UHGV virus genome: UHGV-1578451 | DNA length: 11,926 bases | Direction: 5' to 3' (one strand) | Source of the DNA: a virus | Part shown: positions 1 to 11,926 of the stretch, one piece after another | How the letters are laid out: each line of letters begins with the position of its first letter | Position numbering within the stretch: the stretch's first letter is position 1 | Made by a program: the position numbers and the translations under genes | The notes under the pieces: model-generated | What the model was told of the DNA's origin: nothing | Databases searched by the model: none | The model's input: only the letters and a program-made list of their open reading frames with translations

Positions 1-306
1 AATACTTCCTGGTGGGTGCCGCATTGTTGTGAAGTTCTTGTCGTGCCACGTTGAATGTGGCCACTGGCATTCAAACCGATTACTCAACCATTGCTCAAGG
101 GAAGGAAGCCCACCGGCACGCTGAATAACCCTCTCATTCTCGAAGACCTGACGCATTACCGGATCATTAGCCAGCGGCTGAATGGCTGCCGGAACAGCCC
201 CGGTACTGAATGACGCCATTTCTTCTGGTTCAGGCTCAAGCAGAACGCGACCACGCATGAAGAGGTGCATCAGTTCCGCACCTGGACGAAACAACACTAC
301 CCCCAT
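1..306 (-). CDS. hypothetical nin-region phage protein, first 102 codons only (gene runs off the left edge)
   Basis: Minus-strand frame is open from ATG 306-304 to position 1 with no stop (MGVVLFRPGAELMHLFMRGRVLLEPEPEEMASFSTGAVPAAIQPLANDPVMRQVFENERVIQRAGGLPSLEQWLSNRFECQWPHSTWHDKNFTTMRHPPGSI...). It sits directly downstream of ant in operon orientation. It is absent from the ORF table only because no stop falls inside the window. An in-frame TTG at 342-340 overlapping the ant stop is an alternative start. Family not recognised. Confidence 0.4.
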   Translation of the reverse strand, partial: MGVVLFRPGAELMHLFMRGRVLLEPEPEEMASFSTGAVPAAIQPLANDPVMRQVFENERVIQRAGGLPSLEQWLSNRFECQWPHSTWHDKNFTTMRHPPGSI

Positions 307-338
307 ACGAGGGGCTATTTCAGGTGTGAGTAATGCCC

Positions 339-1226
339 TCAATTGTCGCCACCAGCCAGTTCTTTATCGTGGGTGAAACTCCCGTTCCAGGTCACCTTCA
401 TCGGAAGCTTCCCTTTCAGATAGTTTTTGTAGATCCAGGTGGCCCCTTCCCGAAGCAGAACCGGCTGATAGGTGGTAAAGCTGACTGCTGAATTTGGAGA
501 GACTTTGCTGCTTTTCTCAGTGAGGTATTTATCACGCGCGTATGACCGGACACGCCATTGTGCGCTGCGTCCTTCCGGATTGTCGTCATATAACCAGTTC
601 ATCGAAACAAGCCAGGCGCTAATTTTTGAGGTATTAACGCCATTCAGACGTTTACAGAACTGTACTGGGGAAAGCCCATCAGTGAAGAGGCTCTCGAGAT
701 GCTCGATATATTCGGCTTGCTGGTGGGTAAGCGCCTCAGCTTGCTGCTTTGCCTCCATGGCATCCGCCCACGCACGCGCCAGGGTTATTGGATCAGACAT
801 ATTCGGCAGCATGACACCGTGGACCTCACGAAGATTGAAGTAATGATCTTCAAGCTGTTCAAAGAAGTCCCAGGCTAATTCGGTTTCAAGCATTTTTGCG
901 TGGCGGGAGGCGCCGCGCTCAGTCCAAAGATAAAGGCTGCGAGCCTTTGATGATATTTGCACACTGCTGAAAGAGTTGCGCAAATTTTCGACTTCATCAC
1001 CCTCAATTCGAAAGTAATGCTTACCCTCAACAAAACGTATTTTATTGCGGTTAAAGTTATTCGTGATGTTTTGCGCTGTTGTACCGTAGCCGCTTGCTAA
1101 AGATTCCGTAGTCACTACGCGCTGATTGCGATAAGTGATCACCGGCACCGATGAGTGATTAACGGAAATTACTGATGAAGTGCTATTTTTGGGCGTAGCA
1201 GTGCCCATAACATGATGATTGCTCAT
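339..1226 (-). CDS. ant: phage antirepressor (ORF6N-type N-terminal domain plus KilA-C/ANT-type C-terminal domain)
   Basis: ORF 339..1331 trimmed to the ATG at 1226, which is preceded by GGAGAG; the 35 codons upstream overlap rusA and look non-coding. N-terminal half carries an ORF6N-like signature (VITYRNQRVVTTESLA...NFNRNKIRFVEGKHYF...LYLWTERGA). C-terminal half (ITLARAWADAMEAKQQAEAL...KISAWLVSMNWLY) resembles the KilA-C/ANT domain. TGA stop at 339-341. Confidence 0.75.
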   Translation of the reverse strand: MSNHHVMGTATPKNSTSSVISVNHSSVPVITYRNQRVVTTESLASGYGTTAQNITNNFNRNKIRFVEGKHYFRIEGDEVENLRNSFSSVQISSKARSLYLWTERGASRHAKMLETELAWDFFEQLEDHYFNLREVHGVMLPNMSDPITLARAWADAMEAKQQAEALTHQQAEYIEHLESLFTDGLSPVQFCKRLNGVNTSKISAWLVSMNWLYDDNPEGRSAQWRVRSYARDKYLTEKSSKVSPNSAVSFTTYQPVLLREGATWIYKNYLKGKLPMKVTWNGSFTHDKELAGGDN

Positions 1227-1312
1227 ATTCTCTCCATACTCTGATTGTTGCGAAGGGCCTGCACGCCCTTTTCGCTTGCACTTTCCGACATTACTGCCAT
1301 AACGACCAATAT

Positions 1313-1711
1313 TCAACCCACAGCTGGACATATAACCACCTCTTTTTTATATGCCGTTATGGTTATCTCAACTTTTCCCTTCGGTACTATCGGTCCCCAT
1401 TCCACCAGCATTCGCTTAATCTGGCTGTCGTCTTCCCAGACACCCGCATGCGTCAGCGCGTCAAACAGGGCTTTGTTGTAATTATCGATATCCCGGCGGC
1501 GCGCATCCGGCGGGTACAGAGTGATTTCTACCGCTGCCAGTTCAGTCGATGGCTTCGGGAGACGTCGTAATTGCTCAATGATCGCCACGCAGGCAGCGCT
1601 CTGGTATTTACGACCATCAGCGCTAATGAGGTGACGACCGGCCAGCGGCCCCTTGTTAGGAGCGCGTCAGTAAGTGTTCACGCTGGGTGGAAATGGGAGT
1701 ATGAGCCTCAT
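1313..1711 (-). pseudogene. rusA: rusA-like Holliday-junction resolvase interrupted by an in-frame TGA at codon 15
   Basis: From ATG 1711-1709 (GGAGG 6 nt upstream) the frame reads MRLILPFPPSVNTY, then TGA at 1669-1667, then continues in the SAME frame as RAPNKGPLAGRHLISADGRKYQSAACVAIIEQL...PDARRRDIDNYNKALFDALTHAGVWEDDSQI...VEITITAYKK to the stop at 1313. Both sides of the TGA match the RusA family (E. coli RusA: ITLPWPPSNNRYYRHNRG...[31 protein letters not shown]), and the TGA sits where homologs have an aromatic residue (probably TGG Trp). The ORF table shows only the 91-aa GTG-1588 restart fragment (1313..1588). Confidence 0.65.
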
Positions 1712-1833
1712 TAAAAGCCTCCGTCATAATTCCTGAAACATACCTCAACTTTCCCGCTATAGTGACGAACACGTTGAACAACATCCGAAATAGGCGCTAT
1801 ACCGGCAGGGCGATAAAAGACTGTTTCACGCAT
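1711..1833 (-). CDS. small hypothetical protein (40 aa), translationally coupled between the methyltransferase gene and rusA
   Basis: ATG 1833-1831 overlaps the upstream stop (ATGCGTGA) and is preceded by AGGGGG at a 7-nt spacing. Encodes MRETVFYRPAGIAPISDVVQRVRHYSGKVEVCFRNYDGGF. Its TAA stop (1713-1711) shares one base with the rusA ATG (TAATG). Below the size cut-off of the ORF table; no homolog recognised. Confidence 0.3.
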   Translation of the reverse strand: MRETVFYRPAGIAPISDVVQRVRHYSGKVEVCFRNYDGGF

Positions 1834-3187
1834 GAGTTACCCCCTGCATGCTGTCGACAAGACCTTGCGCAATTGTGATAATTTCGCTGGTGGCCGTTCG
1901 TTCCAGCCAGAGTTGATTGATGTTGGCTTTCAGCTTGTTCTGCTGTGATTCATCCAGCATGTCAGCGCCGTCTACCTGGTCGAATACAATTCCAACCTCC
2001 AGCGGCCAGATACGGGACTCGGGAAGCGGATCCGCTACTGGTTTAGCTTTCTCACGGATGTGCATGCGGATCTGGCGAATATTGGACCAACTGGAAACAT
2101 CCAGGCTTCCCATAGCTGCAATGAAATCAGTACTGTTCATGCCATATTCACCAGATGCTTCAAGGGCAACAGTCCGAATACGTTCCGACATATCCAAGCG
2201 CGCAGCAGCGTCATCGAATTCAATCGACAACAGCCACTCATCCACACCGAACAAAATACTCTCACGAATAAGCAGCTTCGCTTTGTCGATCGTTAATGGT
2301 GATACCTGAGTGAATTCCGGTGCTTCGACAGAATCCGCCGCCCAGGTATGCCCAAACTTCGATTCACTGAATGTGTATTCTTCTTTATCGCCGAACGCAG
2401 CTCTAACGCATGCCCACGCCTCGACACCGCTGATATCAAAAATATCTTTCTGGGTAAGTGGCAACTCTGCTTCTGGCTTGTCAGCTACAGATGGTGTGAC
2501 AGTTGCAGGTTGAGACTTGCTGACAGCAAATTGCGCCAAAGTCATAAACGCCTGCCCTTTTGCCTCCAGTTCTGTACGGTTGATATAGCTGAACCGCTCA
2601 CCACGCCATGACTTATCAAATACAGCTATGGCACCGGCAAAAAACGCGCTGGTGGGCTTCTGTTTTTCGTCAGCCGGTATAAACCACACAGGCAGATCGA
2701 ACCCAATGCGCCCGCGAATGAATACAATGTGATCGGCATCTTCCGGCCACCACGTTTCACTCGGCGCGGCTTTTATCAGGAATACATAGCGACCGCCCTT
2801 CTCGCGCTGGTCTGCTGCGTACTTCATGATGTGCGTCATACCAGTGATCGCCTGTTTCTCGTGATACTGCGAACGGCTATACGGTGGGTTGCCATAACCA
2901 GCGCCACCCAGTTCTGTAAGACGTTCAGACCAGTCCTGCGTCAGCGCGTTATCTTCGGCGGTGTACCATGCCGGGCATTTCGCGTTGTCGTCGTCAGCAA
3001 ACAAGTCCAGAACTAATGGACCAAATAGCGCGTTGATCCCCCAAAAAAGCAGATCCGGTGTCCGCCACTGATCGCCAACTTCTTTCAATTCGTGAGCTGG
3101 TTTGCTACGCAGTGCCGCCAGCGCCTGGCAATATTTATTGGTATCATGAACGAAACCCCGAATTTTCTGGCAGTGAGTAATCAACAC
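1826..3187 (-). CDS. phage Dam-family N6-adenine DNA methyltransferase fused to an uncharacterised ~300-aa C-terminal domain
   Basis: Continuous minus-strand ORF with TGA stop at 1826-1828. Residues ~97-250 of the maximal ORF carry the phage Dam-family signature: DQWRTPDLLF, LDLFADDDNAKCPAWY, GNPPYS (NPPY catalytic motif), FLIKAAPSETWW, FIRGRIGF. The following ~300 residues (FDKSWRGERFSY...AQGLVDSMQGVTHA) match nothing I recognise. The maximal ORF starts at ATG 3361, but its first 58 codons overlap the 3' end of the O-like gene in another frame and look non-coding. I place the start at GTG 3187 (44-nt overlap with O); TTG 3088 is also possible. No candidate has a good Shine-Dalgarno sequence. 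Confidence 0.75.
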   Translation of the reverse strand: MLITHCQKIRGFVHDTNKYCQALAALRSKPAHELKEVGDQWRTPDLLFWGINALFGPLVLDLFADDDNAKCPAWYTAEDNALTQDWSERLTELGGAGYGNPPYSRSQYHEKQAITGMTHIMKYAADQREKGGRYVFLIKAAPSETWWPEDADHIVFIRGRIGFDLPVWFIPADEKQKPTSAFFAGAIAVFDKSWRGERFSYINRTELEAKGQAFMTLAQFAVSKSQPATVTPSVADKPEAELPLTQKDIFDISGVEAWACVRAAFGDKEEYTFSESKFGHTWAADSVEAPEFTQVSPLTIDKAKLLIRESILFGVDEWLLSIEFDDAAARLDMSERIRTVALEASGEYGMNSTDFIAAMGSLDVSSWSNIRQIRMHIREKAKPVADPLPESRIWPLEVGIVFDQVDGADMLDESQQNKLKANINQLWLERTATSEIITIAQGLVDSMQGVTHA

Positions 3188-4010
3188 TCTGGAAGTTTGC
3201 GCGGCTGGCTGAGTTAGTCTCCCATTTGCCGTTAACGCGTTCAGGCCGGCCAGCACTGGACCATTTGGTCGCGCTTTGCAGGTAACCAGGGAAGTTTTTT
3301 GGAATGAACAGAGTTGCCGGGCGGAGGTATTGCGCCTGCTCGCTATCACGCCAATCGGCATTTTTGTAATCCACTACCAGGCACAGGTCATCAACCGTGA
3401 ATTGTTCCCGAAGACGGGCGCGAATATTCTCCAGCGACGTACTGCATACCTGGTAGCGTGAGCCAGTTGTCTGGTTCAGGTAAGACAAGACCTGTCTGGC
3501 CTGATCAGTAATCACAACCTCAGGGTCTGGTTGCGCAGCAACCGGACAAGAGGGTTTTGAAGTTACTTGTGGATCTTGTTTTGATTTTACTGACGGATCC
3601 CCGCCAGATTCTGACGGGTCAAAACCACCGTTTTTGCCAGATTTCGACGGGTCAGTTTTTGAGGCGTCAAATTTTGATGCGTCAGATTTTGATGTGTCAG
3701 AATCTGACAGTTGAGAAAATGCGGCAGTCTGAAGTTTCGCCACATTCAGGCGATACACGTTCGAAGCATTACGGTTACCATTACGGCGCTGTGTACGCGT
3801 GAGCCAGCCATCTTTTTCAAGCTTTGCGATTGCCGTTCTGATAGTGCTCGGGCCCGCGCCAAGCTGGCGAGCAATAGTTTCAATTGACGGCCAGCACACA
3901 CCTTCATCGCTGCTGAAGTCAGCAAGGCGAGCCATGATCGCAACACTGGACAACTTCATGCCCGACGCTGCGCAACCATCCCATACGTAGCCGGTTAATT
4001 TAGTGCTCAT
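3144..4010 (-). CDS. replication initiation protein, O-like (N-terminal winged-helix DNA-binding domain, repeat linker, C-terminal phage replisome-organiser domain)
   Basis: ATG at 4010, TGA at 3144-3146, 288 aa. N-terminus (SSVAIMARLADFSSDEGVCWPSIETIARQLGAGPSTIRTAIAKLEKDGWLTR) is a winged-helix/HTH of the type seen in phage replication initiators. C-terminus (VITDQARQVLSYLNQTTGSRYQVCSTSLENIRARLREQFTVDDLCLVVDYKNADWRDSEQAQYLRPATLF) resembles the conserved phage replication-protein C-terminal domain. A low-complexity linker between them is encoded by the iteron-like repeats. Position after cro/cII matches lambdoid gene order. Confidence 0.8.
   Translation of the reverse strand: MSTKLTGYVWDGCAASGMKLSSVAIMARLADFSSDEGVCWPSIETIARQLGAGPSTIRTAIAKLEKDGWLTRTQRRNGNRNASNVYRLNVAKLQTAAFSQLSDSDTSKSDASKFDASKTDPSKSGKNGGFDPSESGGDPSVKSKQDPQVTSKPSCPVAAQPDPEVVITDQARQVLSYLNQTTGSRYQVCSTSLENIRARLREQFTVDDLCLVVDYKNADWRDSEQAQYLRPATLFIPKNFPGYLQSATKWSSAGRPERVNGKWETNSASRANFQSVDYSLPENSGFRS
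3585..3713. repeat. iteron-like array of ~15-bp direct repeats inside the O-like gene (putative phage replication origin)
   Basis: Plus-strand units: AGATTCTGACGGGTC (3606-3620), AGATTTCGACGGGTC (3639-3653), AGTTTTTGAGGCGTC (3654-3668), AAATTTTGATGCGTC (3669-3683), AGATTTTGATGTGTC (3684-3698), AGAATCTGACAGTTG (3699-3713), plus a degenerate copy at 3585-3599. An AT-richer stretch (3556-3590) follows in the direction of transcription. Lambda places its ori iterons in the same position, inside the O linker. Confidence 0.55.
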
Positions 4011-4019
4011 GATCGTCCG

Positions 4020-4346
4020 TTATCTCCCTGAACTTTTGCCTGAAATGCTCAAGTGGGCTGAAGCATTCGTGTGGATAGCCATCTCGCAGGTAGATAACGC
4101 GCTGTGTTTCTGGCTCCCAGCGGATAACACGGACTGGCACTCCGCGGTGATCTTTGAACCTTCGGTTAAGTTCGCGCACAGGCGTTTTGCCCTCCGGTTG
4201 TAGACCCCCACAATTGAAACCGCCCTACTGTGGTTACACGGAACCCAGCGGTTTGATAATCTGCGTTCATACCGAAACAACGGAGTACCCGAAACCGGGA
4301 TCATCCTGAGTTGCGGTAGACGGTTAAAAGCCGTTAAACTGTTCAT
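4020..4346 (-). CDS. doubtful small basic protein (108 aa) filling the gap between the CII-like and O-like genes
   Basis: ATG 4346-4344 lies 5 nt after the CII-like stop and the TAA at 4022-4020 lies 9 nt before the O-like ATG, so the ORF fits the operon exactly (MNSLTAFNRLPQLRMIPVSGTPLFRYERRLSNRWVPCNHSRAVSIVGV...). However 7 of 15 Arg codons are rare (AGG/AGA/CGG) and the composition is Ser/Arg-rich, as expected for a non-coding frame. Kept at low confidence. Confidence 0.2.
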   Translation of the reverse strand: MNSLTAFNRLPQLRMIPVSGTPLFRYERRLSNRWVPCNHSRAVSIVGVYNRRAKRLCANLTEGSKITAECQSVLSAGSQKHSALSTCEMAIHTNASAHLSISGKSSGR

Positions 4347-4351
4347 GCGGA

Positions 4352-4918
4352 TTATTTCTCCATACTCGAAGAGTTGTTCGCCAAGGCGCCCGGAGCTGCA
4401 CACTCGCGGGCGTCACTCTTTTCTGGCGCGCAGAAAACACGGAATAGCAGCGTCAAATGCTCCTGCCACTTAGCCATTACCTGATAACTGTTCTCTTCAA
4501 TCTGCTCACGTTCTGCCGGATCAATAACCCCGTCAGCGGTTGCCTTACGCAGGTACTGCGAGTGTTTACCAATCCATTCGATTGACTCCATCAGGCGCTG
4601 ATTGATATCGCCGTTATCAAGATCATCAACTTCCACCAGCGGAACGAAGACGCCTCCACTACGGCGGGCTATCGCATCGGTGACATACTTAGTACCGCTT
4701 GCATCCTGAAGCACCATCGCCCACTCAAGCGGGAAAATTTGATCACCTTCGTTACGCAGTCTGTTGTAGAGCGCATCCGTTGAGAGTTTTCCAGCGCGAT
4801 ACAGGCCAAGCCATTCAGCGGCTTCGGCATAACCGCCCGGCATTTCGGCAATCGTTCTTTTGATTGCCGCCACCAGCCAAGCCGATTGACGCTCTACCTT
4901 CCAGTGTTGTTTATCCAC
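4352..4918 (-). CDS. CII-like early regulatory protein (YdaT / phage CII CP76-like family)
   Basis: Immediately downstream of the cro-like gene on the same strand; TAA stop at 4352-4354. The region VAAIKRTIAEMPGGYAEAAEWLGLYRAGKLSTDALYNRLRNEG is reminiscent of YdaT-type proteins that follow YdaS-type Cro in Rac-like prophages. Start placed at GTG 4918, which is preceded by AAGGGG at a 6-nt spacing; the maximal ORF starts at TTG 4954, 8 nt after the cro stop and without a Shine-Dalgarno sequence. Confidence 0.65.
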   Translation of the reverse strand: MDKQHWKVERQSAWLVAAIKRTIAEMPGGYAEAAEWLGLYRAGKLSTDALYNRLRNEGDQIFPLEWAMVLQDASGTKYVTDAIARRSGGVFVPLVEVDDLDNGDINQRLMESIEWIGKHSQYLRKATADGVIDPAEREQIEENSYQVMAKWQEHLTLLFRVFCAPEKSDARECAAPGALANNSSSMEK

Positions 4919-4962
4919 GGTTAACCCCTTGATTCTGTGGTTACTTAAAATCAATTTGCGGT

Positions 4963-5157
4963 CTATTTTTTTTCATAAAGCTCAGGGTGAAAAACTAAGC
5001 CACCGCCAGTGCGATATGCCGCTTCAGCAGCCCGACCTTTCGGAATGAGGCGCCCAGGCCTATTGCGCCATTGGTAAACGGCTTCACTGGTAATGCCGAA
5101 AAATTCGGCAACTCTTTCGGCATTGCCAAAGTAATTTTCAATATCGTCAGTTGTCAT
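4963..5157 (-). CDS. cro: Cro-like HTH repressor (YdaS family), first gene of the early-right operon
   Basis: 64 aa, ATG 5157-5155 preceded by AGGAGG. Sequence NAERVAEFFGITSEAVYQWRNRPGRLIPKGRAAEAAYRTGGGLVFHPELY matches the YdaS-type Cro pattern (HTH followed by G-G..HPEL). Transcribed divergently from the CI-like repressor across an 86-bp operator region. Confidence 0.8.
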   Translation of the reverse strand: MTTDDIENYFGNAERVAEFFGITSEAVYQWRNRPGRLIPKGRAAEAAYRTGGGLVFHPELYEKK

Positions 5158-5243
5158 GATACCTCCTTAGCTAAGTTTGATTAGATATTAATTATCAATC
5201 TATCTTTGGTCAATAAAAACTAAGATTACTTAGTCCTTTATTT
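5158..5243. promoter_or_regulatory. immunity switch region between cro and cI: PR on the minus strand (TTGACC-17-TAATAT) with operator-like inverted repeats; PRM not resolved
   Basis: On the minus strand, -35 TTGACC (plus coordinates 5208-5213) and -10 TAATAT (5185-5190) are separated by 17 bp, about 28 nt upstream of the cro ATG. Operator-like elements: CTAAGTTTGATTAGAT (5171-5186), CTAAGATTACTTAG (5220-5233, 5-bp inverted arms), the palindrome CTTAGCTAAG (5166-5175), and TAGAT-N11-ATCTA (5182-5202) inside the PR spacer. Confidence 0.6.
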
Positions 5244-5885
5244 GTGAATGGTGCTTCAATGGAAACGGTTGGGCAGCGTATTAAGTCCCTCAGACTGATA
5301 ACTCGAACATCACAGAAAGAGCTTGGGAAGTTCTGCGGAGTGAGTGATGTTGCGGTTGGGTATTGGGAAAAAGATATAAATTTACCGGGTGGGGAATCAC
5401 TGGCGAAACTTGCAAAATTCTTCAATACATCAATTGATTACATCCTATATGGCACCGAATTTGAGGGTAACCTCATTACAAAAATGCGCAGGGTCCCTGT
5501 AATTTCATGGGTTCAAGCTGGTCAATTTACAGAATGTAAGGCTGCTGAAGTTTTCAATGAAGTGGATAAGTGGGTAGAAACGTCCTTAAGGGTTGGCGAT
5601 AGCTCATTCGCGCTGGAAGTTAAAGGGGACTCGATGACAAATCCTAACGGACTTCCCACTATTCCTGAAGGCGCAACCGTGATTGTAGATCCAGATGCAG
5701 AGCCATTTCATGGCAAAATTGTCGTGGCCAGAATAGATGGAACCAACGAAGCGACAGTAAAGAAACTCGTTATTGATGGCCCACAAAAATTTTTAGTCCC
5801 TCTAAATCCACGCTATCCCAACATCCCGATAAATGGTAACTGCCTGATCATCGGCGTCGTCAAAGGCGTTCAATACGAACTTTAA
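5244..5885 (+). CDS. cI: CI-type prophage repressor (N-terminal XRE-type HTH plus C-terminal S24 LexA-like autopeptidase domain)
   Basis: N-terminus QRIKSLRLITRTSQKELGKFCGVSDVAVGYWEKDINLPGGESLAKLAKFF is a classic HTH. C-terminus carries the S24 serine motif GDSM and the downstream Lys pair (VARIDGTNEATVKKL), and a candidate Ala-Gly cleavage site lies in VQAGQF. Divergent from cro. Start is either GTG 5244 or ATG 5259 (METVGQ...). Confidence 0.9.
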   Translation: MNGASMETVGQRIKSLRLITRTSQKELGKFCGVSDVAVGYWEKDINLPGGESLAKLAKFFNTSIDYILYGTEFEGNLITKMRRVPVISWVQAGQFTECKAAEVFNEVDKWVETSLRVGDSSFALEVKGDSMTNPNGLPTIPEGATVIVDPDAEPFHGKIVVARIDGTNEATVKKLVIDGPQKFLVPLNPRYPNIPINGNCLIIGVVKGVQYEL

Positions 5886-5907
5886 AACATAGCTAATCCC
5901 ACCTAAG

Positions 5908-5940
5908 CACCAAGCTAATTAAAGTTTGGTGTTTTTTCTT
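5908..5940 (+). terminator. rho-independent terminator downstream of cI
   Basis: Stem CACCAA (5908-5913) pairs with TTGGTG (5926-5931) around a 12-nt loop, followed by TTTTTT (5932-5937), 23 nt after the cI stop. Confidence 0.6.
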
Positions 5941-5967
5941 GACCATAAAACTAAGTTAAGTTAGATT
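5939..5967 (+). promoter_or_regulatory. PL-like early-left promoter (TTGACC-17-TAGATT) overlapped by an operator copy
   Basis: -35 TTGACC at 5939-5944, a 17-bp spacer, and -10 TAGATT at 5962-5967. The 16-mer CTAAGTTAAGTTAGAT (5951-5966) is a 13/16 match to the PR-side operator at 5171-5186. It lies ~95 bp upstream of the first plus-strand early gene. Confidence 0.45.
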
Positions 5968-6061
5968 TCATTCATCAACAGCGAACAGGCAGGACGCCCA
6001 CGAAGTAGCCGCCGGTGGCGTATGAATAACCGGATGATTCGCACATGGCAGGAGATTGGAT

Positions 6062-6430
6062 ATGGATGACAGTTTCGAAAATCAACGAGATGCCTGGCTT
6101 GTGGTGATTGAAGCAGCAAAAACTGCATTAAGCCAAGTTGAAAGTAGTAGCTACAGAACAGTTAAACAAATGGCATTGGGTTCTATTATCTATGCCTTTG
6201 AAATGCTGGACTTTGATTTTGAAGCCACGAGCCTTCCGTCAGAACAGCATGAAAAGATGAATAGAGAAGCCGCCGCAGCCTATATCGGCGTAGAGGCGCA
6301 AACATTAGCTAATTGGGCTAGCACAGGAAAGGTTCGTATACCTTTTTTAAAAATCGGCAGAAAGGTTACTTATCTAAAAAGTGATTTGGACGTCTATCTT
6401 GCCTCATCGAAGGCAAGTACCACAAGGTAG
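6062..6430 (+). CDS. hypothetical DNA-binding protein with C-terminal excisionase/MerR-type HTH (HTH_17-like); first gene of the early-left operon
   Basis: ATG 6062 preceded by GGAG at a 7-nt spacing (the ORF table starts at TTG 6056). C-terminal REAAAAYIGVEAQTLANWASTGKVRIPFLKIGRKVTYLKSDLDVYL matches the excisionase-family HTH pattern; the acidic N-terminal ~60 aa is unassigned. It occupies the slot held by N in lambda but has no Arg-rich N-terminal motif. Confidence 0.65.
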   Translation: MDDSFENQRDAWLVVIEAAKTALSQVESSSYRTVKQMALGSIIYAFEMLDFDFEATSLPSEQHEKMNREAAAAYIGVEAQTLANWASTGKVRIPFLKIGRKVTYLKSDLDVYLASSKASTTR

Positions 6431-6499
6431 TTTAGGTACCTACCACCGCGCCTGATGTGGTTAAAAGCAGGCCAAAGCTATAACAAGTAACTCCCTGTT

Positions 6500-6548
6500 C
6501 TGGCGGCCCGGTGTTTTCCCGTTTGTCCGGTAACCGCCAGCCTTTTTC
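6500..6548 (+). terminator. rho-independent terminator downstream of the HTH gene
   Basis: CTGGCGG (6500-6506) pairs with CCGCCAG (6534-6540), with an inner CCGG/CCGG 4-bp extension, followed by CCTTTTTC (6541-6548). Confidence 0.55.
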
Positions 6549-6968
6549 AGGGAATAACAGCCGGTCACGGTAAGTATTTCGCAGAGTGCTTACCGGGACT
6601 GGAAGAGTTAGCACTTGGAGACGGTCCTTATAAATGTCCTGGACAGTGGCGGTACCAGCACTGACAACAGCGGCAGACGTTCAACTGTGTAAACGGAGAG
6701 ATGCCAGCTCGCTCGACGGCAGTGACGGCGGGAAGTAGACCGCTGACAGCTGGGAAAGACCAGCACACAACGATGAGAGCATTGACGAGCAAGGCATAAG
6801 TGCTGGTTCGATTCCAGACAGTCCCATTCAGTTGGGAGGGTTGGGCAGGGAAAAGGTTCATTCGATTCGGACACCGGCAGTGCTCTCTTCGTTGTGGTGA
6901 AGTGCAACCCTTAGAGGTAACCAGAAGATAGCATCTGGCGCCACAACCTTATTGCTGTGTGTAGTCTT

Positions 6969-7040
6969 GGCGGTACCAGGGTCTTCAACCTTATGCAAGG
7001 GGGACGAAGATAATGTTCTACCTCGGTACCGCCCTTTTTA
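6969..7040 (+). terminator. terminator-like composite stem-loop ending in a T-run, at the end of the ORF-poor region
   Basis: GGCGGTACC (6969-6977) is the exact reverse complement of GGTACCGCC (7025-7033), which is followed by CTTTTTA (7034-7040). The 47-nt loop can form nested helices (GTCTTC/GAAGAT, CCTT/AAGG). Unusual because the closing helix is long-range. Confidence 0.4.
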
Positions 7041-7203
7041 CGCAACAGAAAAGGGCATCACCGGGCGACGGGCTCATAACCCAATCCACCCGGGCAAAAA
7101 GAAAGCGGTCTCTCAAGCCGCCAACCAATGCAGGTGCCCTTCTCTGTTGTGTATGGATAAACTAACTTTTTAGCGTCTGTGCAGATGCGCTGAGGAACCG
7201 AGA

Positions 7204-8121
7204 ATGAATAATCCGTTTTTCAAAAATATGTTGGTGTACCGCCTTAGTCGCGATTTCACCATCAACCAGGAAGAGCTGGAACAGCAGCTTGAACTATTTC
7301 GCTTCACTCCATGCGGTAGCCAGGATATGGCAAAAACCGGTTGGGTATCACCACTGGGTCAGCGGTCAGATTGCTTGCATCACACTGTCAATAATCAAGT
7401 GTTGTTGGTTATTCGCCGGGAAGAAAAAATACTGCCATCTCCTGTCATTGCTGAAGAACTACGCCAGCGTGTGGCGCGTCTGGAATCCGATCAGGGGCGT
7501 CGCCTCAAAAAAACTGAGAAAGATTCGCTGCGTGATGAAGTGTTGCACTCCCTGCTTCCTCGGGCGTTCTCCAAAAACTCGACTGTTAGTTTGTGGATCA
7601 ACATCACCGACGGTCTGATCATGGTTGATGCTGCCAGCGCCAAACGTGCCGAAGACTCACTGGCCCTGCTTCGTAAAACTCTCGGTTCTCTCCCGGTGGT
7701 ACCGCTGACTATGGAAGCGCCGATCGAACTAACTATGACCGACTGGGTTCGTTCTGGTAGTGCGCCTGCTGGCTTTGGCCTGGGTGATGAAGCCGAACTG
7801 AAAGCCATTCTTGAAAATGGCGGTATCGGACGCTTTAAAAAACAGGCTCTGGTCAGCGACGAAATTCATGTGCATCTGGAAGCTGGCAAAGTAGTTACAA
7901 AGCTGTCTATCGACTGGCAACAGCGCATTCAGTTCGTTCTTTGCGATGACGGCAGCATCAAGCGCCTTAAGTTCTCTGATGAGCTGACAGAACAAAACGA
8001 CGATATCGACCGTGAGGATGCGGCTCAGCGGTTCGACGCTGACTTTGTTCTGATGACCGGCGAGCTTATCTCTCTCATTAACGGATTAACAACCTCTCTC
8101 GGCGGCGAAGCCAAGCGATAA
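7204..8121 (+). CDS. rdgC: recombination-associated protein RdgC homolog (phage-borne)
   Basis: 305 aa, ATG 7204 preceded by GAGGAA. Closely resembles E. coli RdgC along its whole length ([144 protein letters not shown]) but is clearly diverged from the chromosomal copy as I remember it. Confidence 0.9.
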
Positions 8122-8229
8122 ACACCAGGCAACAATTACCCCCATAAGCATGGGTTGGGTTGCTGCACGCTAAATTCAGCAATTCATTAATTTAATGGCG
8201 CGGTGCAGCGCGCCAATATGGAGAAAACC

Positions 8230-8769
8230 ATGAGCTACATTCAGACATTATCCGGCAAACATTTTAATTACCTCGATATCCAACAGGACGATATCGTGAT
8301 CGAAGATATCGCTACCGCGTTGTCTCATATCTGCCGCTTTGCAGGGCATCTTCCTGAGTTTTACAGCGTCGGCCAACATAGCGTTTTAACCAGCCACCTC
8401 GTTCCGCAGGAGTTTGCATTAGAAGCCCTGCTTCATGATGCCGCCGAAGCCTACCTGCAGGATATACCCTCACCGCTTAAGCGCCTGTTACCTGATTACC
8501 AGGTGATCGAAGCTCGCGTAGACGCAGCTATTCGCCAGAAATTTGGCCTACCGACGGGGCAACACCCAACCGTGAAATATGCCGATCTGGTGATGCTTGC
8601 CAGCGAACGCCGCGATTTTGAGATTGACGAAGGTTCCATTTGGCCATGCCTCGAGGGAGTTGTCCCAACGGATTTATTCATTATCAACCCAGTTCGTCCT
8701 GGCCAGTCATACGGCATGTTCATCAATCGCTTTAACGAATTGATGGAGCAGCGCCAATGCGCCGCATGA
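8230..8769 (+). CDS. HD-domain phosphohydrolase (YfbR-like 5'-deoxynucleotidase type)
   Basis: Start placed at ATG 8230, preceded by GGAG at a 6-nt spacing (the ORF table starts at GTG 8203). HD-superfamily metal-binding motifs are present: H..R...GH (ALSHICRFAGH), the HD dyad in EALLHDAAEAYLQDIP, and a downstream D (ADLVMLASERRDFE). Confidence 0.75.
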   Translation: MSYIQTLSGKHFNYLDIQQDDIVIEDIATALSHICRFAGHLPEFYSVGQHSVLTSHLVPQEFALEALLHDAAEAYLQDIPSPLKRLLPDYQVIEARVDAAIRQKFGLPTGQHPTVKYADLVMLASERRDFEIDEGSIWPCLEGVVPTDLFIINPVRPGQSYGMFINRFNELMEQRQCAA

Positions 8770-8933
8770 AGGTAAAAGAACTCGTAGCGGAGGCGTTTGC
8801 CTCCGTTGCTGAATTGCCACCAAAGCATGCACTGCTTATGCGCGAAGTCGCCACCAGACTGGACGCTACGTTCGCAGCATTAAAAGAGTCTCTGGTGCAA
8901 CTGGAACAGGAACGTAAAGGTAAAACGCCATGA
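8766..8933 (+). CDS. small hypothetical protein (55 aa), translationally coupled
   Basis: ATG 8766 overlaps the HD-gene stop (ATGA) and the TGA at 8931-8933 overlaps the next ATG (ATGA). Encodes MKVKELVAEAFASVAELPPKHALLMREVATRLDATFAALKESLVQLEQERKGKTP. Below the ORF-table cut-off. Confidence 0.45.
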   Translation: MKVKELVAEAFASVAELPPKHALLMREVATRLDATFAALKESLVQLEQERKGKTP

Positions 8934-9184
8934 CCGTATTTGAATATCTCCAGGCTCATCCGAATACCACCAGCGGTGAAATCGCCAAAGGTATGAACAA
9001 AAAGACACCCGCGGTCGCTGGCGCATTATCGCAACTCTATGGCACCGGCCGGATCGTGAAGTCTGGTGTTCGCAAGGGCATTCCAACATACCGTGTTAAC
9101 GATATGCCGTTTGGGTGCAGTAACAGCCTAACCATGATGTTTAACCAGCTATTAAACACAGCCAGAAAGGGAGCAGCACAATGA
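8930..9184 (+). CDS. hypothetical small phage protein, winged-helix-like
   Basis: 84 aa; ATGA overlaps at both ends. TSGEIAKGMNKKTPAVAGALSQLYGTGRIV looks like an HTH / winged-helix recognition segment. No family assigned. Confidence 0.6.
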   Translation: MTVFEYLQAHPNTTSGEIAKGMNKKTPAVAGALSQLYGTGRIVKSGVRKGIPTYRVNDMPFGCSNSLTMMFNQLLNTARKGAAQ

Positions 9185-9525
9185 GTAAATCTCTGAACGC
9201 ACGTTGCATCCGTCGCTGGACCGTCGAATTTAAAGACCTCTGCGACTCGAAACACAGTCCGTACTGGCGTAAGCACCACCTTCGCAGTTACATCCGGGAA
9301 TGTGCCCTGACTACCGCTGATTGCATGGTAGAGCGTATGGCAGAGGATAATGCGATGGTAGATTTTCAGGAGACTAATCGAGGGTGGTCGCCGGAGTTCT
9401 CTGCCTGGTACCACGAACGCCGTGAACAGTATCTCAAAGAAGCTCGTGACTATCTGAACGAAGACGCCACCAATGACGAGATCGACGAGGAAATCCAGAA
9501 CGAGCTGGAGGCCTGGAATGACTAA
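9181..9525 (+). CDS. hypothetical phage protein with acidic C-terminus
   Basis: 114 aa; ATG 9181 overlaps the previous stop (ATGA) and is preceded by AGGGAG. C-terminus is strongly acidic (NEDATNDEIDEEIQNELEAWND). No family recognised. Confidence 0.6.
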   Translation: MSKSLNARCIRRWTVEFKDLCDSKHSPYWRKHHLRSYIRECALTTADCMVERMAEDNAMVDFQETNRGWSPEFSAWYHERREQYLKEARDYLNEDATNDEIDEEIQNELEAWND

Positions 9526-9991
9526 CAGCCCAATGACAGCACTCAACAAACAGGCGCTGCGCAAATTAGCAACTGATGCGCACGAGCTTGGCATCATCAA
9601 GCGTTACACGAAAGGCATCGAGGCTAATAAGAGATTCGTTGCCATCGCTACTCCTTTGACTTTTCTGGCGCTACTGGATGAGCTGGAAGCCGCAGAGAAG
9701 CGCATAGCAGAACTGGAGGCGAATAAGGGTAAGCCAGTGATGTTTATTGATGGCGATATCTCCGCATCTGACGCCGAGAAACTTGCAGAAGTTATTCGTG
9801 AAATGGGACGACGCACCAGCGCCTGCATTACAGGAGGAAATGGAAGTCGGGAAGTGGCGGTGAAACAATTCGATGACTTCCAGATTGTCCACTATGGCGC
9901 TACCGAGGATTACGCGAAAGGTTATATAGACTGCCAGAACAACTACAACAAAGCGCTTGCCGCCGCTGGCATTGGCGTGAAGGGGGAGTGA
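9517..9991 (+). CDS. hypothetical phage protein with central coiled-coil segment (possibly Ead/Ea22-like)
   Basis: Start placed at ATG 9517 (GGAGG 7 nt upstream; overlaps the previous gene by 8 nt); the ORF table starts at GTG 9473. ALLDELEAAEKRIAELEANKGK is a coiled-coil motif that I associate with Ea22-like early-left proteins; this is recalled, not searched. Confidence 0.6.
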
Positions 9992-9994
9992 GAG

Positions 9995-10270
9995 ATGAGC
10001 AAATTTACAGACGTACATGACCTGTTAACCGCGTACCAGAAACAAGCTCGTAAGATACCACCTAAGGGTGTTTATGCCTCAAGACATCGGCAGGTTGAGG
10101 TAAACGCGGCCCACGTGCGAAAGATAATGCGTAAGCGTCGGCGGTCAGTCGGCAAGTCAAATAAACTCGGATGTCGCTTTACGGCGGAAATGCGCGTAGC
10201 ACTGATTTGCGATATGAATTTTTGGGCTCTGGTATGTCGCTCTAACCGTAATCAGGAGCATGCATCATGA
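9995..10270 (+). CDS. hypothetical small basic phage protein
   Basis: 91 aa; ATG 9995 is preceded by GGGGAG. Its TGA stop (10268-10270) overlaps the next ATG (ATGA). Basic stretch KIMRKRRRSVGK. No family recognised. Confidence 0.55.
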   Translation: MSKFTDVHDLLTAYQKQARKIPPKGVYASRHRQVEVNAAHVRKIMRKRRRSVGKSNKLGCRFTAEMRVALICDMNFWALVCRSNRNQEHAS

Positions 10271-11019
10271 CAACTAACCACCCGGCGCACGGTCCTGTAT
10301 CACTCGAGCGCCTGCACCAGATAAGCGAAATACTCAGCAAAGCAGCAGCACAAAGCGACGGCGGTAATCTCGGCTACGCAATGGCTGATGCAGTGAAGGT
10401 TATTGATGGGGCTATTGCAGCGTTTAGCTCTGAGCCACAACGAAACCCTGTGTTGACCTATGCGGATAGTTATCGCGATATGGCTGAGCGCGGAGTTGAA
10501 TCTATCCCGGTCTGGAGCGTAATAATTGACCTTGAAAGAAACATCGCTCCACTCTACACCGCCCCGCCAGCGCCGGTAGTGCCAACGTTCGATGAATGGC
10601 TGGCAATTCGCGGTGATAAGCCACTTGGTTGGGTTAAAGACGCGATGCGTGAATCGTATGATGCTTGCCGCGCCGCCATGCTTCAGCATGATCCAGTTTG
10701 CACATGCCCTAGTGGTGACGGTTCGCTACGCTGGCCGTGTCCGGTGCATCCTGGCAACTCTCCGGTTACTCCGGATGGTTGGGCTTTGGTGCCTAAGAGG
10801 CTAACCGCCGAGAACGGCGCAAAGGGTGTGCTGTCCGGTGAGTTTTCAGAAACGAAATTTATAAACTGCCCAGAGTGTTTTGGTGATGATGAATGCGAAA
10901 CATGCGACGGCAGCGGTCGAATTGAGATAACAGTGCCAGTCAGTTGGACGAACATCAAGGCCATTTGGGCTAAAGGTGTCGAGCATTTCGAAGCAGCACC
11001 TCAGCAGGAGAATGTATAA
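10267..11019 (+). CDS. hypothetical phage protein with C-terminal DnaJ-type CxxCxGxG zinc-finger motifs
   Basis: 250 aa; ATG 10267 is preceded by AGGAG. C-terminal cysteine cluster CTCPSGDG...WPCPVHPG...CPECFGDDECETCDGSGR contains paired CxxC(xGxG) units typical of zinc ribbons / DnaJ-like zinc fingers. Confidence 0.65.
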   Translation: MTTNHPAHGPVSLERLHQISEILSKAAAQSDGGNLGYAMADAVKVIDGAIAAFSSEPQRNPVLTYADSYRDMAERGVESIPVWSVIIDLERNIAPLYTAPPAPVVPTFDEWLAIRGDKPLGWVKDAMRESYDACRAAMLQHDPVCTCPSGDGSLRWPCPVHPGNSPVTPDGWALVPKRLTAENGAKGVLSGEFSETKFINCPECFGDDECETCDGSGRIEITVPVSWTNIKAIWAKGVEHFEAAPQQENV

Positions 11020-11593
11020 CGTGAACAATTTAATGATCGACCTTGAGTCTATGGGCAAAAAACCGAATGCCCCTATCGTCTCCATTGGTGCCGTGTTCTT
11101 CGATCCGCAAAGCGGTGAACTGGGTCAGGAGTTTTACACCGCCGTTAACCTTGAAAGCGCTATGGAGCAGGGAGCGGTGCCGGATGGTGACACTATTCTG
11201 TGGTGGTTAAGACAAAGCTCAGAAGCACGATCAGCAATCTGTGTTGATGATGCGATGCCGATATCGTCTGCCCTATCTGAACTGAGCCATTTCATTAATC
11301 GGCATTCTGATAACCCAAAATATTTAAAAGTTTGGGGCAATGGAGCTACTTTCGACAACGTTATATTGCGCGGCGCATATGAGCGCGCCGGCCAAGTTTG
11401 CCCGTGGCAATTTTGGAACGATCACGACGTCAGAACTATCGTCACATTAGGCAGAGTGGTGGGTTTCGATCCAAAGCGAGATATGCCATTCGATGGGGTT
11501 GCACATAACGCACTGGCCGATGCGCGACATCAAGCAAAATACGTGTCCGCGATCTGGCAGAAGTTGATTCCGGCCACCAGCAGCGACCTGTAA
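11012..11593 (+). CDS. DEDDh-family 3'-5' exonuclease
   Basis: Exo I motif MIDLESMG, Exo II motif VWGNGATFDNVIL, Exo III motif GVAHNALADARHQAKY (H-x4-D). Start is ambiguous: ATG 11012 (AGGAGA immediately upstream), GTG 11021 or ATG 11033; the ORF table gives GTG 10976. Confidence 0.8.
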   Translation: MYNVNNLMIDLESMGKKPNAPIVSIGAVFFDPQSGELGQEFYTAVNLESAMEQGAVPDGDTILWWLRQSSEARSAICVDDAMPISSALSELSHFINRHSDNPKYLKVWGNGATFDNVILRGAYERAGQVCPWQFWNDHDVRTIVTLGRVVGFDPKRDMPFDGVAHNALADARHQAKYVSAIWQKLIPATSSDL

Positions 11594-11631
11594 TTTCCCC
11601 TGGGTGCAGCCAGGTTGTATGGAGAATGTCT

Positions 11632-11904
11632 ATGAATACTTTGTTTTTACTTATGGCTGAGTTCAACACGCCTAACATCGAGCTGTCAGCTGTATGCCAA
11701 AAGTATTTCGGTATGAGCCCTAACACAGCAGAAGCGAAAGCAAATGCCTGTCAGTTACCTATCCCAACTTATCGTGTAGGAACATCGCAGAAAGCAAAGC
11801 GCTGCATCAACATTCAGGATCTTGCTGAGTATATAGACCAGCGGCGTGAAGAAGGCAGAATTGAATGGGAAAGAGTCAGAACGAACAAACAGAAAAATAG
11901 TTGA
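11632..11904 (+). CDS. PrtN-family small DNA-binding protein in the excisionase position
   Basis: Start placed at ATG 11632 (GGAGA 6 nt upstream), giving MNTLFLLMAEFNTPNIELSAVCQKYFGMSPNTAEAKANACQLPIPTYRVGTSQKAKRCINIQDLAEYIDQRR. The MNT.FLLMA N-terminus and overall pattern match the pyocin-activator PrtN family as I recall it. It is the last gene before the expected integrase just outside the window. Confidence 0.6.
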   Translation: MNTLFLLMAEFNTPNIELSAVCQKYFGMSPNTAEAKANACQLPIPTYRVGTSQKAKRCINIQDLAEYIDQRREEGRIEWERVRTNKQKNS

Positions 11905-11926
11905 GTTCCGCACCGATAAAAAAAGA

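Follow-up and report, generated by a model that had tools for sequence, protein, structure and literature searches.

The octamer Chi is the signal that turns the host enzyme RecBCD from DNA destruction to recombination, and the locus studied here raises the question of why a phage genome should carry it so often. The window, i.e. the whole stretch analysed, is 11,926 nt of one strand of the UHGV virus genome UHGV-1578451. An exact search disclosed nine GCTGGTGG octamers, three on the + strand and six on the - strand, equal to 0.75 Chi per kb. A previous sequence-only reading had counted seven, all of which exist, though one was placed a base too early (8966-8973 instead of 8967-8974) and two, 2648-2655 (+) and 4633-4640 (-), were missed.

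Chi sites in a lambdoid early region

The window corresponds to the early region of a lambdoid prophage and includes the nin region, replication genes, immunity, the early-left operon and xis. The lambdoid gene order was recognised from the Pfam domains of the window ORFs and from the gene maps of a near-identical contig, which also show Q, holin, endolysin, Nu1, GpA, gpW and a lambda-type portal. The element is known as a prophage only. Its main parts in the window are:

1-5157, - strand: early-right (PR) arm with Cro, YmfL/CII, DUF4222, Rep, Dam methyltransferase, rusA, ORF6N antirepressor and the start of DUF968
3144-4010, - strand: O-like replication initiator gene with HTH_36 and Phg_2220_C domains
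5244-11904, + strand: early-left arm, complete from the CI repressor to Xis

The O-like gene contains a putative origin of six iterons with 15 nt spacing (3603-3714). The early-left genes are CI, HTH_17, RdgC (7204-8121), an HD phosphatase, small ORFs, Ead/Ea22, orf91, orf250, an Rv2179c/DnaQ-like exonuclease (11021-11593) and a PrtN-like Xis. In rusA the reading frame is interrupted by a premature stop, so that this copy may be decaying. Scans of the window for tRNA genes and Rfam families returned no matches, and a T-arm-like string near 6805-6820 does not belong to a tRNA.

The copy of the window in L095/L100, 99.97% identical, has a lambda-type cos approximately 6 kb to the left of the window. 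The cohesive end of this cos, GGGCGGCGACCT, has the same 12 nt as that of lambda and is followed by cosB and Nu1 in lambda polarity, and the alignment of lambda cosN/cosB with this near-identical contig is 87% identical. Of the two arms, the PR arm lies closer to the right cos end, and it holds seven of the nine Chi sites. In the following list, a site is active if it can be read by RecBCD entering at the right cos end, as is the case for six of the nine:

349-356, - strand: active; in the ORF6N/antirepressor gene on its coding strand, at codons Ala-Gly-Gly, with the DUF968 start codon 7 nt downstream; kept in 5/6 relatives aligning there
719-726, + strand: inactive; template strand of the ORF6N gene (Thr-His-Gln-Gln); kept in 7/7 aligned relatives
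1402-1409, - strand: active; coding strand of rusA (Met-Leu-Val-Glu); kept in 10/10 relatives, including L010, the aligned parts of which are only ~77% identical to the window
1886-1893, + strand: inactive; template strand of the Dam-type methyltransferase gene (Ala-Thr-Ser); the counterpart in phage LLS differs by one base
2648-2655, + strand: inactive; template strand of the methyltransferase gene (Pro-Thr-Ser); kept in LLS
4633-4640, - strand: active; coding strand of the YmfL/CII-like gene (Pro-Leu-Val-Glu)
4870-4877, - strand: active; coding strand of the YmfL/CII-like gene (Trp-Leu-Val-Ala); kept in LLS
8967-8974, - strand: active; template strand of an 84-aa early-left gene (Thr-Thr-Ser); kept in 9/9 aligned relatives
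11574-11581, - strand: active; template strand of the DnaQ-like 3'-5' exonuclease gene (Ala-Thr-Ser); kept in LLS

Dinucleotide-preserving shuffles of the window (n=200) gave a mean of 0.38 Chi and a maximum of 2, the mean agreeing with the random expectation of about 0.4 in the sequence-only reading. Markov expectations were 0.9 (order 2), 1.2 (order 3) and 2.8 (order 5), and the order-2 observed/expected ratio (O/E) was 10. Chi is the commonest octamer in the window, the runner-up having seven copies, and each strand is enriched separately (3 vs 0.22 expected on the + strand, 6 vs 1.04 on the - strand). A general enrichment of Chi-like sequences was rejected, as one-mismatch variants numbered 14 against ~9 expected and were not clearly enriched; the signal is thus specific to the exact octamer.

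The host is probably Citrobacter freundii, judging from a protein identical to that of orf250 whose source is named as this species, in line with the enteric host proposed by the sequence-only reading. Nine Citrobacter chromosomal rdgC loci contain 48 Chi in ~187 kb (0.26 per kb), similar to the E. coli density and far above chance (~0.03 per kb), which implies that the octamer is selected there too. Work from the Smith laboratory is said to have found Chi activity conserved among enteric bacteria.

Chi orientation and the recombination module

Orientation, which the sequence-only reading suggested computing against the packaging and replication direction, was evaluated relative to the right cos end over the right-terminal 18 kb from cos to xis (L100 plus window). 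This segment alone contains 15 Chi, 11 active and 4 inactive; the profile of the class is at least 8 active and at most 6 inactive Chi per genome. Its Chi density is 0.83 per kb, vs one site in the 3.6 kb beyond cos. In ten mosaic relatives ~49 distinct Chi sites were found, 36 active and 13 inactive (p=0.0014), and the alternative modules of these relatives are likewise Chi-rich. Both the bias in orientation and site conservation extend across the family. A theta-replication rule, with Chi directed toward ori on both sides as at oriC, was discarded because each of the four Chi lying right of the iterons points the opposite way.

The absence of a gam-like inhibitor noted in the sequence-only reading was borne out by Pfam, PHROGs and NCBIfam scans, which returned no Gam, Abc2, Red-beta, Erf, Sak4, Exo or SSB in any ORF from cI to xis. 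The scans cover recognisable families, and a novel recombinase or RecBCD inhibitor may be hidden among the functionally unassigned early-left ORFs, such as orf250, orf114 and orf91. For orf250, the largest early-left protein lacking assignment, no Pfam, NCBIfam or PDB sequence match was obtained, and structure models (mean pLDDT 46 without alignment, 54 with a 49-sequence alignment) were of too low quality to be used in searching for a fold. Proteins related to orf250 are modular accessory proteins of the DUF551/DUF550/Lar type, and the idea that orf250 is a hidden recombinase found no support. RdgC and the DnaQ-type exonuclease are explicitly excluded from Rec-module proteins by Zheng et al. 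(PMC12315714).

The pattern of no Rec module and high Chi content is already known from Bobay, Touchon and Rocha 2013 (PMC3784561) and Zheng et al. 2025 (PMC12315714), and the orientation rule and the RecBCD dependence have likewise been published. Like the window element, the Rec- Inh- class of lambdoid (pro)phages has no strand-annealing protein, Gam or Abc2; a trinucleotide model shows Chi to be over-represented there, with the sites concentrated in the stretch from the replication genes to terminase (PMC3784561). Against the class median of 3.1, the order-2 O/E of the window is at the high end. Chi orientation is not analysed in PMC3784561, which uses neither 'orientation' nor 'oriented' anywhere in its text.

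Phage LLS is the best phage match of the window (megablast, 78.5% identity over 28%; blastn, ~75% identity to 2526-5968). The two share genes for the O-like Rep, Dam methyltransferase, cII-like protein, cI, HD phosphatase and DnaQ-like exonuclease, and three Chi (2648, 4870, 11574) are at orthologous positions. Neither has a Rec module or an anti-RecBCD gene, and in both Chi is the commonest octamer and mostly lambda-active; in LLS the 23 sites, 20 of them active, are clustered toward the right cos end. They differ in the host (Citrobacter-like vs E. coli K-12 for LLS), in RdgC occupying the place of YfdP/YfdQ of LLS, in the nin-region rusA gene that LLS is without, and in the inactive share of Chi, which is higher in the window element (4/15 from cos to xis vs 3/23). 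LLS grows poorly on recB, recC and delta-recBCD hosts and well on recD (PMC12315714); the growth comparison of recBCD+ and mutant hosts that the sequence-only reading proposed is therefore published for this phage, and RecBCD aids its growth.

Chi was discovered in lambda red gam chi+ mutants, which, like the window element, have a lambda-type cos and no Red or Gam. They are laboratory mutants with one or few mutational Chi, whereas the window belongs to a natural genome with half of its permitted positions occupied. In established lambda genetics, as cited in PMC12315714, such phages rely for packaging on RecBCD-RecA recombination, which is stimulated by Chi that point toward the right cos end. 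Phage P1 is a plasmid prophage with pac-type headful packaging and is unrelated to the window element. It has 50 Chi in 94.8 kb, with Chi as the top octamer, and requires RecBCD (PMC12315714).

The likely explanation is that the window comes from the early region of a prophage with a lambda-type cos, which has neither a recombination module nor a RecBCD inhibitor of its own and whose DNA has been selected for many Chi. During lytic growth, RecBCD would enter at a free double-strand end, the right chromosome end after terminase has cut cos, and would meet a correctly oriented Chi within a few kilobases. There it would cease DNA degradation and load RecA, and recombination with sister phage genomes would give the concatemers required for packaging. 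Entry at the right cos end and a benefit of Chi to the growth of the window phage are inferred by analogy with lambda genetics and the LLS experiments. The role offered by the sequence-only reading, less RecBCD degradation and more RecA loading, corresponds to the model published for the Rec-less phage class and would apply here by the same analogy.

Host background, coding and chance

Chi might instead be selected in the prophage state, by aiding the repair of collapsed forks in the chromosome, or might reflect drift to host oligonucleotide usage, with no lytic role in either case. This explanation is unlikely. At yecE, narP-ccmH, pncB and zur-lexA the predominant Chi strand of the prophages is the majority strand of the host flanks (17 vs 6), with replichores that we take from the E. 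coli K-12 map; since the Chi strand thus appears to match the replichore-preferred strand at the four sites, selection in the prophage state and selection in the lytic state are inseparable. The nonsense codon in rusA hints at decay, cryptic prophages are expected to gain Chi like the rest of the chromosome (Zheng et al., PMC12315714), and Chi might reduce the cost of a prophage to its host (Bobay et al., PMC3784561).

Against this stands, in the first place, the host level itself. In 595 overlapping 11.9-kb windows (1-kb steps), taken from 79 enterobacterial loci that contain rdgC and are apparently chromosomal in nearly all cases, the mean was 3.3 Chi, or 0.30 per kb, and at least nine occurred in only two. 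A related prophage in E. coli 1943, counted whole as the sequence-only reading had recommended, has 0.53 Chi per kb (14 active, 6 inactive) vs 0.24 in the host flanks, and an order-2 O/E of 6.95 vs 2.99. Chi density is thus 2.5 to 3.5 times the host level rather than equal to it, and the claim of an enrichment beyond the host average holds; the accompanying figure of one Chi per 4-5 kb for E. coli agrees with 1008 sites, ~one per 4.6 kb, in PMC12315714. The spread is not even either, since in the E. coli 1943 prophage Chi is concentrated in the ori-to-cos arm, with a peak of 1.41 per kb in the PR (replication/nin) arm and 0.31 in the structural genes. Protein sequence permits 18 Chi positions in the window, of which nine are occupied; this saturation of 50% compares with 24% in enterobacterial chromosomal ORFs (10% for template-strand positions). 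Moreover, LLS is virion-derived and plaque-forming and has the same pattern together with RecBCD dependence, and Gam-bearing lambdoid prophages avoid Chi though they are chromosomal too (PMC3784561).

That Chi is a by-product of coding, through CTG-GTG (Leu-Val) or, on the other strand, ACC-AGC (Thr-Ser), all favoured enteric codons, is very improbable. Three sites do lie in an x-Leu-Val-x frame and four in an x-Thr-Ser frame, and the commonest Leu codon is contained in Chi (PMC12315714), but shuffling of synonymous codons within genes gave 1.26 expected Chi and shuffling of codon order 0.57, neither reaching nine in 3000 trials. The enrichment is therefore independent of codon usage and protein sequence; lambda, besides, is without Chi despite codon and amino-acid usage nearly equal to that of LLS (PMC12315714). 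A lucky window or copies of one repeated element can be practically dismissed: sites 349 and 4870 share somewhat similar flanks (TTGxCGCCACCAGCCA), but the remaining flanks differ, the nine sites are in seven genes and different reading frames, no shuffle ever reached nine Chi, and the pattern reappears in mosaic relatives and non-homologous modules.

Wrong-way sites and significance

Selection for RecBCD entry at the right end, the preferred explanation, leaves one feature unexplained in its simple form. The wrong-way sites 719, 1886 and 2648 are conserved, are above chance and all fall in the interval from the replication origin to cos; in two related genomes that are complete, this interval holds 7/9 wrong-way and 13/34 right-way Chi. 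One speculative possibility, which we regard as doubtful, is that they form a second functional set that would stop RecBCD entering at the free tail of a rolling circle begun at ori and directed toward cos, so that the ori-cos arm would be a two-way Chi trap guarding both types of DNA end. If so, selection would be of a strength that fills half of the permitted positions and enriches the Thr-Ser tripeptides that allow Chi on the template strand.

The present work extends the Rec-less, high-Chi pattern to a prophage, probably of Citrobacter, that has a true lambda cos, and adds two small points to it, a measure of Chi saturation in coding sequence and conserved reverse-oriented sites lacking explanation. 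Its practical value is the annotation of the element as a Rec-less and probably Chi-dependent lambdoid. The element would be a clean case, found in nature, of a virus enlisting a repair enzyme of its host via signals in its DNA, without encoding a recombination system of its own.

Chi octamers in the early region

An exact search of both strands disclosed nine Chi octamers in the window. All seven sites of the sequence-only reading exist, one of them a single base away from its reported start (8967 and not 8966), while the total had been set too low since those at 2648 (plus strand) and 4633 (minus strand) were overlooked. The observation is thus confirmed and is stronger than first reported.

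Chi octamers of the window, by exact search
719-726, 1886-1893 and 2648-2655, plus strand: Chi, inactive orientation
349-356, 1402-1409, 4633-4640, 4870-4877, 8967-8974 and 11574-11581, minus strand: Chi, active orientation

Chance was excluded as the cause of the excess, as 200 dinucleotide-preserving shuffles of the window gave 0.38 expected sites and never more than two; Markov expectations from the window's own composition were 0.9 (order 2), 1.2 (order 3) and 2.8 (order 5). Ranked by frequency, Chi stands alone in first place among the octamers of the window. Its 24 one-mismatch variants occur 14 times in sum against about 9 expected, so that only the exact octamer is in clear excess. The nine sites are not copies of one repeat, because their flanks differ and they are spread over seven genes, in several frames.

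As 87% of the window is coding, synonymous codons were also shuffled within genes, preserving all proteins and the codon usage of each gene. This null gave 1.26 expected Chi, pooled shuffling 0.88 and codon-order shuffling 0.57; nine sites were reached in none of 3000 shuffles under any of the three, and codon bias was excluded as the cause. Both strands are enriched separately, with three sites against 0.22 expected on the plus strand and six against 1.04 on the minus strand. The proteins of the window permit Chi by synonymous choice at 18 positions, of which nine are occupied (4 of 8 on the coding strand, 5 of 10 on the template strand). The occupied share is 24% (coding strand 29%, template strand 10%) for long ORFs of 78 chromosomal loci from enterobacteria. 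Tripeptides permitting template-strand Chi, namely [S/P/T/A]-Thr-Ser, Pro-Pro-Ala and x-His-Gln-x, number 10 in about 10.4 kb of coding sequence of the window, or about 1.0 per kb. Enterobacterial chromosomal ORFs have 0.35 per kb, and the excess hints that amino-acid sequence may also be shaped by selection for Chi.

The density of Chi is 0.75 per kb in the window and 0.30 per kb in 1.49 Mb from 79 enterobacterial loci with an rdgC-type chromosomal gene. These loci are a by-product of searching with the phage protein RdgC, and almost all of them seem to be chromosomal. At least nine Chi were found in 2 of 595 overlapping windows of 11.9 kb taken from these loci in 1-kb steps. The closest complete E. 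coli relative, a 37.5 kb prophage at yecE in strain 1943, carries 20 Chi (0.53 per kb, order-2 O/E 6.95) against 0.24 per kb (O/E 2.99) in its host flanks (41.7 kb), and the enrichment claimed from the sequence alone therefore holds for a whole prophage relative to its host. Within this prophage Chi is densest in the DUF968-rep-cro arm, at 1.41 per kb, and drops to 0.31 per kb across the structural genes.

Gene content and host

Judged by its profile matches, the window corresponds to the early region of a lambdoid prophage, presented in reverse of the lambda map.

Predicted features of the window
5157 down to 1, minus strand: Cro, YmfL/CII-like protein, DUF4222, O-like initiator, Dam-type methyltransferase, RusA, ORF6N antirepressor and the start of DUF968
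3603-3714: six iterons with 15-nt spacing, inside the initiator gene
from 5244, plus strand: LexA-like CI, HTH_17, RdgC, HD phosphatase, several small ORFs, Ead/Ea22, orf91, orf250, DnaQ/Rv2179c-like 3'-5' exonuclease and PrtN-like excisionase

Rec modules of lambdoid phages lie in the early-left operon, and this operon is entirely inside the window, from cI to xis. No ORF in this interval matched Red-beta, RecT, Erf, Sak, Sak4, Exo, RecE, SSB, Gam or Abc2 in Pfam, PHROGs or NCBIfam, and these scans bear out the earlier remark that no gam-like RecBCD inhibitor is visible. The same profile scans gave no functional assignment for orf250, orf114 and orf91, and structure models of orf250, computed with and without an alignment, were too low in confidence for a fold search. 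RdgC and a DnaQ-type exonuclease are encoded in the window; both are discussed by Zheng et al., the first adjoining cI and the second adjoining int, outside the Rec-module proteins (PMC12315714). The phage RdgC (7204-8121, plus strand) shares about 70% identity with the chromosomal RdgC of about 79 Enterobacteriaceae species and passes the NCBIfam RdgC equivalog cut-off, and sequence comparison suggests that the phage gene is a fairly recent capture from a host. RdgC modulates RecA, and its occurrence is curious in a phage apparently dependent on RecA loading at Chi.

The whole window was found in no complete E. coli genome (best match 66% coverage, 93.5% identity). All 11,926 bases are matched at 99.97% by a metagenome scaffold (ENA ERZ28659166 scaffold_187; L095 and L100), and two-thirds of them at 99.8% by the genome contig L006. 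The host is probably a Citrobacter-like enteric bacterium, because a protein identical to orf250 carries the name Citrobacter freundii at its source and the lexA-plsB flank of L006 has only about 83% identity to E. coli. Nine Citrobacter chromosomal loci among the rdgC loci contain about 0.26 Chi per kb, a density which suggests that the octamer is also meaningful in Citrobacter.

Codon 14 of rusA (gene at 1313-1711, minus strand; codon at 1668-1670) is TGA, against TGG (Trp) in the relative from E. coli 1943. The gene is otherwise intact, and the scaffold L095, identical to the window at 99.97%, encodes a full 132-aa RusA. Either rusA was inactivated by mutation very recently or the stop is a sequencing error. 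In the window, L006 and L095, the stop of the methyltransferase gene and the start of rusA are separated by a 114-bp intergenic spacer (1712-1825), whereas the two genes overlap in E. coli relatives (region 1694-1874). A variable cargo slot lies between cI and rdgC (about 6043-7040), with short flanks at 6434-6560 and 7041-7161 kept in all relatives and different genes in between: a 293-aa BRCT-domain protein, 215-aa and 166-aa hypothetical proteins, a zf-C4_ClpX-like protein, or YfdP/YfdQ replacing RdgC. In the window, the sole ORF of 6561-7040 encodes 99 aa (6608-6907, minus strand) with a partial match to an uncharacterised PHROG. This slot is the rexAB-like position, the usual seat of defence or moron genes. 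In the copies adjoining zur-dinF-lexA (L006 14429-15700; L095 16374-17700, immediately beyond the right edge of the window) host-side genes directly follow the PrtN-like excisionase, and no integrase was called there, while relatives at yecE, pncB and narP have one at this place; the integrase of these copies may be elsewhere or lost.

Orientation and conservation of the sites

Leftward of the window, the near-identical contig encodes Q, a second methyltransferase, holin, endolysin, spanin, Nu1, GpA, gpW and a lambda-type portal. Directly upstream of Nu1 is a lambda cos, whose 12-nt cohesive end, GGGCGGCGACCT, is that of lambda; cosB comes next with the polarity it has in lambda (87% identity over 260 nt in the alignment to lambda), and position 1 of the window lies about 6.05 kb to the right of cos. 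Lambda terminase stays on the left end once cos is cut, and by established lambda genetics the active Chi strand would be the minus strand of the window (PMC12315714). This orientation is found for 6 of the 9 Chi of the window and for 11 of the 15 between cos and xis. The sites at 8967 and 11574, in the early-left operon, occupy the template strand of the genes that contain them, thus following the cos rule and not a coding-strand rule. Bidirectional theta replication from the iterons was rejected as the orientation rule, since all four cI-side sites point the opposite way. As for the terminase itself, only a 232-aa GpA nuclease fragment was called in L100 (18121-20172) where lambda A, the large terminase, is expected, and the relative L101 has a full 640-aa gene at this position; the terminase of the L100 copy may be disrupted, in which case the prophage would be defective.

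Ten mosaic relatives occupy four chromosomal sites in several enteric hosts, and all have 0.65-1.1 Chi per kb in the equivalent region. Most Chi of the window are conserved in them, those at 1402 and 8967 in every aligned relative, and 1402 is kept even in L010, which has only about 77% identity to the window in its aligned parts. The plaque-forming lambda-like phage LLS is about 75% identical where aligned, and three of five aligned Chi sites are intact in it despite full conservation of only 15% of aligned octamers. Modules which the window lacks are also rich in Chi; a Dcm-like DNA methylase module (L005 2531-4348; L009 3678-5558) has five in about 1.8 kb, all on the active strand. After collapsing of orthologues, about 49 distinct Chi remained, 36 active and 13 inactive (p=0.0014, indicative only, given incomplete collapsing and the relatedness of the loci).

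The reverse sites at 719, 1886 and 2648 are conserved, exceed chance (three against 0.22 expected) and are all found in the interval from ori to cos. This interval holds 7 of 9 reverse against 13 of 34 forward Chi when LLS and the prophage of strain 1943 are pooled (p roughly 0.06 by our own estimate, the sites not being independent). Reverse Chi might protect the open end of a tail that rolling-circle replication extends from ori towards cos, a speculation of low probability.

Probable selection for Chi and the known class

Bobay, Touchon and Rocha (2013) found Chi to be over-represented in lambdoid (pro)phages without recombinases and RecBCD inhibitors (median O/E 3.1), concentrated, with up to threefold the density of the E. 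coli core, from the replication genes to the packaging site, and avoided by phages with Gam or Abc2 (PMC3784561). LLS, the best phage match to the window, was isolated by Zheng, Casjens, Davidson, Amundsen and Smith (2025); it has no Rec module, Chi is its most frequent octamer, and its 23 Chi, 20 of them in the lambda-active orientation, cluster towards the right end (PMC12315714). Our recount agreed (23, split 20 and 3). LLS grows worse on delta-recBCD, recB and recC hosts and well on recD (PMC12315714), and the growth comparison proposed in the sequence-only reading has therefore already been done on this phage. Among 314 enterobacterial lambdoid phages 68 are without a Rec module, and 62 of these 68 have at least eight active-orientation Chi (PMC12315714).

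The main rival, that Chi is selected in the prophage state, need not exclude selection in lytic growth. The predominant Chi strand of the prophage appears to match the preferred strand of the host replichore at all four integration sites, with replichores presumed from the E. coli K-12 map, and host-flank Chi lie 17 to 6 on that same strand (L001, L004, L006 and L008, prophages with flanks); the nonsense codon in rusA of the window copy also agrees with it. Against this stand a Chi density well above that of the host, its concentration in one arm and the dependence of LLS on RecBCD, which make the rival improbable.

Very likely, Chi is selected because it converts host RecBCD from a nuclease into a RecA loader. 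The enzyme would enter at the right cos end of the phage DNA and be switched at Chi, and this conversion would both shield the DNA and drive the recombination that yields packageable concatemers. The earlier interpretation of Chi is supported overall, by an excess beyond chance and host level and by the match to a published group. Indeed, with LLS as the best match and the published features of its class, the Chi enrichment of the window is an instance of a class already described, known statistically since 2013 and experimentally since 2025.

Follow-up and report, generated by a model that had tools for sequence, protein, structure and literature searches.

A nonsense codon in rusA, a resolvase gene carried by a lambdoid prophage of Citrobacter freundii-complex bacteria: evidence for a recent, lineage-specific lesion

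The closest described counterpart of the gene studied here is RusA of Escherichia coli K-12, a Holliday-junction resolvase encoded by the DLP12 prophage (PDB 1Q8R, 2H8C, 2H8E). The active sites of RusA form only on dimerisation, roles have been assigned to its catalytic residues D70, D72, K76 and D91, and the K-12 gene suppresses ruv defects only when its transcription has been activated by insertion (PMC10956419). While K-12 rusA has an intact frame that is not transcribed (PMC10956419), the rusA gene described here has a good Shine-Dalgarno (SD) sequence and a nonsense codon; both can be regarded as prophage-borne resolvase genes in a cryptic or poorly expressed state. The two products belong to the same Pfam family (PF05866), align over their whole length with 42% identity and keep all four catalytic residues, and K-12 RusA carries Tyr18 at the site that corresponds to the interrupted codon 15. 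Closer relatives of the same type have intact genes. The copies on an ENA scaffold (L108), in E. coli 1943 (WP_000780154.1) and in Salmonella phage ST64B (sb45) share 87-99.7% nucleotide identity with the sequence analysed here, occupy the same operon slot (dam to antirepressor-like gene, 5' of DUF968 and Q) and encode 128-132 aa with TGG at codon 15, where our sequence has TGA.

The leaky UGA of the phage Q-beta coat/A1 gene is read by tRNA-Trp. In E. coli K-12, Trp-tRNA(Trp) and RF2 compete at UGA, with reporter read-through of ~2% at 37 °C and ~4% at 25 °C (PMC10570021), and a C at the +4 position, above all after UGA, gives inefficient termination in bacteria, tRNA-Trp being able to misread UGA in E. 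coli (PMC5289835). The event that would be predicted at the UGA described here, competition of Trp-tRNA(Trp) with RF2 in a weak context, is the same as in both of these systems. However, the Q-beta site is conserved and functional and the K-12 site belongs to an engineered reporter (PMC10570021), whereas the present UGA is a private, unconserved mutation with no stimulatory element.

Here we analyse a stretch of 11,926 nucleotides of viral DNA (the window) in which the rusA frame contains an in-frame TGA at codon 15. We consider it very probable that this codon represents a genuine, recent and lineage-specific W15* mutation (TGG to TGA) in rusA of a Citrobacter freundii-complex lambdoid prophage, predicted to yield a null or strongly hypomorphic allele. 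W15* is an ordinary gene-inactivating mutation that involves no new coding mechanism, both the gene family and the type of lesion being known.

Operon context and the interrupted reading frame

The window comprises the part of a lambdoid temperate phage genome that holds its immunity and early genes. Its early-right operon contains, in order, cro, a CII-like gene (YmfL), DUF4222, a replication gene, dam, a 40-aa ORF, rusA and an ORF6N antirepressor gene, followed on adjoining contigs by DUF968, antiterminator Q, holins and a GH19 endolysin (coordinates of features are summarized in Table 1). Proteins identical to the RdgC and replication proteins of the window are named from the C. freundii complex and, in some cases, from E. 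coli. The operon is tightly packed around rusA: the TAA of the 40-codon ORF overlaps the rusA ATG (TAATG), the ATG of this ORF lies just 5' of the dam stop codon, and the start of the ORF6N gene overlaps the 3' end of rusA by 19 nt (1313-1331). The start of the ORF6N gene used here is that of the longest ORF; since RefSeq gives close homologs as 289-295 aa, its true position is uncertain. The 40-codon ORF has no match in Pfam. It is missing from E. coli 1943 and some other relatives, in which dam overlaps rusA directly, and the dam-rusA junction is thus a mosaic breakpoint.

Table 1. Features of the window, with strand and the basis on which each was assigned
Feature	Coordinates	Strand	Basis
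ORF6N/KilAC antirepressor-like gene, 330 aa, ATG 1331	339..1331	-	own SD GAGGTGG, -8.2 kcal/mol
rusA frame, 132 codons plus stop, broken at codon 15	1313..1711	-	translation, PF05866, 1Q8R match
91-aa GTG-started ORF, beginning within helix alpha1 at residue 42	1313..1588	-	ORF; anti-SD pairing -2.1 kcal/mol
Catalytic region, intact	1427..1492	-	invariant alignment columns
W15*, in-frame TGA at codon 15	1667..1669	-	sequence and comparison with TGG relatives
14 codons before the stop, MRLILPFPPSVNTY: strand beta1 and most of the PPSxNxYW motif	1670..1711	-	translation, motif conservation, secondary structure of intact homolog
rusA Shine-Dalgarno GGAGG, 6 nt 5' of ATG	1718..1722	-	sequence; anti-SD duplex -9.5 kcal/mol
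Conserved 40-codon ORF between dam and rusA, MRETVFYRPAGIAPISDVVQRVRHYSGKVEVCFRNYDGGF	1711..1833	-	exact product called in 61 collection blocks
dam, phage N6-adenine methyltransferase, gene upstream of rusA	1826..3147	-	PF05869 match
Phg_2220_C replication protein	3144..4010	-
P22-type Cro	4963..5157	-
CII/CP76-like YmfL protein; DUF4222		-
LexA-type CI repressor	5244..5885	+
HTH_17 protein		+
RdgC	7204..8121	+

The minus-strand rusA frame runs from ATG at 1711..1709 through MRLILPFPPSVNTY to TGA at 1669..1667, and continues as RAPNKGPLAGRHLISADGRK... to the terminal TGA at 1315..1313 without any change of frame. Both coordinates and peptide agree exactly with the original prediction, made from the letters alone, of an in-frame TGA at codon 15 with no frame shift, and the proposed restart codon, GTG 1588, is likewise present together with its 91-aa ORF. 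The altered base is position 1667 of the window (T on the plus strand, A on the coding strand), and the base following the codon-15 TGA is C, giving the stop signal UGA-C.

When Trp was restored at codon 15, the translation matched the Pfam RusA profile (PF05866) over residues 6-118 (profile 1-123/124) with 58.4 bits, relative to a cut-off of 22.8 bits; since this match runs across codon 15, the homology spans the stop, as had been proposed, and does so well beyond chance. The 91-aa fragment alone scored 51 bits. An intact homolog (P0001; 97% identical) matched the E. coli RusA structure 1Q8R over residues 3-121 (E = 6.4e-17), and identities between the window rusA and intact homologs ranged from 87 to 98%. 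The AlphaFold model of a 97%-identical intact homolog is a confident alpha/beta fold (pLDDT 91.3) composed of beta1 (2-6), a turn helix (11-14), alpha1 (31-48), beta2 (59-66), alpha2 (75-89), beta3 (98-105) and beta4 (113-120). The catalytic region had been described as intact, and the alignment bears this out: D74 (1492..1490), D76 (1486..1484), K80 (1474..1472) and D95 (1429..1427) of the window correspond to D70, D72, K76 and D91 of E. coli RusA. What the gene lacks, owing to the TGA at codon 15, is a full-length uninterrupted reading frame. Judged from sequence, the locus is a rusA-family (PF05866) Holliday-junction resolvase gene by descent and would now be a pseudogene or a hypomorphic allele.

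Ancestral codon and distribution of the TGA allele

To identify the residue replaced by the stop, P0001 was searched against 1.84 billion cluster representatives, and the best 150 hits together with E. coli RusA were aligned to it. Position 15 was aromatic in every one of the 125 representatives that covered the site (W 111, Y 12, F 2), and in the same alignment it falls within the near-invariant motif P-[FWY]-P-P-S-x-N-x-Y-W-R. The nearest annotated relatives (E. coli 1943, E. coli C3728 and sb45 of Salmonella phage ST64B) have TGG at codon 15 and identical codons on either side of it. The closest allele is that of L108 (ENA ERZ28659166, a 97-kb scaffold). Over 4331 nt this scaffold shows 2 mismatches and 1 gap relative to the window, and position 1667 is the sole difference within rusA. 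Taken together, the near-identity of L108 and the aromatic conservation indicate that the residue lost to the stop is aromatic, in most cases Trp, and that a single G-to-A transition at 1667 accounts for the change; the conserved Trp and the single TGG-to-TGA transition that had been anticipated were thus both recovered.

Relatives were gathered in several ways. A pattern neutral with respect to TGG or TGA retrieved 93 IMG/VR contigs and two GTDB species-representative genomes (both Citrobacter, with TGG), and a phage database search returned only 87%-identical ST64B-like matches, every one of them intact. The GTDB representatives do not include the genome from which the window derives. Contigs fetched through exact copies of the rusA neighbours in the window (the 40-aa ORF and the 330-aa ORF6N protein) had an intact rusA at all 15 places among the matches listed. 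Codon 15 was TGG in 99 of 99 rusA copies collected before the 91-aa product was looked up; over all 120 loci it was TGG in 113 and TGA in five, and two loci did not cover it. It should be noted that the five TGA copies came from a query biased to the TGA allele; the 113 TGG relatives were fetched by the TGG/TGA-neutral pattern, by DNA similarity or by identical neighbouring genes, regardless of codon 15.

When the 91-aa GTG-started product was looked up by exact match, nine contigs were obtained; a TGA-specific scan of JGI metagenome contigs gave no matches. Among the matches listed, five of seven contigs with the 91-aa product bear the identical TGA in DNA that is 99.9-100% identical to the window (L099, ENA ERZ27276100; L100, Logan ERR15871937; L102, ERZ783428; L103, ERZ784152; L104, ERZ27276180). 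At least three submissions are represented among these five assemblies, whose contigs are named in MEGAHIT, SPAdes and Logan styles. Contig L101 begins three bases before GTG 1588, with codon 15 falling outside it. In L105 (ENA ERZ650260, a 702-bp contig at ~1.7x coverage) the sequence 5' of about rusA codon 26 is unrelated, which accounts for a 91-aa call in which codon 15 is not visible; this contig is probably a chimeric low-coverage assembly. The carriers may all stem from one circulating bacterial clone, and they therefore establish the allele as real rather than as one that has arisen or spread repeatedly. On these comparisons, the TGA allele is real, recent and limited to one nearly clonal prophage lineage, in keeping with the earlier impression of a recent lesion.

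The window carries a further difference from its relatives, in the gene upstream of rusA. One nucleotide is missing immediately 3' of the dam start codon, around 3142/3143, where relatives read ATGATGACC and the window reads ATGATACC. In the relatives, dam begins as ATGATGACCAAT (MMTN...), its ATGA overlapping the stop codon of the replication gene; in the window, the native ATG at 3147 is followed by a stop after 20 codons, and the remainder of dam is out of frame. The dam frame stays open for 72 codons upstream, inside the replication gene, resulting in an apparent 511-aa ORF (1826..3361) with no SD-preceded start. The deletion is private to the window, being absent from the TGA carriers L099 and L102 and from L108, all three of which have an intact 440-aa Dam, and it represents either a second lesion, in the form of further prophage decay, or an assembly indel.

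Consequences of the stop and competing explanations

For the first 118 codons of rusA, dN/dS had a median of 0.07 in comparisons with 68 distinct alleles whose dS exceeded 0.05, which indicates strong purifying selection and a gene that is normally maintained. Occasional loss is nevertheless found in the same family. One IMG/VR prophage contig (L011) has a 1-nt deletion at rusA codon 29, changing CTCATTAGC to CTCAT-AGC, and two others (L044 and L051) both terminate prematurely at codon 90 without any indel. These inactivations are independent and differ from W15* in both site and type, and occasional loss is thus normal and a broken prophage rusA unexceptional. As expected of a recent pseudogene, the window allele lies one step from the intact and otherwise identical allele of L108, in a family under purifying selection.

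The strong SD and ATG would be expected to load ribosomes efficiently, with RF2 freeing a 14-residue peptide at the UGA, such that most RusA would be lost and the gene would behave as a pseudogene or strong hypomorph. The sole plausible source of active enzyme would be near-cognate decoding of the UGA by Trp-tRNA(Trp), which the weak UGA-C termination context would favour. Given that the ancestral residue is Trp, such read-through would be expected to regenerate wild-type RusA, to no more than about one percent of the normal level. The RF2 of E. coli K-12 is an unusually weak variant (Thr246), and read-through in Citrobacter is therefore probably lower than reporter values obtained in K-12. 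The leaky context is itself a common feature and is not diagnostic. Loss of rusA may be tolerated because RusA is accessory in the phage and the host has junction resolvases of its own. Weaker translational coupling, or Rho-dependent polarity, acting on the genes toward Q is a conceivable further effect of W15*.

Several other explanations were weighed against a genuine inactivating mutation. If the TGA were a sequencing or assembly error, the true codon would be TGG and the gene intact. A single base does separate the window from the intact L108 allele, and the private indel at the dam start, found in no related contig, leaves the base-level accuracy of the window open to doubt; however, recovery of the same TGA in five assemblies, which trace to three or more submissions and to different assemblers, argues against a one-off error, L104 has since gained an extra synonymous change (ACG to ACA at 1451, Thr87) while keeping the TGA, and the lesion is a substitution rather than a homopolymer indel, all of which makes an error very improbable. 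Similar reasoning applies to programmed recoding, whether by selenocysteine insertion or stimulated read-through, and to a naturally split gene with a conserved downstream start. While UGA-C is the weakest bacterial stop context and tRNA-Trp would give back the native residue, no stop was found at codon 15 in any of the 113 informative relatives outside the 99.9-100% identical lineage, and no diverged homolog was therefore seen to carry the conserved stop that, according to the original prediction, would point to natural splitting. Moreover, a comparison of the window with Rfam at E <= 1 gave neither a SECIS element nor any other family, the predicted fold of the 70 nt that start with the UGA is no more stable than that of shuffled controls (z = -0.08), the bases around codon 15 are the same in the window and in its TGG sister L108, which indicates that no accompanying recoding element has evolved, and GTG 1588 lacks an SD. 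We thus consider recoding or natural splitting extremely unlikely. A genetic code in which UGA specifies Trp was considered separately and rejected, given that rusA and the replication gene themselves end in TGA (the latter in the ATGA overlap) and that the host group is the Enterobacteriaceae.

Two further explanations accept the mutation as real and differ as to its outcome. Re-initiation at GTG 1588 would produce a 91-aa fragment of RusA, the ORF of which is open, keeps all catalytic residues, still scores well against the RusA profile and is annotated by gene callers. A functional product of this kind is, in our estimation, very improbable. Pairing of GTG 1588 with the anti-SD is weak in comparison with that of the native ATG (-2.1 vs -9.5 kcal/mol), 78 nt separate the codon from the stop, and the frame offers no better-placed ATG, GTG or TTG. 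Furthermore, a start at residue 42 falls inside alpha1 and would omit 11 of the 18 residues of this helix, together with beta1 of the four-stranded sheet and the near-invariant PPSxNxYWR turn; combined with the dimerisation on which RusA active sites depend (PMC10956419), these losses make a functional restart product unlikely. Restart would accordingly be an improbable event, and its product should not fold. The TGA could, alternatively, act as an attenuator under selection, the leaky UGA-C being kept because a trace of wild-type RusA (~percent or less) benefits the lysogen or the phage. Low amounts of RusA suffice to suppress ruv defects, the TGA allele persists in several samples, and the read-through product would be the exact wild-type protein. 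The requirement of K-12 rusA for insertion-activated transcription in ruv suppression (PMC10956419) is a further point in favour of attenuation. Against it, the carriers belong to a single, almost clonal lineage, with neither recurrence nor spread of the allele seen, all the remaining alleles are intact and evolve under purifying selection, and a hitch-hiking neutral or mildly deleterious mutation offers a simpler account, such that we regard selected attenuation as unlikely. With respect to the three outcomes originally proposed for the allele, inactivation, accompanied by low-level UGA read-through at most, is thus favoured, while the 91-aa restart product is disfavoured.

Annotation and minor observations

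The gene callers used on other assemblies report the TGA allele as a 91-aa gene. We suggest that the locus be annotated as a rusA pseudogene (W15*) rather than as a 91-aa 'hypothetical protein'. Because an intact sister allele that differs by a single base has been found, W15* represents a clean and very recent nonsense allele, and it could be used as a natural test case either for UGA-to-Trp read-through in Enterobacteriaceae or for the dispensability of RusA in lambdoid prophages. Beyond annotation it has little importance, and it opens no new question.

Elsewhere in the window, the early-left operon (8203-11926, plus strand), located 3' of rdgC, contains several ORFs for which Pfam gives weak matches or none; for the ORF at 8203..8769 (plus strand) the one match, YfbR-like, is weak and falls below the cut-off, and there is none for that at 10267..11019. 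This segment is mosaic with respect to relatives, with identities of 82-97% in patches.

A number of the RusA homologs recovered (P0002-P0005, P0009-P0020, P0032 and others) are 202-212 aa in length and consist of an N-terminal LexA winged-helix domain fused to a full RusA domain. In the one whose layout was checked (P0004), PF01726 covers residues 1-65 and the RusA domain residues 86-199. The named sources of these fusions are Kluyvera cryocrescens and a Klebsiella sp., and a resolvase joined to a LexA-type DNA-binding domain may be worth a separate look.

Follow-up and report, generated by a model that had tools for sequence, protein, structure and literature searches.

Few accessory genes are commoner in temperate phages than those of orphan methyltransferases, about whose targeting and regulation little is known. 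The stretch of virus genome UHGV-1578451 analysed here (11,926 nucleotides, referred to as the window) contains a long reading frame which the initial annotation described as a Dam-family adenine methyltransferase fused to a single domain of about 300 residues. That observation was partly confirmed and its interpretation partly supported. The locus is an orphan DNA adenine methyltransferase of a lambdoid prophage, belonging to the PF05869/TIGR01712 family in a long form of about 439 residues. Its tail consists of two separately mobile helical modules on flexible linkers, here called M and C, rather than one domain, and the copy in the window is probably inactive.

The methyltransferase gene and its lost start codon

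All the Dam motifs cited in the initial annotation (DQWRTP, LDLFADDDNAKC, GNPPYS and FIRGRIGF) are present, and two profiles confirm the family. PF05869 matches residues 90-271 in the 511-codon numbering (E = 2.3e-44; 151.5 bits, with a cut-off of 28.1), spanning profile positions 3-168 of 169, and TIGR01712 gives 206.4 bits, with a cut-off of 97.05. We take the Dam enzymes of phages T1, HP1 and VT2 to be members of the same families. In the product of 438 residues, LDLFADD (residues 45-51, in the AdoMet-binding region) and GNPPYS (residues 84-89) are both conserved across the alignment. As for other members of the family, the gene has no partner restriction enzyme and lies in the early region of a lambdoid prophage. 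Owing to a shallow alignment, the full-length AlphaFold model is poor for the Dam head (pLDDT below 50), and it was left out for this part of the protein.

The setting in a replication module was correctly recognised, as the methyltransferase gene directly follows the O-like gene (Table 1). The O-like protein is DnaD-like and matches both 'primosomal protein' and 'DnaD-like helicase loader' families in PHROGs. The window contains no C5-methyltransferase gene, and no RNA genes were found in it. GATC sites are neither enriched nor avoided, with 44 observed and 45 expected.

Table 1. Features of the methyltransferase locus, in window coordinates.
Feature	Position	Strand	Remarks
Maximal ORF	1826-3361	minus	511 codons plus stop; comparison with orthologues limits the real gene body to 1826-3142
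O-like / DnaD-like replication initiator	3144-4010	minus	HTH_36 and Phg_2220_C; normally translationally coupled to the methyltransferase gene
Ancestral start region	3143-3147	minus	ATG 3145-3147 overlaps O-like stop TGA 3144-3146
Dam-family N6-adenine methyltransferase catalytic domain	2549-3094	minus	PF05869 / TIGR01712; NPPY motif at GNPPYS
Low-complexity Pro/Ala/Ser/Thr linker	2480-2542	minus	after the last Dam helix; insertion site of module M, from alignments
Module M	2039-2479	minus	147 aa; acidic, all-helical cassette without family match
Module C	1829-2020	minus	64 aa; acidic three-helix tail with motifs WPLEV and INQLWLER
Small 40-codon ORF	1711-1833	minus	ATG overlaps the end of the methyltransferase gene; kept as a 40-aa ORF in 6 related loci
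RusA-family resolvase gene	1313-1711	minus	broken by TGA at 1667-1669; TGG (Trp) in relatives

The 511-codon frame does exist, while the protein length of 511 residues read from it is an artefact of a 5' frameshift; orthologues measure 439-444 residues. Compared with all relatives, the window lacks one base (G) between positions 3143 and 3142, so that ATGATGACC of the relatives has become ATGAT-ACC. Because of this missing base, the first 72 codons of the long reading are open; they overlap the O-like gene and are not protein. The ancestral ATG now opens an out-of-frame peptide of 20 codons, and the nearest in-frame ATG lies 74 codons upstream. Reading of the window sequence revealed no other start accompanied by a Shine-Dalgarno-like motif.

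Among 90 loci compared, the window is the sole exception to an in-frame ATG one to four codons before NKYCQ; all 89 relatives keep this start, with a product of about 439 residues. A start codon overlapping the O stop codon and a product of 439-444 residues are found in E. coli Nissle 1917, E. coli strain 1943, two Logan contigs and phage Eeyore. The gene in the window is not intact and translatable, and since the deletion puts out of frame a start that 89 relatives keep, this copy is probably inactive, a pseudogene. If the sequence is accurate, it is an inactivated remnant in a decaying prophage. Sequencing errors could account for both the one-base deletion and the stop codon in the RusA gene; the window copy would then be intact.

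Two modules in the tail

The tail beyond the Dam domain is about 240 residues long and is made up of a cassette of 147 residues and a terminal stretch of 64, each with its own distribution, rather than one domain of about 300. In the AlphaFold model of the tail (pLDDT 90.2; 12 helices) both modules are all-helical, and the linker between Dam and M has low pLDDT. Both modules are acidic. Module M has a pI of 4.65 and a net charge of -10 over its 147 residues, while for C a stretch of 70 residues starting from position 2038 has a pI of 4.18 and a net charge of -7. The core motif of M is AAFGxKxEYTFSESKFxHTWAADS, and its invariant residues (M numbering) are P7, A27, F29, S40, H44, W46, D49, P54, V59, R100, N133, R135 and R138. 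The ratio dN/dS is 0.05 for Dam, 0.08 for M1, 0.19 for M2 and 0.12 for C; at 0.26, the linker is the least constrained part. Modules M and C are therefore real folded domains under purifying selection.

The initial annotation had found no assignable motif in the tail. For the tail as a whole, Pfam, NCBIfam and PADLOC contain no spanning family, and M has no family match: Pfam gave no match for the tail or for 12 diverse M sequences at E-values up to 10, and NCBIfam, PADLOC and PHROGs gave none for M. C, in contrast, falls within PADLOC family PDLC03332 and is covered by the PHROGs methyltransferase families phrog_111 and phrog_16025. On this point the initial annotation was wrong, as this Dam lineage commonly carries C. 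Sequence and profile searches of the PDB with the tail returned nothing, and neither module has significant fold relatives. The M family is narrow, with only 21 representative clusters among 1.84 billion proteins. Literature searches covering PF05869, the C-terminal domain of N-6-adenine-methyltransferases, the Nissle methylome, phiNP, and DpdB with ParB yielded no study of either module.

Distribution of the modules

In a census of 154 loci, the architectures were Dam-M-C (80), ParB-M (69), Dam-M (3), ParB-M-C (1) and M-C (1). The Dam-M-C frame is uninterrupted in all 80 of its loci, which are independent IMG/VR loci, and RefSeq annotates it as one CDS. At least 80% of the query is covered in 24 complete E. 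coli genomes, and the same form occurs in dozens of protein clusters from Citrobacter, Klebsiella, Salmonella, Pantoea and Erwinia. The long form is thus already common in prophages of Enterobacterales, including that of E. coli Nissle 1917. The expectation that phage Dam proteins are short is broadly borne out by isolated phages, whose records contain 512 Dam heads, 15 C tails and only 3 Dam-M-C proteins, but not by prophages, in which the long form is abundant. Most phage members of PF05869/TIGR01712 consist of the head only, without the approximately 240 additional residues. An O-like gene immediately precedes 79 of the 80 Dam-M-C genes. Of the ParB-M loci, 66 have an ORF at the first upstream position, and in 62 of these the O-like gene lies one or two genes upstream.

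The true orthologues of the window gene, with the same architecture and neighbours, are WP_001704140.1 (E. coli Nissle 1917) and WP_096035032.1 (strain 1943), both of 439 residues and annotated as 'phage N-6-adenine-methyltransferase', and phage Eeyore gp32 (444 residues). The DNA of the two E. coli orthologues is 96-98.6% identical to the window. Unlike the window copy, all three retain the ATG start coupled to the O stop, and Eeyore also retains a downstream C5-methyltransferase gene. Eeyore, Flotzy and the RefSeq record of ST64B carry the label 'phosphoadenosine phosphosulfate reductase'. The two of these proteins that were scanned (Eeyore and ST64B) contain a Dam domain only, and the Eeyore protein matches just the Dam-like end of phrog_33262, which bears the reductase name; the label on several phage orthologues is not supported by these two scans.

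Shorter relatives of the ST64B Sb44 type (293-297 residues; PDLC03332 'MTase_II', phrog_111) lack exactly module M; LLS gp45, P0106 and P0113 are also of this Dam-C form. ST64B Sb44, LLS gp45 and the phiNP methyltransferase share the Dam head and the position of the linker with the window protein. The Sb44-type C tail is 72-77% identical to that of the window, and both genes are located after an O-like gene. In the window, the contiguous head and tail of this type, about 295 residues in all, are separated by the M cassette, inserted between linker and C. Accordingly, PDLC03332 matches the product in two stretches, residues 2-223 aligning with profile positions 3-224 and C with 232-293 of 297, and phrog_111 matches residues 2-438 with its positions 43-345.

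In the ParB-M proteins (Pantoea phage AH07 gp48, P0131, P0132, P0135 and P0136), the methyltransferase head is replaced by a ParB/Spo0J-like one, with an N-terminal ParB fold and HTH_ParB. Module M forms the C-terminus, on a flexible linker; it is 35-43% identical to that of the window and has the same invariant residues. These proteins have no Dam domain, and C is absent except in the single locus L119. Their genes occupy the same slot as the window gene, downstream of an O gene of the Phg_2220_C type. AH07 gp48 can be aligned with ParB-like proteins that lack M (265-277 residues) as far as residue 275 or so, which means M was added after a complete body. It adds to this body and does not replace part of it, so we rejected M as a ParB/Spo0J C-terminal dimerisation domain. 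Candidates for free-standing M proteins (P0134, P0146 and P0150) turned out to be frameshifted or shortened fragments of fusions, or fragments at contig edges. The ParB-M genes have no consistent downstream partner; their neighbours are RusA, DUF968 and various defence-like genes. A link to DpdA-type 7-deazaguanine DNA modification had been hinted at by AH07 gp49 and Eeyore gp14. It was rejected, since a DpdA-like gene is present within 6 kb in 10 of 68 ParB-M loci and in none of 75 Dam-M-C loci; many phages with a DpdA-like gene (BTP1, SfI and SPN3UB) are absent among the matches of the M search.

Module C also exists on its own, as a gene of 85 residues translationally coupled to that of a large phage C5-cytosine methyltransferase, which it directly precedes in 78 of 80 loci. 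Genes for Dam, the O-like protein, M and RusA are all absent within 4 kb. The example from Klebsiella phage 5 LV-2017 (ARB15724.1, 85 residues) matches the C-module profile with E = 1.3e-18, and window C in turn matches phrog_16025, a profile of 85 positions. In this phage, C stands apart from Dam in a gene of its own, outside the replication module. Its stop codon overlaps the start of the C5-methyltransferase gene, whose product is 71% identical to the one that follows Dam-M-C in Eeyore. Of 75 Dam-M-C loci, 37 have the gene for this enzyme immediately downstream, as does the only ParB-M-C locus; none of 68 ParB-M loci has it there. Constraint on C is similar in lineages without an adjacent C5-methyltransferase (pN/pS 0.21) and in those with one (0.18), so the role of C may not depend on that enzyme; these figures score adjacency, and a copy elsewhere in those genomes is possible.

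Possible roles of modules M and C

Modules M and C are acidic, all-helical and devoid of known motifs, and neither looks like a catalytic or DNA-binding domain. Most likely they are protein-protein interaction modules, which would couple DNA-modifying or DNA-binding heads to partner proteins. The conserved partner of C would be the C5-methyltransferase or something that this enzyme needs. The head of intact relatives most likely acts on phage and host DNA, methylating it in the early, replicative phase, probably at GATC by analogy with characterised members of the family. Taken as a whole, a long-form Dam with mobile M and C as interaction modules, inactivated in the window, is the explanation we favour, with somewhat better than even confidence. 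The strictly conserved polar residues of M (S, H, W, D, N and three R) could instead mark a catalytic or ligand-binding site, and M may be tied to the position behind the O-like gene by past recombination in mosaic phages, without any functional meaning.

Among the functions proposed in the initial annotation, partner binding fits best. Targeting to the fork, with M and/or C holding the methyltransferase or ParB-like protein at the replisome or the O-like initiator, so that newly made phage DNA receives its modification at the origin or fork, we consider unlikely. The evidence for it is positional: genes with M directly follow an O gene of the Phg_2220_C type, usually with overlapping stop and start codons, Dam heads (512 phage records) and ParB heads (288) occur elsewhere without M and were found with M only in this slot, and the phages concerned lack an annotated helicase or loader. 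However, this association may be mere linkage. The O-like proteins of Eeyore (Dam-M-C) and LLS (Dam-C) are identical at 282 of 284 positions, so M does not co-vary with O; none of 80 loci with free-standing C and its C5-methyltransferase lies near an O-like gene; and searches with the modules turned up no family or fold that binds the clamp, SSB or helicase. A more specific role in replication, in which the tail recruits the helicase, is suggested by the location of the gene in the lambda P position and the lack of P, DnaC and DnaB genes in these phages: eight annotated relatives, among them the complete and viable phage Eeyore, have no annotated loader. We regard this as very improbable, as the occupants of the slot share no one module (Dam-C is without M, ParB-M without Dam and C), searches found no similarity in sequence or fold to lambda P, DnaC, IstB or DnaD-like loaders, and the O-like protein is itself DnaD-like.

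The acidic and helical nature of M and C is also what one might expect of small inhibitors of host defence carried as passengers, C for instance blocking type IV (McrBC/Mrr-like) restriction of phage-methylated DNA. The product of C5-cytosine methyltransferases is a target of type IV restriction in enteric hosts, and C is tightly coupled to a large phage enzyme of this kind; moreover, the slot gathers C5 and MT-A70 methyltransferases, DpdA-like genes and defence-like genes. Nevertheless, Pfam, PADLOC and fold searches revealed no likeness to known anti-restriction families or folds, and the net charges are modest compared with those of known DNA mimics. The modules have neither the family or fold nor the very high negative charge density of mimics of the Ocr, ArdA or Arn type, though they may still be inhibitors of another kind. 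The window protein, presumably a GATC-type Dam, would be harmless in Dam-positive hosts and not need such protection. An anti-defence function thus also appears improbable. Finally, the window does hold lesions, the 5' deletion and the RusA nonsense codon, and one could suspect that a frameshift or assembly error has joined a Dam gene to a downstream gene. The uninterrupted Dam-M-C frames in IMG/VR, in E. coli genomes and in dozens of protein clusters refute this, and we give it hardly any credence.

The message for the window gene itself is modest: it is a known, widely distributed prophage methyltransferase, here probably a pseudogene. For annotation, the reading of 511 residues is an overcall and the reductase label lacks support. 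Division of the tail into two mobile modules, M shared with ParB-like proteins and C coupled to a C5-cytosine methyltransferase, provides concrete, testable partners, and Eeyore (with M) and LLS (without M), whose initiators are 99% identical, form a natural control pair. More speculatively, and with limited confidence, M and C may represent two hitherto undescribed domain families that serve phage DNA-modification enzymes as portable accessories. In that case, prophage C5-cytosine methyltransferases would depend on C as a small obligate partner (for instance an activator, a scaffold or an inhibitor of methylation-dependent restriction), and M would be an adaptor that brings Dam or ParB-like proteins to a common target near phage replication origins of the DnaD type. 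If this is true, the Dam fusion would, like a 'Rosetta stone', indicate that a multi-enzyme DNA-modification complex is built during early phage replication.

The methyltransferase gene and its start lesion

The minus-strand ORF directly 3′ of the O-like replication initiator gene encodes a complete Dam domain (Pfam PF05869, residues 90-271 of the 511-codon reading, E=2.3e-44, 151.5 bits for a cut-off of 28.1) and matches the NCBIfam family TIGR01712, "phage N-6-adenine-methyltransferase", with 206 bits (cut-off 97). All the Dam motifs listed in the initial annotation are found in its translation, and the location in a replication module proposed there is borne out. This module is lambdoid: one flank encodes a cI-like LexA-family repressor, a cII-like CP76 protein and RdgC, the other RusA and an antirepressor. 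At 3638-3701, where the O-like gene encodes an SD(A/T)SK-rich linker, a 15-bp unit (consensus CAGATTTTGATGCGT) is repeated in tandem, in 4.3 copies. These repeats are iteron-like, resembling a lambda-style origin inside the initiator gene; three GATC sites are present just downstream, at 3503-3599.

The length of 511 residues, in turn, is an artefact: the first 72 codons overlap the O-like gene. E. coli strains Nissle 1917 and 1943 carry the same gene in copies 96-98.6% identical to that of the window. It is annotated there as a 439-residue "phage N-6-adenine-methyltransferase", with an ATG that overlaps the O-like stop codon. Alignment of the junction gives ATGATGACC in these two strains versus ATGAT-ACC in the window. 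Two Logan contigs and phage Eeyore also retain the in-frame ATG, fused to the upstream stop codon, and in 89 related loci an in-frame ATG precedes the conserved NKYCQ by 1-4 codons. The window has no in-frame ATG nearer than 74 codons upstream; there, the ancestral ATG (3145-3147) leads into a 20-codon out-of-frame peptide, and no alternative start with a ribosome-binding site was seen on reading the sequence. The RusA gene (1313-1711, minus strand) contains an in-frame TGA at 1667-1669, replacing the Trp of the PPSVNTYW motif, where both E. coli strains have TGG. The two lesions suggest either prophage decay or sequence errors, and the methyltransferase copy of the window is probably inactivated. 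Frameshifts also split or truncate M-bearing genes in relatives (L135, 5911-6470; L039; L043; L174, 4232-5516), so the window is not the only place where this gene decays.

Two further ORFs were inspected. The 40-codon ORF behind the methyltransferase gene is kept as a 40-residue ORF in six related loci and is missing in Nissle 1917 and strain 1943. The 250-residue ORF has no Pfam match, holds a CxxC-rich stretch (CPECFGDDECETCDGSG) and is unrelated to the DpdA-like protein next to the exonuclease gene in phage Eeyore. A suspected link of M to DpdA-type DNA modification did not hold up.

Features of the window, of the 438-residue product of 1829-3142 and of two compared phages, with dN/dS computed over 72 distinct genes
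Feature	Position	Strand	dN/dS	Remarks
Maximal ORF, 511 codons	1826-3361	minus		window translation
O-like replication initiator, DnaD-like	3144-4010	minus		HTH_36 and Phg_2220_C
40-codon ORF, MRETVFYRPAG...	1711-1833	minus		ATG overlaps methyltransferase gene end; stops at RusA start
250-residue ORF	10267-11019	plus		adjoins 3′-5′ exonuclease gene; PHROGs of unknown function only (phrog_60)
Dam body (head)	ends with helix at about residue 208	minus	0.05	
Low-complexity linker	after Dam helix, to about residue 221	minus	0.26	
Module M	residues 222-368	minus	0.08 (first third); 0.19 (rest)	
Module C	residues 375-438	minus	0.12	preceded by short linker
cII-ParB-O-P order, Erwinia phage vB_EhrS_59	L177, 3001-5482			
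cII-ParB-O-P order, Klebsiella phage Mulock	L178, 3001-5557			

Modular anatomy of the tail

The tail, initially described as one domain, consists of two modules, a 147-residue helical cassette (M) and a 64-residue three-helix tail (C). Short relatives of 293-297 residues (ST64B Sb44, phage LLS gp45 and clusters P0106 and P0113) differ from the window form in lacking exactly M, the linker being followed directly by C. Conversely, in Pantoea phage AH07 gp48 and clusters P0131, P0132, P0135 and P0136, M forms the C-terminal end of a ParB-like protein, and neither Dam nor C is present. The 154 loci analysed, from IMG/VR and elsewhere, comprise Dam-M-C (80), ParB-M (69), Dam-M (three, truncated), ParB-M-C and M-C (one each). 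ParB-like proteins without M (265-277 residues) match AH07 gp48 as far as about residue 275; M was thus added to a complete protein and does not replace a ParB domain. The single ParB-M-C fusion (L119, 5116-6633; 505 residues), directly followed by a C5-cytosine methyltransferase gene, shows that C also occurs fused to ParB-M.

M and C are real, folded and constrained modules: modelled on its own by AlphaFold from an alignment of 34 sequences, the tail reaches a mean pLDDT of 90.2, with nine helices in M, three in C and a low-confidence hinge between them. No known fold was recognised for either, and sequence searches of the PDB returned no match. Thirteen positions of M, including Ser40, His44, Trp46, Asp49, Arg100, Asn133, Arg135 and Arg138, are invariant in Dam-linked, ParB-linked and distant versions. 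The statement that the tail belongs to no assignable family stands for M, which has no match in Pfam, NCBIfam or PADLOC (nor did the scanned M-only proteins match any PHROG), but not for C, which falls in the ends of the methyltransferase families phrog_111, phrog_16025 and PADLOC PDLC03332, and only there; none of these explains its function. An exhaustive phmmer search of 1.84 billion representative proteins matched M to only 21 clusters, making it a narrow family, largely from Enterobacterales.

RefSeq already lists the Dam-M-C protein, with a general name that is correct, and prophages of Citrobacter, Escherichia, Klebsiella, Salmonella, Pantoea and Erwinia commonly encode it. Phage Eeyore gp32 (L002, 3398-4732), its counterpart in phage Flotzy and RefSeq ST64B sb44 (L004, 3081-3974) are labelled "phosphoadenosine phosphosulfate reductase". 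A Pfam scan of the Eeyore and ST64B proteins gives the Dam domain only, and the match of Eeyore gp32 to phrog_33262, the PHROG of that name, is confined to positions 283-490 of 495, the Dam-like end of the profile. A literature search found no paper on the modular tail, on the occurrence of M in ParB-like proteins as well or on the cassette of C and C5-methyltransferase, all of which appear undescribed.

Gene neighbourhoods and possible roles of M and C

A C5-cytosine methyltransferase of 640-660 residues is encoded immediately downstream in 37 of 75 Dam-M-C loci and in the sole ParB-M-C locus, in none of 68 ParB-M loci, and is absent from the window. In Klebsiella phage 5 LV-2017 (L182, 3435-5662), C is encoded by a gene of its own, for 85 residues, and matches the C profile with E=1.3e-18. 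The stop codon of this gene overlaps the GTG with which a C5-methyltransferase gene starts, whose product shares 71% identity with the Eeyore enzyme. Scanning IMG/VR gave relatives of C in more than 555 loci; in the 80 closest to the free-standing form (L184-L263), the C5-methyltransferase starts within 3 nt of the C stop codon in 78. Genes for Dam, an O-like protein, M or RusA are absent within 4 kb in all 80. C therefore travels with the C5 enzyme independently of Dam and of replication genes. The cassette, situated outside replication modules, comprises two genes, for an 85-residue C-module protein and then a methyltransferase of about 650 residues, with overlapping stop and start. In the Sb44 lineage, fusion has made C the terminal part of the upstream Dam gene. 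Constraint on C is alike with and without an adjacent C5-methyltransferase (pN/pS 0.18 versus 0.21).

A Phg_2220_C O-like gene is immediately upstream of 79 of 80 Dam-M-C genes; for ParB-M, it is immediately upstream in 16 of the 66 genes having an ORF there and at the next position in 46 loci, usually with a small MarR/PerC-like gene between, while downstream neighbours vary. M or C could anchor the enzyme at the initiator or replisome, and the best argument for a link to replication is that, in the sampled records, Dam and ParB heads (512 and 288 phage records, in many contexts) carry M only in the slot after the O-like gene. It is weakened by the initiators of phages Eeyore (Dam-M-C) and LLS (Dam-C), identical in 282 of 284 residues, so that M is dispensable for that initiator, and by the lack of a module common to all slot occupants. 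The latter also speaks against a function that is essential, helicase loading for instance. Neither the window nor the complete genome annotation of the viable phage Eeyore (45 kb, L169) contains a helicase, DnaC-like or lambda P-like gene, and no helicase or loader gene is present in the annotated stretches of eight annotated relatives, Eeyore included; the DnaD-like O protein presumably fills this role and, in the window and Eeyore, seems to be the sole dedicated replication protein. Several kinds of lambdoid replication module seem to include a ParB-like protein as a regular component. In Erwinia phage vB_EhrS_59 and Klebsiella phage Mulock, one without M, 64-67% identical to the AH07 head, is encoded after cII and ahead of lambda-type O and P, and its gene overlaps the O start (Table). 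M and C could also inhibit host defence, for example methylation-dependent restriction, and the conserved polar residues of M could form a ligand or catalytic site.

Both modules are linker-tethered, acidic (pI 4.65 for M, 4.18 for C) and helical, with no nucleic-acid-binding or catalytic signature, from which we infer that they are protein-binding accessories. In intact relatives, the head would be an orphan Dam-type enzyme, made alongside the early replication genes by translational coupling to the O-like gene. Characterised members of its family methylate at GATC, and it probably acts there as well. Gene fusion and tight coupling suggest DNA methyltransferases, the C5 enzyme foremost, as the working partners of C, while M may serve DNA-acting heads adjoining DnaD-type origins.

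Follow-up and report, generated by a model that had tools for sequence, protein, structure and literature searches.

Iterons placed inside the O or gene-18 gene are the rule among lambdoid phages (PMC8022706, PMC7466680). Stx phages such as 933W have six-iteron origins, and the repeats double as code for the initiator linker, so that changes in iteron number among relatives add or remove residues (PMC7466680). In P22 and phage L, gene 18 encodes distant O-type initiators with short imperfect repeats of their own in the coding region, which in phage L amount to six copies of an 11-bp unit (PMC8022706). A further arrangement, 'O-only', is found in 34 of 314 lambdoid phages and includes modules such as LLS, with an O homologue and neither helicase nor loader; none of these has been studied experimentally, and the paper that reports them defines no origin (PMC12315714).

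Here we analysed an 11.9-kb stretch of a virus genome, UHGV-1578451 (the window). From comparison of sequences across relatives, we conclude that an array of 15-bp repeats is probably the initiator-binding (iteron) half of a prophage replication origin, located within its own initiator gene where the linker is encoded. The predicted origin is a new example of a known, lambda-like arrangement, in a replicon type that is common and unstudied. The genes and domains concerned are the following.

3144..4010, minus strand: O-like replication initiator gene, 288 aa (ORF, Pfam and PHROG)
3720..4010, minus strand: N-terminal winged-helix DNA-binding domain, codons 1-97 (HTH_36, GntR and MarR-type matches, aa 23-89)
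3276..3491, minus strand: Phg_2220_C C-terminal domain (Pfam match, aa 174-245)
4000..4179, minus strand: small DUF4222 gene, overlapping the initiator start (Pfam 4e-17)

The initiator matches HTH_36 (8e-12, aa 23-70; 45.2 bits, cut-off 25) and then Phg_2220_C (1e-25; 89.7 bits, cut-off 27), both above gathering thresholds and in that order, and falls in the PHROG families 'replication initiation O-like' and 'primosomal protein'. Against solved structures, the N-terminal domain gave marginal MarR-type winged-helix matches only. An AlphaFold model, built from a shallow alignment of 81-99% identical sequences and with a mean pLDDT of 48, gives this domain a winged-helix-like H-H-H-H-E-E topology at low confidence and leaves the linker without predicted secondary structure (pLDDT ~30). 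We presume from these matches that the N-terminal domain reads the iterons and that Phg_2220_C is a recruitment module for host replication proteins. The DUF4222 gene accompanies the initiator in most annotated relatives, adjoining it in annotated E. coli chromosomes, in a circular phage-like element of Klebsiella and in prophage copies of the module on large Rahnella, Pantoea and Ewingella plasmids. The genes after the O-like gene are Dam, RusA and Ant, and Pfam and PHROG annotation of the neighbourhood gave no match to P, DnaC or a helicase family, DnaB-like families included. The initiator gene alone is identical to a copy in E. coli strain 1943, with flanks that are 90-98% identical.

The array lies on the coding (minus) strand of ORF 3144-4010, at codons ~101-137, between the HTH_36 and Phg_2220_C domains. 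Its elements, with the adjoining flank and the segment that encloses them, are listed here.

3697..3707: iteron core 1, TCAGAATCTGA, a perfect 11-bp palindrome
3682..3692: iteron core 2, plus strand TCAGATTTTGA, identical to a published K-12 SrsR box
3667..3677: iteron core 3, plus strand TCAAATTTTGA, identical to a published K-12 SrsR box
3652..3662: iteron core 4, plus strand TCAGTTTTTGA
3637..3647: iteron core 5, sense strand TCGAAATCTGG, degenerate
3615..3636: A-tract/T-tract spacer between units 5 and 6, with an internal inverted repeat, sense strand GGCAAAAACGGTGGTTTTGACCC, moderately conserved
3604..3614: iteron core 6, sense strand TCAGAATCTGG, 33 bp from unit 5, the best-conserved copy in the family
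3554..3599: AT-rich flank of two 24-bp direct repeats, each opening with GATCC on the sense strand (repeat search)
3546..3709: full segment under nucleotide-level constraint, ~165 bp, the proposed ori core (synonymous-codon entropy)

Five 15-bp units are contiguous and a sixth stands 33 bp away, the whole spanning 3600-3709. A repeat search placed the six in-register copies at 3602, 3635, 3650, 3665, 3680 and 3695 (spacings 33, 15, 15, 15 and 15), and Tandem Repeats Finder reported 3638-3701 with a period of 15, 4.3 copies and 81% matches. Scanning the 11.9-kb window for TCARAWTYTGR with at most one mismatch returned six sites, all within 3604-3707, against a chance expectation of ~3.5 strand-hits across the whole window. 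A weight matrix drawn from 471 copies in 84 genes resolves a conserved core, C-R-TCA-R-A-W-TCTG-R-C, and a low-information spacer between cores; the block TTTGACCCGTCAGAATCTGG around core 6 is near-invariant across 82 genes. Half-site centres are 6 or 9 bp apart, which leaves the half-site geometry ambiguous. With a period of five codons, this DNA doubles as code for a disordered Ser/Asp/Lys linker, in a segment rich in Ser, Asp, Lys and Pro.

The original prediction was right that 15-bp repeats are present, as the repeat search, Tandem Repeats Finder and the pattern scan agree, that they lie within the initiator linker, and that they encode a repetitive linker peptide (...LSDSDTSKSDASKFDASKTDPSKSGKNGGFDPSESGG... 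on the coding strand). Its 'six to seven tandem' copies are in fact five contiguous and one displaced. Of the interval it assigned to the array, 3585-3713, the part holding units is 3600-3709, and 3585-3599 belongs to a different, GATC-containing repeat. It also placed a variable 'centre', GAYGNGTC, within the unit and supposed that this might grade initiator affinity; the register was off, the variable bases in the 471-copy matrix being the spacer between cores, and the proposal of graded affinity loses its basis with it.

The flank at 3554-3599 is moderately AT-rich (GC 35%), and the 40-bp stretch 3555-3594 is among the 1.5% least stable of the 11.9-kb window. It holds GATC sites at 3572-3575 and 3596-3599, and nearly all relatives have 2-3 copies of GATCC(G/A)TCA. 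We regard the flank as a candidate DNA-unwinding and Dam/SeqA-sensitive element. A promoter and terminator scan found no terminators and a single, weak promoter-like match, which lies inside the array.

Several features are common to this locus and to the origins of lambda and 933W: repeated initiator sites inside the initiator gene, past the N-terminal DNA-binding domain; repeats that double as linker code and vary in number between relatives; an AT-rich region 3' of the iterons, in the order iterons then flank; and a gene located in a pR-type early operon after cro and cII. Lambda has four 18-19-bp iterons at a spacing of 20-24 bp, whereas the window has 11-bp cores at a spacing of 15 bp, five plus one; the window module has no P gene, and its flank carries GATC repeats. 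The N-terminal domains belong to different Pfam families, HTH_36 in the window and PF04492 in lambda O. The PF04492 (Phage_rep_O) profile found no match in the window initiator at E <= 0.01, and lambda O itself scores 6e-36. Direct sequence homology to lambda O was considered and rejected (hhalign probability 0.5% with a 7-sequence N-terminal profile; BLASTP not significant). Thus, the link to lambda rests on architecture, on the chimeric initiator of phage SfII described below and on a published HHpred result in which lambda O itself is HTH_36 plus Phg_2220_C (PMC5509034). The likeness to P22 and phage L extends to how their predicted origins were derived, which was from sequence, as here; they differ in repeat sequence and initiator subfamily, and in encoding a DnaB-type helicase (gp12). 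The likeness to O-only modules is one of gene content.

Theta-plasmid iteron origins of the Rep_3/RepA type also consist of tandem initiator sites adjoining an AT-rich, GATC-containing region, and oriC and P1 oriR have GATC-rich unwinding elements. Plasmid iterons are typically 17-22 bp long, intergenic and phased at ~22 bp, with DnaA boxes alongside. The window array likewise combines tandem sites with an AT-rich GATC flank, but we rejected a plasmid-type (RepA/Rep_3) origin, as the period is 15 bp and DnaA-box matches are at chance level, with none within the segment. Fusions of Phg_2220_C to Rep_3 initiators are also known from lactococcal theta plasmids (PMC4490491).

To compare selection on the DNA and on the protein, we used 84 distinct initiator genes from many Enterobacterales genera. 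Normalised synonymous-codon entropy falls to about zero at codons ~104-155, against a median of 0.88 at codons 2-97, where synonymous sites are saturated. The median over linker codons 104-162 is 0.07 (35 columns), compared with 0.88 over the N-terminal domain (70 columns; Mann-Whitney p = 1.6e-14). The amino acids follow the opposite pattern: the mean majority-residue fraction is 0.68 in the linker and 0.83 in the N-terminal domain, so the linker is the more variable. Codon choice depends on position, with Asp encoded by GAC inside iterons and by GAT in the GATC repeats in 84 of 84 genes, and Ser at core positions encoded by TCA in 77 of 77. All but one of the 471 motif copies (470) fall within gene nucleotides 250-500, and two copies, in phiP27 and L085, stand in another reading frame. 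Comparison of iteron number across relatives, which had been suggested as a check, gave mostly 5-7 copies per gene (range 1-11), and proteins that share 92-98% identity differ in copy number by exact multiples of 15 bp. Judged by these synonymous sites, strong purifying selection acts on the array nucleotides, and the encoded peptide does not account for it. Relatives of lambda O were intended as a positive control for the method; the IMG/VR scan gave just 99-100% identical copies.

The array is tied to one part of the initiator. An unbiased scan of IMG/VR for the DNA pattern alone returned 120 loci, each with a homologue of the N-terminal domain immediately upstream (120/120) and with 297-393 nt separating the array from the gene start. 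The C-terminal domain is Phg_2220_C-type in 56 of 80 genomic loci and SfII-type in 22; in other words, the N-terminal domain and array stay together while C-terminal domains are exchanged. The SfII initiator shares its N-terminal domain and array with the window gene and has a C-terminal domain homologous to that of lambda O (E 7e-26), and similarity to SfII-type genes stops at window position 3525, just after the constrained block.

Repeat type changes with the N-terminal domain. Copy number is 4-11 in proteins bearing the signature GAGxSTVRTAI...GNRNASN. Repeats are of the GTTCAGATTCTGAAC type in the 'STVITAI' group and of the form TCAA-N3-TTGA in the 'AKSxxTV' group, and the 24B/SI5 group, ~37% identical over the N-terminal domain (40% by local tblastn), carries GGGGCAGGAGCTG repeats in the corresponding place. 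Distinct repeat types thus occupy the equivalent position in at least four N-terminal subfamilies, and types differ among phages that share a host genus, as in Klebsiella ('AKSxxTV') and E. coli (24B). The N-terminal domain and array occur in 1848 of 5426 complete E. coli genomes, and the module is also present in the functional phages SfII, SfIV and phiNP, in a phiP27 gene and in prophages of many Enterobacterales genera. In a plasmid collection, matches were mostly prophages in large replicons, and one 44-kb circular Klebsiella element is a phage that carries the module.

One relative of this array already has a described DNA-binding protein. In E. coli K-12, the strongest genomic-SELEX peak of the LysR-type regulator SrsR (YgfI) is the yfdO/yfdP spacer of the cryptic prophage CPS-53, where a DNase I footprint protects 66 bp containing four 11-bp boxes (TCAaATTTTGa, TCAGATTTTGa, TCAGATTTTGa and TCAGAgTcTGa), and changes in SrsR level alter yfdO and yfdK mRNA (PMC9181523). 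We found the boxes to be homologous to the 15-bp array, lying in a copy of the window initiator gene family that is truncated at its 5' end. Both sets consist of 11-bp boxes at 15-bp spacing in homologous DNA; the published account treats the CPS-53 boxes as an intergenic operator for a transcription factor, whereas the window array is inside an intact ORF. Because the DNA-binding domain of the initiator is deleted in K-12, an iteron reading was never considered there. The strongest K-12 SrsR target appears to consist of relic iterons, left from a prophage origin that is now dead.

Could the array be primarily an operator for host SrsR, controlling an internal or nearby promoter and having no part in replication? 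SrsR is the only factor shown experimentally to bind homologous boxes, in the K-12 remnant, with SELEX, footprint and mRNA effects all found there (PMC9181523). Its operator pattern (TCAGATTTTGC/a) matches multiple 11-bp boxes in the window, two of which (3667-3677 and 3682-3692) have exact K-12 counterparts, and the weak promoter-like match falls in the array. We nevertheless consider an exclusively regulatory role quite unlikely. In intact genes the array is coding region and not promoter spacer, it is never found apart from the N-terminal domain in the 120 viral contigs, and the repeats track that phage domain and not the host, differing within a single host genus or species. Phages of Providencia, Proteus, Yersinia, Rahnella and Tatumella retain the motif core as well, in hosts that may or may not encode SrsR. 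Control by SrsR would fit with an origin as an extra layer on it, not as a substitute.

The remaining explanations concern how conserved repeats might arise without a DNA-binding protein. Frequent homologous recombination between lambdoid phages could keep a module boundary identical, and the exchange of C-terminal domains at a junction that lies right past the constrained block (3525) is what such a process would leave. Counter to this, homogenisation would erase amino-acid variation too, yet the linker is more variable than the N-terminal domain; conservation is periodic, with high-information cores and free spacers; and repeats change with the N-terminal subfamily. As the whole explanation this is very unlikely, and recombination at the boundary may contribute to conservation across 3525-3600. 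That slippage produced a low-complexity peptide linker whose DNA has no function would account for the five-codon period, the unstructured composition and the change in copy number by whole units. It is hardly credible given synonymous sites that are almost invariant where amino acids vary, position-specific codons, out-of-frame motif copies and the clustering of all six sites in one place. Equally far-fetched is constraint from an overlapping gene or a structured RNA. Two window ORFs, 3557-3802 (plus) and 3587-3745 (minus), do overlap the array, and its single strands fold better than shuffled sequence (z = -3.2 and -4.3). However, any alternative frame is open across the segment in at most 32 of the 84 relatives, Rfam has no match in the window, and the extra foldability follows automatically from quasi-palindromic repeats.

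We therefore return to the lambda-like origin of the original prediction, which is well supported by the position of the array, selection on the DNA, linkage to the N-terminal domain, co-variation of repeats, the AT-rich flank and the SfII chimera, all of them features of sequence. By analogy with ori-lambda, transcription of an early-right operon (cro, a cII-like gene, DUF4222 and the O-like gene) would supply the O-like protein, whose winged-helix domain would bind the partly palindromic 11-bp cores, TCA-R-A-W-TCTG-R. Five cores at 15-bp spacing and the conserved distal copy could then assemble a multi-protein complex on 3600-3709 that strains and opens the adjoining AT-rich DNA at 3554-3599. 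This flank may respond to Dam methylation and SeqA because of its two GATC-containing 24-bp repeats. Phg_2220_C would recruit the host helicase or primosome, either directly or via host factors, as P, DnaC and helicase genes are absent. With no helicase loader encoded, the downstream steps are without precedent (PMC12315714). A literature search for an origin in SfII, SfIV or the O subfamily of the window found none, and PMC8044961 makes no mention of iterons or P27.

The synonymous-site test is a general and reusable way to find origins hidden in coding sequence, and the relic-iteron view of the CPS-53 peak affects how the SrsR regulon should be read. We also considered dual use, in which the array serves both as iterons of a loader-less O-only lambdoid replicon and as the highest-affinity genomic target of SrsR. 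This is speculative and, we think, rather unlikely. If true, SrsR, a regulator of stationary phase and oxidative stress, would gate prophage replication initiation or be recruited for it, in a family of prophages that roughly one in three complete E. coli genomes carries, and the peak in the K-12 'SrsR regulon' would be the fossil of an interaction between SrsR and an origin. For the replicon type itself, the proposed origin with its cis/trans pair can be tested, and a loader-less module with a defined ori would be an entry point for understanding how such phages load DnaB.

Tandem Repeats Finder recovers the 15-bp repeats in the linker-coding part of the O-like initiator gene (3638-3701, period 15, 4.3 copies). 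A repeat search of the window resolves six in-register copies with spacings of 33, 15, 15, 15 and 15, that is, five contiguous units and one displaced unit instead of the six to seven tandem copies of the original prediction. The motif TCARAWTYTGR, allowing one mismatch, occurs at six sites, all within 3604-3707, and has no match elsewhere in the 11.9-kb window. The span first proposed, 3585-3713, holds the array, but 3585-3599 is part of a second, different repeat. The encoded peptide is as originally quoted. Residues 101-160 have no secondary structure and a pLDDT of about 30 in a low-confidence AlphaFold model, consistent with a linker.

The O-like gene is placed within the lambdoid early region of the window:

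1826-3361, minus strand: Dam methylase ORF
3144-4010, minus strand: O-like initiator gene (288 aa), with the array on its coding strand
4000-4179, minus strand: DUF4222 gene (59 aa), sharing 11 nt with the start of the O-like gene
4352-4954, minus strand: cII-like gene
4963-5157, minus strand: cro
5244-5885, plus strand: cI-like repressor

Pfam places an HTH_36 winged-helix domain at aa 23-70 of the O-like protein, with weaker N-terminal matches to GntR, MarR, DnaD_N and RepC-N, and a C-terminal Phg_2220_C domain at aa 174-245; the PHROGs families are 'replication initiation O-like' and 'primosomal protein'. RusA and antirepressor (Ant) genes also lie downstream of the initiator, and between it and these genes or the Dam ORF no P, DnaC or helicase gene was found (window 1-4010). 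This makes the replication module 'O-only', in line with a described class: among 314 lambdoid phages, 34 carry an O homologue but neither helicase nor loader, and none of the 34 has been studied (PMC12315714).

Against E. coli strain 1943, the O gene alone is 100% identical, with 90-98% identity in the flanks; the window therefore derives from a mosaic relative. The DUF4222 gene accompanies the initiator in annotated E. coli chromosomes, in a Klebsiella circular phage-like element and in prophage module copies on large Rahnella, Pantoea and Ewingella plasmids; its product could serve as an accessory replication factor where the module provides no helicase loader. A 127-aa ORF (4020-4403, minus strand; PHROG 1170, unknown function; equivalent to SfII_40) overlaps the DUF4222 ORF in another frame, and the strain 1943 annotation holds just one of the two. 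At 3142-3147, where the Dam ATG overlaps the O stop codon, the window has one base fewer than strain 1943 just after that ATG (ATGAT-ACC versus ATGATGACC). Because of this missing base, the annotated Dam start does not share the frame of the Dam-domain ORF (1826-3361). A TTG at 3088 is the next in-frame candidate; the gene may be a pseudogene or start elsewhere, or sequencing may have introduced an error.

To compare the gene across relatives, we assembled 80 genomic loci spanning many Enterobacterales genera, with N-terminal domains 59-100% identical to the window's, and added phage copies from SfII, phiNP, YeP1, phiP27, Kp4866-6 and ST101-KPC2phi6.3; the codon alignment comprises 84 distinct genes. 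In the N-terminal domain synonymous-codon entropy approaches its maximum (median 0.88, 70 columns); it falls to a median of 0.07 over codons 104-162 (35 columns; Mann-Whitney p = 1.6e-14), most clearly up to about codon 155, and is back to about 0.8 past codon 168. Within the low-entropy stretch serine is TCA in 77 of 77 genes, and Lys is AAA, Val GTA, Phe TTT, Glu GAA and Cys TGT in every gene with the residue. Aspartate codons are position-specific, GAC in the repeats and GAT at 'DP' positions in 84/84 genes, where they give GATC sites. Selection acts on the DNA and not on the peptide alone.

The linker amino acids vary more than those of the N-terminal domain (majority-residue fraction 0.68 versus 0.83), and neither a recent sweep nor ordinary codon bias can account for low synonymous entropy alongside greater amino-acid variation. 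A pure peptide linker is likewise excluded by synonymous-site constraint where amino acids vary. An overlapping gene is unlikely to lie behind the constraint, since each alternative frame is open in at most 32 of the 84 relatives. Recombination at the module junction could, by homogenising sequences, help to conserve 3525-3600, but leaves unexplained both the periodic core/spacer pattern and the excess amino-acid variation. Rfam gave no match, and DnaA boxes occur at chance level. The array's single strands are more foldable than shuffled sequences (z = -3.2 and -4.3), an automatic consequence of quasi-palindromic repeats.

A weight matrix refined on the 84 genes finds 471 motif copies, 470 of them inside gene nt 250-500. 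Comparing iteron number across relatives, as originally suggested, gives 5-7 copies in most genes (range 1-11). The positions C-R-TCA-R-A-W-TCTG-R-C carry high information and a 4-nt spacer little, and within the core the third codon position is conserved to the same degree as the other two. The core is partly palindromic; the copy at 3697-3707 is a perfect palindrome, TCAGAATCTGA. The bases first read as a variable centre of each copy are spacers between cores, and the graded affinity attributed to them is therefore unsupported. With copy count and register thus corrected, the repeat observation is confirmed. In phiP27 and one further relative (L085), two motif copies are out of frame with neighbouring copies, and proteins 92-98% identical differ by exact five-residue units. 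In SfII (L002 3113-3174) and phiNP (L003 3229-3293) a 30-bp period scores above 15 bp (87-88% matches). Since their spacer codons alternate between GCA and CCG, sites in these phages may be organised as pairs about three helical turns apart.

The array adjoins a flank at 3554-3599 with 35% GC, where some 40-bp segments rank within the least stable 1.5% of the window:

3554-3575 and 3578-3599: two 24-bp flank repeats, each beginning GATCC on the sense strand
3572-3575 and 3596-3599: GATC sites within the flank repeats

Two to three copies of GATCC(G/A)TCA at 24-nt spacing are kept in nearly all relatives, even where the iterons have changed. At least 31 of the 80 loci have a phage Dam methylase gene after the initiator. 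Together with the invariant aspartate GAT, these conserved repeats and the adjacent Dam gene suggest methylation-sensitive origin control.

The array is linked to one domain of the initiator. A DNA-only pattern of two adjacent cores retrieved 120 IMG/VR loci; an N-terminal domain homologue lies immediately upstream in 120/120, and the array is located 297-393 nt into the gene. C-terminal domains are exchanged (Phg_2220_C type in 56 and SfII type in 22 of the 80 genomic loci). A C-terminal tail, ...VDYSLPENSGFRS, ending GFR[G/S] and encoded by the last 13 codons of the O-like gene (3144-3185), occurs in 35/89 genes and is common to the unrelated Phg_2220_C and lambda-O types; it may be a short docking motif. 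Repeat type goes with the N-terminal signature, at the same position in the gene:

GAGxSTVRTAI...GNRNASN group: 4-11 copies of the main motif
'STVITAI' group: GTTCAGATTCTGAAC-type repeats
'AKSxxTV' group: TCAA-N3-TTGA repeats
24B/SI5 group: GGGGCAGGAGCTG repeats; N-terminal domain about 37% identical (40% in a local tblastn match)

Kp4866-6 and ST101-KPC2phi6.3 both infect Klebsiella and have different repeat types; E. coli likewise hosts both phage 24B and window-type copies. Because repeat types differ among phages of one host genus, the specificity partner would seem to be a phage protein rather than a host factor.

A host protein does bind a homologous array. The strongest genomic-SELEX peak of SrsR (YgfI, a LysR-type regulator) in E. 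coli K-12 is the 'yfdO/yfdP spacer' of CPS-53, a cryptic prophage, where DNase I footprinting showed 66 bp protected, with four 11-bp boxes (TCAaATTTTGa, TCAGATTTTGa, TCAGATTTTGa, TCAGAgTcTGa); with the host protein tested, the site was read as a promoter operator (PMC9181523). This locus is a 5'-truncated copy of the O-like gene with the winged-helix domain deleted. Its boxes (L091 2604-2681) are the homologous 15-bp repeats (window 3637-3707), two window cores being identical to K-12 boxes, and the peak therefore looks like a relic phage origin. The footprint establishes strong protein binding to the array. Co-variation and linkage favour the phage initiator as its primary reader; SrsR may bind as an added layer, or simply because four quasi-palindromes lie side by side.

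The window protein has no direct sequence similarity to lambda O, whose N-terminal domain is PF04492 in Pfam rather than HTH_36. By HHpred, lambda O was reported to have the architecture HTH_36 + Phg_2220_C (Brezellec et al., PMC5509034). SfII O joins the N-terminal domain and array found in the window to a C-terminal domain homologous to lambda O's (E 7e-26), and the N-terminal-plus-array module thus fills the place of lambda's origin-binding module. Iterons precede an AT-rich region along the gene in both lambda and the window. P22 and phage L each have a distant O-type protein with its own repeats inside its gene (Casjens and co-workers, PMC8022706), the same general pattern. Immediately to the right of lambda's AT-rich region, CGTCAGAGAATTCTGGCGAATCC (L090 850-885) resembles the window's most conserved block (3596-3620, CGTCAGAATCTGGCGGGGATCC), a likeness that could be fortuitous or mark an origin element common to both. 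The Klebsiella quasipneumoniae record NZ_CP084811.1 (44,270 bp, circular), labelled a 'plasmid', represents an entire lambdoid phage genome whose genes keep the same order (DUF4222, O-like, Dam, Dcm, DUF968, Q), which suggests that the module supports an extrachromosomal circular form.

Comparative evidence supports a predicted origin inside the initiator gene: by sequence analysis the array is nucleotide-constrained, clustered and partly palindromic, is linked to a single DNA-binding domain with which it co-varies, and adjoins an AT-rich, GATC-bearing flank. By analogy with ori-lambda, the N-terminal domain would bind the cores and assemble a nucleoprotein complex, the AT-rich flank would melt, and the C-terminal domain would recruit host replication proteins; the helicase-loading step is without precedent. 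The kind of arrangement is ordinary, origins within initiator genes being already known. The replicon itself is very common (1848 of 5426 complete E. coli genomes), it belongs to the hitherto unstudied O-only class, and the host regulator SrsR has its published top target in the relic K-12 copy.

Follow-up and report, generated by a model that had tools for sequence, protein, structure and literature searches.

The region analysed here, a stretch of 11,926 nt from the virus UHGV-1578451 (the window), has the gene layout of a lambdoid immunity region. It raises the question of whether the short related sequences that recur at its two early promoters, PR and PL, are operators read by the repressor encoded in the same region. 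It contains a repressor of the self-cleaving HTH/S24 type, a divergent cro-type gene and repeated palindromes that overlap core promoter elements at PR as well as at PL. We consider it likely, with good confidence from comparative sequence analysis, that a lambdoid prophage uses this region as its immunity switch, on the plan of P22 immC, and that the palindromes are the operators of its repressor.

Gene content and early promoters

The features of the region are listed in Table 1. The repressor combines two domains with different closest relatives. Its N-terminal HTH_3 domain (Pfam, E 2.8e-9) carries the helix GVSDVAVGYWEKD and finds its closest solved match in the N-terminal domain of P22 C2 (E 1.5e-9), while its C-terminal Peptidase_S24 domain (E 4.5e-27) is closest to that of lambda cI (residues 132-236; E 6e-27). 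The S24 domain includes Ala87-Gly88, Ser125 and Lys167, and the VQAG cleavage motif, the GDSM serine and the KKL lysine all align with lambda cI. The divergent ORF of the P22_Cro family, whose product gives weak matches to the structures of N15 Cro and P22 Cro, is separated from the cI ATG by 101 bp. The DNA of the window does not come from E. coli, its best nucleotide matches being about 82% identical; its immunity region is common to phage mEp460_4F5 and some E. coli prophages.

Table 1. Features of the immunity region, with their coordinates in the window
Feature	Coordinates	Strand	Sequence or elements	Remarks
YmfL/CP76 CII-like gene, then DUF4222, then replication protein				beyond the cro-like gene
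cro-like gene	4963-5157	minus	64 aa	Pfam P22_Cro, E 2.6e-10
Site A, predicted OR1-equivalent	5171-5184		CTAAGTTTGATTAG	extended 5169-5186; exact pattern match
PR	5185-5213	minus	TTGACC 5213-5208, 17-bp spacer, TAATAT 5190-5185	consensus scan
Site M, OR2-equivalent, probable weak site	5195-5208		TCAATCTATCTTTG	overlaps PR spacer and edge of −35
Site B, predicted OR3-equivalent	5220-5233		CTAAGATTACTTAG	extended 5218-5235; upstream of PR −35
Putative PRM −10	5221-5226	plus	TAAGAT	same hexamer as the PRM −10 in the P22 record, where it lies inside OR3
cI/C2-like repressor gene	5259-5885	plus	208 aa	HTH_3 N-terminal and S24 peptidase C-terminal domain
cI intrinsic terminator	5905-5937	plus	hairpin 5905-5934, 12-pair stem, T-run 5932-5937	
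Site D, OL2-equivalent, probable weak site	5915-5928		CTAATTAAAGTTTG	inside cI terminator hairpin
PL	5939-5967	plus	TTGACC 5939-5944, 17-bp spacer, TAGATT 5962-5967	consensus scan
Site C, predicted OL1-equivalent	5951-5964		CTAAGTTAAGTTAG	extended 5949-5966; in PL spacer and −10
Structured leader RNA, about 62 nt	5981-6042	plus		from about +8 of the PL transcript
HTH_17 protein gene			122-124 aa	encoded after PL

PR, with a predicted start at about 5178, is taken to drive the cro-like gene and the genes downstream. Two points made in the original prediction can be read directly from the promoter elements: PR and PL use the same −35 hexamer, TTGACC, and the T-run of the cI terminator, which is conserved in close relatives, adjoins the PL −35 with a single C between them.

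The repeated unit is a 14-bp palindrome

The original prediction was based on a pair of 16-mers, CTAAGTTTGATTAGAT at 5171-5186 and CTAAGTTAAGTTAGAT at 5951-5966. These are indeed identical at 13 of their 16 positions, the mismatches being positions 8-10. The idea of a shared operator family is retained, but the unit is not the 16-mer: it is a palindrome of 14 bp, CTAAG-N4-(C/A/G)TTAG, whose four central bases vary and which together with A..T flanks forms a repeated unit of 18 bp. The operator consensus predicted from these sequences is very probably A-n-CTAAG-N4-CTTAG-n-T.

The exact pattern, CTAAGNNNNNTTAG, is found at three places in the window (sites A, B and C), all of them at these promoters. 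Only 0.05 occurrences are expected, and none of 200 shuffles reached the observed count. As the pattern was defined post hoc from the sites themselves, the independent test is its conservation in relatives. Site A lies directly 3′ of the PR −10 and its centre falls on the predicted PR start. The 5-bp arms of site B are perfectly complementary and TAAGAT is contained within it. The final 3 bp of site C are the opening 3 bp of the PL −10.

Two further pairs of CTAAG/CTTAG half-sites, at 5220-5233 and 5166-5175, had also been assigned to the family. The first is site B, a full predicted operator at the OR3 position. The second (CTTAGCTAAG) is not regarded as an operator: its half-sites have no spacer between them and point in the wrong direction, and it is kept in the closest relatives only, the others carrying CCAAACTAAG or TTACTAAG at this position. 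Its minus strand reads CTAAGGAGG, the Shine-Dalgarno sequence of cro.

Conservation in related immunity regions

A scan with one genome per species gave 79 loci encoding relatives of the repressor. The comparison presented here uses 22 relatives whose cI proteins are 65-93% identical to that of the window: 20 full-length loci from the scan, mEp460 and an E. coli prophage locus. They represent nine genera (Enterobacter, Kosakonia, Kluyvera, Rahnella, Serratia, Yersinia, Rouxiella, Providencia and Proteus) as well as E. coli phages and prophages, and all carry the helix GVS(D/G)V(A/S/T)VGYWE(K/R)D.

A motif search across homologous immunity regions had been proposed as a check, and it finds the sites conserved in position in these relatives. 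With at most one mismatch and at the same offsets, site A is present in all 22, site B in 21 and the PL site in 16; in the six loci which do not have the PL site, the DNA after cI is unrelated or rearranged. Measured from the cI ATG, sites A and B lie about 86 and 37 bp upstream and the PL site about 690 bp downstream. In the relatives, site A occurs at −82 to −97 from the ATG and is always 49 bp from site B. Elsewhere in the 22 loci, the exact pattern gives four matches in 79,809 positions. Site C is invariant in those relatives with 83-93% identical cI that retain the PL region, and in mEp460_4F5 and the E. coli prophages all three sites are unchanged while the flanking DNA has diverged by about 20%. 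GGTCAA and the PR −10 are also conserved. Across the aligned loci both 5-bp arms stay constant and only the four bases between them change, which is the signature of an operator whose centre is not contacted.

Two degenerate sites probably complete the arrangement. In OR, the two strong sites are 49 bp apart and site M lies midway, at distances of 24 bp to site A and 25 bp to site B. It aligns with CTAAGTTATGTTGA in L011, CTAATCTTTATTAG in L008/L023 and TCAATCTATCTTAG in mEp460, and it overlaps PR elements that would be conserved regardless. The centre of site D is 36 bp upstream of site C. Relatives have CTAAGTTTAGTTTG or CTAAGAAAAGTTTG (1 mismatch) at this position, 35-36 bp upstream of their PL site, and counterparts 34 bp upstream of the PL site occur in Yersinia (exact) and Providencia (1 mismatch). 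A PWM built from sites of the relatives, which were themselves chosen with the pattern so that its scores are partly circular, places the strong sites at ranks 1-3 of 11,909 window positions (site C first and site A third) and site D at rank 4; site M, at rank 16 with a score of −3.7, is weak when taken alone. From these properties site D is a probable operator and site M a possible to probable one.

Co-variation of the palindromes with the recognition helix

The CTAAG pattern was not found in homologues whose repressors are 41-45% identical to that of the window. At the corresponding places these have palindromes that share the geometry but differ in sequence. In Photorhabdus and Xenorhabdus, the repressor helix is GVSHVAISQWEKE, close to that of P22 (GVSNVAISQWERS), and the sites are TTAAG-N4-CTTAA. 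In Proteus and Morganella, the helix is GVNRVTVTGWEKG and the sites are GTAGG/GTAAG-N4-CCTAC. There are thus three variants of the helix, each matched by its own variant of the arms, on a common scaffold. Such co-variation is the strongest computational evidence for the palindromes as repressor operators, and the CTAAG-N4-CTTAG palindromes at both early promoters are very probably the binding sites of the repressor.

It also bears on the proteins that could occupy the sites in its place. The palindromes might serve, chiefly or exclusively, the Cro-like protein or a different regulator such as the YmfL/CII-like or HTH_17 protein, with the CI-like repressor acting elsewhere. A gene of the P22_Cro family always accompanies the sites, and in both lambda and P22 the operators bound by the repressor are also bound by Cro, so that conservation, like computation in general, cannot separate CI from Cro as the protein constraining the sites. 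In favour of the repressor, the motif changes with its recognition helix across the three specificity classes. The HTH_17 gene is absent from L207, L209, L211 and LLS despite identical repressor and sites; CII-type activators bind direct repeats at PRE rather than palindromes over PR and PL core elements, which argues against the CII-like protein; and no other repeated palindrome is present at these promoters. We therefore judge occupation mainly by a protein other than the repressor to be improbable.

A second possibility is that the sites belong to duplicated promoter modules which are conserved for RNA polymerase. The sequences AAAACTAAGATTACTTAG (5216-5233) and AAAACTAAGTTAAGTTAG (5947-5964) are 83% identical, PL having −35-like, spacer and −10-like sequence in common with the region around 5207-5236, and both stretches lie 3′ of a TTGACC- or TGGTCA-type hexamer. 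Moreover, the likeness between 5171-5198 and 5951-5978 spans 28 nt and so exceeds the palindrome; a rightward promoter with TAGATA at 5182-5187 was considered to account for it and rejected, as there is no −35 at a workable distance. Promoter spacers are normally without sequence constraint, yet here two symmetric arms stay constant and the bases between them change. In addition, site A lies 3′ of a −10 on the other strand, a different promoter context, and the arms vary with the repressor helix while the TTGAC- hexamers stay constant. Conservation for RNA polymerase is thus a still less probable explanation than a different binding protein.

Chance resemblance in AT-rich intergenic DNA can practically be dismissed: a 13/16 match between AT-rich stretches is not rare in itself and the pattern with up to two mismatches is not enriched (6 found and 3.8 expected), but the excess of exact matches and their conserved positions in 22 loci of nine genera speak against it.

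Comparison with P22, lambda and e14

For the reading of the palindromes as repressor operators, the closest model is P22, whose reference record (GenBank NC_002371) annotates OR1-3, OL1-3, PR, PRM and PL. The P22 repressor is 46% identical to that of the window over its full length, and both Cro proteins fall into one Pfam family. With the PR start as reference, the centres of the P22 OR sites are at about +1, −23 and −48 and those of the window at 0, −24 (the weak site) and −48.5, the spacings being 23 and 25 bp in P22 and 24 and 25 bp in the window. PL reads TTGACC-17-TAAATT in P22 and TTGACC-17-TAGATT in the window, with OL1 and site C, respectively, in the spacer and −10. P22 OL2 is located 35 bp upstream of OL1, similar to the 36 bp between the weak site D and site C. 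The operators themselves are alike in their inner AAG, in the uncontacted 4-bp centre and in the outer A..T flanks. Taken together, the conservation of the sites, their co-variation with the helix and the match to the OR/OL layout of P22 support the earlier proposal of one operator family at PR and PL.

The immunity specificity is nevertheless not that of P22. The window combines the half-site CTAAG with the helix SDVAVGYWE, compared to ATTTAAG/ACTAAAG-N4 and SNVAISQWE in P22, and P22-type sites are found with the Photorhabdus and Xenorhabdus homologues instead. In general form, the P22 half-site is A-n-T-(A/T)-A-A-G (T(T/A)AAG or TAAAG) and that of the window (A/G)-n-C-T-A-A-G, while in the helix alignment N32, S36 and Q37 of P22 are replaced by D, G and Y. 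There are additional differences: unlike P22, the window has only two strong sites of the three in OR, and after PL it has a different leader RNA where P22 has gene 24 (N-like) and nutL.

The putative PRM is placed only by analogy with P22, in which TAAGAT lies inside OR3 just as it lies inside site B. Its candidate −35, ATCTAT at 5198-5203, is poor. CTAAGAT, which contains the hexamer, is kept in about 20 of the 21 relatives having site B (the exceptions read TTAAGAT and ATAAGAT), whereas the other centre bases of site B vary. With this −10, the cI transcript would start near 5233 and have a leader of about 26 nt including a Shine-Dalgarno-like GGTG at 5250-5253, whereas the P22 PRM start lies 4 nt before the ATG. 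A Shine-Dalgarno-like element is present 5-9 nt 5′ of the cI ATG in every relative, and a leaderless cI mRNA was rejected for this reason; the window would differ from lambda in this respect.

The resemblance to lambda is more general: cI and cro are divergent, OR is probably tripartite, predicted operators cover PR as well as PL, and the repressor has an S24 C-terminal domain of the self-cleaving type. However, the N-terminal domain of the window repressor is unrelated in sequence to that of lambda, and the window sites are about 16 bp closer to cro than the lambda sites. The lambda operators are 17-bp sites whose sequence is unrelated to that of the window operators.

The e14 element of E. 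coli K-12 (ymfK/ymfT) was considered because BLAST matches are annotated ymfL. It has the same order of LexA-family repressor, cro-like gene and ymfL, as well as the same PL leader RNA. Only the C-terminal domain of YmfK can be aligned (35% identity), and since its N-terminal domain, Cro and palindromes (TGTAC-type) are different, e14 represents a different immunity type.

Five phages share the N-terminal domain of the repressor: mEp460_4F5, LLS, Kati, vB_EcoS-569R4 and vB_EcoM-689R6. LLS (PQ299149), mEp460_4F5 (LR595868) and E. coli prophages have the immunity type of the window, with an N-terminal domain that is 89-90% identical, an identical helix (TSQKELGKFCGVSDVAVGYWEKD) and the same sites and promoters. 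They differ in that the DNA is about 80% identical overall and that the leader and the first genes behind PL are different. The DNA specificity of this immunity group was stated to be unknown in a 2025 paper on LLS (PMC12315714), the only one found to discuss it. A full-text literature search found no paper containing the operator sequences or the leader RNA sequence, and the operator prediction for the LLS/mEp460 immunity type therefore appears to be new, while the layout closely copies the P22 switch. The design principle of such a switch is textbook knowledge and the operators add a member to a well-known kind of system. They provide a concrete consensus for a group which includes LLS, a laboratory-available phage that grows on E. 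coli K-12, and the repressors form a graded natural series related to P22 C2 that would be useful for studying helix-turn-helix specificity and for obtaining orthogonal repressor-operator pairs.

Proposed functioning of the switch

By analogy with these systems, a dimeric repressor of the CI/C2 type would read A-n-CTAAG-N4-CTTAG-n-T through its N-terminal helix-turn-helix. Bound to site A it would block initiation at PR and keep cro and the replication genes off; bound to site C it would block PL and thus the early-left operon. At a higher repressor concentration site B would also be filled and the repressor would block its own PRM, a negative autoregulation like that at OR3. The degenerate sites M and D would probably be filled cooperatively by means of the C-terminal domain, which resembles that of lambda cI. 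After DNA damage, self-cleavage at Ala87-Gly88 (Ser125, Lys167), stimulated by RecA, would inactivate the repressor, and the P22_Cro-family protein would then be expected on the same sites. That the repressor binds the DNA, in which order the sites fill, where PRM lies, that binding is cooperative and that Cro uses the same sites are all inferred.

The best palindrome of the switch occupies the OR3 position. Lambda, by contrast, has its weakest site there. The sites may therefore fill in another order than the one proposed above, and the tuning of the switch may not be that of lambda. If the OR3-type site is indeed the best operator, this would imply a different occupancy order in which negative autoregulation is dominant.

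A structured leader RNA behind PL

The beginning of the PL transcript includes a structured RNA. Its helices P1 (5981-5985/6038-6042) and P4 (6012-6016/6029-6033) display extensive compensatory change: among the matches listed, 97% of cells in P1 and P4 form a standard pair, compared to 31-40% in slid controls, and double-sided changes occur in 206 cells compared to 69 in shuffles, with none of 500 shuffles reaching the observed value. RNAalifold independently predicts the same two helices. From its G-U pairs, the RNA is assigned to the plus strand. The single-sequence fold has an unremarkable energy (z = 0.89), so that the structure is supported by covariation only.

The 23-nt core pattern of this RNA is present in at least 120 viral contigs as more than 100 distinct variants. 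It is located behind PL-type promoters of at least 12 immunity types, in phages without a recognised N protein, and also heads the PL transcript of e14 in K-12. Among the matches listed, the distance to its start from the −10 of the best upstream promoter-like sequence, in most cases a strong one, is 9-46 nt (mostly 19-31), and the promoters concerned carry many different operator palindromes. No Rfam match was obtained across the whole window at E values up to 1, and we did not find the family in Rfam or in the literature searched.

The put sites of HK022 and HK639 are similar in position and size: two adjacent stem-loops of about 70 nt located just 3′ of PL. The fold differs, the leader RNA having a closing helix around two hairpins. 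The covariance model of the leader RNA was negative in the PL/PR region of HK022 and in all of HK639, with no match even at the annotated putL-like RNA of HK639, and a relationship with put was rejected. As a hypothesis only, the leader RNA could be a put-like antiterminator, cis-acting and protein-independent but unrelated to put. If so, it would let RNA polymerase read past the terminator at 6500-6548, and PL would control more than a standard early-left operon. The joint reading, in which the leader RNA defines a new class of antiterminator and the OR3-type site is the best operator in a switch of the P22 family, is tentative and on balance doubtful. In relatives with an identical repressor, sequence divergence begins exactly at the 3′ end of the leader RNA.

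The leader RNA of the PL transcript

The PL transcript begins with a conserved, structured element (see table below) which we regard as a candidate new cis-acting leader RNA. Viral contigs contain more than 100 variants of the element, with a single copy per contig, and it is also found in ST64B, SfV, SfII, ZF40, YeP1, mEp237 and the e14 element of K-12. In the viral contigs it is usually preceded by a strong promoter-like match, and the operators there are of many different types. An Rfam search returned no match, comparison with the put antiterminator RNAs of HK022 and HK639 gave none either, and a literature search using the sequence of the element found no paper. The leader RNA is possibly an antiterminator.

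Its base pairing includes three helices, P1, P2 and P4, and comparison of 66 variants identified compensatory changes at eight pairs. The unpaired stretches (AGGCAGGACGCCCACGAAGUAGCC, GGAUGA) are near-invariant. A further helix, in which 6006-6010 pairs with 6017-6022 (GUAG-CC with GGC-G-UA), is possible and would form a pseudoknot, its loop being the 5′ strand of P4. The nucleotides of this candidate helix are mostly invariant and a single pair varies, appearing as C-G (45), U-G (14) or U-A (3).

Features of the PL region and of other genes in the window, with related sequences in other contigs
Feature	Position	Strand	Basis or remark
Leader RNA, conserved and structured	5981-6042 (searched as 5975-6054)	+	5′ end of PL transcript
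Helix P1	5981-5985 with 6038-6042	+	base pairing
Helix P2, GGC/GCC	5988-5990 and 5996-5998	+	base pairing
Helix P4	6012-6016 with 6029-6033	+	base pairing
Second conserved non-coding module	~6441-6549	+	3′ of HTH_17 gene
Hairpin of second module, ACCAC..GTGGT	~6443-6461	+	
Long-stem terminator of second module, CTGGCGG ... CCGCCAG	6500-6506 ... 6535-6541; T-run 6543-6548	+	
RdgC-family gene	7204-8121	+	Pfam E 4e-117; early-left operon, near repressor
511-aa ORF	1826-3361	-	ORF list
Replication-protein ORF	3144-4010	-	ORF list
Hairpin and boxA after leader RNA, other contigs	L007 ~2290-2320; L009 ~1500-1530; several viral contigs, e.g. L094, L100, L123		

Sequences downstream of the leader RNA

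The end of the element is a sharp mosaic junction. In contigs with an identical repressor and identical operators (L206-L211), divergence from the window sets in precisely where the 3′ strand of P1 ends (..GATGATTCGC), at window position 6043 onward. Past this junction the first PL gene of the identical-repressor contigs differs, and HTH_17, ClpX-type zinc finger, YfdP and other genes are found. Downstream of the leader RNA, some relatives have a hairpin (AAAAAAGCGCCC..GGACGC) and then a perfect rrn-type boxA, GCTCTTTAACAA, an arrangement present in 11 of the 106 distinct contexts among the matches listed. No boxA-like sequence was found in the window.

The second non-coding module may serve as a tL-type terminator or attenuator, or it may be a small RNA. 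In phage LLS, which shares the recognition helix of the repressor and its sites, and in the Enterobacter loci L004 and L020, it directly follows PL with neither leader RNA nor gene intervening.

Operator region and other genes

The PR-side segment 5171-5198 and the PL-side segment 5951-5978 share 75% similarity across 28 nt, extending well past the palindrome (..TTAGAT.T.A.T.ATCAA), and neither a promoter nor a second binding site accounts for this extension. Two relatives have an additional pair of CTAAG-type sites, at -490 and -441 from the cI ATG in L016 and at -566 and -517 in L024. These extra pairs again have a 49 bp spacing and lie farther upstream than the normal pair by 400-500 bp, which suggests an immunity-type control region that is duplicated or a second one.

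Placement of rdgC near the repressor in the early-left operon has been reported for a few lambdoid phages (PMC12315714), and the same authors speculate that such a gene has a RexA-like role (PMC12315714). The 511-aa ORF shares an overlap of ~200 nt with the ORF of the replication protein, and its listed start codon is probably too far upstream; its counterpart in related contigs carries a Dam methylase domain.

Follow-up and report, generated by a model that had tools for sequence, protein, structure and literature searches.

Organization of the early-left RNA cluster

The stretch analysed here (the window) comprises 11,926 nucleotides of the UHGV virus genome UHGV-1578451, and the region of interest lies at positions 6431-7203, between the first early-left ORF and rdgC. 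This region consists of conserved RNA modules on the + strand that are independent of each other and together form a cluster. Its transcription presumably comes from a PL-like promoter, from which the order is leader, accessory ORF, unit 1 with its hairpin t1, hairpin P0 with module E, a DicF-like stretch with its terminator, module Z and rdgC. The features are as follows.

5244-5885: cI, with HTH_3 and Peptidase_S24 domains (Pfam)
5905-5934: cI terminator, directly before the PL-like promoter (promoter/terminator scan)
5939-5967, + strand: PL-like sigma-70 promoter (TTGACC, 17-nt spacer, TAGATT), outside 6431-7203
5973-6051, + strand: conserved PL leader RNA, a three-way junction, outside 6431-7203
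6056-6430, + strand: HTH_17 accessory ORF (excisionase/MerR-like, Pfam PF12728)
6450-6547, + strand: unit 1, a P0-type hairpin, a single-stranded stretch and the terminator-like hairpin t1
6561-6602, + strand: long near-perfect hairpin, core CGGUAAGUAUUU-CGCA-GAGUGCUUACCG
6749-6764, + strand: P0 hairpin (GCUGG-GAAAGA-CCAGC), immediately 5′ of E
6765-6898, + strand: module E, a double-T-arm tRNA-like RNA of 134 nt with sharp bounds
6953-7039, + strand: DicF-like sRNA/terminator module, a single-stranded stretch, a long hairpin and U5
7040-7153, + strand: module Z, a long-stem, four-helix RNA of 114 nt
7204-8121, + strand: rdgC, the first protein gene 3′ of the RNA cluster (Pfam RdgC, E = 4e-117)

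The leader is closed by the helix GCGAACA/UGAUUCGC and carries the hairpin GGC-AGGAC-GCC and, as a third arm, a covarying 5-bp hairpin with a conserved 12-nt loop. RNAalifold predicted 15 pairs, four of them with compensatory changes, and in the alignment the leader is conserved across different immunity types. A leader model (R2) gave a single match in the window (101.9 bits); of the 68 other loci searched, 26 also had a single match. With few exceptions, the ORF that separates the leader from the RNA cluster differs from locus to locus; the HTH_17 ORF is specific to the present phage, with positions 6060-6430 unmatched in every related locus.

Unit 1 consists of a P0-type hairpin (GCCUG...CAGGC, 6450-6472) followed by t1 (CUGGCGG...CCGCCAG, stem 6500-6506/6534-6540, T5 at 6543-6547), with a predicted fold of -20.3 kcal/mol (z = -1.5). 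In 12 loci, all with t1 directly adjoining E, this block shows 93-96% identity. The 7-bp GC stem and U5 of 6500-6547 are kept in these 12 loci with little sequence variation, and the segment has the features of a predicted intrinsic terminator (GC hairpin, U-run, kept position). The hairpin that the initial annotation had placed at 6568-6595 spans 6561-6602 and proved highly stable on folding of 6560-6604 (-25.8 kcal/mol, z = -6.5, with none of 200 shuffles equally stable) and is also found in locus L099 with altered stem bases. P0 has a 5-bp G+C-rich stem and a purine-rich loop (fold z = -4.1), and its stem sequence is lineage-specific while the pairing is always kept (CCUCG/CGAGG, CCCGG/CCGGG, GCCGG/CCGGC, GCCAC/GUGGC and GCCUG/CAGGC).

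Every feature listed in the initial annotation was found again in its place, including two terminator-like hairpins each followed by a T5 run, both of which a simple terminator scanner missed owing to their long loops. The ORFs of the region belong to no Pfam family above threshold, in line with the earlier statement that no convincing ORF is present. The reading as structured RNA was also borne out: the region is non-coding, on the + strand, and the proposed search for compensatory changes in aligned homologues was positive in three modules (E, Z and the DicF-like terminator). The GGTACC sites at 6435, 6651, 6972 and 7025 are real, and the whole window holds six copies against 1.44 expected, a number reached in 0 of 200 shuffles. 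Two of the four sites are both arms of a single terminator stem.

The arrangement proposed for these repeats fared differently. The 12-mer TGGCGGTACCAG does occur at 6647-6658 and 6968-6979 as the sole direct repeat of at least 10 nt, with the partial reverse complement GGTACCGCC at 7025-7033. An alternative structure in which this 3′ element pairs with either copy is not supported, as the far copy is unconserved in homologous blocks and is lost even in the closest relative (L099 has CAGTGGCGCTTTGG and L021 has CAGTGGCGGTTCCGC). The region is a mosaic of separate RNA modules and not a single alternative-structure switch. Its blocks have separate distributions across loci.

Module E is a discrete RNA built around two T-arms

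Module E forms a discrete RNA of 134 nt. Its 19-bp closing stem surrounds two canonical T-arm hairpins together with an acceptor-like hairpin whose sequence is free to vary. All of its parts lie on the + strand.

6766-6784/6878-6896, + strand: closing stem P1, 19 bp
6785-6794, + strand: invariant ACGAGCAAGG
6803-6817, + strand: T-arm T1, CUGG-UUCGAUU-CCAG
6819-6840, + strand: hypervariable acceptor-like hairpin
6841-6855, + strand: invariant UUGGGCAGGGAAAAG
6856-6872, + strand: T-arm T2, GUUCA-UUCGAUU-CGGAC

Conservation has sharp edges, and the flanks are unrelated among homologues. The covariance model (R1) matched the window with 153.4 bits (E = 7.5e-41) on the + strand and 27.7 bits on the - strand, and the predicted fold has z = -4.2. 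Across 53 distinct sequences, 90% of cells are paired, against 36-54% in slid controls, and all four helices covary. Two-sided changes were observed at 16 pairs (118 cells), a level reached in 0 of 500 shuffles. G.U pairs, frequent in P1, occur only on the + strand, and the structure is therefore strand-specific.

E matches the T-arm pattern, a 5-bp stem closed by G-C around a 7-nt loop U-U-C-R-A-N-N, twice. The T-arm-like GGTTCGATTCC at 6805-6815 in the initial annotation is a real motif and the hallmark of the main module, and the duplicated TTCGATTC (6807-6814 and 6861-6868) was confirmed as well. As in tRNA, most of the T-loop variation falls on the purine position (UUCGAUU or UUCAAUU), with one exception in the T2 loop of locus L210 (UUCAACU), and both T-arm stems covary in Brenneria, in Yersinia and in the L282/L284 variants. 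In the interior, ACGAGCAAGG, UGGGCAG and both T-loops (purine position aside) are invariant or nearly so in 25-53 sequences. Across homologues T2 reads GUYCG-UUCRAUU-CGGAC; the window copy has an A.C mismatch at the T2 closing pair, unique among the 53 sequences, and may therefore be slightly impaired. The G-quadruplex motif reported earlier is present in the window (6835-6851) and lost in the type B and type C variants of the element, so that a conserved quadruplex is ruled out.

E is not a cloverleaf tRNA: it has neither a D-arm nor an anticodon arm, and it matched nothing in ARAGORN or Rfam. The same absence of both arms and of any tRNA score rules it out as a decoy for anticodon nucleases. 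ARAGORN found neither tRNA nor tmRNA in the whole window, and the Rfam tRNA model had no match at E <= 10 in 6300-7300, the sole related match being one of 8.8 bits to the tmRNA clan on T1. E lies in an operon leader with terminators on both sides, a position that would also suit a cis-regulatory element.

Distribution and genomic neighbours of E

We found E in more than 110 viral contigs, in 15 deposited phage records and in 79 of 5426 E. coli genomes, as well as in Yersinia, Buttiauxella, Brenneria and Rouxiella. A first genome-wide pattern (GAGCAAGG..GGTTCRATTCC) was too loose, returning mostly ordinary tRNAs with true matches in 7 of 120 loci. In a naive flank-pairing energy screen for further double-T-arm RNAs the controls were poorly distributed, and it served solely to pick examples. 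In RefSeq, no feature lies under E among the E. coli matches listed (79 genomes match), and some GenBank records annotate hypothetical ORFs across it. No partner protein co-occurs with E, neighbouring ORFs differing in almost every locus.

E moves as a cassette among unrelated phages, and in some it is fused end-to-start to a real tRNA gene. In SPN1S-type phages the 5′ end of a tRNA-Arg(UCU) overlaps the 3′ end of E, and E, tRNA and terminator follow each other as a unit before the next ORF, an arrangement that looks like a non-coding transcription unit. In SPN9TCW, a promoter, leader, E, tRNA-Arg and DicF-like terminator form one unit on the strand opposite to the terminase and portal genes; an Rfam search of this cassette matched the tRNA and nothing else. 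Loci L015 and L099 carry E in arrays with a tRNA-like gene (40 bits with the Rfam tRNA model in L015) and other long-stem modules. E also occurs in podoviruses, as a moron, and in tRNA arrays. One distant relative is flanked by two tRNAs of a 13-tRNA array, and a second distant E-like RNA is located some 400 nt away from a GOLLD match. The same heads recur in distant phages with wholly different stem sequences. In SfV the same P0 and CAYAAC/GUUGUG scaffold is present with an empty head, and SfV-type phages keep the leader, terminator and Z while the E head is missing.

The DicF-like module and module Z

The segment 6953-7039 begins with a conserved unpaired stretch, UGCUGUGUGUAGUCUU (6953-6968), followed by the hairpin GGCGGUACC...GGUACCGCC (6969-7033, stem 6969-6982/7020-7033) and U5 (7035-7039), with a module fold of z = -3.2. 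Among 15 diverse sequences, five of the nine pairs at the stem base show compensatory changes and the U5-6 run is invariant. The covarying stem, the invariant U-run and the fixed position mark 6969-7039 as a predicted intrinsic terminator, and the module is also found after tRNA-Arg in SPN9TCW.

An unpaired 5′ region followed by a terminator hairpin in an early prophage operon is a DicF-type layout. DicF of the Qin prophage likewise lies inside an early prophage operon and has a single-stranded 5′ stretch, then a UUGGCGGUA...UACCGCCC terminator hairpin and U-run. The Rfam DicF model (RF00039) aligns end to end with the L015 homologue (29.1 bits, E = 4.8e-4) and scores 16.6 bits (E = 1.1) in the window. 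These scores are below the gathering threshold of 48 bits, and 6953-7039 is therefore not a DicF member by the Rfam criterion but a relative or look-alike. The 5′ stretch (UGCUGUGUGUAGUC) is unlike the ftsZ-pairing sequence of DicF, and the hairpin loop is 51 nt long compared to 23 nt in the DicF model. With RNAduplex, the DicF-like stretch paired with the E. coli ftsZ initiation region no better than shuffles; authentic DicF did no better either, so that this comparison has no power.

Module Z follows directly and comprises four helices.

7040-7059/7134-7153, + strand: closing stem P1z
P2z: CCGGG/CCCGG
7070-7082, + strand: P3z, GGG-CUCAUAA-CCC
P4z: variable hairpin

Six of the 32 predicted pairs of Z show compensatory changes (fold z = -5.6). 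Its 5′ part is conserved in 82 of 113 loci, and a search with the block 6931-7165, which includes Z, returned 63 phage records. At 7069-7082 (CGGGCUCAUAACCC) Z repeats nt 28-41 of the initiator tRNA-fMet of E. coli without a difference (14 of 14 nt; tRNA sequence verified against annotated tRNA-Met genes), an identity that spans three G-C pairs and the loop only, the two outer stem pairs being mismatched. The part shared with the anticodon arm of tRNA-fMet holds the defining features of the initiator, namely three G-C pairs and the CAU loop. In common with anticodon-arm mimics such as the thrS operator, Z displays the motif at the end of an extended helix. It is not itself a tRNA: the motif is embedded in a 114-nt four-helix RNA. 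An alternative pairing between the U-tract of the terminator and the 5′ strand of Z (inverted repeat 7024-7038/7049-7063) was rejected, being unconserved in other loci.

Database and literature searches

At the gathering threshold, Rfam 15 had no match in the whole window; at an E-value threshold, 6300-7300 gave sub-threshold chance matches and the weak DicF match, and nothing else. A full-text literature search with diagnostic 11-15-mers returned unrelated primer matches only, and a keyword search on tRNA-like phage RNAs returned nothing relevant. The Pas sRNAs of EPEC prophages are encoded in the late region and are unrelated. The RNA family of the cluster appears to be new.

Alternative explanations

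The initial annotation saw no N-like Arg-rich antiterminator and raised a put-like RNA as one possibility. The first ORF after PL indeed encodes the HTH_17 protein, and an Arg-rich N-terminus (MNAAQRRKAYRK) was found in the PL-proximal ORF of locus L051 only. In a put-like scheme, E or the whole cluster would bind RNA polymerase in cis and cause read-through of 6500-6547 and 6969-7039, which would allow expression of rdgC and of later early-left genes in the absence of an N protein. Such a role would suit the presence of at least two good predicted terminators between PL and rdgC, of a further terminator 3′ of Z in many loci, and of E always upstream of the covarying DicF-like terminator, as well as the lack of a conserved N-like protein after PL and the conservation of the promoter-proximal structured leader across immunity types. 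HK022 put shares this setting: it too is structured and non-coding, and it closely follows PL in a lambdoid phage without N and with terminators downstream. However, put is made of two stem-loops in about 70 nt with a second copy after PR, whereas E is a four-helix RNA, present in a single copy, partly downstream of a terminator and found in tRNA arrays as well. A blastn search (word size 7) of 5900-7300 against the HK022 immunity region gave chance matches of 11-28 nt (E >= 1.2), with no similarity to put, and there is one copy per phage locus: across the window, the first 5 kb of the PR operon included, E and the leader occur once each. E lies downstream of t1, adjoining its U-run in 12 loci, and therefore cannot act on t1. 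Fusion to tRNA genes and occurrence in tRNA arrays and in a podovirus moron are unexpected for an operon-specific antiterminator, and SfV-type phages do without the E head. A put-like antiterminator inside 6431-7203 is thus not supported, and we consider this explanation improbable. If there is an RNA antiterminator, the leader at 5973-6051, outside this region, would be a better-placed candidate. P0 resembles lambda boxB (GCCCU-GAAAA-AGGGC), a 5-bp stem with a GNRA-like pentaloop that follows boxA; P0 loops, however, range from 6 to 14 nt, and no boxA-like CGCUCUUA lies upstream of P0.

The long stems (P1 of E, P1z of Z and the hairpin at 6561-6602) could instead be entry sites for RNase III, RNase E or RNase P, or insulators, that set the half-life and translation of the early-left mRNA, the excised pieces being functionless. 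There is precedent in the RNase III sites of the lambda N leader and sib, and the cluster is the 5′ leader of an operon, with stems of 17-25 bp sharing a CAAC...GUUG base at every module boundary and a scaffold that is kept while heads are exchangeable. A cleavage site alone would not need the conservation observed in E, which is highest in the interior single strands and in both T-loops. The same heads are carried in distant phages by entirely different stem sequences, and in SPN1S-type phages the unit of E, tRNA and terminator has the look of a non-coding transcription unit; we regard cis processing as the sole role as rather unlikely. A DNA-level feature or debris is very improbable. Recombination linkers, operators of the HTH_17 protein (with GGCGGTACC repeats as candidates) or a decayed gene would agree with mosaic blocks of separate distribution, expected at lambdoid module junctions, with the over-represented GGTACC and with the hypothetical ORFs drawn across E. 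This explanation is largely refuted by covariation: Z, the terminator and each of the four E helices keep their pairing through compensatory changes, and G.U pairs make the structure strand-specific. E homologues range from 130 to 141 nt with differences that are not multiples of three, so that any reading frame across E is broken, and the ORFs match no Pfam family above threshold. The two other options of the initial annotation can be set aside accordingly. Binding sites for the adjacent HTH protein are rejected, as none of the related loci examined has its gene and the RNA modules are kept without it, and gene remnants are rejected given the sharp boundaries, the covarying stems and the lack of an intact protein gene at this position in relatives.

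Proposed function

As the most likely function, in a judgement that we hold to be evenly balanced, the PL transcript would be processed into small RNAs that mimic tRNAs in trans. Upon induction, PL transcription would enter the RNA cluster, and host nucleases that process tRNAs and sRNAs would cut the transcript to yield stable small RNAs. The long stems would be cut by RNase E or RNase III, and a junction of E with a tRNA by RNase P. E would show one or two surfaces resembling the tRNA elbow (T-loops capped by conserved GG-containing strands) and would act in trans as a tRNA mimic on an elbow-reading factor of the host or of a rival phage. Z would likewise display an initiator-tRNA anticodon arm, and the DicF-like module may act as an sRNA by base pairing, its hairpin also stopping a large share of PL transcription. 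What the phage would most plausibly gain is a blunting of tRNA-directed host responses early in infection. Beyond a conserved structured RNA, we infer all of these roles for the cluster from sequence.

A broader proposal, tentative and on balance unlikely, is that temperate phages of Enterobacterales and distant tRNA-array and GOLLD phages share an unrecognised class of ‘tRNA-part’ RNAs, with E and Z as RNA decoys or inhibitors in an RNA-only anti-defence island that would fill the position held by N in lambda. E would imitate or capture the tRNA elbow, Z would display the initiator anticodon arm, and both would be made first after induction. Possible targets are VapC/MvpT-type initiator-tRNA nucleases and elbow-reading nucleases and sensors, of the host or of a rival prophage.

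RNAs that mimic tRNA and have so far gone undescribed thus appear to be present in temperate phages of gut bacteria. Should E and Z be functional small RNAs, an unannotated and widespread family of such RNAs would be present in some of the best-studied phage groups (Stx2a-converting, SfV/ST64B-like and epsilon15-like phages of E. coli, Shigella and Salmonella), in the operon expressed first after induction. This would bear on the role of small stable RNAs co-transcribed with phage tRNAs, a question dating from T4 species 1 and 2, on early-left expression across several terminators in lambdoid phages without N, and on RNA decoys, besides replacement tRNAs, as a phage answer to tRNA-targeting immunity. 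The covariance models and coordinates would allow annotation of the family and define targets for deletion and pull-down.

Comparison with known RNAs

E resembles YrlA in part of its layout. Most E. coli hosts lack Ro60; no rsr/TROVE gene was found in a Pfam scan of the nine main ORFs of the window, and none is among the annotated neighbours in seven phage records, where the genes are cI, cro, rdgC, DUF2303 and others. The Y-RNA families of Rfam 15, which may hold no YrlA model, gave no match to E at E <= 10. YrlA is a bacterial Y RNA with a tRNA-like domain and a partner of Rsr/Ro60, and, as in E, its 5′ and 3′ ends form a long stem (Chen et al. 2014, PMC4201824; Wang et al. 2018, bioRxiv 10.1101/312249). 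The order of the head is also that of E (stem, short conserved purine-rich motif, variable region, T-arm and closed acceptor-like hairpin), the acceptor-like hairpin varies in length and sequence in both, and YrlA too is sometimes found beside tRNAs and has phage versions. The YrlA motif near the 5′ end is GNCGAA(N0-1)G (PMC4201824), whereas E has GACGAG (GACGAGCAAGG), with G and not A as the sixth base (variants GCCGAG in L010 and GAUGAG in L090). After the acceptor-like hairpin, E has an unpaired UGGGCAG and then T2, where YrlA has its D-arm (GCUC-AAUGGUA-GAGC in S. Typhimurium); a second T-arm thus replaces the D-arm, and E has no D stem. With its different architecture and motif, and no rsr gene among the window ORFs scanned or the annotated neighbours, E does not fit the YrlA class.

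The species 1 and 2 RNAs of T4 (rnaC and rnaD) are, like E, small phage RNAs directly beside a tRNA-Arg, and are annotated as stable in the T4 record. rnaC ends in a T-arm and an acceptor-like 3′ end. They are ruled out as homologues of E, as R1 matches isolated T-arms only, with 8-10 bits; they have no long closing stem around two T-arms, and they lie in the tRNA cluster of a virulent phage and not in a prophage PL operon. The neighbouring tRNA-Arg is the UCU species, and to our knowledge the T4 RNAs have no assigned function.

GOLLD and ROOL typically adjoin tRNA genes, and we know of no function for either. They gave no Rfam match in the window. Like the modules of the present cluster they are phage-borne non-coding RNAs of unusual structure, but each is a single RNA of 600-800 nt, whereas the modules described here are small (about 80-135 nt) and separable.

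Organization of the immunity region

The window represents a lambdoid prophage's immunity region, and its layout of cI, non-coding stretch and early-left genes is common to related phages. The gap, an ORF-poor stretch (6431-7203) between the first early-left ORF and rdgC, holds conserved, strand-specific, modular RNAs, listed here among the genes.

Features of the immunity region
Minus strand: CII, replication, Dam and antirepressor genes
4963-5157, minus: Cro
5244-5885, plus: cI
5905-5934, plus: cI terminator
5939-5967, plus: predicted PL-like promoter
5973-6051, plus: PL leader, a predicted three-way junction beginning at about +1 of PL, outside the gap
6056-6430, plus: HTH_17 ORF
6450-6547, plus: unit 1 (P0-type hairpin, single-stranded stretch, terminator t1)
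6765-6898, plus: module E (covariation, sharp edges)
6953-7039, plus: DicF-like module (covariation, weak Rfam match)
7040-7153, plus: module Z (covariation)
7204-8121, plus: rdgC, after the gap

On the minus strand, the Dam methyltransferase domain of a 511-aa ORF (1826-3361) covers residues 90-271 only. This ORF shares ~220 nt with the one at 3144-4010, and either a fusion or a mis-called start may be behind its form.

All sequence features named in the initial annotation were recovered in place. The sole direct repeat of at least 10 nt is the 12-mer TGGCGGTACCAG, present in two copies. GGTACC has four copies in the region and six in the window against 1.44 expected (six reached by 0 of 200 shuffles), and two of these sites form both arms of one stem. 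Also in place are GGTTCGATTCC (6805-6815), TTCGATTC (6807 and 6861) and the 6560-6604 hairpin, whose fold has z = -6.5, as well as two hairpins with a T5 run after each (6500-6547 and 6969-7039). The absence of a convincing ORF also held, as the ORFs of the stretch gave no Pfam match above threshold. The suggestion that the 3′ element pairs alternatively with either 12-mer copy fared less well: the far copy is not kept in homologous blocks, and the alternative-helix model is therefore without comparative support.

BLAST searches of phages, E. coli genomes and 113 fetched loci resolve the gap into a mosaic of separate blocks, each with its own distribution.

Blocks and their matches among the fetched loci
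5965-6045: ~55 loci
6441-6555: 12 loci
6590-6743: 9-11 loci
6745-6900: 113 of 113 loci
6935-7025: 45 loci
7025-7095: 82 loci

The order leader, E, terminator block is constant across loci, and the HTH ORF has no match among the 113. The slot that it occupies between PL leader and E (6056-6430) holds a different small ORF in nearly every phage (~30 loci) and behaves as an accessory-gene hot spot: HTH_17 in the window, a zinc-ribbon (CxxC...CxxC) or HicA-like protein in other loci, and in L051 a 70-aa protein whose arginine-rich N-terminus is N-like (MNAAQRRKAYRK).

Module E is a conserved RNA with two T-arms

In an alignment of eight phages the edges of E are abrupt, with identity starting and stopping sharply and unrelated flanks. 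Scanning viral contigs with a pattern yielded 106 related stretches, which have 48 distinct core sequences. From its 5′ end, E consists of one strand of a 19-bp closing stem (P1), an invariant ACGAGCAAGG, a short variable stretch, the first T-arm (T1, CUGG-UUCGAUU-CCAG), a hairpin free in sequence and length (e.g. UCCCA/UGGGA, ACCUC/GAGGU, UCCUG/CAGGA, CCAGGAUA/UAUCUGG, CCAC/GUGG), an invariant UGGGCAGRGAAAAG, the second T-arm (T2, GUCCG-UUCRAUU-CGGAC) and the 3′ strand of P1. Both T-loops obey the tRNA rule (U-U-C-R-A-N-N, G-C closed), with variation mainly at R. Directly 5′ lies P0, a 5-bp hairpin whose stem sequence varies by lineage while pairing is always kept, and in 12 loci the t1 U-run is directly joined to E.

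That the gap encodes structured RNA, as initially proposed, was borne out by compensatory changes across homologues in E, the DicF-like module and Z. For E (53 distinct sequences), 90% of cells are paired and 16 pairs show two-sided changes (118 cells), a count reached by 0 of 500 shuffles; pairing falls to 36-54% when partners are slid as a control. All four helices contribute, with compensatory changes in both T-arm stems coming from the Brenneria, Yersinia and L282/L284 variants. The E covariance model scores 153 bits on the plus and 28 bits on the minus strand, G.U pairs are frequent in P1, and E folds with z = -3.6 to -4.2 on the plus strand and -1.1 on the minus strand. Lengths of 130-141 nt among homologues exclude a conserved reading frame. 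Judging from its sequence, the window copy may be slightly degenerate: in its T2 (6856-6872, GUUCA-UUCGAUU-CGGAC) the pair that closes the loop, G-C in 52 of 53 sequences, is an A.C mismatch, and a U.G pair stands where most have C-G.

Distribution of E and its coupling to tRNA genes

E is present in 15 phage records (Stx2a-converting, SPN1S-like Uetakevirus, Edwardsiella EPP-1, Klebsiella Kp4866-6, Citrobacter phiNP), as a single copy in each of 79 of 5426 complete E. coli genomes, and in Buttiauxella, Rouxiella, Brenneria and Yersinia. No RefSeq feature underlies it in the E. coli matches displayed, it is unrecognised by Rfam 15 and ARAGORN, and its diagnostic sequences were not found in the literature searched. 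We rate E as a tRNA-like small RNA, forming a new family by sequence and architecture.

E also has a physical link to tRNA genes. In SPN1S-type phages its last bases overlap a tRNA-Arg(UCU) at the 5′ end of the tRNA, and RNase P cleavage of the tRNA would therefore set the 3′ end of E. Arrays in L015 (1380-2340) and L099 (7400-8300) place E among several different long-stem modules with a common CACAAC...GUUGUG base. Adjacent modules share a strand, 3′ in one and acceptor 5′ in the next, and so compete for the same pairing. Both arrays include a tRNA-like gene with a ~68-nt insertion, called by ARAGORN in neither; Rfam tRNA gives the L015 copy 40 bits. In phage SfV (L235:2320-2400) the position of E is taken by a P0-type hairpin and a CAUAAC...GUUGUG hairpin whose loop is only 21 nt long; with its head empty, the stem thus looks like a scaffold that can take different heads.

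A looser scan gave further enteric variants and four distant relatives (28-49 bits) with the same plan and unrelated stem sequences; L302, L319 and L297 fold with z = -3.2 to -5.7 and L328 with z = -1.3. The L328 RNA (13517-13684, plus) has a tRNA on either side in a phage array of 13 tRNAs, and its 3′ end shares 8 nt with the tRNA that follows, the same junction as with tRNA-Arg in SPN1S-type phages. In L319, a metagenomic phage contig with tRNAs, the double-T-arm, long-stem RNA (10290-10409, minus; 30.7 bits with the E model) lies ~400 nt upstream of a GOLLD RNA (9422-9892, minus; Rfam 198.6 bits) and may be part of GOLLD's variable 5′ half.

The DicF-like module and module Z

The DicF-like module runs from an unpaired conserved UGCUGUGUGUAGUCUU through a long hairpin to a U5 run, and five of the nine pairs at its stem base are compensatory (e.g. 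GGCGGUUAUCC/GGAUAACCGCC and GUCGGCGUC/GACGCCGAC). The Rfam DicF model aligns end to end; neither the window copy (16.6 bits) nor the L015 copy (29.1 bits, E = 4.8e-4) reaches the gathering score of 48. In SPN9TCW the module follows the tRNA-Arg, and E, optional tRNA and terminator therefore make up one cassette. Its terminator 3′ arm and U-tract (7024-7038) can pair with the 5′ strand of Z (7049-7063; CGGUACCGCCCUUUU / AAAAGGGCAUCACCG), a pairing confined to the window's phage lineage and not conserved in other loci.

Z has a 19-bp closing stem around P2 (CCGGG/CCCGG; CCGGA/UCCGG in other loci), P3 (GGG-CUCAUAA-CCC) and a variable hairpin; six of its 32 predicted pairs are compensatory and the fold has z = -5.6. 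Positions 7069-7082 reproduce nt 28-41 of E. coli initiator tRNA-fMet exactly, a match that spans the three G-C pairs and CAU loop marking initiator tRNA; the tRNA-fMet sequence used is 100% identical to annotated tRNA-Met genes in 5426 of 5426 genomes. A search with the block 6931-7165, within which DicF-like module and Z both lie, matched 63 phage records, many at the Z part only, including SfV, SfII, SfIV, ST64B, mEp460, cdtI and Stx2c phages. The region is matched by 372 E. coli records, most via a 71-nt stretch (7025-7095) made up of the terminator 3′ arm and the 5′ part of Z.

Directly 3′ of Z, a conserved AUG/GUG/ACG-GAGAAAC (7153-7165 in the window; also L002, L003, L005, L006, L015, L098) could start a very short ORF (MDKLTF* in the window, MEK... 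or VEKPT... elsewhere) or, alternatively, could be a target of the Z CAU loop. Beyond it comes, in many loci, an additional GGCGGUGGCAGCCGCC hairpin with U residues after it.

The PL leader, proposed functions and alternatives

We propose that the PL transcript would be cut into stable small RNAs, of which E may act in trans as a tRNA-elbow mimic and Z as an initiator anticodon-arm mimic, while the DicF-like RNA would base-pair with some target and terminate much of the transcript. It is rather unlikely that the modules are instead cis processing or stability elements, and highly improbable that they are DNA-level features or debris.

Cis antitermination, quite an unlikely account of the gap, has in its favour that the two terminators after PL are real and that no conserved N-like protein is found behind PL, both as the initial annotation had held. 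The put-like role suggested there is unlikely for E, which has no similarity to HK022, lies downstream of t1, is single-copy and also occurs in tRNA arrays and a podovirus. As a candidate nut- or put-like site, the PL leader is the best placed. It is conserved among phages whose operators and promoters differ and includes a covarying 5-bp hairpin with a conserved 12-nt loop (GGCRUAUGAAKA); it has one copy in the window and one copy each in 26 of 68 other loci searched.

SPN1S-, Stx2a- and Klebsiella-type loci replace the window's leader with a further conserved non-coding block, ~170 nt long, before P0 and E (L001:2830-3000, L006:2850-2990, L015:1560-1680). It reads UAUGGCACAUG ... GGAAUGUGCAAG ... 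CACC-loop-GGUG, then GGUGUGAC, and has no Rfam match.

Comparison with known RNA families

In a comparison of families, E does not fit the tRNA, put RNA or nut site type. T4 species 1 and 2 RNAs resemble it in setting, without homology. YrlA is closest to E in plan, but E lacks the features that define YrlA: it has neither a Ro60 neighbour nor a D-arm, and carries the motif GACGAG where YrlA has GNCGAA.

Follow-up and report, generated by a model that had tools for sequence, protein, structure and literature searches.

The window analysed here, a stretch of 11,926 nucleotides from the virus genome UHGV-1578451, contains within a lambdoid prophage a gene for a full-length, bona fide RdgC of the phage type, followed by a gene whose product is orthologous to YfdR, an HD-domain protein of prophages (Table 1). 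The two genes, rdgC and yfdR, are neighbouring cassettes, in which rdgC takes the slot that is filled by yfdP-yfdQ in most relatives. Their linkage is recurrent and common, but facultative. As judged from the 11.9 kb of the window, the phage fits the Rec-module-less, Chi-rich (LLS/ST64B-type) lambdoid class. Both families have been annotated and described in such phages before, with reports from 2025 on RdgC in lambdoid early-left regions and on the yfdPQR cluster; the observation correctly assigns two known families to a position already known for them.

Table 1 Features of the immunity and early-left regions in the window.
Feature	Position	Strand	Evidence and remarks
cro	4963-5157	-	divergent from cI
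Operator-like palindromes CTAAGnnnnCTTAG	5171 and 5220		operator pattern search
cI-type repressor, LexA-like	5244-5885	+	Pfam HTH_3 (2.9e-09) and Peptidase_S24 (3.4e-27); 5' of the early-left operon
Terminator-like hairpin and T-run	5905-5934	+	terminator scan; 12-bp stem then TTTTCTTGACC, directly after the cI stop
pL-like sigma-70 promoter, TTGACC-17-TAGATT	5939-5967	+	promoter scan
First pL gene, HTH_17/excisionase-like DNA-binding protein	6056-6430	+	124 aa; Pfam HTH_17 (3.4e-07)
Terminator-like leader hairpin, then CCUUUUUC	6500-6548	+	fold -26.9 kcal/mol, z = -4.18
Structured RNA candidate, ~135 nt, unannotated	6764-6902	+	inverted repeat, RNAalifold
rdgC, prophage clade	7204-8121	+	305 aa, ATG start; RdgC family matches, tree, conserved residues
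yfdR ortholog, predicted HD-domain phosphohydrolase	8230-8769	+	179 aa; matches to K-12 YfdR, phrog_318 and 2GZ4
orf58	8757-8933	+	start overlaps yfdR stop; ORF list, PHROGs
orf84, phrog_1687 MarR-like	8930-9184	+	start overlaps orf58 stop; ORF list, PHROGs
xis	11626-11904		3' of rdgC-yfdR

The rdgC gene is preceded by a GAGGAA Shine-Dalgarno sequence 6-7 nt upstream of its ATG. Its product matches the Pfam RdgC model PF04381 end to end (E=4.1e-117; 391 bits, cutoff 25), with residues 5-302 aligned on profile positions 2-298, and scores above the cutoff of the NCBIfam RdgC equivalog NF001460 (517 versus 501 bits). In addition, it matches the sequence of the E. coli RdgC crystal structure (PDB 2OWL; E=2.4e-136) and is 68-70% identical to chromosomal enterobacterial RdgC in full-length alignments, being of the same length class. 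In the alignment with the E. coli protein, whose numbering is used here, the residues at the ring interface are kept, namely R118 and F120 of the gate and Q212, E218, H222 and K227 of the horseshoe. The basic fingertip residues R97, K98, K100 and K101 are likewise all kept, save for a K98R exchange. The roles of gate, horseshoe and fingertip residues in function and DNA loading are known from mutational work (Briggs 2010, PMC2965237). In both a neighbour-joining (NJ) tree and an identity matrix, the prophage proteins (305-309 aa) form a distinct clade separate from the chromosomal one, the members of which are 81-91% identical to the K-12 protein in the matrix. A distinct clade is what the phylogenetic check proposed in the first-pass annotation was to look for; the 'diverged' copy named there corresponds to 68-70% identity to chromosomal RdgC. 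On the basis of the 68-70% identity, the phage protein is predicted to be a dimer that binds double-stranded DNA non-specifically and inhibits RecA strand exchange as well as LexA cleavage. It would accordingly be expected to ring DNA and antagonise RecA as chromosomal RdgC does, the activities of which, including the coating of dsDNA, have been reviewed (PMC11077077).

RdgC homologs occur in 346 GenBank phage records. P1 HrdC and the homologs of Sashavirus, F116, VHML and ICP1 (annotated as 'recombination-associated protein') belong to the same family, and those of the P1-like and Sashavirus types share 50-66% identity with the window lineage. Among the phage RdgC proteins, only the window lineage and a second lineage, RdgC-B, were found adjoining yfdR. 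The window gene also differs from other phage homologs in lying behind pL and not within the cI transcript. Our literature search found no experimentally defined function for any phage RdgC; hrdC of P1 is non-essential by CRISPRi.

The reading frame of yfdR is open from a GTG at 8203, and its likely true start is the ATG at 8230, for a product of 179 aa as called in all relatives. The product is 64% identical to K-12 YfdR over 178 aa (full length, E=2e-90), and it matches phrog_318, 'deoxyribonucleoside 5' monophosphate phosphatase' (E=2e-97), and the HD-domain protein Atu1052 (PDB 2GZ4; E=5e-13). The HD metal ligands H50, H69 and D70 are invariant across 97 unique relatives, and the fourth ligand of the H...HD...D motif, D119, is present in the window protein; the ligands align with their counterparts in 2GZ4. 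The HD fold and metal ligands are shared with E. coli YfbR (PF12917) and with the T5-type dNMP phosphatases of phages. The window protein, however, falls below the thresholds of both YfbR models: the Pfam YfbR-like model gives 19.7 bits (cutoff 25.9) over residues 63-109 only, and NCBIfam NF003009 gives 16.4 bits (cutoff 122). Both gene identities given by the first-pass annotation, RdgC and an HD-domain protein, agree with the Pfam, NCBIfam, PHROGs, PDB and K-12 YfdR matches. Its more specific label, '5'-deoxynucleotidase type', holds only through YfdR and phrog_318, because the YfbR model match is below threshold.

Previous work on K-12 YfdR provides the only experimental data for the family, which consist of DnaA binding and a weak, low-affinity dNMP phosphatase activity, both described for the K-12 protein only (PMC4776307). 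In that study, the weak 5'-deoxynucleotidase activity came with a nucleotide affinity much lower than that of YfbR. K-12 YfdR contacts Phe46 in domain I of DnaA and impedes the binding of DiaA and DnaB. [quoted passage not shown]

Both rdgC and yfdR are located inside the prophage, between cI and xis, and are separated by 108 nt on the same strand. The pL-like promoter is overlapped by an operator copy at 5951-5964 (pattern match with one mismatch), and the oR sequence at 5216-5233 is directly repeated at 5947-5964; rdgC expression is presumably under repressor control. The promoter scan gave no further plus-strand site as far as position 9000, the promoter and terminator assignments being consensus matches alone. 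The first-pass annotation placed rdgC at the head of a recombination module. The gene is not the first one behind pL, being preceded by the HTH gene, the second terminator-like hairpin and the structured RNA. This HTH gene is variable and present in some relatives only (L011, L013 and L077), and the second hairpin is conserved, the leader segment 6441-6560 being kept in all relatives, including the carriers of yfdP-yfdQ. The idea that the pL leader forms an antiterminator RNA of the HK022 put kind was not supported: HK022 similarity is absent, and the fold of segment 5974-6050 is no more stable than that of shuffled sequence (z = +1.1).

A recombination module is also missing. Searches with Pfam, NCBIfam and PHROGs found no match to exo/bet/gam, recET, erf/Abc2 or Sak among the ORFs from 6056 to 11904, in agreement with the earlier claim that exo/bet/gam, recET and erf are absent from the early-left operon. 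Moreover, Pfam and PHROGs identified no SSAP, exonuclease or Gam domain of a Rec module in any early-left ORF, and the sole nuclease in this range is an Rv2179c-like DEDDh 3'-5' exonuclease. The 11.9-kb window contains nine Chi sites against 0.38 expected, a number reached in none of 200 shuffles. Replication is represented by a single O-like gene (Phg_2220_C), directly followed by Dam, and the N family has no match in the window (Pfam, PHROGs). As read from the window, the phage is without its own recombinase, RecBCD inhibitor or helicase loader. The lack of Rec genes together with the nine Chi sites matches the LLS-type lambdoid phages published as 'no Rec module, high Chi', in which an N homolog is often missing and the replication module often consists of O only (PMC12315714).

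The early-left position of yfdR is the same as in the yfdP-yfdQ-yfdR(-S-T) cluster of K-12 CPS-53, ST64B (gp35-37) and LLS (gp37-39). In the window, yfdP-yfdQ of this cluster are replaced by rdgC, and orf58 and orf84 stand downstream in place of yfdS and yfdT; the relative L095 has yfdS. The statement of the first-pass annotation that neither gene is standard in lambdoid phages was overstated, since the early-left operons of lambdoid phages contain yfdR together with yfdQ and yfdP fairly often, and an RdgC homolog in a few cases (PMC12315714).

The rdgC-yfdR-orf58-orf84 block is found with fixed spacing in 8/8 contexts of the exact RdgC and in most IMG/VR relatives, and the same block occurs among differing immunity regions and integrases. 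For RdgC of type A, yfdR adjoins the gene in 23 of 23 cases at identities of at least 95% and in 7 of 8 at 72-74%; it also adjoins the gene of a Salmonella prophage RdgC with 70% identity. The second lineage, RdgC-B, is 22% identical, matches Pfam RdgC at 7e-33 and occupies the same slot. Its copies with at least 86% identity are followed by yfdR in all 30 cases, and the group at 69-72% lacks yfdR in 49/49 non-truncated contigs. Similarly, rdgC occurs without yfdR in phage KpF5, in a Phytobacter prophage and in 15/15 more distant RdgC-bearing phage contigs. Viewed from yfdR, the gene directly upstream is yfdQ in 57 of 79 contigs, and a YfdQ or RdgC-family gene in 75. One yfdR allele (at least 96% identity) occurs with all three partners (YfdQ and both RdgC lineages), and rdgC adjoins three yfdR alleles (~98%, ~75% and ~70% identity). 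Some relatives have an extra insert of ~280 nt with a small ORF between rdgC and yfdR. The sampled contigs are closely related, so that these counts do not represent independent events. A scan of genome contigs with YfdR yielded chiefly N-terminal matches from Lachnospiraceae MAGs, which told nothing about linkage. The earlier description of the two genes as a pair is thus borne out in their recurrent adjacency, but not as an obligate unit, given the predominance of yfdQ upstream of yfdR and the many phage rdgC genes without yfdR.

The identities, functional residues, operon position and distribution of the two genes were established here, and the biochemical activities discussed below are taken from the literature on their orthologs. 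From these activities, the most likely role of rdgC and yfdR would be to adjust host DNA transactions, and we consider it reasonably probable that they are accessory genes of an N-less, Rec-less, Chi-rich prophage acting in this way early in lytic growth. Upon induction or infection, the two genes would be read from the pL-like promoter. The phage RdgC, by homology a ring-shaped dimer, would load non-specifically on double-stranded DNA and thereby restrain the functions of the RecA filament, including strand exchange, coprotease activity and RecFOR-dependent loading. YfdR would be a metal-dependent HD phosphohydrolase with weak dNMP phosphatase activity; by hindering DiaA and DnaB at DnaA, the K-12 version lowers oriC initiation when co-expressed with its neighbours. 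YfdR would then probably act on the initiation of host replication, and RdgC on what RecA does on replicating DNA. We infer the timing of expression, the role in host takeover and any cooperation between RdgC and YfdR. It speaks against this role that a RecA antagonist is an uneasy match for a phage that presumably relies on RecBCD/Chi/RecA recombination, that P1 hrdC is non-essential, and that loss of yfdQRST leaves replication in K-12 unaffected.

A tighter relationship would exist if RdgC of either lineage and YfdP-YfdQ were interchangeable partners of YfdR, the DNA-bound partner positioning or activating the DnaA-binding HD protein so that host initiation is shut off or redirected. The 75 of 79 contigs with YfdQ or RdgC directly upstream, the single yfdR allele found with all three partners, the occupation of one slot by two RdgC lineages only 22% identical, and the YfdQ requirement of K-12 YfdR in vivo (PMC4776307) all point in this direction. 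On the other hand, YfdQ and RdgC have no relationship in sequence or fold, and the replacement of one by the other as YfdR partner is for that reason argued from position. The many rdgC genes without yfdR and the close relatedness of the counted contigs weigh against it as well, and the adjacency may merely reflect shared recombination junctions of a mosaic region. Such coupling appears unlikely to us. A broader version appears rather more doubtful: two RdgC lineages and the unrelated YfdP-YfdQ would be exchangeable in an unrecognised two-component module, made of a DNA-associated factor and a protein acting on DnaA domain I and often placed behind the ~135-nt tRNA-like leader RNA, which would shut off or redirect host replication where helicase loader and recombinase are lacking.

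The remaining readings depart further from adjustment of host DNA transactions. A RexA-like role has been suggested for lambdoid RdgC homologs (PMC12315714), in which the lysogen would produce RdgC from the cI transcript for superinfection exclusion or to bias the lysis-lysogeny decision. Lambda RexA, encoded beside cI, binds DNA non-specifically and is distantly related to RdgC in fold (PMC11077077), but it has no sequence similarity to the window protein, which is a bona fide RdgC 68-70% identical to that of the host. Moreover, RexA shares its transcript with cI and has RexB as its partner, and neither is true of the window gene: rdgC starts 1.3 kb past cI, behind the HTH gene, the second hairpin and the RNA element, and Pfam and PHROGs found no RexB-like gene beside it, the next gene being yfdR. 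Expression from the cI transcript was rejected for the window, as the hairpin at 5905-5934 and the operator-overlapped promoter at 5939-5967 separate cI from rdgC, and a RexA-like role is improbable. An anti-defence function is similarly improbable: the HD enzyme would degrade signalling nucleotides or correct pools, and RdgC would shield DNA from nuclease defences or RecBCD. In its favour, the two genes are early and accessory and belong to a variable region of a kind that often houses anti-defence genes; nucleotides are the substrates of HD phosphohydrolases, and RdgC coats dsDNA (PMC11077077). However, neither protein has a PADLOC match, the literature search found nothing tying phage RdgC to defence, and the substrates reported for the YfdR family are dNMPs only, with low affinity (PMC4776307); because the genome is Chi-rich, the phage would use RecBCD rather than block it. 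The defence and nucleotide-signalling ideas of the first-pass annotation thus found no support. It had also considered that rdgC might simply be the host gene beside a prophage end, for which nothing speaks beyond the 68-70% identity to host RdgC. This reading is refuted, with a probability close to nil: rdgC is flanked by cI and xis/int, prophages integrated at several different attachment sites encode the identical protein, and chromosomal rdgC is located elsewhere, beside mak in K-12, and belongs to the other clade. Both genes are phage-borne, as the annotation had stated.

The phage exemplifies the Rec-less, Chi-rich class of lambdoid phages, on whose biology hardly any work exists, and a phage RecA modulator together with a predicted DnaA-binding protein are obvious candidates for managing host replication and recombination in such phages. 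The sharing of one slot by rdgC and yfdP-yfdQ poses the question of whether RdgC is able to substitute for YfdQ in DnaA/oriC inhibition. Genetics is feasible, because close relatives with 96.6% nucleotide identity over rdgC-yfdR are present in E. coli Nissle 1917, a probiotic strain that is tractable.

The structured RNA candidate in the pL leader resembles a tRNA. A long helix (6766-6787 with 6875-6896) closes its two T-loop-like hairpins (UUCGAUU), and searches of the gap 6431-7203 and of the element for tRNA, tmRNA and Rfam families were all negative. RNAalifold predicts 41 pairs, seven of them with compensatory changes, and the G-U pairs favour the plus strand. The element is a sporadic resident of the pL leader, carried by 71 GenBank phages and 79 IMG/VR contigs. 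Of 67 non-truncated contigs, 61 have it no more than 1.5 kb upstream of yfdP, rdgC or yfdR and oriented like that gene.

The window comes from a lambdoid prophage and represents its early region. The top matches of the window in E. coli are the prophages of strain 1943 and Nissle 1917, in which the matching region lies at a chromosomal attachment site and is flanked by terminase/lysis/Q genes and xis-int.

Gene content of the window and features of the early-left region
Feature	Position	Strand	Remark
ORF6N antirepressor-like gene	339-1331	-	
rusA	1313-1711	-	premature stop
Dam methylase	1826 to about 3148	-	
O-like replication gene	3144-4010	-	single; Phg_2220_C
DUF4222	4000-4179	-	
CII-like CP76 gene	4352-4954	-	
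cro	4963-5157	-	
cI	5244-5885	+	LexA-like
HTH_17 gene	6056-6430	+	
Stretch without credible ORFs	between HTH_17 gene and rdgC	+	773 nt
Structured RNA candidate	6764-6902	+	about 135 nt, unannotated; core of insertion 6561-7040
rdgC	7204-8121	+	
HD gene (yfdR ortholog)	8230-8769	+	
Small ORFs	8757-9525	+	start/stop codons overlapping
Ead/Ea22-like gene	downstream of small ORFs	+	
Two ORFs	between Ead/Ea22-like gene and exonuclease	+	no function assigned
Rv2179c-like 3'-5' exonuclease	10976-11593	+	
Excisionase (xis)	11626-11904	+	

The identity of both genes under study is secure. The first encodes a full-length RdgC (Pfam E=4e-117; NCBIfam equivalog 517 bits, cutoff 501; phrog_724, 5e-126; E. 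coli crystal-structure sequence 2OWL, E=2e-136), confirming the homolog reported in the first-pass annotation. The second product, described there as an HD phosphohydrolase of the 5'-deoxynucleotidase type, does contain an HD domain, belongs to phrog_318, matches PDB 2GZ4 (5e-13) and shares 64% identity over its whole length with YfdR from the K-12 cryptic prophage CPS-53, but it stays under the threshold of the YfbR models in Pfam and NCBIfam profile searches. Across 97 unique relatives, the HD ligands H50, H69, and D70 never vary; the window protein also has D119.

A neighbor-joining tree and identity matrix of 26 RdgC proteins place the prophage proteins (305-309 aa), including that of the window, in one group apart from the chromosomal ones, as expected for a distinct phage clade. 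This group contains proteins from Citrobacter/E. coli (97-81% identical to the window protein), Phytobacter, Leclercia, Klebsiella, Cronobacter, Salmonella, and phage KpF5. The chromosomal RdgC of Enterobacterales (303 aa; 81-91% identical to the K-12 protein) group together, sharing 68-70% identity with the window protein and down to 58% with other members of the prophage clade. Sashavirus-type RdgC branch near the node of the two groups, and P1-like RdgC lie farther off. The window protein keeps all residues whose role in ring closure and DNA loading was shown by mutagenesis (PMC2965237). Only 22% identity links the window protein (type A) to a second lineage, RdgC-B, which the Pfam RdgC model recognizes at 7e-33; RdgC-B retains R118, F120, and E218, while Q212, H222, and K227 are altered. 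RdgC-B (for example 13033-13950 of L001, the strain 1943 prophage; further copies in L287-L366) is found in some prophages in the slot that type A has ahead of yfdR, and in many others without yfdR.

The proposed pairing of rdgC with the HD gene recurs in other prophages but is facultative, and because the samples are closely related mosaics the following counts do not represent independent events. The block rdgC-yfdR-orf58-orf84, which ends with two small ORFs, is fixed in all eight distinct contexts that carry the identical RdgC protein and differ in cI/cro alleles, integrases, and attachment sites. In IMG/VR, yfdR lies directly downstream of type A RdgC of at least 95% identity in 23/23 cases, with three yfdR alleles (~98%, ~75%, and ~70%), downstream of those of 72-74% identity in 7/8, and downstream of RdgC proteins of 66% identity or less (Sashavirus-like, P1-like, and others) in 0/15. 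It is present with a Salmonella prophage RdgC (70%) and absent with those of phage KpF5 (73%) and a Phytobacter prophage (86%). Likewise, yfdR follows RdgC-B in 30/30 cases at 86% identity or more and in 0/49 at 69-72%, one further contig being truncated. Viewed from yfdR (at least 84% identity, 79 contigs), the upstream neighbor is YfdQ in 57, RdgC-A in 12, RdgC-B in six, and another gene in four. Two RdgC lineages that differ greatly have thus come to lie next to yfdR, and the adjacency is facultative both ways; positionally, rdgC takes the place of yfdP-yfdQ upstream of yfdR. Among 5,426 complete E. coli genomes, 45 match the 1,566-bp pair and 33 have both genes at 96% identity or more. Some relatives (6916-7305 in L077, among others) have an insert of ~280 nt with a small ORF (in L077 a G9 run apparently shifts its frame), so rdgC and yfdR are not always directly adjacent; there yfdR starts ~1305 nt after the rdgC start, otherwise ~1026 nt.

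The first-pass annotation also placed the pair at the head of a recombination module. No early-left ORF matches the Exo, Bet, Gam, RecE, RecT, Erf, Abc2, or Sak families in Pfam, NCBIfam, or PHROGs, so there is no such module, nor is rdgC the first pL gene, being preceded by the HTH gene, a hairpin at 6500-6548, and an inserted structured RNA. The window has a single recombination-related gene, the Holliday-junction resolvase gene rusA, and this copy is probably inactive owing to a stop at codon 15 (about 1667-1669, minus strand), where the otherwise identical L010, a related locus, encodes Trp. Nine Chi octamers (GCTGGTGG; positions 349, 719, 1402, 1886, 2648, 4633, 4870, 8967, and 11574) occur in 11.9 kb against 0.38 expected, a number reached by none of 200 shuffles; six are on the minus strand, equivalent to the lambda top strand. 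Moreover, the window contains neither an N homolog nor a helicase loader, the replication module consisting of the O-like gene only. Because of the Chi excess, the lack of Rec genes and of N, and the O-only replication module, the phage, as judged from the window, fits the "no Rec module, high Chi" class established around phage LLS (PMC12315714). Early-left operons of lambdoid phages fairly often carry homologs of yfdR (called yfbR in that paper), yfdQ, and yfdP, and a few contain RdgC homologs (PMC12315714).

A RexA-like role has been proposed for some lambdoid RdgC genes (PMC12315714). For the window's rdgC, the main argument against it is the predicted transcription from pL rather than from the cI transcript. 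A terminator-like hairpin (5905-5934) immediately follows the cI stop codon, after which comes a predicted promoter (TTGACC-17-TAGATT, 5939-5967) overlapped by an operator copy at 5951-5964 that is similar to both oR palindromes, and the promoter scan gave no further plus-strand site up to position 9000; because of these features, rdgC would most simply be read from pL. Rings of RdgC are known to bind dsDNA, to lower the strand-exchange and ATPase activities of RecA as well as cleavage of LexA, and to relieve RecFOR toxicity in priA mutants (PMC11077077). YfdR binds DnaA domain I, moderately blocking DiaA and DnaB binding, and is the only one of these K-12 Yfd proteins to bind DnaA; inhibition of oriC initiation requires yfdQ, yfdR, and yfdS or yfdT (PMC4776307). 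By analogy with these orthologs, on which the mechanism rests, both genes are most economically read as early, non-essential modulators of the host in a phage that would rely on host replication and recombination proteins. Cooperation between RdgC and YfdR has a fairly low probability, and the suggested anti-defence role is unsupported, PADLOC giving no matches. In the literature search, the non-essentiality of P1 hrdC was the only experimental result to emerge for a phage RdgC. Both families, where they lie in phages, and even these exact proteins have already been annotated and discussed in the literature.

Three noncoding plus-strand leader segments (5976-6042, 6441-6560, and 7041-7210) are 87-100% identical across relatives with different immunity regions, and are also found in a prophage with yfdP-yfdQ in place of rdgC. 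The first, just downstream of the pL-like promoter, neither folds distinctively nor resembles HK022 put; the second holds the hairpin at 6500-6548, which is stable and terminator-like (z = -4.2) with a U-run after it. In several relatives, the space of the HTH_17 gene between cI and rdgC is occupied by a gene whose ~293-aa product carries a BRCT domain at its C terminus (8011-8892, minus strand, in L010; also in L009 and L011).

Compared with most relatives, the leaders of the window and L010 carry an insertion of ~480 nt, which is more stably folded than shuffled sequence (z = -3.7). Copies of its core RNA candidate, 80-100% identical, were gathered with an exact 21-mer from 71 GenBank phages and 79 IMG/VR contigs, which limits the diversity of the sample. 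A long closing helix (6766-6787/6875-6896) encloses two hairpins whose UUCGAUU loops resemble T-loops. RNAalifold gives 41 pairs, seven with compensatory double changes, which fall in three helices; the central hairpin varies as UCCCA/UGGGA, ACCUC/GAGGU, and UCCUG/CAGGA, and the opposite strand would have mismatches in place of the many G-U pairs. The element has no Rfam match or tRNA call. Of 67 non-truncated contigs, 61 have it no more than 1.5 kb upstream of yfdP, rdgC, or yfdR and oriented alike, and only a minority of such operons carry it. In the epsilon15-like phage SPN9TCW, it directly adjoins a tRNA-Arg(UCU) gene.
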